From: Thermoanaerobaculia bacterium | GTDB taxonomy: Bacteria; Acidobacteriota; Thermoanaerobaculia; UBA5066; Gp7-AA6 | Direction: 5' to 3' | DNA length: 27,828 nucleotides | NCBI GenBank assembly: GCA_036518075.1 | Contig: DATDNV010000478.1 | Location: 1 to 27,828, forward strand | In this document: positions 1-27,828 of the stretch, in pieces | Layout of the letters: each line of letters starts with the position of its first letter | Numbering within the stretch: the first letter of the stretch is position 1 | Notes under the pieces: model-generated | Told to the model about the DNA's origin: nothing | What the model saw: only the letters and a program-made list of their open reading frames with translations | Databases searched by the model: none | Made by a program: the position numbers and the translations under genes

Positions 1-240
1 GACGAAGGGATCGTCCCGCCAGGTCTCTGACATCCAGCGATTCAATCCCGGCGCGACTCCGGCGCGGTGGGCATACGGCAGGCTCCAGCAGCGTTCGACT
101 CCCGCAGCCTGGAGGGCGGCGCGCGCGGAGTCGGGCGCGTACGGATAGATCAGCGGCGGCGCCTCGTGAATCTCGAAGAATCGCCGAATCTTGGCGGCGA
201 GTCTCTCGGGCAGGAGATGGACATGCGCGTCGACGATCAT
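1..240 (-). CDS. Amidohydrolase_2-family metal-dependent hydrolase, N-terminal 80 aa (runs off the window)
   Basis: Not in the ORF track. Manual translation from ATG at 240: MIVDAHVHLLPERLAAKIRRFF...WSLPYAHRAGVAPGLNRWM. The N-terminal D-x-H-x-H metal motif is typical of TIM-barrel amidohydrolases. Confidence 0.8.
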   Translation of the reverse strand, partial: MIVDAHVHLLPERLAAKIRRFFEIHEAPPLIYPYAPDSARAALQAAGVERCWSLPYAHRAGVAPGLNRWMSETWRDDPFV

Positions 241-270
241 CGAGCCAGCCTCGCGGCAGCCGGTCGTTCT

Positions 271-1566
271 TCAGACCTCGCGCACGTACCCCTCGATCGG
301 ATGAGCGCCGGTGGGCGCCGAAACGCGCTCGATCGAGGCGCCGAGCCGATTGAGTTTCTCCTCCATGCGAACGTAGCCGCGGTCCAGATGGTAGACGCGG
401 TCGACGACCGTGATGCCATCCGCCGAAAGTCCCGCGAGGACGAGAGCGGCAGAGGCTCGAAGGTCGCTCGCCATGAGACTCGCGCCCGAGAGGCGCGTCG
501 GCCCTTCCACGGTCGCCCGGCGGCCCTCGAGTCGGATCCGGGCGCCCATGCGGGCGAGCTCGGGAACGTGTTGAAACCGGTTTTCGAAGACGGTCTCCGT
601 GACGGCGGATGCGCCGTCGAGCGTCGTGGCGAGCGCCATCCACTGCGCCTGCAGGTCGGTGGGAAAACCCGGATAAGGCTCCGTCTCAATGTCCTGCGCT
701 CGCAGCGGACCGCTCGCCTGAACGTGAATGCGGTCACCGGAGGTCTCGACGTCCGCGCCGGCGGCGGTGAGCCGATCGGTCAACGCATCGAGGTGATCCG
801 GCCGGCACGCGGCGACGGTAACGTCACCCCGAGTCACGGCCGCGGCGAGCACATACGTGCCCGCCTCGATGCGATCGGGCACGACTGCGTGCTCCGCGCC
901 CGAAAGGGAGGAGACGCCTTCGATCCGCATCGTGGACGTTCCTTCTCCTTCGATCCTCGCGCCCATGGCTCGCAGGAGCCGGGCGAGGTCGACGATCTCG
1001 GGTTCCCGCGCCGCGTGGATCAGGCGGGTCGTGCCCCGCGCGAGGCTCGCGGCAAGCATGGCGTTCTCCGTGCCGGTCACGGTGACCCCCTCGAAGGAGA
1101 TGTCCGCGCCCTGGAGCCGATCGGCGGAGGCCTCGACGTACCCGTGCTCGATCGAAACCCTGGCGCCGAGCTTTTCGAAGGCCGCGAGATGCAGGTCGAT
1201 CGGCCGCACCCCGATCGCGCAGCCGCCGGGCAGCGAAACGCGGACGTGGCCGCTGCGCGCGAGAAGTGGCCCGAGAACGAGAACGGACGCCCGCATCGTC
1301 TTGACCAGATCGTACGGAGCGTCGGCGGATCCGATCGTTCGTGCTTCGACCGTCGCTTCGTTCGTTCCGCGAGAGAGGAAGACTCCAATGTGCTCGAGCA
1401 GGCGCTGCATCGTGCGGATGTCTCGGACGTCGGGCAGGTTGGTCAGACGGACTGGTTCCGGAGTGAGAAGGGTCGCCGCCAGGCAGGGAAGCGCGGCGTT
1501 CTTGGATCCCGAGATCGAGACTTCCCCGCGCAGCCGGGTCGGCCCTTGAATCCGAAACTTGTCCAC
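271..1566 (-). CDS. murA: UDP-N-acetylglucosamine 1-carboxyvinyltransferase
   Basis: Likely GTG start at 1566 (VDKFRIQGPTRLRGEVSISGSKNAALP). Contains LPGGCAIGVRPIDLH (catalytic Cys), PYPGFPTDLQAQ and ASDLRASAALV. The track start at 2208 is an extension overlapping prmC. Confidence 0.97.
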   Translation of the reverse strand: MDKFRIQGPTRLRGEVSISGSKNAALPCLAATLLTPEPVRLTNLPDVRDIRTMQRLLEHIGVFLSRGTNEATVEARTIGSADAPYDLVKTMRASVLVLGPLLARSGHVRVSLPGGCAIGVRPIDLHLAAFEKLGARVSIEHGYVEASADRLQGADISFEGVTVTGTENAMLAASLARGTTRLIHAAREPEIVDLARLLRAMGARIEGEGTSTMRIEGVSSLSGAEHAVVPDRIEAGTYVLAAAVTRGDVTVAACRPDHLDALTDRLTAAGADVETSGDRIHVQASGPLRAQDIETEPYPGFPTDLQAQWMALATTLDGASAVTETVFENRFQHVPELARMGARIRLEGRRATVEGPTRLSGASLMASDLRASAALVLAGLSADGITVVDRVYHLDRGYVRMEEKLNRLGASIERVSAPTGAHPIEGYVREV

Positions 1567-1577
1567 GGGCCGGGATT

Positions 1578-2432
1578 CTAAGCGCTCGGGACGCTTCTCC
1601 TGCGGGCGACCGCGACCCGAGGGATGCCGGCGAGGTCGGGCTCGACCGACACGAAGGACCAGGCAGCCCGGCGCCGGATTTCCTGCCTCACCGCCTCGTC
1701 CTGACCGAAACCGAGCTCGAACAGAAAGGGAGCGCCCGGGGTCAGGTAGGCGGGGATCTCGTCGAGCAGGTGCCGAATCGCCGCGAGCCCGTCCCCTCCG
1801 GAGAAGAGCGCGCGCTCCGGGTCGTGCTCGCGCACGGTCACGGAGAGGTCGACGGCGCCGGATTCGGAGAGGTAAGGAGGGTTCGCGACGACCATGTCGA
1901 ACGGGGGAGGCCGCGTTCCCGAGAGCCAGTCGCTCGCGAGGAATTCGATGCGCGGCAGGACCCCATGGCGCTGCGCGTTCTCGCGCGCGAGCGCGAGCGC
2001 CTCCACAGAGGCGTCCAGGGCGACGGCCTTCGAAGCCGGTTTCTCGAGCAGCCAGGTGATCGCGAGAATTCCGCAGCCGGTTCCCGCGTCGAGAACGCGC
2101 CGCGCGTCGGGCGCCTCCCGGAGGGCGGCCGAGATCACGACCTCCGTTTCGGGCCTCGGAATGAGGGCGCGGCTGTCGATGCGGAAGGTTCGACCGTAGA
2201 AGTCCCATTCACCGAGCAGGTGCTGGACCGGTCTTCCATCGAGCCTCTGCGCCCAGAGCTCGCCGAACCGAGCCGCCGCCGCGTCGGCCAGAGGGGCGTT
2301 CGGGTCGATCGCCAGGGGATTGGAATGTTTGAGGACATGCGCCAGGAGGATGCGGGCGTCCCAGGGAGTGGCCTCGGAGCCGATGTTGCGCGCCAGCCGC
2401 GCCGCACCTTCGAGGAGCTCGCGGGCAGTCAT
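1578..2432 (-). CDS. prmC: Release factor glutamine methyltransferase (HemK/PrmC)
   Basis: LIPRPETE, SAM-binding VLDAGTGCG and NPPY motifs; lies directly downstream of prfA. Confidence 0.95.
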   Translation of the reverse strand: MTARELLEGAARLARNIGSEATPWDARILLAHVLKHSNPLAIDPNAPLADAAAARFGELWAQRLDGRPVQHLLGEWDFYGRTFRIDSRALIPRPETEVVISAALREAPDARRVLDAGTGCGILAITWLLEKPASKAVALDASVEALALARENAQRHGVLPRIEFLASDWLSGTRPPPFDMVVANPPYLSESGAVDLSVTVREHDPERALFSGGDGLAAIRHLLDEIPAYLTPGAPFLFELGFGQDEAVRQEIRRRAAWSFVSVEPDLAGIPRVAVARRRSVPSA

Positions 2433-2444
2433 GGAACCAAGCCG

Positions 2445-2530
2445 TCAGCTTTCAGCTATCAGCTCACAGCCCGAAGGCCTACGCGATCTCGGTCTGACTG
2501 AAAAAGGCTGAGAGCTGACAGCTGATAGCT
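2445..2530. repeat. Inverted pair of heptamer arrays (TCAGCnn x4 / AGCTGAn x3-4) forming a long hairpin between prfA and prmC
   Basis: tcagctt-tcagcta-tcagctc-acagccc (2445-2472) and ggctgag-agctgac-agctgat-agct (2506-2530) are reverse complements except at the variable heptamer positions. Confidence 0.85.
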
Positions 2531-2533
2531 CCA

Positions 2534-3613
2534 TCACGCCTTGGCCAGCTCTTCCTTCAGCCGCTCGGCCTGAAAGTGAGCGGACAGCGGCTCGATGAGC
2601 TCGTCGAGGTTTCCGTCGAGAACGTCGGTGAGCCGGTGGGTCGTGAAACCGATCCGGTGGTCGGTGATGCGGTTCTGCGGGAAATTGTAGGTGCGGATCT
2701 TCTCGGACCGATCGCCCGATCCGACCATCTTCTTTCGTTCCGCGGCGATCGCTCCTTCCTGCTTTTCCCGCTCGATCTCGAGCAGCCGCGCTTTGAGCAC
2801 CCGCATGGCCTTCGCCTTGTTCTTGATCTGGCTGCGCTCGTCCTGGCATTGAACGACCAGGCCCGTCGGTATGTGGGTCAGGCGCACGGCCGAGTAGGTG
2901 GTGTTCACTCCCTGGCCTCCCGGGCCCGAGGCGCAGAATCGATCGACGCGGATGTCCTTCTCGTCCACCTTGATGTCCACGTCCTCCGCCTCGGGAAGAA
3001 CGGCGACGGTCGCAGCGGACGTGTGGATCCTCCCGGAGGCTTCCGTCTGGGGCACGCGCTGGACTCGATGGACACCGCCTTCGTATTTCAGACGAGAGTA
3101 GGCCCCGGCGCCCTCGATGAGGACGGTCATGGCCTTGAGGCCTCCGATGCCTGTGTCGTCGCGGTCCACGATTTCGACTTTCCAGCGCTTGCGCTCCGCG
3201 TAGCGTTCGTACATCCGAAAGAGCTCGGCGGCAAAAAGCGCCGCCTCTTCGCCTCCCGTTCCCGCTCGAATCTCCACGAAGACGTTGCGAGAGTCGTTGG
3301 GATCCTTGGGCAGGAGCAGGAGCTTCAGCTCCTCGTCTACGCGGGTAAGCCGCTCCGTCAGATCCGCCCGCTCGGCAGTCGCGACCGGGTAGAGCTCGTC
3401 GCCGGGGGAGAGCTGCTCGGTCAGCTCGCGGGCCCCGGCGAGCTCGCGCTCGATCCGGCGGCGCTCTTCGATCTTCTGAACGATCGGCTCGAACTCCGCG
3501 AGCGTTTTCTGCGCGTCCCGGACGGCCCGATGATCGGAGACGAACGTCGGGTCAGAGAGACGTTCCTTGATCTCTTCGTAACGGCGTCGAATGTCCTCGA
3601 GTTTTTCAAGCAT
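2534..3613 (-). CDS. prfA: Peptide chain release factor 1
   Basis: GPGGQGVN (GGQ), [10 protein letters not shown] (PxT, RF1-specific) and [15 protein letters not shown] motifs. Confidence 0.98.
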
Positions 3614-3621
3614 AAAAAAGC

Positions 3622-3649
3622 TTTCAGCTGTCAGCTCTCAGCTGTCAGC
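3622..3649. repeat. Heptamer tandem array (nnTCAGC x4) just upstream of the prfA start
   Basis: tttcagc-tgtcagc-tctcagc-tgtcagc. Confidence 0.8.
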
Positions 3650-3720
3650 GTGCAGACCTTGGTCGTAGCGCTAAAGCGCTGTGAAAAGAGAGAAGAGGGA
3701 GTGGACGGGCCGCATGGGCC

Positions 3721-3939
3721 CTAGGCGGGGGCGCCGGCGGGCTTCTTCTCGTAGCGCTTGCGGAATCGCTCGACGCGGCCGGCCGTGTCGACCAGCTTCT
3801 GCTTGCCTGTGAAGAAGGGGTGGCACTTGCTGCAGATCTCCAGGCGCAGCTCTTTCTTCGTCGAACGAGTCTTCCAGGTCTCCCCGCAGGCGCAGTGGAC
3901 CAAGACCTCGTGAAGCTCGGGATGCAGGTTCTGTTTCAT
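3721..3939 (-). CDS. rpmE: 50S ribosomal protein L31 (Zn-binding type)
   Basis: Start [12 protein letters not shown] at ATG 3939. Contains [31 protein letters not shown]. Confidence 0.97.
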
Positions 3940-3949
3940 GGGACCGCGC

Positions 3950-3978
3950 ATTGTAGGGTGCGGCCCGCTGCCGCGCAA
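3950..3978 (-). promoter_or_regulatory. sigma70-type promoter for rpmE-prfA-prmC
   Basis: Minus strand TTGCGC-17 nt-TACAAT, ending 10 nt before the rpmE ATG. Confidence 0.6.
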
Positions 3979-4106
3979 GCCCCGGAGGCCATTGCAGAGT
4001 CCGGGCTCGATCCTCCGATTCCCGGAAGGCCTTGCGGCTCAATGAGCTATCGCTACCTGGCGCGGACTAGAGGCGTGATTCCCGAGTTAGAATCCCGCAG
4101 GTCATC

Positions 4107-5777
4107 GTGTTCTACCTGTATCTGACCGCGCCGGGCATGCCTGCGCAGAAGTTCATTCTCGACCGGCCGGTCACCACGATCGGGCGGTCCTCGATGAACG
4201 ACCTTCCCATTGCCGACAAGATGCTTTCCCGCCAGCACGCGCGAATCGTGCGGGAGGGCGGTGACGGCGGCCTCCTGATCGAGGATCTCGGCTCGCGCAA
4301 CGGCACCTTCGTCAACGGCGAGAAGCTCGTTTCGCAAATCCCGCTGAAGTCGGGAGACCGAATCACCGTCGGCGGGGTCACACTCAAGGTCGAGTCGGAG
4401 TCGACGACTCGGGTTCGCATCGACGAGATCGCGGGCGAGGATCATGCCCTCGACAACACGATCCTCAAGGCCTCGGCGGAGCTGCTCCGCCAGCCCACCG
4501 AGACCGATCCCCGCCTTCCGGCGGAACAGCTCTCCAAGCTGATCGAATCGCTGCGCGTGGTCAACGAGCTCACGATCGAGCTTTTGCGCGACGTGTCGGT
4601 GGACGAGCTTCTGAAATTTCTGATGGACAAGGTCTTCGAGACGCTCCGGCCCGACCGCGCGGTCGTGCTTCTGCGCTCGAGCATCTCGGGCGAGCTCGTT
4701 CCGGCGGTGGTGCGGGTCGCCGAGGGCATCTCGGCGGAAGACATTCGCCTCTCCAAGACTCTGGTGAACACCGTCGTCGAGAAGCGCAACGGCCTGTTGC
4801 TGATGGACACGGCCAACAGCTCCGCGGTCTCGCTGTCCGAATCGATCCGATTGTCGGGCATCAAGTCAGTGCTCGCGGCGCCGCTCGAGAACGGCGGGGA
4901 AGTCGTTGGTCTCATCTACATCGACTGCCGCATGGGGCACCGGTCCTTCGAGGAGGCCGACCTGCGCCTGCTGACGTCTCTGGCGAACGTGGCCGCGGCG
5001 AAGATTCAGAACGCCCGCTTGATGGCGGATGCGGCCGAAAAGAAGCAGATGGACCGCGAGTTCGCGCTCGCGCAGGAGATTCAACAGCGCCTGCTTCCGG
5101 AGGAGCCTCCCGAGATTCCGGGCTACGAGCTCTACGGTTCCAACGTTCCGTCGCGCCAGGTTTCCGGCGACTACTTCGACTTTCGCGTGCGGTCGGACTC
5201 GAAGGTGTACGCGGCGATCGCGGACGTCTGCGGCAAAGGGGTGGGGCCCGCCCTCCTGATGGCGTCGCTCCAGGCCTCGTTCCATGCCTGGGCCGATGAG
5301 CTGGTCCCGGTGCCGGAGATGACCGGGCGTCTTTCGGATGCGATTTCCCGACGCACCGGACCCGACCGATTCATCACGTTCTTCCTGACCCTGCTCGATC
5401 CCGCGTCCGGCGAGGTCGAATACACCAACGCGGGCCACAATCAGGGTCTCGTCGTCCGCAAGGGCGGGAAGGTCGAAGAGCTGCCCTCGCACGGTCTGCC
5501 TCTGGCTCTGTTCCCGGGACGGCCCTACGGCTCCTCCAAGCTGACGCTCGAACCAGACGACTTTCTCTGCCTCTACACCGACGGCGTCACGGAGGCAGCC
5601 AACGCCGACGGAGTCGAGTTCGGGATCGAGCGGTTGAAGACCTTTCTGGTTACGCAGACCGGACACGAGCTGTCAGACGTGGATACCTCCCTCGCGCAGG
5701 TTCTCGAGCAGCACGCTCAAGGGCAGCACTTCGCGGACGACCGGACCCTGCTGATGATCCGCAGGCTGCCCGCCTGA
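4107..5777 (+). CDS. FHA-GAF-SpoIIE (PP2C/RsbU-type) Ser/Thr phosphatase
   Basis: FHA motifs IGR, SRQH and DLGSRNGT; central GAF-like region (LAAPLENGGEVVGLIYID); PP2C motifs SGDYFD, ADVCGKG, YTDGVTEA and DDRT. Confidence 0.9.
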   Translation: MFYLYLTAPGMPAQKFILDRPVTTIGRSSMNDLPIADKMLSRQHARIVREGGDGGLLIEDLGSRNGTFVNGEKLVSQIPLKSGDRITVGGVTLKVESESTTRVRIDEIAGEDHALDNTILKASAELLRQPTETDPRLPAEQLSKLIESLRVVNELTIELLRDVSVDELLKFLMDKVFETLRPDRAVVLLRSSISGELVPAVVRVAEGISAEDIRLSKTLVNTVVEKRNGLLLMDTANSSAVSLSESIRLSGIKSVLAAPLENGGEVVGLIYIDCRMGHRSFEEADLRLLTSLANVAAAKIQNARLMADAAEKKQMDREFALAQEIQQRLLPEEPPEIPGYELYGSNVPSRQVSGDYFDFRVRSDSKVYAAIADVCGKGVGPALLMASLQASFHAWADELVPVPEMTGRLSDAISRRTGPDRFITFFLTLLDPASGEVEYTNAGHNQGLVVRKGGKVEELPSHGLPLALFPGRPYGSSKLTLEPDDFLCLYTDGVTEAANADGVEFGIERLKTFLVTQTGHELSDVDTSLAQVLEQHAQGQHFADDRTLLMIRRLPA

Positions 5778-5784
5778 GTGGGTG

Positions 5785-5860
5785 GTAGGACGAAGGTGGT
5801 AGGACGTAGGGAGAGTTCCTTCGGCCCCTACCTCCTACGTCCTACGTCCTTCGTCCTCGT
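5785..5860. repeat. Inverted heptamer arrays (GTAGGAC / TCCTACG) filling the intergenic spacer
   Basis: gtaggac-gaaggtg-gtaggac-gtaggga, then ccctacc-tcctacg-tcctacg-tccttcg-tcctcgt directly before ATG 5861. Confidence 0.8.
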
Positions 5861-7204
5861 ATGAGCCGCCTTCTCGTCGAAGGCGGGACGCTGATCGGCC
5901 TGACGACCCCCGAAGACATTCGCGCGAAGACAGACCTGTACGCGGAAAACGGGACGATCCGGGCGGTCGGGGAAGAGGCCGGCCGCCTCGCGTCCCGGCC
6001 GGGCGAGCCGGTCGAGAAGCTCGACGCGAAAGGGAAGTGGGTCATCCCGGGATTCGTGCAGGCGCATCTACACCTGTGTCAAAGCCTCCTGCGCAATGGC
6101 CCGGAGACTCTGGAGCTCCTGCCGTGGCTCGAGCGTCACGTCTGGCCCGGAGAAGCCGCTCAAGACGCGGAGACGATGACGGTCTCGGCGCGGCTCGGCC
6201 TCGCGGAGTGTCTCTCCGGAGGCGTGGCGGCTGTTCTCGACATGGGCACGATCCGCCACTCCGACTCGCTGTTCCGCGCCGCCGCGCGTTCAGGCATTCG
6301 GTATACGGGCGGCAACGTGCTCATGGACGATTTCGAGACGACGCCCGTGAACCTGCGCGCCCGGGCCGAGGAGGGACTCGCCGAGACCGAGCGTCTCCAT
6401 TCCTACTGGCACGGGCGCGACCGCGGGCGCCTGCGCGTGGCGGTTCAGCCGCGTTTCGTCGTGACTTCGAGCGAGCCGTTGTTGCGCAAGGCCGCGCGCT
6501 TCGCGGCGGACAAGAACCTGCTGATTCACACGCACGCGAGCGAGAACCGAGGCGAGGTCGACATCGTCCGCATGCGGACCGGCCTCCCCAACGTGACCTA
6601 CCTCGACACCGTGGGGTTGCTGACGCCGCAGACGTGTCTTGCCCACGCGGTCCATACGGAGCCTTCGGAGCGGGAGCTGCTGGCGGTGCGAAAGACGAGC
6701 GTGGTCCACTGCCCCTCCTCCAACATGCGGCTCCAGTCCGGAGTCTGCCCGGTCGTCGCGCTGAAGGCGGCAGGCGTTCGCGTCTGTCTGGGCTCGGACA
6801 GCACTGCCTGCAACGATCGTCTCGACCCCTTCTCGGAGATGCGGCTGGCGGCGTTTTTGCCGCGCACGTCGACGCCTCCCGGGATCCTGAAAGCGTTCGA
6901 TGTCTTGCGGATGGCGACGTGGGAGGGGGCCTCGGCGCTCGGGCTGCCGGGCGAAGAAGGGCTGGTGTCGGGCGGGCGGGCCGATGTCGCCCTGCTCGAT
7001 CCGGAAGCGGCCTGGGCGCTGCCAACCGAGTGGTCCGAGGAACCGTATGGAGCGATCGTCTACGCGATGGGCCGCGAGAACGTCTTCGCGACCGTCGTCG
7101 ACGGCGTCGTTCGCTACCGGGCGAGCGATCCGACGGTGATGGGGCTGAAGCCGACGCCTGCCGAGATACGCGAGGCGGTTAAGAAACTGAAGTCACGGAT
7201 GTAG
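5861..7204 (+). CDS. TRZ/ATZ-family amidohydrolase (5'-deoxyadenosine/MTA-SAH deaminase-like)
   Basis: PGFVQAHLHLCQS (HxH), HTHASE, LAHAVH, HCPSSN and LGSD motifs. Substrate cannot be determined from sequence. Confidence 0.85.
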   Translation: MSRLLVEGGTLIGLTTPEDIRAKTDLYAENGTIRAVGEEAGRLASRPGEPVEKLDAKGKWVIPGFVQAHLHLCQSLLRNGPETLELLPWLERHVWPGEAAQDAETMTVSARLGLAECLSGGVAAVLDMGTIRHSDSLFRAAARSGIRYTGGNVLMDDFETTPVNLRARAEEGLAETERLHSYWHGRDRGRLRVAVQPRFVVTSSEPLLRKAARFAADKNLLIHTHASENRGEVDIVRMRTGLPNVTYLDTVGLLTPQTCLAHAVHTEPSERELLAVRKTSVVHCPSSNMRLQSGVCPVVALKAAGVRVCLGSDSTACNDRLDPFSEMRLAAFLPRTSTPPGILKAFDVLRMATWEGASALGLPGEEGLVSGGRADVALLDPEAAWALPTEWSEEPYGAIVYAMGRENVFATVVDGVVRYRASDPTVMGLKPTPAEIREAVKKLKSRM

Positions 7205-7526
7205 CCATCCGCTCTCAGCTTTCAGCCAGAGTTCGTGACCTGTCAGGCGGTTCGTTCTCTCTGGATTTGGGCCCGAGCGCGCCAACATTCCGAGAAGCTC
7301 GGTCTCTTCCAAATGTCATTCCGAGGAGCGAAGCGACGAGGAAACATCTGAACCGGCCCGCTGCGCGGGCCAATTAACTTTTCTGACCGGTGGCCCCTGC
7401 GGGAGCGTCCTCGGCTTTGGTATGGAAGATTTCTGGCCGCCTGGTCGCGGAGCGACCGCCGCGGCCCGTTCCCTCGCTTCGCTCGGGATGACAGCGGGAG
7501 AGCTGCGAGCGGATGGCTGAAAGCTA
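7203..7526. repeat. Outer 18-bp inverted repeat plus heptamer units bounding the convergent intergenic region
   Basis: agccatccgctctcagct (7203-7220) versus the reverse complement of 7501-7518, agccatccgctcgcagct (17/18); flanked by tttcagc and gctgaaagc units. Confidence 0.75.
7315..7492. mobile_element. Non-coding palindromic miniature element (REP/MITE-like, GTCAT...ATGAC ends), copy 1
   Basis: Ends gtcattccgaggagcgaagcgacgaggaa (7315-7343) and tccctcgcttcgctcgggatgac (7470-7492) match the ends of the copy at 18159-18254 at 28/29 and 23/23 in reverse orientation. Confidence 0.75.
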
Positions 7527-8900
7527 GGGCTCTCGGATCTCTAAACGCTTGATGATCTCGTGCAGCGTCGTCGGCTTGAGCTTCAGGAGCTCCGCGGCGC
7601 GTTTTTGGACTCCACCGGTCCGACGCAGCGCGGTGCGCACGAGCCGGCGCTCGTAGTCCTCGATCAGGTCCTTGTAGGTCGAGCCGTTCTCGGGCAGCCG
7701 AACCGGCAGGTCCGCGCGATCCGGCTCGAGGACGGTGTCGGGCAGGAGGTCCAGCGGAATCTGGCCGCCGGGACACAGGACGACGGCCCGTTCGATCGCG
7801 TTCTCGAGCTCGCGCACGTTTCCGGGCCAGTCGTAGTCGATCAGGGCGCGCAGCGCGTCCGGGTGCAAGCCCGAAATCGATTTGTTGTTCTCCGAGGCGT
7901 ACACGCGCACGAAATGGTCCGCCAGGAGCGGAATGTCCTCGCGCCGTTCACGCAGCGGCGGTATCGAGATGGTGATGACGCAGAGGCGATAGTAGAGGTC
8001 GTCGCGGAAGCGCCCTTCGGCGACCATCTTCTTCAAGTCGACGTTGGTGGCGGCGATGATGCGCACGTCGACCTTCTGCGTGTCGACGGAGCCGACCCGC
8101 ATGAACTCCCGCTCCTGGATGACGCGCAGGAGCTTGGCCTGTGTGTCGAGACCGATCGTTCCGATCTCGTCGAAGAAGATCGAGCCGCCGTCGGCGACCT
8201 CGAACAGGCCTTTCTTGTTCGCGACCGCGCCGGTAAACGCGCCGCGGACGTGGCCGAACAGATTGGATTCGAGCAGATCGGTCGGCATCGAGCCGGAATT
8301 CACGGTCACGAACGGCGCGCCGGACCGCGGCGAGTGGGTGTGGATCGCGCGGGCGACGAGCTCCTTGCCCGTGCCGCTCTCGCCCTCCACGAGAATCGTG
8401 GACCGGGAAGGGCCGGCGAGCCGTACGAGCTCGAAGACGCGCCGCATCCCCTCCGATTTGCCGACGATGCGCCCGAGGCCGTACCGGTTGGAGAGCTCCT
8501 GCCGCAGGCGGCGGTTCTCCTGAGTCAGGCGGCGTCTCTCGGCCCCCTTCTCGACGGTGATCAGAACTTCCTGGTTCTGGAACGGCTTGGGGATGTAGTG
8601 GAAGGCGCCGTCACGCATCGCTTCGATCGCGCCCTCGATGGAGGAGTAGGCCGTCACGATCACGACGACCGCGTCGGGATCGCGGCGCCGAATTTCGCGA
8701 AGCACGTCGAGCCCGGGCCGGTCGGGAAGCATCAGGTCGAGAAGCACGACATCGAAGGGTTCGGCCTCGAACGCGGAAAGGGCTTCGGCCGCGTCCCCGG
8801 CCGAAGTGACTTCGTAGCCCTCCCGGCGCAGAAGGGTATGGAGGACGTCGCGAATGACCTCTTCGTCGTCGACGATGAGGATGCGCAGCGCGTCGGTCAT
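7524..8900 (-). CDS. sigma54-dependent response regulator (NtrC family: REC-AAA+-HTH)
   Basis: Start MTDALRILIVDDE at 8900 overlaps the kinase stop (ATGA). Contains LLDLMLP (phospho-Asp), GESGTGKELVA, GAFTGA, WPGNVRELEN and a C-terminal Fis-type HTH. Confidence 0.95.
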   Translation of the reverse strand: MTDALRILIVDDEEVIRDVLHTLLRREGYEVTSAGDAAEALSAFEAEPFDVVLLDLMLPDRPGLDVLREIRRRDPDAVVVIVTAYSSIEGAIEAMRDGAFHYIPKPFQNQEVLITVEKGAERRRLTQENRRLRQELSNRYGLGRIVGKSEGMRRVFELVRLAGPSRSTILVEGESGTGKELVARAIHTHSPRSGAPFVTVNSGSMPTDLLESNLFGHVRGAFTGAVANKKGLFEVADGGSIFFDEIGTIGLDTQAKLLRVIQEREFMRVGSVDTQKVDVRIIAATNVDLKKMVAEGRFRDDLYYRLCVITISIPPLRERREDIPLLADHFVRVYASENNKSISGLHPDALRALIDYDWPGNVRELENAIERAVVLCPGGQIPLDLLPDTVLEPDRADLPVRLPENGSTYKDLIEDYERRLVRTALRRTGGVQKRAAELLKLKPTTLHEIIKRLEIREP

Positions 8901-11659
8901 GACACCCGTGTCGCGAGCGGCAGCGTAACCCACGCCTCGGCCCCTCCTCCTGACCTTGGGCGGAGCCCGATCTCGCCGCCGTGCCGTTTCACGATGTCCC
9001 GCGAGATGGCGAGGCCCAGTCCGGTTCCGCCCGACTTCTTGTTCGTATAGAACGGCTCGAAGAGCCGTTCGGCGCCGCCCTCGGGCAATCCGGGCCCTCG
9101 GTCGGAGATCGTGACGCACACCGAGACGCCTTCGCGTGAGAGTCGGCACTCCACTTCGCCGTCTTCGGCCGAAACGTCTCTGGCATTGGTGAAGAGGTTG
9201 ACGAACACCTGCTCGAGCTCCCGCGGGTCGCCGTCGACCCAGCTCGGCTCGCCGTGGTCCGCGATGTCGAGCGTCAGCCGGCGCCGCCCCATCGTCGTCT
9301 CGACCGACTCCGCGGCGTTGGTCACGACCGCGCGCAGGTCGGCGCGAACCTTCGCGGCCGGCCGCGGTCTTGCAAACTCGAGCAGATTGTTGACGAGGTG
9401 GGCCGCGCGGAAGGTCTGACGCTCCATCTTCTTCAGGATCGAATACCGGGGATCTCCCGGCGCCGTGTCGGCGAGGAGCATCTGCGCGTAGGAGGAAAGC
9501 CCCGCGATCGGGGTATTGACCTCGTGGGCGACTCCCGCCGCCAGTACACCCAGCGACGCGAGGCGTTCCCGCTCCGCCAGGGCGCGCTCGGCGCGCATTT
9601 GATCAGTGACGTCGTCGACCAGGATGACCCGCCGGTCGGGCTGTCCGTGAAAGGGTGAAACCGAGATGCGGATGTCGCGCGTTTGCCCGCCCGCGCCGGT
9701 GAACTGAGCCTCGATGTTCTGTTCCGGAGCATCGGGGGTATCGGCGGGCAGCTCGACGGAGGGAAGGATCTCGGAGAAGACGCGGCCGACGAGGTCGCCC
9801 TCGGGCCGTCCGACGAGCGCCGAGAACGCGGGATTGGCGGAATGCACGCGCCCGTCGCCGTCGAGGACCACGATGCCGGAGGAGGAGGAGCGAATCACGC
9901 TCTCCTGGTACTGCTGCAGCGTGCGGATCTCCTCGAGCCGCTCCGCCAGCGCTCCATAGAGCCGCGCGTTCTCGTAAGCGAGTCCCGCTTGCGCCATCAA
10001 TGCCGCCAGCAACGCCTCGTCCTCCGTCGAAAGAGGAACGCGTCCGTCCTTGTGCCCGATTCCCAGGGCTCCCACGAGGCCGCCCGCGCACCGCATCGCG
10101 AAGAACGTTCGAAAACCGGCCGTGTGCAGCGCGATCGCGCCGCGCGGCTCGCTCTCACCGAACGCCGATCCACGAAGGCGCCAGACCTCGGCGTTCTCGA
10201 GACGCTCCGCGAGAAACTCCGCTTCGGGCCCGCCTTCGTGAAGGAGGAACAGGTGGCAGGGCACGACATGGAGCCCGTCTTCGACGCGCTGAATCACGGC
10301 CGCCACGACCTCGCTCTGCGGACGCGGCGTCGAGAAGTCCCGTGCGAAGTCGAGCAAGGCTCTGCGGGCGCGGTAGGTCTCGTGGTACTGAATTTTCTCG
10401 AGCACGTCGGTGATCCGCTTCTTCATCGGGACCAGAAGCGACGCGAGAATCAGCCCGGACCCGAACGCCACGACGTTCTTGCCCGCGCCGGCCATCCCCT
10501 CGAGAGTGCGGTCGAGCAACGCGTTCAACAGGACAAAGGCCATCCCGCAAAGAAGGACAGCAGCCGTCGTGGCGAGCGCCTCCCGCACGAAAACCTCGAC
10601 GTCCCAGAGACGCCACTTGAGGATTGCGTAGGAGAACGCGAGCGGAATCAGAACGAGAGGAATGACCGCGGCCTTGGAGAGCCACGGGGTCGCGACTCCC
10701 AGAGCCTCGGGAATCACCGAGAGCACGAGGAAGGGGGAGAGCCCCACCACGACTCCCAGCCCGATCCAGCGAACCTGTTTCTCGGCTTCCGCTTCGGAGC
10801 GGCGGTGGCGCAGGAGAGCGACGAGCCGCAGGACGACGGCGGCGCCGTAGAGCGCGAAAAGGAGGTGCCAGAGCCGATTGGCGGCGACGAACGTGCGCGC
10901 CGGATCGAGACTCCGAACGACGAACGGCGCCTCCTGGTACACGAAGTAGGCGAGGCCGGGAAGATAGAGGAGCGGGAGCCAGCGCGCGCGCACGATCGGC
11001 CGGGGAAACACGAGGAAGAAGTGAAGGAGAAGCGGCGGCAGCAGCGCGCGATAGAAGTCCTCCGTAATCCAGAAAGCCTTCCAGATCGAGTCGTGCGTTC
11101 CCGCGCGCGTGAGCACGTCGATCGCAAACGACGCGAGACAGATTCCCCAGAAGACGCGCGCCGCCGGCGCGCGATCGCGCGCGACCGTGAAGAGGCCGAT
11201 CGAAAGATAGAGGAGACCGACGAACGCGAGGAAGAGGTACTTCCAGTCGATCGAGAGCGGAGGTTTGTTGAGCTGGACCGGGACGATTTCGGCGCCGCCT
11301 TTCTCGACGGCGAGAACGTGCGGGAAGGGAGCGCGGGCGAGAGCTCGCTGCGGCTCGGGTACCGATCCCGCGACCTGTCCGTCCACGGTAATGATCCGAT
11401 CGCCCGGGACCAGTCCGGCGGCCTCGGCGGCGCTGTCGGGCTCGACCGAATCGACGACGAGCGCGCCCTTGACCCGCACGAAGGCGAAGCCGGGCCTTTC
11501 GAACGACTCGACCTTTCGGACAAAGGAGAGAAACGCCAATCCCATCGTCGCCCCCGCGACGAGGACCGCGAGCCCGATCAGTAATCTGGATAGGGAACGG
11601 GGCACGGCACCGGATTCAGCAATCCGAATGCCATCGGAAGAACGTAGTTTCCGAGGCAC
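8897..11659 (-). CDS. Membrane sensor histidine kinase: TM-PDZ-multiple TM-GAF-like-PAS-HisKA-HATPase
   Basis: PDZ signature VDSVEPDSAAEAAGLVPGDRIITVDG; many hydrophobic helices; H-box AHEVNTP; N-box VNLFTNARD; FEPFYT; GTGLGL. The start is either GTG 11659 or GTG 11605. Confidence 0.92.
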   Translation of the reverse strand: MPRKLRSSDGIRIAESGAVPRSLSRLLIGLAVLVAGATMGLAFLSFVRKVESFERPGFAFVRVKGALVVDSVEPDSAAEAAGLVPGDRIITVDGQVAGSVPEPQRALARAPFPHVLAVEKGGAEIVPVQLNKPPLSIDWKYLFLAFVGLLYLSIGLFTVARDRAPAARVFWGICLASFAIDVLTRAGTHDSIWKAFWITEDFYRALLPPLLLHFFLVFPRPIVRARWLPLLYLPGLAYFVYQEAPFVVRSLDPARTFVAANRLWHLLFALYGAAVVLRLVALLRHRRSEAEAEKQVRWIGLGVVVGLSPFLVLSVIPEALGVATPWLSKAAVIPLVLIPLAFSYAILKWRLWDVEVFVREALATTAAVLLCGMAFVLLNALLDRTLEGMAGAGKNVVAFGSGLILASLLVPMKKRITDVLEKIQYHETYRARRALLDFARDFSTPRPQSEVVAAVIQRVEDGLHVVPCHLFLLHEGGPEAEFLAERLENAEVWRLRGSAFGESEPRGAIALHTAGFRTFFAMRCAGGLVGALGIGHKDGRVPLSTEDEALLAALMAQAGLAYENARLYGALAERLEEIRTLQQYQESVIRSSSSGIVVLDGDGRVHSANPAFSALVGRPEGDLVGRVFSEILPSVELPADTPDAPEQNIEAQFTGAGGQTRDIRISVSPFHGQPDRRVILVDDVTDQMRAERALAERERLASLGVLAAGVAHEVNTPIAGLSSYAQMLLADTAPGDPRYSILKKMERQTFRAAHLVNNLLEFARPRPAAKVRADLRAVVTNAAESVETTMGRRRLTLDIADHGEPSWVDGDPRELEQVFVNLFTNARDVSAEDGEVECRLSREGVSVCVTISDRGPGLPEGGAERLFEPFYTNKKSGGTGLGLAISRDIVKRHGGEIGLRPRSGGGAEAWVTLPLATRVS
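11618..11633 (-). promoter_or_regulatory. Candidate sigma54 -24/-12 promoter
   Basis: Minus strand TGGCAT-TCGGA-TTGCT gives exact GG-N10-GC spacing and matches the consensus TGGCAC-N5-TTGCW with one mismatch. Confidence 0.55.
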
Positions 11660-11715
11660 AAGTCCATATTTTACGGCACTTAGACATTAGTCCCCGTCTA
11701 TGAGAGGACACCTTC

Positions 11716-11752
11716 AATCCAAACTGTTGGATTCTATTGGACTGTATTTGGA
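11716..11752. promoter_or_regulatory. Candidate activator-binding (enhancer-like) sites: palindrome plus phased TTGGA boxes
   Basis: AATCCAA-actg-TTGGATT palindrome (11716-11733); TTGGA at 11727, 11737 and 11748 (10-11 bp period). Confidence 0.45.
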
Positions 11753-11890
11753 TGCGACAGCCGGACCTGTGGATCGGAATCGAGAAATTTCTAGACGAGC
11801 GCTGAGCTGCTCTTAGGGCTCCCGTTTAGAAAAATTAATTGGCCGCGAAGCAGCCGGTGCAGACGTTCGCGAGCGGCCGGTGCAGATCTC

Positions 11891-13792
11891 TCAGAACGAG
11901 ATCGCGAGGCCTCCGAGCAGCCGCTTGGTTGCCTGAGAGTCGTCCCGCTCGCCCGTCGCCGTGCTACGCGCGGATTCGAGGGCCATGAGCAATCGCCAGG
12001 CCGATCCGAAGGGAGAGAGGCCCACGACCGACAGATCCTGGGAGACCGAGATCGCCACCTTGGACGAGTCGTTGGCCTGAGGTGCAGCGAGAGTCTCCAG
12101 CGTCTGCCGGGCGCCGCGGACGAGCACGGCCACGCCGGTGTGAGTCGGGATGATTTCGACGGAAGCGCGCGCGGACCAGTAGTGTCCGGAGTTGCTCGTG
12201 ATTCCATATGCGGCGGCCGAGGGCGCCGCCACTTCGCTGCCGATCGTTCCATACATCGCGTTGACCGTGCCGGAGAGCGAGTTCGAAAGCTTGTGGGTCG
12301 CGCTCGCGCGGTACTGGCGGACCATGTTTCCGTCGAAGAAGTAAACGCTGTCGAAATCGGTCAGGAAGTCTCCTTCGAAGAAGGCGCGCACCGACTCTCC
12401 GACGCGCCGGCTGGAGACCTCCACCAGGAAAGCGCTTCCGTCGTCGCCGCTGCGCTGAAGGCCGACCGCAAACTCTTTCGTCGCGGTCGCGTCGCTGCGA
12501 TCGTCGATCGAAAGTACCAGCGGCATCGTCGTCCCGCCGCCGATCCCCGACTCCTTGGCGCGCCAGAGACCCTTGACGAACACGGCGGTCTGGTTCCCGA
12601 CGTCGTAGCGGACCGTGGCCATCGGCGCGAGGCCATAGCCTCCGGACAGGTACCGCGCGACGACGCCTCCCTCCACCTGGGCGTGGGAGGAGATCTTGGT
12701 CGAGGCCGCCGCCGAGAGGTCCGCGTCCGGCGCCGATACGAGGAACGTTCCGTCCGTGCTCACACCGGATGGGCCGGTCGTTCCTTCCCGGTGGCGATAG
12801 GTCATGGACACCGACACGCCGGGCGAGTCGGTCGCCGGCCGCGCATAGTTGGCGCGGACCTCCCACGTTCGCGAGGCAATCGGCGAGATGCTTGAGGGTC
12901 CCGTCGCGGTGGCGCGGTAAAGATTGGTCTCCTCCACGTACCGCGCGGCCACGGATTCGACCGTGCCTTCTTCCACGCCGCGACTCCAGCTCACGCCGTG
13001 CGTCTGGAGGCTCGCTGGACCGTCGTCATGGAACGACAGCGAGTTGCGCCGCGTCTGCAGGCTCAGATGATCGAGGGGCGACGTCGCGACGTCCAGGGCC
13101 ACTCCCGCGGCATTGCCGGTCGTCGCCGACAGGTCCGCGGGCGCGTTGCTGTGATCGGCCACCGCGGAGTAGTCGCCGTGCAGCGCATAGCGCCATCCGT
13201 TGGGAAGACCGCCGGTCAATCCCACGGCCGTCCGCGCGAGCGAGCTCTCGTTGGCGGCGAGATCCGAGGCGGCGCTGACCTGTCCGCCCACAGTCGTGCC
13301 CACCGGCAGTCGATTGTTTGCCGTCTTGGCGGGAGCTTCGGCCTCGAACGCGATTTCCCTGAGGACGTCGACCGGGAGCTGATCGCGAAGCTCCCAGAGG
13401 TTGTCGGTGACCGGCCGCTGTTTCGCTTCGGGTCCGAGAGACGCCAGCTCGATGTGAACGGCGCTCAGACGCTGCGGGTCGGCCTGATGCCAGACCCTCT
13501 GGAGAGCGGGTCGATACCCCTTCTTGATCGCGATCAGGTCGTAAACCCCGACCGGGGCCGACACCACCACGAACGTGCCGTCCGGCGCGGTGTGGGAGCG
13601 GGTCAGCGTCGACTCCTGGAGGTTGTAGAAAACGACCAGCGCGTCGGCAATCGGACGCTCCATGTGGCTGACGACTCCCGAGATCGGAGGAGCGGCGAGC
13701 GGGAGAGGCGGAGGCGGCGGGGAGGCGCACAGAATGCCGCCCGATCCGAGCGTGAGAGCCAATAGGGAAAGCAGCGGCCTGCGCCGTCTCAT
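11891..13792 (-). CDS. Predicted outer-membrane protein: signal peptide, carboxypeptidase-regulatory-like (prealbumin-fold) domain, then beta-barrel
   Basis: Likely start MRRRRPLLSLLAL at 13792. ISGVVSHMERPIADALVVF...TAPDGTF...GVYDLIAIKKGY fits the CarboxypepD_reg pattern. Amphipathic strands follow and the protein ends in Phe (LAISF). Confidence 0.7.
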   Translation of the reverse strand: MRRRRPLLSLLALTLGSGGILCASPPPPPLPLAAPPISGVVSHMERPIADALVVFYNLQESTLTRSHTAPDGTFVVVSAPVGVYDLIAIKKGYRPALQRVWHQADPQRLSAVHIELASLGPEAKQRPVTDNLWELRDQLPVDVLREIAFEAEAPAKTANNRLPVGTTVGGQVSAASDLAANESSLARTAVGLTGGLPNGWRYALHGDYSAVADHSNAPADLSATTGNAAGVALDVATSPLDHLSLQTRRNSLSFHDDGPASLQTHGVSWSRGVEEGTVESVAARYVEETNLYRATATGPSSISPIASRTWEVRANYARPATDSPGVSVSMTYRHREGTTGPSGVSTDGTFLVSAPDADLSAAASTKISSHAQVEGGVVARYLSGGYGLAPMATVRYDVGNQTAVFVKGLWRAKESGIGGGTTMPLVLSIDDRSDATATKEFAVGLQRSGDDGSAFLVEVSSRRVGESVRAFFEGDFLTDFDSVYFFDGNMVRQYRASATHKLSNSLSGTVNAMYGTIGSEVAAPSAAAYGITSNSGHYWSARASVEIIPTHTGVAVLVRGARQTLETLAAPQANDSSKVAISVSQDLSVVGLSPFGSAWRLLMALESARSTATGERDDSQATKRLLGGLAISF

Positions 13793-13952
13793 AAGGCGGA
13801 CCCGAGGGTCCAGCTGCAAAGTATATGACTCGTCGACGTCAAATACCATCCATCCAGACCGCAAGGAACTGACCTTTTGGTCAGGGCCCGGCGCGACCGG
13901 TTTTTTGGATCTCGCCGATGAGGGGTTCCGACCGCCCTGACGACTCCAACCC

Positions 13953-14858
13953 TCAAGTCCGTCCCGGAAGGAATAGCCCCTTGACGATGTGGCCGGCGAT
14001 CGCCGGATTTTCTTTGAGCCTCCGAATCGAATATCCGTACCAGGACTCTCCGTAAGGGACGTAGACGCGCAGGCGATGGCCCGCGGCGACGAGCCGCCGA
14101 CGCAAGTCCCCCGCGACTCCGAGAAGCATCTGGAACTCGTAGGCCTCGCGCCGGAGTTTCAGCCTCTCGATCGTCGCAAGCGCGCGCTCGACGAGGACCG
14201 GATCGTGCGTCGCGATCCCGACGTAGCACCCGGCCTCGAGCAGCGTGTCGACCATTTGAGAGTAGTTGTCGCGAATCTCCTCACGCCCCTGAAGGGCGAC
14301 CTCGGGCGGCTCGACGTAGATTCCCTTGCAGACGCGCACGTTCGCCTTCGCCTGCGCCGCGCGCTGCGCGTCCTCGCGGCTGCGGTGCAGGTACGCCTGA
14401 AGGACCAGTCCGACGCGCTCCGTCGTCCGTCTGGCGTCGAAGTAGATGCGAATGGTCTCCTCGGTGACGGAGGAGTCCTCCATGTCGATCCGCACGAAGT
14501 TGCCTCGCTCCCCGGCGCTCTGGAGGATCCGGTGGAACTGTTTCCGGCACGCAGCGTCGTCGATCTTCAAGCCGAGCGCGGTCAACTTCACGCTGATGTT
14601 GGAATCGAGCCCCTCTTTCGCGATGGCCTCGAGCGCGCGCTGATATTCGACGACGGTCGCTTCGGTTTCCGACAGCTCGAGAATGTCTTCGCCCAGGACG
14701 TCGAGCGTGGCCATGCACTTTTCCGAGTTCAACCGCCGGACCGCGTCGAGCGCCTGGGCCAGCGTCTCGCCTGCGACGTAGCGCGACGCGAATCGGCGCA
14801 CGAGGGCCTTGGGCACGAGCGGGAGGCTCTTGACGATCAGCTGGTTGACGAGATTCAT
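13953..14858 (-). CDS. Monofunctional proline dehydrogenase
   Basis: Start MNLVNQLIVK at 14858 overlaps the comF-like stop. Contains RYVAGE, SVKLTALG, VRIDMED, QAYL, RVCKGIY, ATHD, EFQMLLG and RVYVPYG..YSIRRLKENP. Confidence 0.93.
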   Translation of the reverse strand: MNLVNQLIVKSLPLVPKALVRRFASRYVAGETLAQALDAVRRLNSEKCMATLDVLGEDILELSETEATVVEYQRALEAIAKEGLDSNISVKLTALGLKIDDAACRKQFHRILQSAGERGNFVRIDMEDSSVTEETIRIYFDARRTTERVGLVLQAYLHRSREDAQRAAQAKANVRVCKGIYVEPPEVALQGREEIRDNYSQMVDTLLEAGCYVGIATHDPVLVERALATIERLKLRREAYEFQMLLGVAGDLRRRLVAAGHRLRVYVPYGESWYGYSIRRLKENPAIAGHIVKGLFLPGRT

Positions 14859-15631
14859 CGGTCGGCTCCCGCGAAACCGGGCTCCCAGTCCGCGATCGCG
14901 TCGTCTCGCGACGCGCGCGCAAAACACCACACGTCGACCCTCTTCGACCCCGCGCGAAGAAGCGCGGCTGCGCACTCCCGCGCCGTCGAGCCGGACGTGG
15001 CGACGTCGTCGATCAGCAGGGTGTGGCTCGCGCCCGAGCCGCGCGCGCGGAATGCTCCCTTCACGTTCCCCGCGCGATCCGGAAAGGGGAGACGGCTCTG
15101 CTTTCGAGTGGAGCGAACTTTCTCGAGGCGCCGGCGGACGAAAGGAATGCCCAGCTCCCGCGCGACTGCGATCGCGAGCGGTTCGGCCGCGTGGTCCTGG
15201 CGCCAGCGCGAGCTCCGTGTGGCGGGAACGGCTGTGACTTCGTTAATCGACCCCGGCGCCGGGATCCTCTCGGTCATCCTCCGCGCCAGCCGCGGAGCGA
15301 GGTAGTCGGCGCCTCGGAATTTGAATGCGAGAAGAATCTGGCGGGCCACTCCTCGGTAGGGAACGGCGGCGCGCAGAGTCTCAAACGGCGGCGGGTCCAC
15401 AATGCAGCGGCCGCAGCGAAGCGCTTCGGCCGCCGGCAGCGGCAGGTCGCAGGTCTCGCAGCGCTGCGGAGCGAGCGGCGGCAATCGCGACCAGCACACG
15501 TCGCAGACGCCGCCCTGGAAAATACGTTCGACCGAACCGTTCTCGCAGGCGATGCAGGGAGACGGGAAGAGCAGACTCGCGGCGGCACCGGCGACGCGGA
15601 CGAGGGTTCCGGACGGTTCGCGAGCGTTCAC
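14855..15631 (-). CDS. comF: ComF-family protein (double zinc ribbon plus phosphoribosyltransferase domain)
   Basis: CIAC...CDVC...CETC...CGRC Zn ribbons; LLIDDVATSGSTARECA PRPP-binding loop. Confidence 0.85.
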   Translation of the reverse strand: MNAREPSGTLVRVAGAAASLLFPSPCIACENGSVERIFQGGVCDVCWSRLPPLAPQRCETCDLPLPAAEALRCGRCIVDPPPFETLRAAVPYRGVARQILLAFKFRGADYLAPRLARRMTERIPAPGSINEVTAVPATRSSRWRQDHAAEPLAIAVARELGIPFVRRRLEKVRSTRKQSRLPFPDRAGNVKGAFRARGSGASHTLLIDDVATSGSTARECAAALLRAGSKRVDVWCFARASRDDAIADWEPGFAGADR

Positions 15632-15676
15632 CGGGCGGGATTCTTAGGGTTCACGGTGGAAAGTTCAAGGCGCGGC

Positions 15677-15706
15677 TTGGCAGTTCGCCGCACCCAACCG
15701 TACACT
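15677..15706 (+). promoter_or_regulatory. Possible sigma70-type promoter for the small OMP gene
   Basis: TTGGCA-18 nt-TACACT, followed by SD GGAGG (15714-15718) and GTG 15724. Confidence 0.4.
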
Positions 15707-15723
15707 CTCGGACGGAGGTGCCT

Positions 15724-16326
15724 GTGCCTGTTTGGAAACGACTCATCTCCTTCGCCGCGCTCGCCTGCGCGGCTTCCGCTCCGCTCTTTGCTCAGGGTTT
15801 GCCCGGTTGGCGCATCGGAGCCGCCGCCGGCGTGGTCAACGACGTCAAGGGTACGTTTCGGATCGAGGGCTTCGATCATTACGACTTCAACATCTGGGGC
15901 GACTACGTGACCGACGAGAAGGTCGCCATCCGCGCCATGATCGGACAGATGAAGGTCCGCGGGTCGCAGAGCGGAGATCAGGTCTCTCTCACGCCGGGCG
16001 GGCCGACCGTCACGCTCCCGGAATTCACCGATCGCATCAACTACGGCACGATCGGCGCATCCTACGAGTATTTCGAGGGCGACTTCACATCGGGTCTCTT
16101 CGCGGGCATCGGCGTCTATCGCGTGAAGCCCGACGCGCTGGATCCGACCTATCAGGCCTTTCAGGATCCGAGTCACACCGCGTTCGGCTGGCACTTCGGA
16201 GCCGACGCTTCCTTTCGAATCGTTTCCAAGTTGAGTCTCCTGGTCCGCCTGACGTATCACTACACGACGGTCGATCCGCGGCGTCAGCTCCTCTCCGCGA
16301 CGGGCGGGTTCATGTACAGGTTCTAA
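15724..16326 (+). CDS. Small outer-membrane beta-barrel protein (OmpA/OmpW-like 8-strand type)
   Basis: GGAGG 5 nt before GTG 15724; signal peptide VPVWKRLISFAALACAASAPLFA; alternating strand pattern; C-terminus GGFMYRF. Confidence 0.8.
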   Translation: MPVWKRLISFAALACAASAPLFAQGLPGWRIGAAAGVVNDVKGTFRIEGFDHYDFNIWGDYVTDEKVAIRAMIGQMKVRGSQSGDQVSLTPGGPTVTLPEFTDRINYGTIGASYEYFEGDFTSGLFAGIGVYRVKPDALDPTYQAFQDPSHTAFGWHFGADASFRIVSKLSLLVRLTYHYTTVDPRRQLLSATGGFMYRF

Positions 16327-16328
16327 GA

Positions 16329-16421
16329 GGGAGCGAGGACCAAGGAGCGGTAGCGTGGAGGGAGAAGCGAGGAGCGAGAGTAAGAAGGCTGAAAGCTGTT
16401 AGCTGACAGCTGTCAGCTCCT
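16329..16421. repeat. Composite heptamer array (degenerate AGGAGCG units, then AGCTGnn x5) between convergent genes
   Basis: gggagcg-aggacca-aggagcg...aggagcg, then ggctgaa-agctgtt-agctgac-agctgtc-agctcct. Confidence 0.7.
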
Positions 16422-16422
16422 G

Positions 16423-16920
16423 CTACTTCTTCTCTTTGCCCTGGTTTTCCTTGTCTTCACTCTCGATGACGAGGGGAAGGAGCGTGGATTCCTTCTTCGA
16501 AGCGAGTGAGATCTGTGTGCGGGCTCGGGCGACGCCCTTGATCGTCAGCAGCCGGCGCTGGAGAAAATCGGCAAGCGCCGTGGTGTCGGCCGCCTTCACC
16601 TTGAGCCGGTACGCGTATTCTCCGGCGAGGTAGTGGCACTCCTGGACTCCGAGAAGTTTTTCGAGGTCATCGACGAAACTCTTCTCGAATCGCGGATGCT
16701 CGAGGGCGACGTCCACATAAGCGGTCAGTGGCAGTCCCATCTTTTCGTGATCGAGCAGCGCGACGAATCCCTTGATCATCCCGTGCCGCTCCATCTTCTT
16801 GATCCGCTCGTTGACCGATGGAGTGGTCAGGCCGACGGCACCGGCGATCTTCGCCTGGGACAGCTTTCCGTTTCGCTGTAGCATGTCGAGGATCCGGAGA
16901 TCGATGTCGTCGATGGTCAT
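16423..16920 (-). CDS. Lrp/AsnC-family transcriptional regulator
   Basis: Start MTIDDIDLRILDMLQRNGKLS at 16920 with an upstream SD; HTH LTTPSVNERIKKME; C-terminal ECHYLAGEYAYRLKV. Confidence 0.92.
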   Translation of the reverse strand: MTIDDIDLRILDMLQRNGKLSQAKIAGAVGLTTPSVNERIKKMERHGMIKGFVALLDHEKMGLPLTAYVDVALEHPRFEKSFVDDLEKLLGVQECHYLAGEYAYRLKVKAADTTALADFLQRRLLTIKGVARARTQISLASKKESTLLPLVIESEDKENQGKEKK

Positions 16921-16964
16921 CTCCGCTTCCCTTAAAACATTAGAAGCTTGGCCGGATATGGCTA

Positions 16965-16992
16965 ATAATATTAGCCCGCTTTCCGGTGTCAA
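16965..16992 (-). promoter_or_regulatory. sigma70-type promoter for the Lrp gene, overlapped by a palindrome
   Basis: Minus strand TTGACA-16 nt-TATTAT; the palindrome GCTAAT-AAT-ATTAGC (16961-16975) covers the -10 box. Confidence 0.6.
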
Positions 16993-17027
16993 TGGCCCAA
17001 TTTGCGCGGCCTATAATCGGGAAACTC

Positions 17028-18038
17028 ATGAAAAAGCGGGACTACTACGAGGTCCTGGGGGTCTCCAAAGGGGCTTCCGAAGCGGATTTGAAAAAAGCGT
17101 ACCGGCGGCTCGCCCGGAAGCTCCATCCGGACGTCAATCCGGGCGACAAGAACGCCCAAAAAAAGTTCCAGGAAGCCCAGGAAGCCTATGACGTTCTGAA
17201 AGATACGGAGAAGCGGCGAGCCTACGACCGGTTCGGACACGCGGGCCCGACGACCGGTTTTGACCCCTCGGCAGGGGGATTTTCGGGGCAGGGACGGGGT
17301 TTCTCGGGCGCGAACCCGTTCGAGGCCTATTCGTTCGAGGGAGCGGATCTCGGGGACATCTTCGGCGACCTCTTCGGACGCGCGCGCCGAGCCCAGACCG
17401 GGCCGGAACGAGGCGAGGACAGCGCCGGCACGATCGAGATCCCGTTCCGAGACGCGGTGCTGGGCGGAACCGCTTCGCTCTCTCTTCGGCGCGAAAAGGA
17501 GTGTCCGCGTTGCTCGGGCACGGGTCGTGTTGGCCGGGATCCGTGTCCCGAGTGCGGCGGCGCGGGCACGGTCGTCGAGTCCGAGTCAGTCCGCATTCGG
17601 ATTCCCGAGGGCACCGAAGACGGCGCCCGCATTCGCGTTCCGGGCAAGGGTGGCAAAGGCGCGCGCGGCGGCGCGGCCGGAGATCTCTTCGTCACCGTGC
17701 GTGTGACGCCCCATCCCTACTTCGAACGGCGGGGCGACGACATTGCGGGAGTCGTCCCGATCACCGTCAAAGAGGCCTATTCCGGCGCGGAGATCGAAGT
17801 GCCGACGATTCACGGAGTCGTGCACGCCAAGATCCCGCCCGGCACCCAGGGCCGCCAGCGTTTTCGGCTGCGCGGGAAGGGAGCCAAGAATCCGCGCACC
17901 GGCCAGCCGGGAGATCACATCTATACGGTGCGCATCATGATCCCGAAGGCGCAGACTCCGGCGGGGGTCGATGCCGCGACGCTTCTCGAGTCGCTCTACG
18001 AGGGAGACGTGCGCAAAGATCTGCCGAAGGGACTCTGA
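17028..18038 (+). CDS. DnaJ-class co-chaperone (J domain, G/F region, two CxxCxGxG motifs, C-terminal domain)
   Basis: Likely start MKKRDYYEVLG at 17028; HPD motif; CPRCSGTG and CPECGGAG; HPYFERRGDDI; FRLRGKG. Confidence 0.9.
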   Translation: MKKRDYYEVLGVSKGASEADLKKAYRRLARKLHPDVNPGDKNAQKKFQEAQEAYDVLKDTEKRRAYDRFGHAGPTTGFDPSAGGFSGQGRGFSGANPFEAYSFEGADLGDIFGDLFGRARRAQTGPERGEDSAGTIEIPFRDAVLGGTASLSLRREKECPRCSGTGRVGRDPCPECGGAGTVVESESVRIRIPEGTEDGARIRVPGKGGKGARGGAAGDLFVTVRVTPHPYFERRGDDIAGVVPITVKEAYSGAEIEVPTIHGVVHAKIPPGTQGRQRFRLRGKGAKNPRTGQPGDHIYTVRIMIPKAQTPAGVDAATLLESLYEGDVRKDLPKGL

Positions 18039-18158
18039 GACGTTATATCAGATTCGATATAAGAGAAGCGGCCAGAGTCCTGCTGCGTGAAGGAGTCCGG
18101 CCTGCCTCGTGAGAAACGACGCTCCCCCTTTTGTCAACCCGAGCCCTCACTCTTCTTT

Positions 18159-18254
18159 GTCATCCCGAGCGAAGCGAGGGATCTGCTTTCATCGCTTCGA
18201 GTCGCGGCATAAACGCGAGAGCAGATTCCTCGTCGCTACGCTCCTCGGAATGAC
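18159..18254. mobile_element. Non-coding palindromic miniature element (REP/MITE-like), copy 2
   Basis: gtcatcccgagcgaagcgaggga...ttcctcgtcgctacgctcctcggaatgac; same ends as 7315-7492 with a different, shorter (44 nt) interior. Confidence 0.75.
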
Positions 18255-18377
18255 ACTAACAGGGGCTCCTCGCAATGACAGGAAACGGACGACCTCGCAA
18301 TGACAGGAAACGGACGACCTCGCAATGACAGGAAACGGACGCCTCGCAATGACTGGAAACGGGCTCCTCGCAATGAC
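18243..18377 (+). repeat. Tandem array of 24-25 bp units carrying the element end CCTCG(C/G)AATGAC (6 copies)
   Basis: Core motif starts at 18243, 18268, 18293, 18318, 18342 and 18366. Linkers: actaacaggggct, aggaaacggacga (x2), aggaaacggacg, tggaaacgggct. Confidence 0.9.
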
Positions 18378-18421
18378 AAGGAGGAAGGGAGAGCTGAAAC
18401 CCGACCCGCGGAAGCGGAGAG

Positions 18422-19498
18422 CTAGTTCTTCGTCGCCATGTCTTCGATCAGGCGGATGGCCTTGTCGTAAGGCATGGCGTCGGTGAGCGGGATCGAGCTC
18501 GTGGCCGACCAGGCGGTGCCGGCGAAGCGCATGAAGTAGAGAGAAGTGCCGTCCTGCCACGAGATCGTCGGGTTGTAGTTGGGACCGATGAACGTCGTGA
18601 CGCTCTCGGGGCTCTCGAACGGAGTCGGCATGCCGATGCCGCCGCGGAAGGCGATGCCGACGATCGGCTCGCGGCGGCGAAGGTAGGTCGGATTGCTGAC
18701 GTTGGGCCGGCCGAGATCGGTCGGGAACGAAACGCGAACGACGAAGTGCTGGCGCGACACCAGGTCGACGAAGCTGGCGAGTACGGCGCCGGCGGGTCCC
18801 TCGTAACGCAGCGCCGGGTAGAAGTAGACGCTCGACGTCACGCCGTCGTAGGAAGACGCTCCGGAGCTGCCGACGAGCGTCGGCAGGTCGTAGACCGCGA
18901 TATCGCTCTGCTGGACGTTCTCGTCGAGGAAGATCGGGCAGTAGCGGGCCTGGCGCTGGTTCGCTTCCTCCCACCAGATCACCGACAGGAGCGACTTGTA
19001 CTGGTACTGATCGTTGCCGTTGGAGTCGAGCAGATGGACCCAGTAGTGGGTCAGGAGCATCTGCGGATTGAATGCGTGCGCAAAGCCGAGGTTGGGAAGC
19101 AGATCGTTGCTCGTCCACGTCCCGTTTCGAAGGACCGAGATGTGCAGGACGTTGATGACGGTGATCTCTTCCTTCCAGAGAAGGACGAGCGAGCCGCTCG
19201 GATCGTCGTACGCGAGGTCGAGATTGCGCTTGAGGCTGGTTCCGATCGAGCCCGGGATGATCGCGCCGCTCGTCGAGCCGTCCTGACGCTGAGCCGACCA
19301 GGCCATCGCGTACTGTGACGCCATGACGTCGGCGCTGACGATCCCGAGCTCTTCGGCGGTTCCGGCGCTCACCGTGTAGAGCGTGCCGTCGGTCGCGAGC
19401 AGCGACTTCTGCTCGAGCGCGCGCGCCGTCCCCGCGGCGCCCATCAGGGCCGCCAGGACGATCAGTGTGCGGAGCCAGCGCGCTTTCATTCGCCTCAT
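18422..19498 (-). CDS. Secreted hypothetical protein, beta-rich (possibly propeller-like)
   Basis: Signal peptide MRRMKARWLRTLIVLAALMGAAGTARA; start overlaps the TPR gene stop (ATGA); no recognised motif. Confidence 0.75.
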   Translation of the reverse strand: MRRMKARWLRTLIVLAALMGAAGTARALEQKSLLATDGTLYTVSAGTAEELGIVSADVMASQYAMAWSAQRQDGSTSGAIIPGSIGTSLKRNLDLAYDDPSGSLVLLWKEEITVINVLHISVLRNGTWTSNDLLPNLGFAHAFNPQMLLTHYWVHLLDSNGNDQYQYKSLLSVIWWEEANQRQARYCPIFLDENVQQSDIAVYDLPTLVGSSGASSYDGVTSSVYFYPALRYEGPAGAVLASFVDLVSRQHFVVRVSFPTDLGRPNVSNPTYLRRREPIVGIAFRGGIGMPTPFESPESVTTFIGPNYNPTISWQDGTSLYFMRFAGTAWSATSSIPLTDAMPYDKAIRLIEDMATKN

Positions 19499-20397
19499 GC
19501 CCTCAGGTTGATGACGTCCATCAGGCTGATCTGCTGGAGATAGTTCTTCAGCATCGGGAAATTCGGATAAAAGTCGGCCAGCGCCTCGTAGTGGACGTCC
19601 GCGTCCGGCTCCCGCTTCAGCTCGGAGTAGATCTCGGCGAGGAGATAGTGAGAGTTCTTCACGACGTCGGTCCGCCGGAACTGCTCGCCGAGCTCGAGGG
19701 CGCGCAGTCCCCAGGTCTCCGCCGCGGGGAGCTTCTCGAGCTTCACGTTGGCGAAGCAGAGGTCGAGGCAGGGATAGTCGAGAGCCTGCTTCGCGCCGAG
19801 CTTCTCGAAGAGCTCGACCGCGCGGCAGACGAGCGGCACTCCCTGGTCGACCTGGTCGAGCGCGATGTGGCAGTAGCCGAGGTTGTCGGAGTAGAGCGCG
19901 GCTCGATGGGAGTTTCCTTCGCCTCTGTCCTCGAGCCGCTCGAGCGCCTCGTGGAAGAGCGCGCGCGCCGACTCGAACTGGCTTTCATGGAGCTCGAGAT
20001 TCCCGAGCTGATTGAGGCCGCGCTCGACGCCTTCGGCGATTCCGAGCTCACGGCTCTTCTGCAGCCCCATGTCGGCATAGAAGCGCGCCTTGGCGTACTC
20101 GTTGCGCGCCTCGTGCGCGTTCGCGCTGACCTGCGCCGCCAGGACTCCGTTGTAGCTCGATGGATTTCGCAGGAGGATTTCCTTCAACCGCGAGAGGTCG
20201 AAATCCTGCCGGTCCATTTCGATCAGAGTCGTGGCGCGGTTGCACGTGAAGAGGTCTTCGAGGTCGCGGTCTTTCCAGGTGCGGGCGAGCGCGAGCCCGT
20301 CTTCGTAGAGGGTCAGCGCCCGGTCGTAGTCGCCTGCCCAGAGAGCGTCCTTCGCCGTCTTGCGCAGAAACTCCAGATGTTTGCGGCGTTCGCTCAT
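19495..20397 (-). CDS. Tetratricopeptide-repeat (TPR) protein, cytoplasmic
   Basis: Repeated helix pairs (YDRALTLYEDGLALA, YAKARFYADMGL, LNQLGNLELHESQFESARALFHEAL, SDNLGYCHIAL); no signal peptide. Confidence 0.85.
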   Translation of the reverse strand: MSERRKHLEFLRKTAKDALWAGDYDRALTLYEDGLALARTWKDRDLEDLFTCNRATTLIEMDRQDFDLSRLKEILLRNPSSYNGVLAAQVSANAHEARNEYAKARFYADMGLQKSRELGIAEGVERGLNQLGNLELHESQFESARALFHEALERLEDRGEGNSHRAALYSDNLGYCHIALDQVDQGVPLVCRAVELFEKLGAKQALDYPCLDLCFANVKLEKLPAAETWGLRALELGEQFRRTDVVKNSHYLLAEIYSELKREPDADVHYEALADFYPNFPMLKNYLQQISLMDVINLRA

Positions 20398-20419
20398 GGA
20401 ACTCCAGACAAGTCAGACG

Positions 20420-20447
20420 ATTCTACGGTGTTTCCTCACTGGTTCAA
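20420..20447 (-). promoter_or_regulatory. Possible internal sigma70-type promoter for the TPR gene
   Basis: Minus strand TTGAAC-16 nt-TAGAAT overlapping the XRE stop; GGAG SD before ATG 20397. Confidence 0.45.
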
Positions 20448-20843
20448 GGGCTTTTCTTCGTCCGGGTTGAGCGGGGAATCCGAGTCAGCGGGGGCTTCCG
20501 GTTGACTCTCCTGCAACTTCTTGAACAGCAGGAAATCGCGAACCTCTTTGCGCGCCTCGTCCGAGAGGCTGCGAAAGTCGTCCAGCACCTGGCGAGCCTC
20601 TTCGGTTGCGGGCTCCTCGGTCTCGCCGAAGAACTCGCCCATCTTGAGGTCGAAGACCTGAAGGATCTTGAACAGGGTGTCGAGTCCGACTTTGTATTCT
20701 CCCTGCTCCATTCGGGACAAATCGGACTGAGCGACGCCGATTTTTTCCGACAGCTCCATCTGGGTCAGGCGTCGGCCTTTGCGCAGCTCCCGGATTCGGG
20801 AGCCGACCAGATGAATTTTTCGGGTCGAATGGCTGGAAGACAT
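20436..20843 (-). CDS. XRE/Cro-family HTH transcriptional regulator
   Basis: VGSRIRELRKGRRLTQMELSEKIGVAQSDLSRMEQGEYKVGLDTLFKILQVF. Confidence 0.92.
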   Translation of the reverse strand: MSSSHSTRKIHLVGSRIRELRKGRRLTQMELSEKIGVAQSDLSRMEQGEYKVGLDTLFKILQVFDLKMGEFFGETEEPATEEARQVLDDFRSLSDEARKEVRDFLLFKKLQESQPEAPADSDSPLNPDEEKPLNQ

Positions 20844-20868
20844 GGATAGCCTTGTTCTGATAATGCTA

Positions 20869-20896
20869 TTGCAGCATCAAAACGGCTCAGTATAAG
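20869..20896 (+). promoter_or_regulatory. Possible sigma70-type promoter for the wzm-like gene with an overlapping palindrome
   Basis: TTGCAG-16 nt-TATAAG; ATGCT-attgc-AGCAT (20863-20877) overlaps the -35 box. Confidence 0.45.
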
Positions 20897-20912
20897 CTCT
20901 CGCGGGCCGCGT

Positions 20913-21701
20913 ATGTCAAGGAGGAAAAACGGTTGGGCCTCTCAGGCCTTTCTTTTGAAGGAGATGGTGGTCCGGGACGTGGCCTCCCGGTTCGCCGGTT
21001 CGGGCCTGGGGATCCTTTGGGCCTTTGCTCTTCCGATCCTCTGGATGGCGGTCTACACGATCGTCTTTTCGGTCATTCTCCGAGTTCCGACGCCGGAAGG
21101 GTTCGCCAGCTTTCCCGAGTTCCTGATGGCGGGGCTGCTCCCGTGGATCGCAATCCAGGAAGGCATCTCTCGATCCGCGTCCGCGCTGACCGATAACGCT
21201 TCGCTCGTAAAGAAGACCGTTTTTCCCGTCGAGCTTCTGGTTCTGTCCGTCGTCCTGGCGGCCGTCGTCAATGAGGTGATCGCTCTCGTCGTTTACGCGA
21301 TCTACGTTGCGCTCGTCGGCCATCTTTCCCTTCCGTGGCTTCTGCTCCTGATCCCGGCTCTCCTTCTTCAGGTCACGCTGACGTTCGGGATCGGGTGCAT
21401 CGCCGCGACAGTCACCGCCTTCATGCGCGATGCGGTGCACGTGATCGGAATTCTCCTGACCGTCGTTCTCTACGCGACGCCGATCGTCTATCCCGCGTCG
21501 CTCGTGCCGGCGAGGCTGCGCTGGATCCTGGCCGCGAACCCCGCCGCGCATCTGGTCGAGTGGTACCGGCGCGCGTTTACTCTGCATCGCGCGCCCGAGC
21601 CGTCTTCGATTCTGTTTCTCATCGCCGTCTCGGGGGCGTCGGCTCTCGTTGGCGTCGGACTCTTCATGCGCGCCCGGCCGCATTTCGCGGATGTCGTCTG
21701 A
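20913..21701 (+). CDS. wzm: ABC-2 type polysaccharide/glycan export permease (Wzm/TagG family)
   Basis: LLKEMVVRDVASRFAGSGLGILWAF..P, LVKKTVFP, FMRD, LYATPIVYP and NP..HLVEWYR; about 6 TM helices. Confidence 0.88.
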   Translation: MSRRKNGWASQAFLLKEMVVRDVASRFAGSGLGILWAFALPILWMAVYTIVFSVILRVPTPEGFASFPEFLMAGLLPWIAIQEGISRSASALTDNASLVKKTVFPVELLVLSVVLAAVVNEVIALVVYAIYVALVGHLSLPWLLLLIPALLLQVTLTFGIGCIAATVTAFMRDAVHVIGILLTVVLYATPIVYPASLVPARLRWILAANPAAHLVEWYRRAFTLHRAPEPSSILFLIAVSGASALVGVGLFMRARPHFADVV

Positions 21702-21915
21702 CTGTCGCGAAAAGGGAAAGACCTTTTCGGTGCGATCGGCACGCACCGGGCGTCGTCGGCCGCGACTCGGCCGAAGGACGGGACATCCGGCAGGTCCGCC
21801 GCCGAGCGTTGAGGACGCCGTGACCGCGGAATCCGGCTCTTCGTCTCACTTTGCTGGAAGAACCCGGGCCACTCGCGAGTTACGCCAGCCGGTAACCGCA
21901 AAAGGAGGATTCTCG

Positions 21916-23550
21916 ATGTTCCGTCGCCTCGAATTGCTCCTGGGCGTCGCTGCCATCGGCCTGGCGGCGCAGGCCTGTTCGTCCTCCGCGAGCCCTTCGG
22001 CTTCGGCGCCTCCGAAGACACCGACGCCCGGTCTGTATAGCCGTTTGAATCCGGACATCGTCGAAGAGACGGCGACCTCCTACGTGCAGCGCTTCAAGAA
22101 GGACAGCGTCATGAAGGTCGACGACAAGCACATCCGAAATCCGATCATCGGCCCCAAGCTAGAGATCTACAAAGAAGACGAGGAGTACTACTACGTCTAC
22201 GTTTCCAAGCCGATGACCAAGGAGGAACGAGACGCGAGACAGCAGGCGGCGGCTGTGGGCAAGAGCGTCGAGGAACAGGCGGCGGAGGCGGATCAGTCCG
22301 GAACCGTGAAGGCGGCCGGGCCGCCGGCTTCCGAGCTCCAGGACCTGACTCCCAAGCGCTTGAAAGGCCGCCTGAAGCTCGAGCTGGAGCCGCGATCCGG
22401 CCTTCCGCCGAGCGGACAGTGGCGCGCCAATTTCGCCGTCGCCGACATGAACGGCGACGGGATCCCCGACATCGTCTCGGGTCCCTTTCGGGGAGGCGAC
22501 ACATCGCTTCACGTCTGGCTCGGCGACGGACAGGGCCACTTCACACCGTGGCATCTGAGTTTTTACGATGAGAAGGGCAAGACTGCCGGAACGGCAGGCC
22601 TCGTCTACGGCGGGGTCGCGGTCGGCGACATCGACGGCGACGGAAAGATGGACGTGGTTTCCGCCGGCCACGCGGGAGGACTGGTTTCTCTCTTCGGAGA
22701 CGGAAAAGGAAATTTTCGCGTCGTGCACGCGGGGCTGCCCCGAAAGGATTTCTCCTCGCAGGGAGTGGCGCTCGTCGACGCGGACGGCGATGGAAAGCTC
22801 GATATCGTCGCTTCGAAAGATGGCGCCGAAGAAACTCCCGGCGTCGACAGAGCCCAGGTCCGCGTCTACCTCTACCGCGGCGCGAAGGGCTGGGAGCTCA
22901 GACACGAGGGAATCGTCGGAGGGTTCTCCTCGAATTCGGTGACGGCCTGGGATTTCGACGGCGACGGAAAGAAGGACGTTCTCACCGGGAGCATCCAGCA
23001 CGGCGCCCTCACGCTGCTCTGGAAGAACAATGGAGACGGCACCTTCGCTCCGACCATGTTCGAGCCGTTCGACGGGTATTCGTACCACCTGGTCACGGCG
23101 CCGGGCACGTTCGGCAAGAATCGGGACGCCGCGTTCGCGGATCTCTACCGCAAGGGCCAGGGCGGAGCGAAGCCTGCCGTCGCTTCGGGCATCAGCGTCG
23201 ACAGCTACCATGCGGGAACCTGGAGCCTTCACCGCGTGTGGATCAAGCGAAGCTCGAACGCCGCGATCTTCGCCGTCGCGATGGGAGACCTCGACGGCGA
23301 CGGGCTCGACGACGTCGTCTTTCCCGACACGGAGGAGCACAAGATCCGCGTCTTCTTTCAGCAGCCGGACGGAAGCTTCGCCGAGGCGGACGCGAGCGAG
23401 GAGCCGGCGCTCCCATCCACGGCATCGTGCGTTCGCGTCGCGGACTTGAACGGAGATGGAAGGCCGGACCTCGTCGTCGAGATGACGACGGCAAGCTCGC
23501 GGCCCGATGAACGCGGAGGCTGGGCGGTCTACCTCAACCGGGGAAAATAG
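21916..23550 (+). CDS. FG-GAP/VCBS-repeat (integrin-alpha-like beta-propeller) probable lipoprotein
   Basis: SD AAAGGAGG before ATG 21916; signal ...GLAAQA-C followed by a Ser/Pro linker. Ca-binding loops DMNGDGIPD, DIDGDGKMD, DADGDGKLD, DFDGDGKKD, DLDGDGLDD and DLNGDGRPD. Confidence 0.85.
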   Translation: MFRRLELLLGVAAIGLAAQACSSSASPSASAPPKTPTPGLYSRLNPDIVEETATSYVQRFKKDSVMKVDDKHIRNPIIGPKLEIYKEDEEYYYVYVSKPMTKEERDARQQAAAVGKSVEEQAAEADQSGTVKAAGPPASELQDLTPKRLKGRLKLELEPRSGLPPSGQWRANFAVADMNGDGIPDIVSGPFRGGDTSLHVWLGDGQGHFTPWHLSFYDEKGKTAGTAGLVYGGVAVGDIDGDGKMDVVSAGHAGGLVSLFGDGKGNFRVVHAGLPRKDFSSQGVALVDADGDGKLDIVASKDGAEETPGVDRAQVRVYLYRGAKGWELRHEGIVGGFSSNSVTAWDFDGDGKKDVLTGSIQHGALTLLWKNNGDGTFAPTMFEPFDGYSYHLVTAPGTFGKNRDAAFADLYRKGQGGAKPAVASGISVDSYHAGTWSLHRVWIKRSSNAAIFAVAMGDLDGDGLDDVVFPDTEEHKIRVFFQQPDGSFAEADASEEPALPSTASCVRVADLNGDGRPDLVVEMTTASSRPDERGGWAVYLNRGK

Positions 23551-23826
23551 GCGAAACTAAAGAAAGCAGATCCAAACCGTTCCAGCCTAAAGGCTTTGCC
23601 TCATTTTGATGATCCGGAAGCATATTTTTCGCTTTTTTCTCTTGACAGGTGGCCTCCGGAGGCCTGAACATCCGCAAAGCTTTTAAAGACAATGAGGTTC
23701 CAGTAGTACCCCAACTCGAAAAAACTTTTTGGAAAGAAATCAAAAGTACGGGAGGTGATGGGATCGCGCGAAGGAGGGAATCTCAAGCGTGTGTTTATTT
23801 GCATTGAACGTAATGAGGAGATCTCA

Positions 23827-25452
23827 ATGAAGAAGACTTTGGTTACGTGTTTGGCGGTCGCCGCCCTGTTCGCGATTGCGAGCAGCGCGTTCGCCATCAC
23901 GTGCACGGTCGACAAGCGGCCGGCAGGGACGCTGCTCGTGCCGTACTTCGCCAGCTCGTTTAATACGGACGGTTCACCGGACGGCACCGGCGTTGACACG
24001 ATCGTCACGATCGCGAACGCGTCGGACGCTCCGATGATCGCTCACGTCAACGTTTTCAATAAGCGGTCCGAACTCGTTCTCGACTTCAACATCGCGCTGA
24101 CCGGTTTTGACGTTCAGTCGTTCAGAATGTCGGGAATCCTGTCGGGCCAGCTGCCCACCACGGGCGACTTCGATACGAAGGGCAACCTGATCGATGCGTG
24201 CCAGCGGAACACCTCCGAGTGCACGATCAACGGCTGGCCGTTCCTGCGTATCGGATCGAGCCCCTGCAGCGTCGGAACCCTGCTGCCGTCGCCCGCCACG
24301 GGCTTCGACAACAAGCAGGCGACGACCCTGTATCCTCCGGGCGGCACGTTCTCGTTCGCGGATGCGTTCGGTCAGCAGGTCCTCGACTCGCTCGACCAGA
24401 CGTCTGACACGAACTCCTGCGGCGGCGTCGATGGCGTGATCATCGGACCCGCCGAGGGCTACGTCACGATCGACGCAGTCAACTACTGCACCGTCTCCGA
24501 TCCGACCGATTCGAACTACTACATCGACCAGGCGTTGAGCATGGAGAACAACCTCTGGGGCGATGTGATCTTCGAGACCGGAACGGGAATCGCGACCTAC
24601 GCGGGCTCCTTGGTCCACGTCGAGGCCGACGCGAACCAGGGCACCATGACCGGCTTTGACGAAGACGGTCTCGTTCAGGACTTCCACACGGATCCGGTTT
24701 CGTGCCCGAGCACTCCGTGCGTACCGAACACTCGTACGTTCTACGCCCGCTACGTGACTCCGGCCGCGATCGGCTCGCGTCCGAACCCCGGCATCAACGC
24801 CAACGCTCCCTGGAACCAGGGCGGATACGGCGATATGCGTGAGCCTCTGGGCCTGAAGTACGCGGCCCGTTGGTCGAATGACTCGGCAGACGGAATCACC
24901 TCGAACTTCTCGGTCTGGCGCGCTTCGGCGAACGAGCTCACGAACCTCCTCAACAGCTTCGAGTCGGCGGGCAAGGCCGGCGGCTGCAAGGACATCGAGC
25001 CGGTCGTCAGCCTGACGTTCTGGGACGAGGACGAGAACCGGACCACGACCGGTCCGTGCCCCTCTCCTTGCCAGAGCACCACGTTCAATTTCCCGTATGA
25101 GACGCAGCACACGAACATCGCCGCTTTCGCGGGTGCTCTGCCGGCTGCGCCGTTTGGCTGGGCCAACATGGAGTTCTACAACAACGCCGCCTTCTCGGGA
25201 GTCGACAACTTCGCCGGCTCTTACGATCAGGCGTACGTGCTGTACGACATGGAAGGTCCGGCTGCGTTCCTCTCGTTCCAGGACAACGCCGCGCAGCTCG
25301 ATACGACGAACTGCAACCCGATCGGCGTGCCCGAGGGACAGGACAACGGGACCTACCCGAACCTGATCCTTCCGCACATCCCGGGTGACTCGCGCTTCTT
25401 CTTCCCGTTGGGTGTCGGCGGCGATCCACACACCGTGGGTACCGGCAACTAA
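23827..25452 (+). CDS. Secreted acidic, Asn/Thr/Gly-rich protein; S-layer/surface-protein candidate
   Basis: SD GAGGAG before ATG 23827; signal MKKTLVTCLAVAALFAIASSAFA; 12 Cys in the mature chain; long AT-rich upstream region; strong terminator. Function is inferred only. Confidence 0.75.
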   Translation: MKKTLVTCLAVAALFAIASSAFAITCTVDKRPAGTLLVPYFASSFNTDGSPDGTGVDTIVTIANASDAPMIAHVNVFNKRSELVLDFNIALTGFDVQSFRMSGILSGQLPTTGDFDTKGNLIDACQRNTSECTINGWPFLRIGSSPCSVGTLLPSPATGFDNKQATTLYPPGGTFSFADAFGQQVLDSLDQTSDTNSCGGVDGVIIGPAEGYVTIDAVNYCTVSDPTDSNYYIDQALSMENNLWGDVIFETGTGIATYAGSLVHVEADANQGTMTGFDEDGLVQDFHTDPVSCPSTPCVPNTRTFYARYVTPAAIGSRPNPGINANAPWNQGGYGDMREPLGLKYAARWSNDSADGITSNFSVWRASANELTNLLNSFESAGKAGGCKDIEPVVSLTFWDEDENRTTTGPCPSPCQSTTFNFPYETQHTNIAAFAGALPAAPFGWANMEFYNNAAFSGVDNFAGSYDQAYVLYDMEGPAAFLSFQDNAAQLDTTNCNPIGVPEGQDNGTYPNLILPHIPGDSRFFFPLGVGGDPHTVGTGN

Positions 25453-25468
25453 CTTCGGTTTTCCATGG

Positions 25469-25501
25469 GTGGGCGGGACCAAAAGTCCCGCCCACTTTTT
25501 T
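25469..25501 (+). terminator. Rho-independent terminator
   Basis: GTGGGCGGGAC-caaaa-GTCCCGCCCAC followed by T6, 16 nt after the stop at 25452. Confidence 0.9.
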
Positions 25502-25705
25502 CTCGGCGCGACTTGGACTTGGAAGGTTTCTCGCAATCTCGGAAGGCTTCTCGCACTCGAGATAAAGCGTCTCTGAAGCTTCGAAGGAGTTTCACAGGCT
25601 AGGCGTAAATTTGGTGGACTCTGCTTGTCGCATGAGCACGTTCAAAGGCATCTTGGGCATGCATCGTTCCGGCGTTAGGCAGGTTTCCCGACCCTGGAGG
25701 TTCGC

Positions 25706-27828
25706 GTGACCGTTCTACGGCATCTCCGTTCGCTCGTTCTCGTTCTCGTCGCGTTGTCAGGACTCTTCCTCGCCAGCTCCGTCCAGGCCCAGGTCGTCGC
25801 ATTTCCGACGACTCCAGTCGGCGGGGTGCCCGGCAATCCCGAGAATCCTGTCAAGGTGATGAATCCTTCCGCCGGAGCGGGCGGATACACGGGAGATTTG
25901 GTCGTAGCGGTTTGCCAGTGGGGACCCTGCTCTTACAACGTGGTGACCAAGGCGATCTGGGTCGACGTCATCTCCTGCTCCGAGTGCCAGGGAGGCGGGG
26001 GCGGACGCTACAAGTCGATCGCCTGCGACAGCCACGAAGGTGTCTCTTCGGTCGCCGTCGCTCCCGCCGGATACATCCTGGCCGACGACTACCTGTCATA
26101 TCCCGGAGGGTGCAACCAGGGACCCTCGCTCCAGGTTTACAAGGTGACCAACGGCGTCCCCGCATTCTCGTGGGGTCCGGACGGTCCCCATATGAGGAAC
26201 TTCGCCGGATTCATCGGCGCCGACGCATACTTCTCCGGGGTGGGCGGCTGTACGGTCATCCACATGAACCAGGCGGGCAGCACACCTCAGTCAGTGTCCT
26301 GCCCATCCCCAGGCTCCTACGACCAGCGGCTCACGGCGGACTCCCAGGGCAGCACCTGGGTGTTCAACGCGATTCCCAACGGAATCTCGGGCAGCGGAAA
26401 TCCGAATGCTCCGCCGACGGCGAACGCGACTTTCTCGAACCTGTCGGCTAACTCGAGGCCGAGCGACAAGAACAACTACTTTGGCGATCTGATCAAGTGG
26501 ACCGACACGTCCACCGCGCCTCCGACCGCGCCGATCACTGCCGAGAACTGGGATTACAACAATCAGGGTTCATTCCACCCGGATCAGACCTTCGCCGGGG
26601 CCGGAAATTCGGCGAGCGTCTATTTCCCCTGCCGTACTCCGGCGGGAAACCCCGCGACCGGAGCCGGCTGCGTGGGAAGCATCACACCCGCGCCCTCACC
26701 CGGCGGATCGAGCTACAAGTTCTCGCTCAATGCGACGAACGCGAACGGAACGACCGCGTTCACGTCCGCCCCCATTACCTTTCTGGAGCCGAAGATCAAC
26801 ATTGCCGGATTCAGCAATGGAACTTTGAACATCGTTACGGGCGGTTCGGCCAACGCGACCGGCACGCAGGGAAACATCGGCTCCGCTGTCTTCGACTGGA
26901 CTTTTACGCCTAGCGGCACGTCGAGCTCTCAGAATCCGCTCGTTCCTCCGGGCACCACGAATTTTGCTCTGACCGTGATCTATGCGGACGGCTATCAGAC
27001 TTCGGCCAACGGATCGGTCGTCATTCGCAACCTCGTCGGCGACTTCACGCTGCCGGCTTCCGCGATTCTGGTCGGAAATCCGTTAACGGCCGCGATCAAC
27101 GTGACCAAGGGAACGGGCGTGACGTGGAATTCGATCGTCTGGTCGATCAGCCCCAGCTCTCCCGACTCTTCGGTGAGCGGAGGGACGACCGTCAACATGT
27201 CCGGCAACCCGTCGAGCTACAACCTCGGGCTCACGGCTCCGGGGTCGGCGGGCACCTACTACGTCAACATCAAGTTCAACTCGACGCCGTCCGATCCCAC
27301 GCCGCTCGTCATCTCGCATCCGTTCACCACGACGACGTTCACGCCGGCGCCGGAGGTCGGCATCTACACGAATGCCGGAGGATCGCAGCTCGCTCCATGC
27401 GCGCCGATCGCGCCGTTCTCCTGCAACCTGACGACCGGCGGAACCTATTACCTCTTCGACGACGAGTCGAGCGTCGGAATGAATTTCCACGGGGCCTACC
27501 CGGATTCGAGTCTCACGGCCACGTTCTACAAGAGCACTAACTCGAATCCGGTGATCACGGGGGATACGCAGCTGGGCTCGGCGCCGACCGGCCAGAGCGG
27601 CGCGTTCCAGTGGCCGGCCACGCCCGCTTGCACGACCTGTTATCTGAAAGTCGTGGTCGGAGGAGCCGTTTCCGCCGCGCAGCAGATCTCCATCGCTTCC
27701 GGCGGTGGCGGCGGCGGTGGTGGAGGCGGCGGCGGCGGCGGTGGAGGCGGTGGTGGCGGCGGCCTGTCGGTCTCGATCTCCGGGCCGTCGTCTTTGGGCG
27801 TCTACCAGACGGGAACGTTCACGGCGAA
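25706..27828 (+). CDS. Large secreted surface protein with Ig/PKD-like modules (partial, open to the window end)
   Basis: Not in the ORF track because it has no stop. GGAGG precedes GTG 25706; signal VTVLRHLRSLVLVLVALSGLFLASSVQA; 707 codons open. PKD/Ig-like segments include IKWTDTSTAPP..ENWDY, YKFSLNATNANG, FDWTF and LSVSISGPSSL...GTFTA. Confidence 0.85.
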   Translation, partial: MTVLRHLRSLVLVLVALSGLFLASSVQAQVVAFPTTPVGGVPGNPENPVKVMNPSAGAGGYTGDLVVAVCQWGPCSYNVVTKAIWVDVISCSECQGGGGGRYKSIACDSHEGVSSVAVAPAGYILADDYLSYPGGCNQGPSLQVYKVTNGVPAFSWGPDGPHMRNFAGFIGADAYFSGVGGCTVIHMNQAGSTPQSVSCPSPGSYDQRLTADSQGSTWVFNAIPNGISGSGNPNAPPTANATFSNLSANSRPSDKNNYFGDLIKWTDTSTAPPTAPITAENWDYNNQGSFHPDQTFAGAGNSASVYFPCRTPAGNPATGAGCVGSITPAPSPGGSSYKFSLNATNANGTTAFTSAPITFLEPKINIAGFSNGTLNIVTGGSANATGTQGNIGSAVFDWTFTPSGTSSSQNPLVPPGTTNFALTVIYADGYQTSANGSVVIRNLVGDFTLPASAILVGNPLTAAINVTKGTGVTWNSIVWSISPSSPDSSVSGGTTVNMSGNPSSYNLGLTAPGSAGTYYVNIKFNSTPSDPTPLVISHPFTTTTFTPAPEVGIYTNAGGSQLAPCAPIAPFSCNLTTGGTYYLFDDESSVGMNFHGAYPDSSLTATFYKSTNSNPVITGDTQLGSAPTGQSGAFQWPATPACTTCYLKVVVGGAVSAAQQISIASGGGGGGGGGGGGGGGGGGGGGLSVSISGPSSLGVYQTGTFTA
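27701..27763 (+). repeat. GGN trinucleotide repeat encoding 21 consecutive Gly
   Basis: ggc/ggt/gga run in frame with the CDS starting at 25706. Confidence 0.95.

What the first reader, a model, noticed from the sequence alone, without database searches (positions are those of the whole stretch)
7524..11752. PDZ-sensor kinase/sigma54 activator operon with its own sigma54 promoter and phased enhancer-like boxes (possible autoregulatory circuit)
Seen: TGGCAT-N5-TTGCT at 11633-11618 predicts +1 near 11607, two bases before GTG 11605. A TAAAAT box lies 8 nt before the alternative GTG 11659. A palindrome and three phased TTGGA boxes lie about 110-145 bp upstream of the predicted +1. The regulator has an intact GAFTGA. 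Established: sigma54 promoters need an AAA+ activator usually bound about 80-150 bp upstream. Inference: basal sigma70 transcription plus a sigma54 positive-feedback promoter could make two N-terminal kinase isoforms, and TTGGA/TCCAA would be the regulator's site.
Basis: partly seen in the sequence, partly recalled or inferred. Interest (0 to 1): 0.65.

Follow-up and report, generated by a model that had tools for sequence, protein, structure and literature searches.

The report
Enhancer-driven sigma-54 promoter abutting kinase start

Summary

**Promoter.** TGGCAT-N5-TTGCT (11633-11618, minus strand) is a real, selected sigma-54 promoter.
- It is found in 55 of 55 distinct orthologous upstream regions of class Thermoanaerobaculia.
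- Pairwise identity is 0.90 across the promoter and 0.27 in the flanks.

**Activator site.** The TCCAA/TTGGA boxes (11753-11716) belong to a roughly 35-bp element at a fixed distance from the promoter in 53 of 55 regions. The same dyad plus a sigma-54 promoter recurs in two places:
- before TonB-dependent-receptor-like outer-membrane protein genes;
- before this kinase gene across phylum Acidobacteriota.

Positive autoregulation by the operon's own NtrC-type regulator is therefore the best-supported reading, though it is inferred, not shown.

**What is not supported.** The sigma-70 promoter and the two-isoform idea fail.
- GTG 11659 is not conserved, and several orthologues carry in-frame stops there.
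- The promoter-to-start distance varies out of frame.
- The TAAAAT lies inside a third conserved block, in the position where an IHF site would sit.

**The unexpected part.** In three families of this order an ATG or GTG follows TTGCT by 9-15 nt, usually 12, with C at -1. This predicts a leaderless or nearly leaderless sigma-54 transcript. Distant orthologues and the receptor-gene targets have normal leaders.

Earlier notes of this scan report the same layout on other DNA. No transcription start was mapped here.

The parts
11618..11633 (-). Sigma-54 (-24/-12) promoter TGGCATtcggaTTGCT
   Evidence: It is read directly. It is the only match in the window. It is present in 55/55 distinct orthologous upstream regions, with TGGCA and TTGCT invariant. 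Pairwise identity is 0.90 against 0.27 in the flanks. It is also present in 9 further f2-family orthologues.
11603..11608 (-). Predicted transcription start zone (11608-11605) and the kinase start codon GTG 11605-11603
   Evidence: In 55/55 orthologues an in-frame ATG or GTG, never TTG, lies 9-15 nt after TTGCT. The spacing is 12 nt in 28 of them. C is at -1 in 41/55. The start site itself was not mapped.
11716..11753 (-). Upstream activator site: TCCAA x3 plus TTGGA, with proximal dyad AATCCAA-cagt-TTGGATT (11733-11716)
   Evidence: An OOPS motif search places this element 111-113 nt upstream of TGGCA in 53/55 orthologues. Its consensus is ..cCaaAA.AaTtTTGgA..gcATcCAAA...TTGGATT. The same dyad lies 97-120 nt upstream of sigma-54 promoters of TonB-receptor-like genes and upstream of distant orthologues.
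11659..11686 (-).
   Evidence: It starts 53 nt upstream of TGGCA in 49/55 orthologues and shows as a footprint. On the opposite strand, 22/55 match the IHF core CAR-N4-TTR. An IHF-beta-like gene is present in the genome. Which protein binds it is unknown.
8897..11605 (-). Sensor histidine kinase, 902 aa: TM1, periplasmic PDZ, multi-TM block, PAS, HisKA, HATPase_c
   Evidence: Domains come from Pfam and the translation. Orthologues at 61-72% identity occur in the family and at 37-52% in the order. The sensor half is found in 138/201 Acidobacteriota genomes.
7524..8900 (-). NtrC-family response regulator, 458 aa: receiver, sigma-54 AAA+ domain with GAFTGA, HTH_8; ATGA overlap with the kinase stop
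   Evidence: Domains come from Pfam and the sequence. The best NCBIfam matches are AtoC, NtrC and ZraR, all below their cut-offs. The recognition helix KPTTLHEIIKRL is invariant in orthologues and unique among this genome's activators.
11831..11855 (-). Terminator-like hairpin plus T-run ending the upstream gene, marking the 5' limit of the control region
   Evidence: Found by the terminator scan and read directly.
11891..13792 (-). Syntenic upstream gene: a 633-aa secreted protein ending ...LAISF (context only, not shown to be part of the circuit)
   Evidence: It has a weak CarboxypepD_reg match and a signal-peptide-like N-terminus. A homologue is found directly upstream of the kinase in 50/55 loci.

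Best explanation
**Architecture.** The kinase-regulator operon (11605-7524, minus strand) is transcribed from a classical enhancer-dependent sigma-54 promoter at 11633-11618.

**Mechanism (inferred).**
- The phosphorylated NtrC-type regulator encoded by the second gene binds two sites about 21 bp apart in the TCCAA/TTGGA element. These sites are centred roughly 90 and 112 nt upstream of the TGGCA.
- The DNA between them and the promoter is probably bent at a third conserved block (11686-11659), possibly by an IHF-type protein.
- The regulator's AAA+ ring then remodels the closed sigma-54 complex.
- The result is positive autoregulation.
- The same regulator also appears to activate sigma-54 promoters of TonB-dependent-receptor-like outer-membrane protein genes. 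One is on contig C620 of this genome.

**The leader.** The start codon lies 12 nt after TTGCT, so transcription should begin at, or 1-3 nt before, the G of GTG 11605. The message would then have no Shine-Dalgarno sequence and would be translated as a leaderless or nearly leaderless mRNA. The regulator would be translated by coupling through the ATGA overlap.

**Shown versus inferred.** The sequence elements, their conservation, their fixed geometry and their recurrence at other genes are shown. Regulator binding, sigma-54 dependence, the exact start site and the mode of translation are inferred.
For: **The machinery is present.** The genome has rpoN and about 11 sigma-54 activators. The regulator has receiver, AAA+ with GAFTGA, and HTH_8 domains.

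**Promoter conservation.** It is found in 55/55 orthologues, plus 9 f2-family loci at 37-39% protein identity. Flanks are at random-level identity.

**Activator site.** It lies 111-113 nt from TGGCA in 53/55.

**Recurrence of dyad plus promoter.**
- The pattern gives 44 matches in 29 of 41 related genomes and 0 in the reversed control.
- Nearly all classified matches lie before the kinase operon or before TonB-receptor-like genes (Pfam). Three lie before other genes.
- Half-site positions agree between the two classes: about 119 and 98 nt from TGGCA.
- Distant orthologues from other classes of the phylum keep TGGYAY-N5-TTGCW with TYCAA-N4-TTGGA dyads upstream.

**Regulator specificity.** Its recognition helix is invariant across orthologues and differs from every other activator in this genome.

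**Start codon and leader.**
- An in-frame ATG or GTG lies 9-15 nt after TTGCT in 55/55, with no TTG.
- C is at -1 in 41/55, which fits the pyrimidine(-1)/purine(+1) start-site rule.
- In-frame stops lie just upstream of the start in 6 orthologues.
- Only 2 of 55 spacers hold an SD-like 4-mer.

**Literature.**
- Leaderless genes were predicted at 9.7-19.4% in three Acidobacteria (PMC3160421).
- A 5' ATG or GTG suffices for leaderless initiation in mycobacteria (PMC4633059).
Against: - There are no transcript or binding data. The organism is an uncultured MAG.
- With C 11619 at exactly -12, +1 is 11607, which leaves a 2-nt leader. In Caulobacter each extra 5' nucleotide roughly halves leaderless translation, and GUG is a weaker start than AUG (PMC8459731).
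- The predicted 5' end pairs the start codon in the minimum-energy fold, though this is no more stable than shuffled sequences (z = -1.2).
- The regulator's helix and the site are both invariant, so no covariation links them. Another of the roughly 11 activators could bind the boxes.
- One f2 orthologue (G031) has GGAGGAGG between the -12 element and its ATG. This hints at a leadered transcript from an upstream promoter in that genome.
- A source of basal expression, needed to prime positive feedback, was not identified.
Confidence: 0.7

Rival explanations
1. The promoter and enhancer are real, but the TCCAA/TTGGA boxes are bound by a different sigma-54 activator. The operon would then be the target of a cascade rather than autoregulated.
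For: The genome encodes about 11 sigma-54 activators. No covariation or binding data tie the site to this regulator.
Against: The dyad-plus-promoter combination accompanies this particular operon in three families of the order and in distant classes of the phylum. The operon's regulator has an invariant recognition helix not shared by any other activator in the genome. No other activator gene is known to co-occur with it.
Confidence: 0.15
2. A sigma-70 promoter using TAAAAT (11673-11668) gives basal transcripts translated from GTG 11659. The sigma-54 promoter gives a shorter isoform from GTG 11605.
For: TAAAAT and an in-frame GTG 11659 exist in this sequence. Positive feedback needs some basal expression.
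Against: - The consensus scan finds no sigma-70-like site.
- The conserved positions of the block (AA-N4-CTG-N12-TT) do not fit TAnnnT.
- Upstream in-frame starts are absent or scattered in orthologues, and six have stops 6-12 nt before the conserved start.
- The promoter-to-start spacing takes values of 9-15 nt, which breaks the frame.
- The conserved N-terminus is a short basic stretch followed by a transmembrane helix, starting at the proximal codon.
Confidence: 0.04
3. The sigma-54 promoter is real, but the mRNA is not translated from its 5' end. The true start would be a downstream in-frame codon, for example ATG 11545 preceded by GGGGG, so that 11605-11546 is a 5' UTR.
For: A G-rich run lies about 6 nt before ATG 11545. 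Leaderless GUG initiation is inefficient in some bacteria.
Against: That ATG is not conserved. tblastn alignments of orthologues begin at residues 1-12. Starting at 11545 would delete the first transmembrane helix, which is needed to place the PDZ domain outside the membrane. The proximal ATG or GTG is present in 55/55.
Confidence: 0.06

Closest known systems
ZraS-ZraR (HydH-HydG) of E. coli, a two-component system whose sigma-54 activator drives its own operon
   Same: Both have a membrane sensor kinase and a receiver-AAA+-HTH_8 regulator in one operon. Both have a sigma-54 promoter with an upstream inverted-repeat activator site, giving positive autoregulation. Autoregulation of zraSR is as stated in PMC12316311. 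ZraR and ZraS are among the best NCBIfam matches.
   Different: Scores fall far below the equivalog cut-offs: ZraR 397 against 760, ZraS 132 against 479. The sensor here has a PDZ domain and a large multi-TM block. The other targets are TonB-receptor-like genes, not zraP. The start codon abuts the promoter.
NtrB-NtrC with glnAp2 and AtoS-AtoC, the textbook layout of enhancer, IHF site and -24/-12 promoter
   Same: Two activator sites lie on the same helical face about 100-140 bp upstream. A bend site lies between them and the promoter. The promoter follows the TGGCAC-N5-TTGCW consensus, and the activator carries GAFTGA. AtoC and NtrC are the top NCBIfam matches.
   Different: All matches are below cut-off (AtoC 478 against 714, NtrC 432 against 559). 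The DNA half-site TTGGAT is unrelated to the NtrC site. These model promoters have ordinary leaders with ribosome-binding sites.
Leaderless mRNAs of Actinobacteria, Deinococcus-Thermus and Caulobacter
   Same: The start codon coincides with the predicted 5' end. Only ATG or GTG is used, and there is no Shine-Dalgarno sequence (PMC4633059, PMC8459731, PMC12340547).
   Different: The described cases use sigma-70/sigma-A promoters with a -10 box next to the ORF. Here the promoter is of the activator-dependent sigma-54 class. Two full-text searches found no paper describing that combination.

Membership tests
Sigma-54 (-24/-12) promoter | GG and GC doublets 10 bp apart within TGGCAC-N5-TTGCW | tested here: met
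   TGGCATtcggaTTGCT matches in 10 of 11 specified positions. TGGCA and TTGCT are invariant in 55/55 orthologues.
Sigma-54 (-24/-12) promoter | Sigma-54 and an enhancer-binding activator with GAFTGA are encoded in the genome | tested here: met
   The rpoN DNA-binding domain is on C556. There are 11 strong Sigma54_activat matches. GAFTGA is present in the operon's regulator.
Sigma-54 (-24/-12) promoter | Upstream activator site about 80-150 bp from the promoter | tested here: met
   A conserved dyad element lies 111-113 nt upstream of TGGCA in 53/55 orthologues. The pattern is specific against a reversed control, 44 matches to 0.
Sigma-54 (-24/-12) promoter | Transcription starts about 12 nt after the GC and depends on rpoN | not testable with these tools
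   No RNA data exist for this MAG. Only indirect support is available: C at -1 of the start codon in 41/55.
NtrC-family two-component response regulator | Receiver, sigma-54 AAA+ and Fis-type HTH domains, encoded next to a HisKA/HATPase kinase | tested here: met
   Pfam finds Response_reg, Sigma54_activat, AAA_lid_14 and HTH_8 in the regulator, and HisKA plus HATPase_c in the kinase.
Named equivalogs AtoSC, NtrBC, ZraSR | Score above NCBIfam's curated equivalog cut-off | tested here: not met
   Scores against cut-offs are AtoC 477.8/714, NtrC 431.9/558.6, ZraR 397.3/760, AtoS 225/646 and ZraS 131.9/479.
Positively autoregulated sigma-54 two-component operon | The operon's own regulator binds the site upstream of its own promoter | not testable with these tools
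   Only comparative evidence is available. The site accompanies the operon across the phylum. The recognition helix is invariant and unique in the genome.
Leaderless mRNA | No room for a Shine-Dalgarno sequence between the predicted +1 and an ATG/GTG start | tested here: met
   The start codon lies 9-15 nt after TTGCT in 55/55 and 12-14 nt in 9/9 f2 loci. There are 42 GTG, 13 ATG and 0 TTG. An SD-like 4-mer occurs in 2/55 spacers.
Leaderless mRNA | The mapped 5' end coincides with the start codon, and translation is 5'-end dependent | not testable with these tools
   No transcriptome or ribosome-profiling data are held for this lineage.

The most novel reading that the evidence does not exclude
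**Proposed system.** A phylum-wide Acidobacteriota signalling system would control TonB-dependent-receptor-like outer-membrane proteins through sigma-54. It consists of a kinase with a periplasmic PDZ domain and an NtrC-type regulator.

**Proposed change in one order.** In one order of Thermoanaerobaculia its autoregulatory promoter would have moved onto the start codon. An activator-dependent sigma-54 promoter would then produce a truly leaderless, mostly GUG-initiated mRNA.

**Proposed consequence.** Strong, switch-like transcription would be coupled to weak translation. This would limit the gain of the positive feedback loop.
Probability: 0.35. Interest if true: 0.65.

Novelty: new variant of a known kind. 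Interest (0 to 1): 0.5.

Why it matters
**What is ordinary.** Self-activating NtrC-type two-component systems are textbook biology.

**What is gained.** Three points are useful.
- The work gives a well-supported regulatory map for a kinase-regulator pair present in about two thirds of sampled Acidobacteriota genomes. The map comprises promoter, activator site, probable bend site, correct start codons and a first regulon of TonB-receptor-like genes. Almost no gene regulation has been studied experimentally in this phylum.
- It corrects the gene models. The kinase starts at 11605, not 11659, and the regulator at 8900, not 9149.
- It adds a deeply conserved case of a sigma-54 promoter abutting a start codon. 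I found no paper describing that combination. The case offers a natural contrast, because the same operon has leaders of about 60-100 nt in other classes, and the co-regulated receptor genes have Shine-Dalgarno leaders.

**What the contrast allows.** It makes testable whether sigma-54 holoenzyme can deliver translatable leaderless mRNAs, and why that layout would be selected.

Tried and rejected
- **Covariation between helix and half-site.** This was impossible, because both are essentially invariant.
- **Other sigma-54-like motifs abutting start codons in this genome.** Two were found. One is on C74, before a receiver plus PAS-kinase operon. The other is on C198, before a TolC-like/HlyD operon. 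The C74 operon has only one homologue among 30 relatives, and that one lacks the motif, so conservation could not be tested. C198 was not followed up.
- **A 359-aa ORF that seemed to abut a promoter in G038.** It is a wrong-frame artefact. The real gene starts about 85 nt downstream and has an SD sequence.
- **Sigma-70 promoter scan of 11500-12000.** No sites on either strand.
- **Rfam scan of 11450-11950.** Only one sub-threshold chance hit.
- **Fold of the predicted 5' end.** It is no different from shuffles, z = -1.2.
- **Strict E. coli IHF core.** It is matched in only 22/55 of the third block, so that assignment stays tentative.
- **Literature on leaderless transcripts with sigma54 or RpoN.** Transcription-start-mapping papers were found, but none links the two.
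Full report
**Setting**

- The window is a whole 27.8-kb contig (C478) of a 3.9-Mb metagenome-assembled genome with 65% G+C.
- Titles of the closest public records place it in Acidobacteriota, class Thermoanaerobaculia. All of these are uncultured MAGs.
- On the minus strand, a 902-aa histidine kinase runs from GTG 11605 to stop 8897. Its domains are TM helix, PDZ, a large multi-TM block, PAS, HisKA and HATPase_c.
- A 458-aa NtrC-family regulator follows it, from ATG 8900 to 7524. Its domains are receiver, sigma-54 AAA+ and HTH_8. Its start overlaps the kinase stop as ATGA.
- The 541-aa ORF starting at 9149 is an artefact of the open frame.
- A co-oriented gene for a 633-aa secreted protein ends at 11891. 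A terminator-like hairpin and T-run follow it at 11855-11831. The control region therefore spans about 11830-11606.

**The observation**

- The regulator has an intact GAFTGA, Walker A motif and receiver Asp55.
- The genome encodes sigma-54 and about 11 enhancer-binding activators.

**The promoter is real and under selection**

- I collected orthologous loci from 40 related genomes and from the public species-representative collection. This gave 55 distinct upstream regions.
- All 55 contain TGGCAY-N5-TTGCT just before the kinase gene. TGGCA and TTGCT are invariant, and the spacer varies.
- Mean pairwise identity is 0.90 across the 16-nt motif. It is 0.27, the random level, in neighbouring stretches.
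- Nine further orthologues from a third family have the same motif. Their protein identity is 37-39%. One has TTGCG and one TTGCC.
- Two of the 55 loci (L028, L029) and one receptor-gene example (L127) come from genomes flagged as unpublished (G030, G009, G011). Removing them changes no conclusion.

**Start codon and leader**

- In all 55 regions an in-frame ATG or GTG lies 9-15 nt after TTGCT. The spacing is 12 nt in 28, 11 nt in 8, 13 nt in 8 and 15 nt in 7.
- There are 42 GTG, 13 ATG and no TTG.
- The f2 family has ATG at 12 nt in 6 of 9 loci and GTG at 12 nt in one more. The other two have a start at 13 or 14 nt.
- The spacing varies by non-multiples of three. Six orthologues have an in-frame stop 6-12 nt before this codon. 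The promoter therefore cannot be coding, and no N-terminal extension is conserved.
- Alignments of the protein begin at residues 1-12. The conserved N-terminus is a short basic stretch followed by the first transmembrane helix.
- By definition the GC of a sigma-54 promoter lies at -12. That places +1 at about 11607, with 11608-11605 plausible.
- The nucleotide before the start codon is C in 41 of 55, and a pyrimidine in 45 of 55. This is what is expected if the purine of the start codon is itself +1.
- Only 2 of 55 spacers contain an SD-like tetramer.
- The message should therefore be leaderless or carry a leader of at most a few nucleotides.
- This is plausible for the phylum. Between 9.7% and 19.4% of genes were predicted to be leaderless in three Acidobacteria (PMC3160421). 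In mycobacteria a 5' ATG or GTG is necessary and sufficient for leaderless initiation (PMC4633059).
- In Caulobacter, however, GUG starts and each added 5' nucleotide reduce expression (PMC8459731). Expression may therefore be deliberately low.

**The upstream boxes**

- A motif search across the 55 regions finds a roughly 35-bp element whose start lies 111-113 nt upstream of TGGCA in 53 of them.
- Its consensus is ..cCaaAA.AaTtTTGgA..gcATcCAAA...TTGGATT.
- It has two parts about 21 bp apart, so both lie on the same face of the helix.
- In the window, the half-sites start 119, 108, 98 and 89 nt upstream of TGGCA.
- In this genome TCCAA-N4-TTGGA occurs only twice.

**A regulon**

- A position-weight scan of the genome found a second instance on contig C620. 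Three TCCAA boxes lie 126, 115 and 95 nt upstream of TGGCAGattggTTGCT.
- A roughly 95-nt leader with GGGGGAGG follows, then a 1012-aa TonB-dependent-receptor-like protein. Its domains are CarboxypepD_reg, Plug and beta-barrel.
- Orthologues and paralogues of this gene in other genera carry TYCAA-N4-TTGGA 117-120 nt (or 97-98 nt) upstream of a sigma-54 promoter.
- The pattern TYCRR-N4-TTGRA, N80-110, GGCA-N6-TTGC gives 44 matches in 29 of 41 related genomes. Read backwards, it gives none.
- Nearly all matches I classified lie before the kinase operon or before a TonB-receptor-like gene.
- The exceptions are a phosphatase gene in one genome and a small secreted-protein gene in two.
- The receptor genes have leaders of 70-160 nt with GGAGG. 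The leaderless layout is therefore specific to the kinase operon.

**Depth of conservation**

- The sensor half of the kinase is found in 138 of 201 sampled Acidobacteriota genomes.
- Distant orthologues also have TGGYAY-N5-TTGCW preceded by TYCAA-N4-TTGGA dyads.
- In other classes the promoter starts about 80-120 nt before the projected start codon, leaving a leader of roughly 60-100 nt. In other families of the same class that distance is 31-115 nt.
- The self-associated enhancer and sigma-54 promoter are thus ancient in the phylum. The promoter abutting the start codon is a derived state of this order.

**Who binds the boxes**

- The operon's regulator has an invariant recognition helix, KPTTLHEIIKRL, across orthologues. 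It is unlike that of any other activator in this genome.
- The site follows the operon everywhere examined.
- Autoregulation is therefore the most economical reading.
- Because helix and site are both invariant, no covariation test is possible. Binding is inferred, not shown.

**The TAAAAT box and the two-isoform idea**

- Phylogenetic footprinting shows a third conserved block that starts 53 nt upstream of TGGCA in 49 of 55 regions. Its consensus is AA-N4-CTG-N12-TT.
- The TAAAAT lies in its variable A/T-rich middle. The conserved positions do not fit a -10 hexamer.
- The block lies midway between enhancer and promoter, where IHF sites are found in many sigma-54 promoters.
- On the opposite strand it reads CAG-N4-TTA with an A/T tract 5' to it. 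This resembles the IHF core WATCAR-N4-TTR as I recall it. Only 22 of 55 match even the core.
- The genome encodes three HU/IHF-family proteins, one of which just reaches the IHF-beta cut-off.
- The block could instead be a weak third regulator site, since it resembles a degenerate CAA-N4-TTG dyad.
- No sigma-70-like promoter was found, and GTG 11659 is not conserved.
- How the loop is primed remains open. Terminator read-through from the syntenic upstream gene is one possibility; a homologue of that gene is found upstream in 50 of 55 loci.

**Comparison with known systems**

- The circuit works like ZraSR or NtrBC/AtoSC. It has a membrane kinase, a GAFTGA activator, two phased upstream sites, a probable bend site and a -24/-12 promoter.
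- It is not a member of those named families, because all NCBIfam equivalog scores are well below cut-off.
- Autoregulated sigma-54 two-component operons are known (PMC12316311). So are enhancer-to-promoter distances of about 100 nt (PMC4641369).
- Described leaderless mRNAs come from sigma-70-type promoters.
- I found no paper linking sigma-54 promoters to leaderless transcripts.
- Earlier notes of this scan report sigma-54 promoters abutting start codons in Myxococcota, Binatia, Bdellovibrio, Nitrospirota and another Acidobacterium. I treat these as leads and did not check them.

**Verdict**

It is rejected for the sigma-70 promoter and the isoform pair.
- The circuit is a new variant of a known kind.
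- Its most interesting feature is the conserved, lineage-specific fusion of a sigma-54 promoter to the start codon. This still needs a mapped transcription start.

Noticed in passing
G000 contig C620 (L111:1185-4453): A second probable target of the same regulator lies in this genome. Three TCCAA boxes and TGGCAGattggTTGCT are followed by a roughly 95-nt leader with GGGGGAGG. The gene encodes a 1012-aa TonB-dependent-receptor-like outer-membrane protein. The layout is conserved before related genes in many relatives.
   Followed up: yes
window 11611-11626 (-): A perfect inverted repeat, CGGATT-gctg-AATCCG, spans the -12 element. Its arms resemble the YCGGAT variant of the activator half-site. 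The f1 family conserves TCGGA..GAATC here. The f2 and f3 families instead carry a dyad TYCAA-N4-YCGGA immediately upstream of TGGCA. It may be a promoter-proximal regulator site, perhaps repressive.
   Followed up: partly
window 11891-13792 (-): This gene encodes a 633-aa secreted protein ending ...LLGGLAISF, with a weak CarboxypepD_reg match. A homologue is found directly upstream of the kinase in 50 of 55 loci. A C-terminal Phe is typical of outer-membrane beta-barrels, and PDZ domains such as that of DegS read such C-termini. This suggests what the kinase may sense.
   Followed up: partly
window 8897-11605 (-): The kinase's sensor half (TM1, PDZ, a roughly 280-aa multi-TM block with no Pfam match, and a GAF-like stretch) is found in 138 of 201 sampled Acidobacteriota genomes. 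It appears to be a phylum-wide, uncharacterised sensor family.
   Followed up: partly
G000 contigs C74:88-121 and C198:4673-4704: Two more sigma-54-like motifs in this genome end 14 nt before an ATG. TGGCACcggacTTGCC precedes a receiver plus PAS-kinase operon. TGGCAGggcgaTTGCC precedes a TolC-like/HlyD efflux operon. The first is not conserved in relatives. The second was not checked.
   Followed up: partly
L177 (G031:C23, f2 orthologue): This orthologue has GGAGGAGG between the -12 element (TTGCC) and its ATG, inside the region that should not be transcribed from the sigma-54 promoter. In this genome there may be an upstream promoter giving a leadered, SD-bearing transcript.
   Followed up: no
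L194-L197 (family f5, same class): Orthologues carry CGGCAC-N5-TTGAA, with A in place of the -12 C, 15-22 nt before the ATG. This is either a non-canonical sigma-54 -12 element or a decayed promoter.
   Followed up: no
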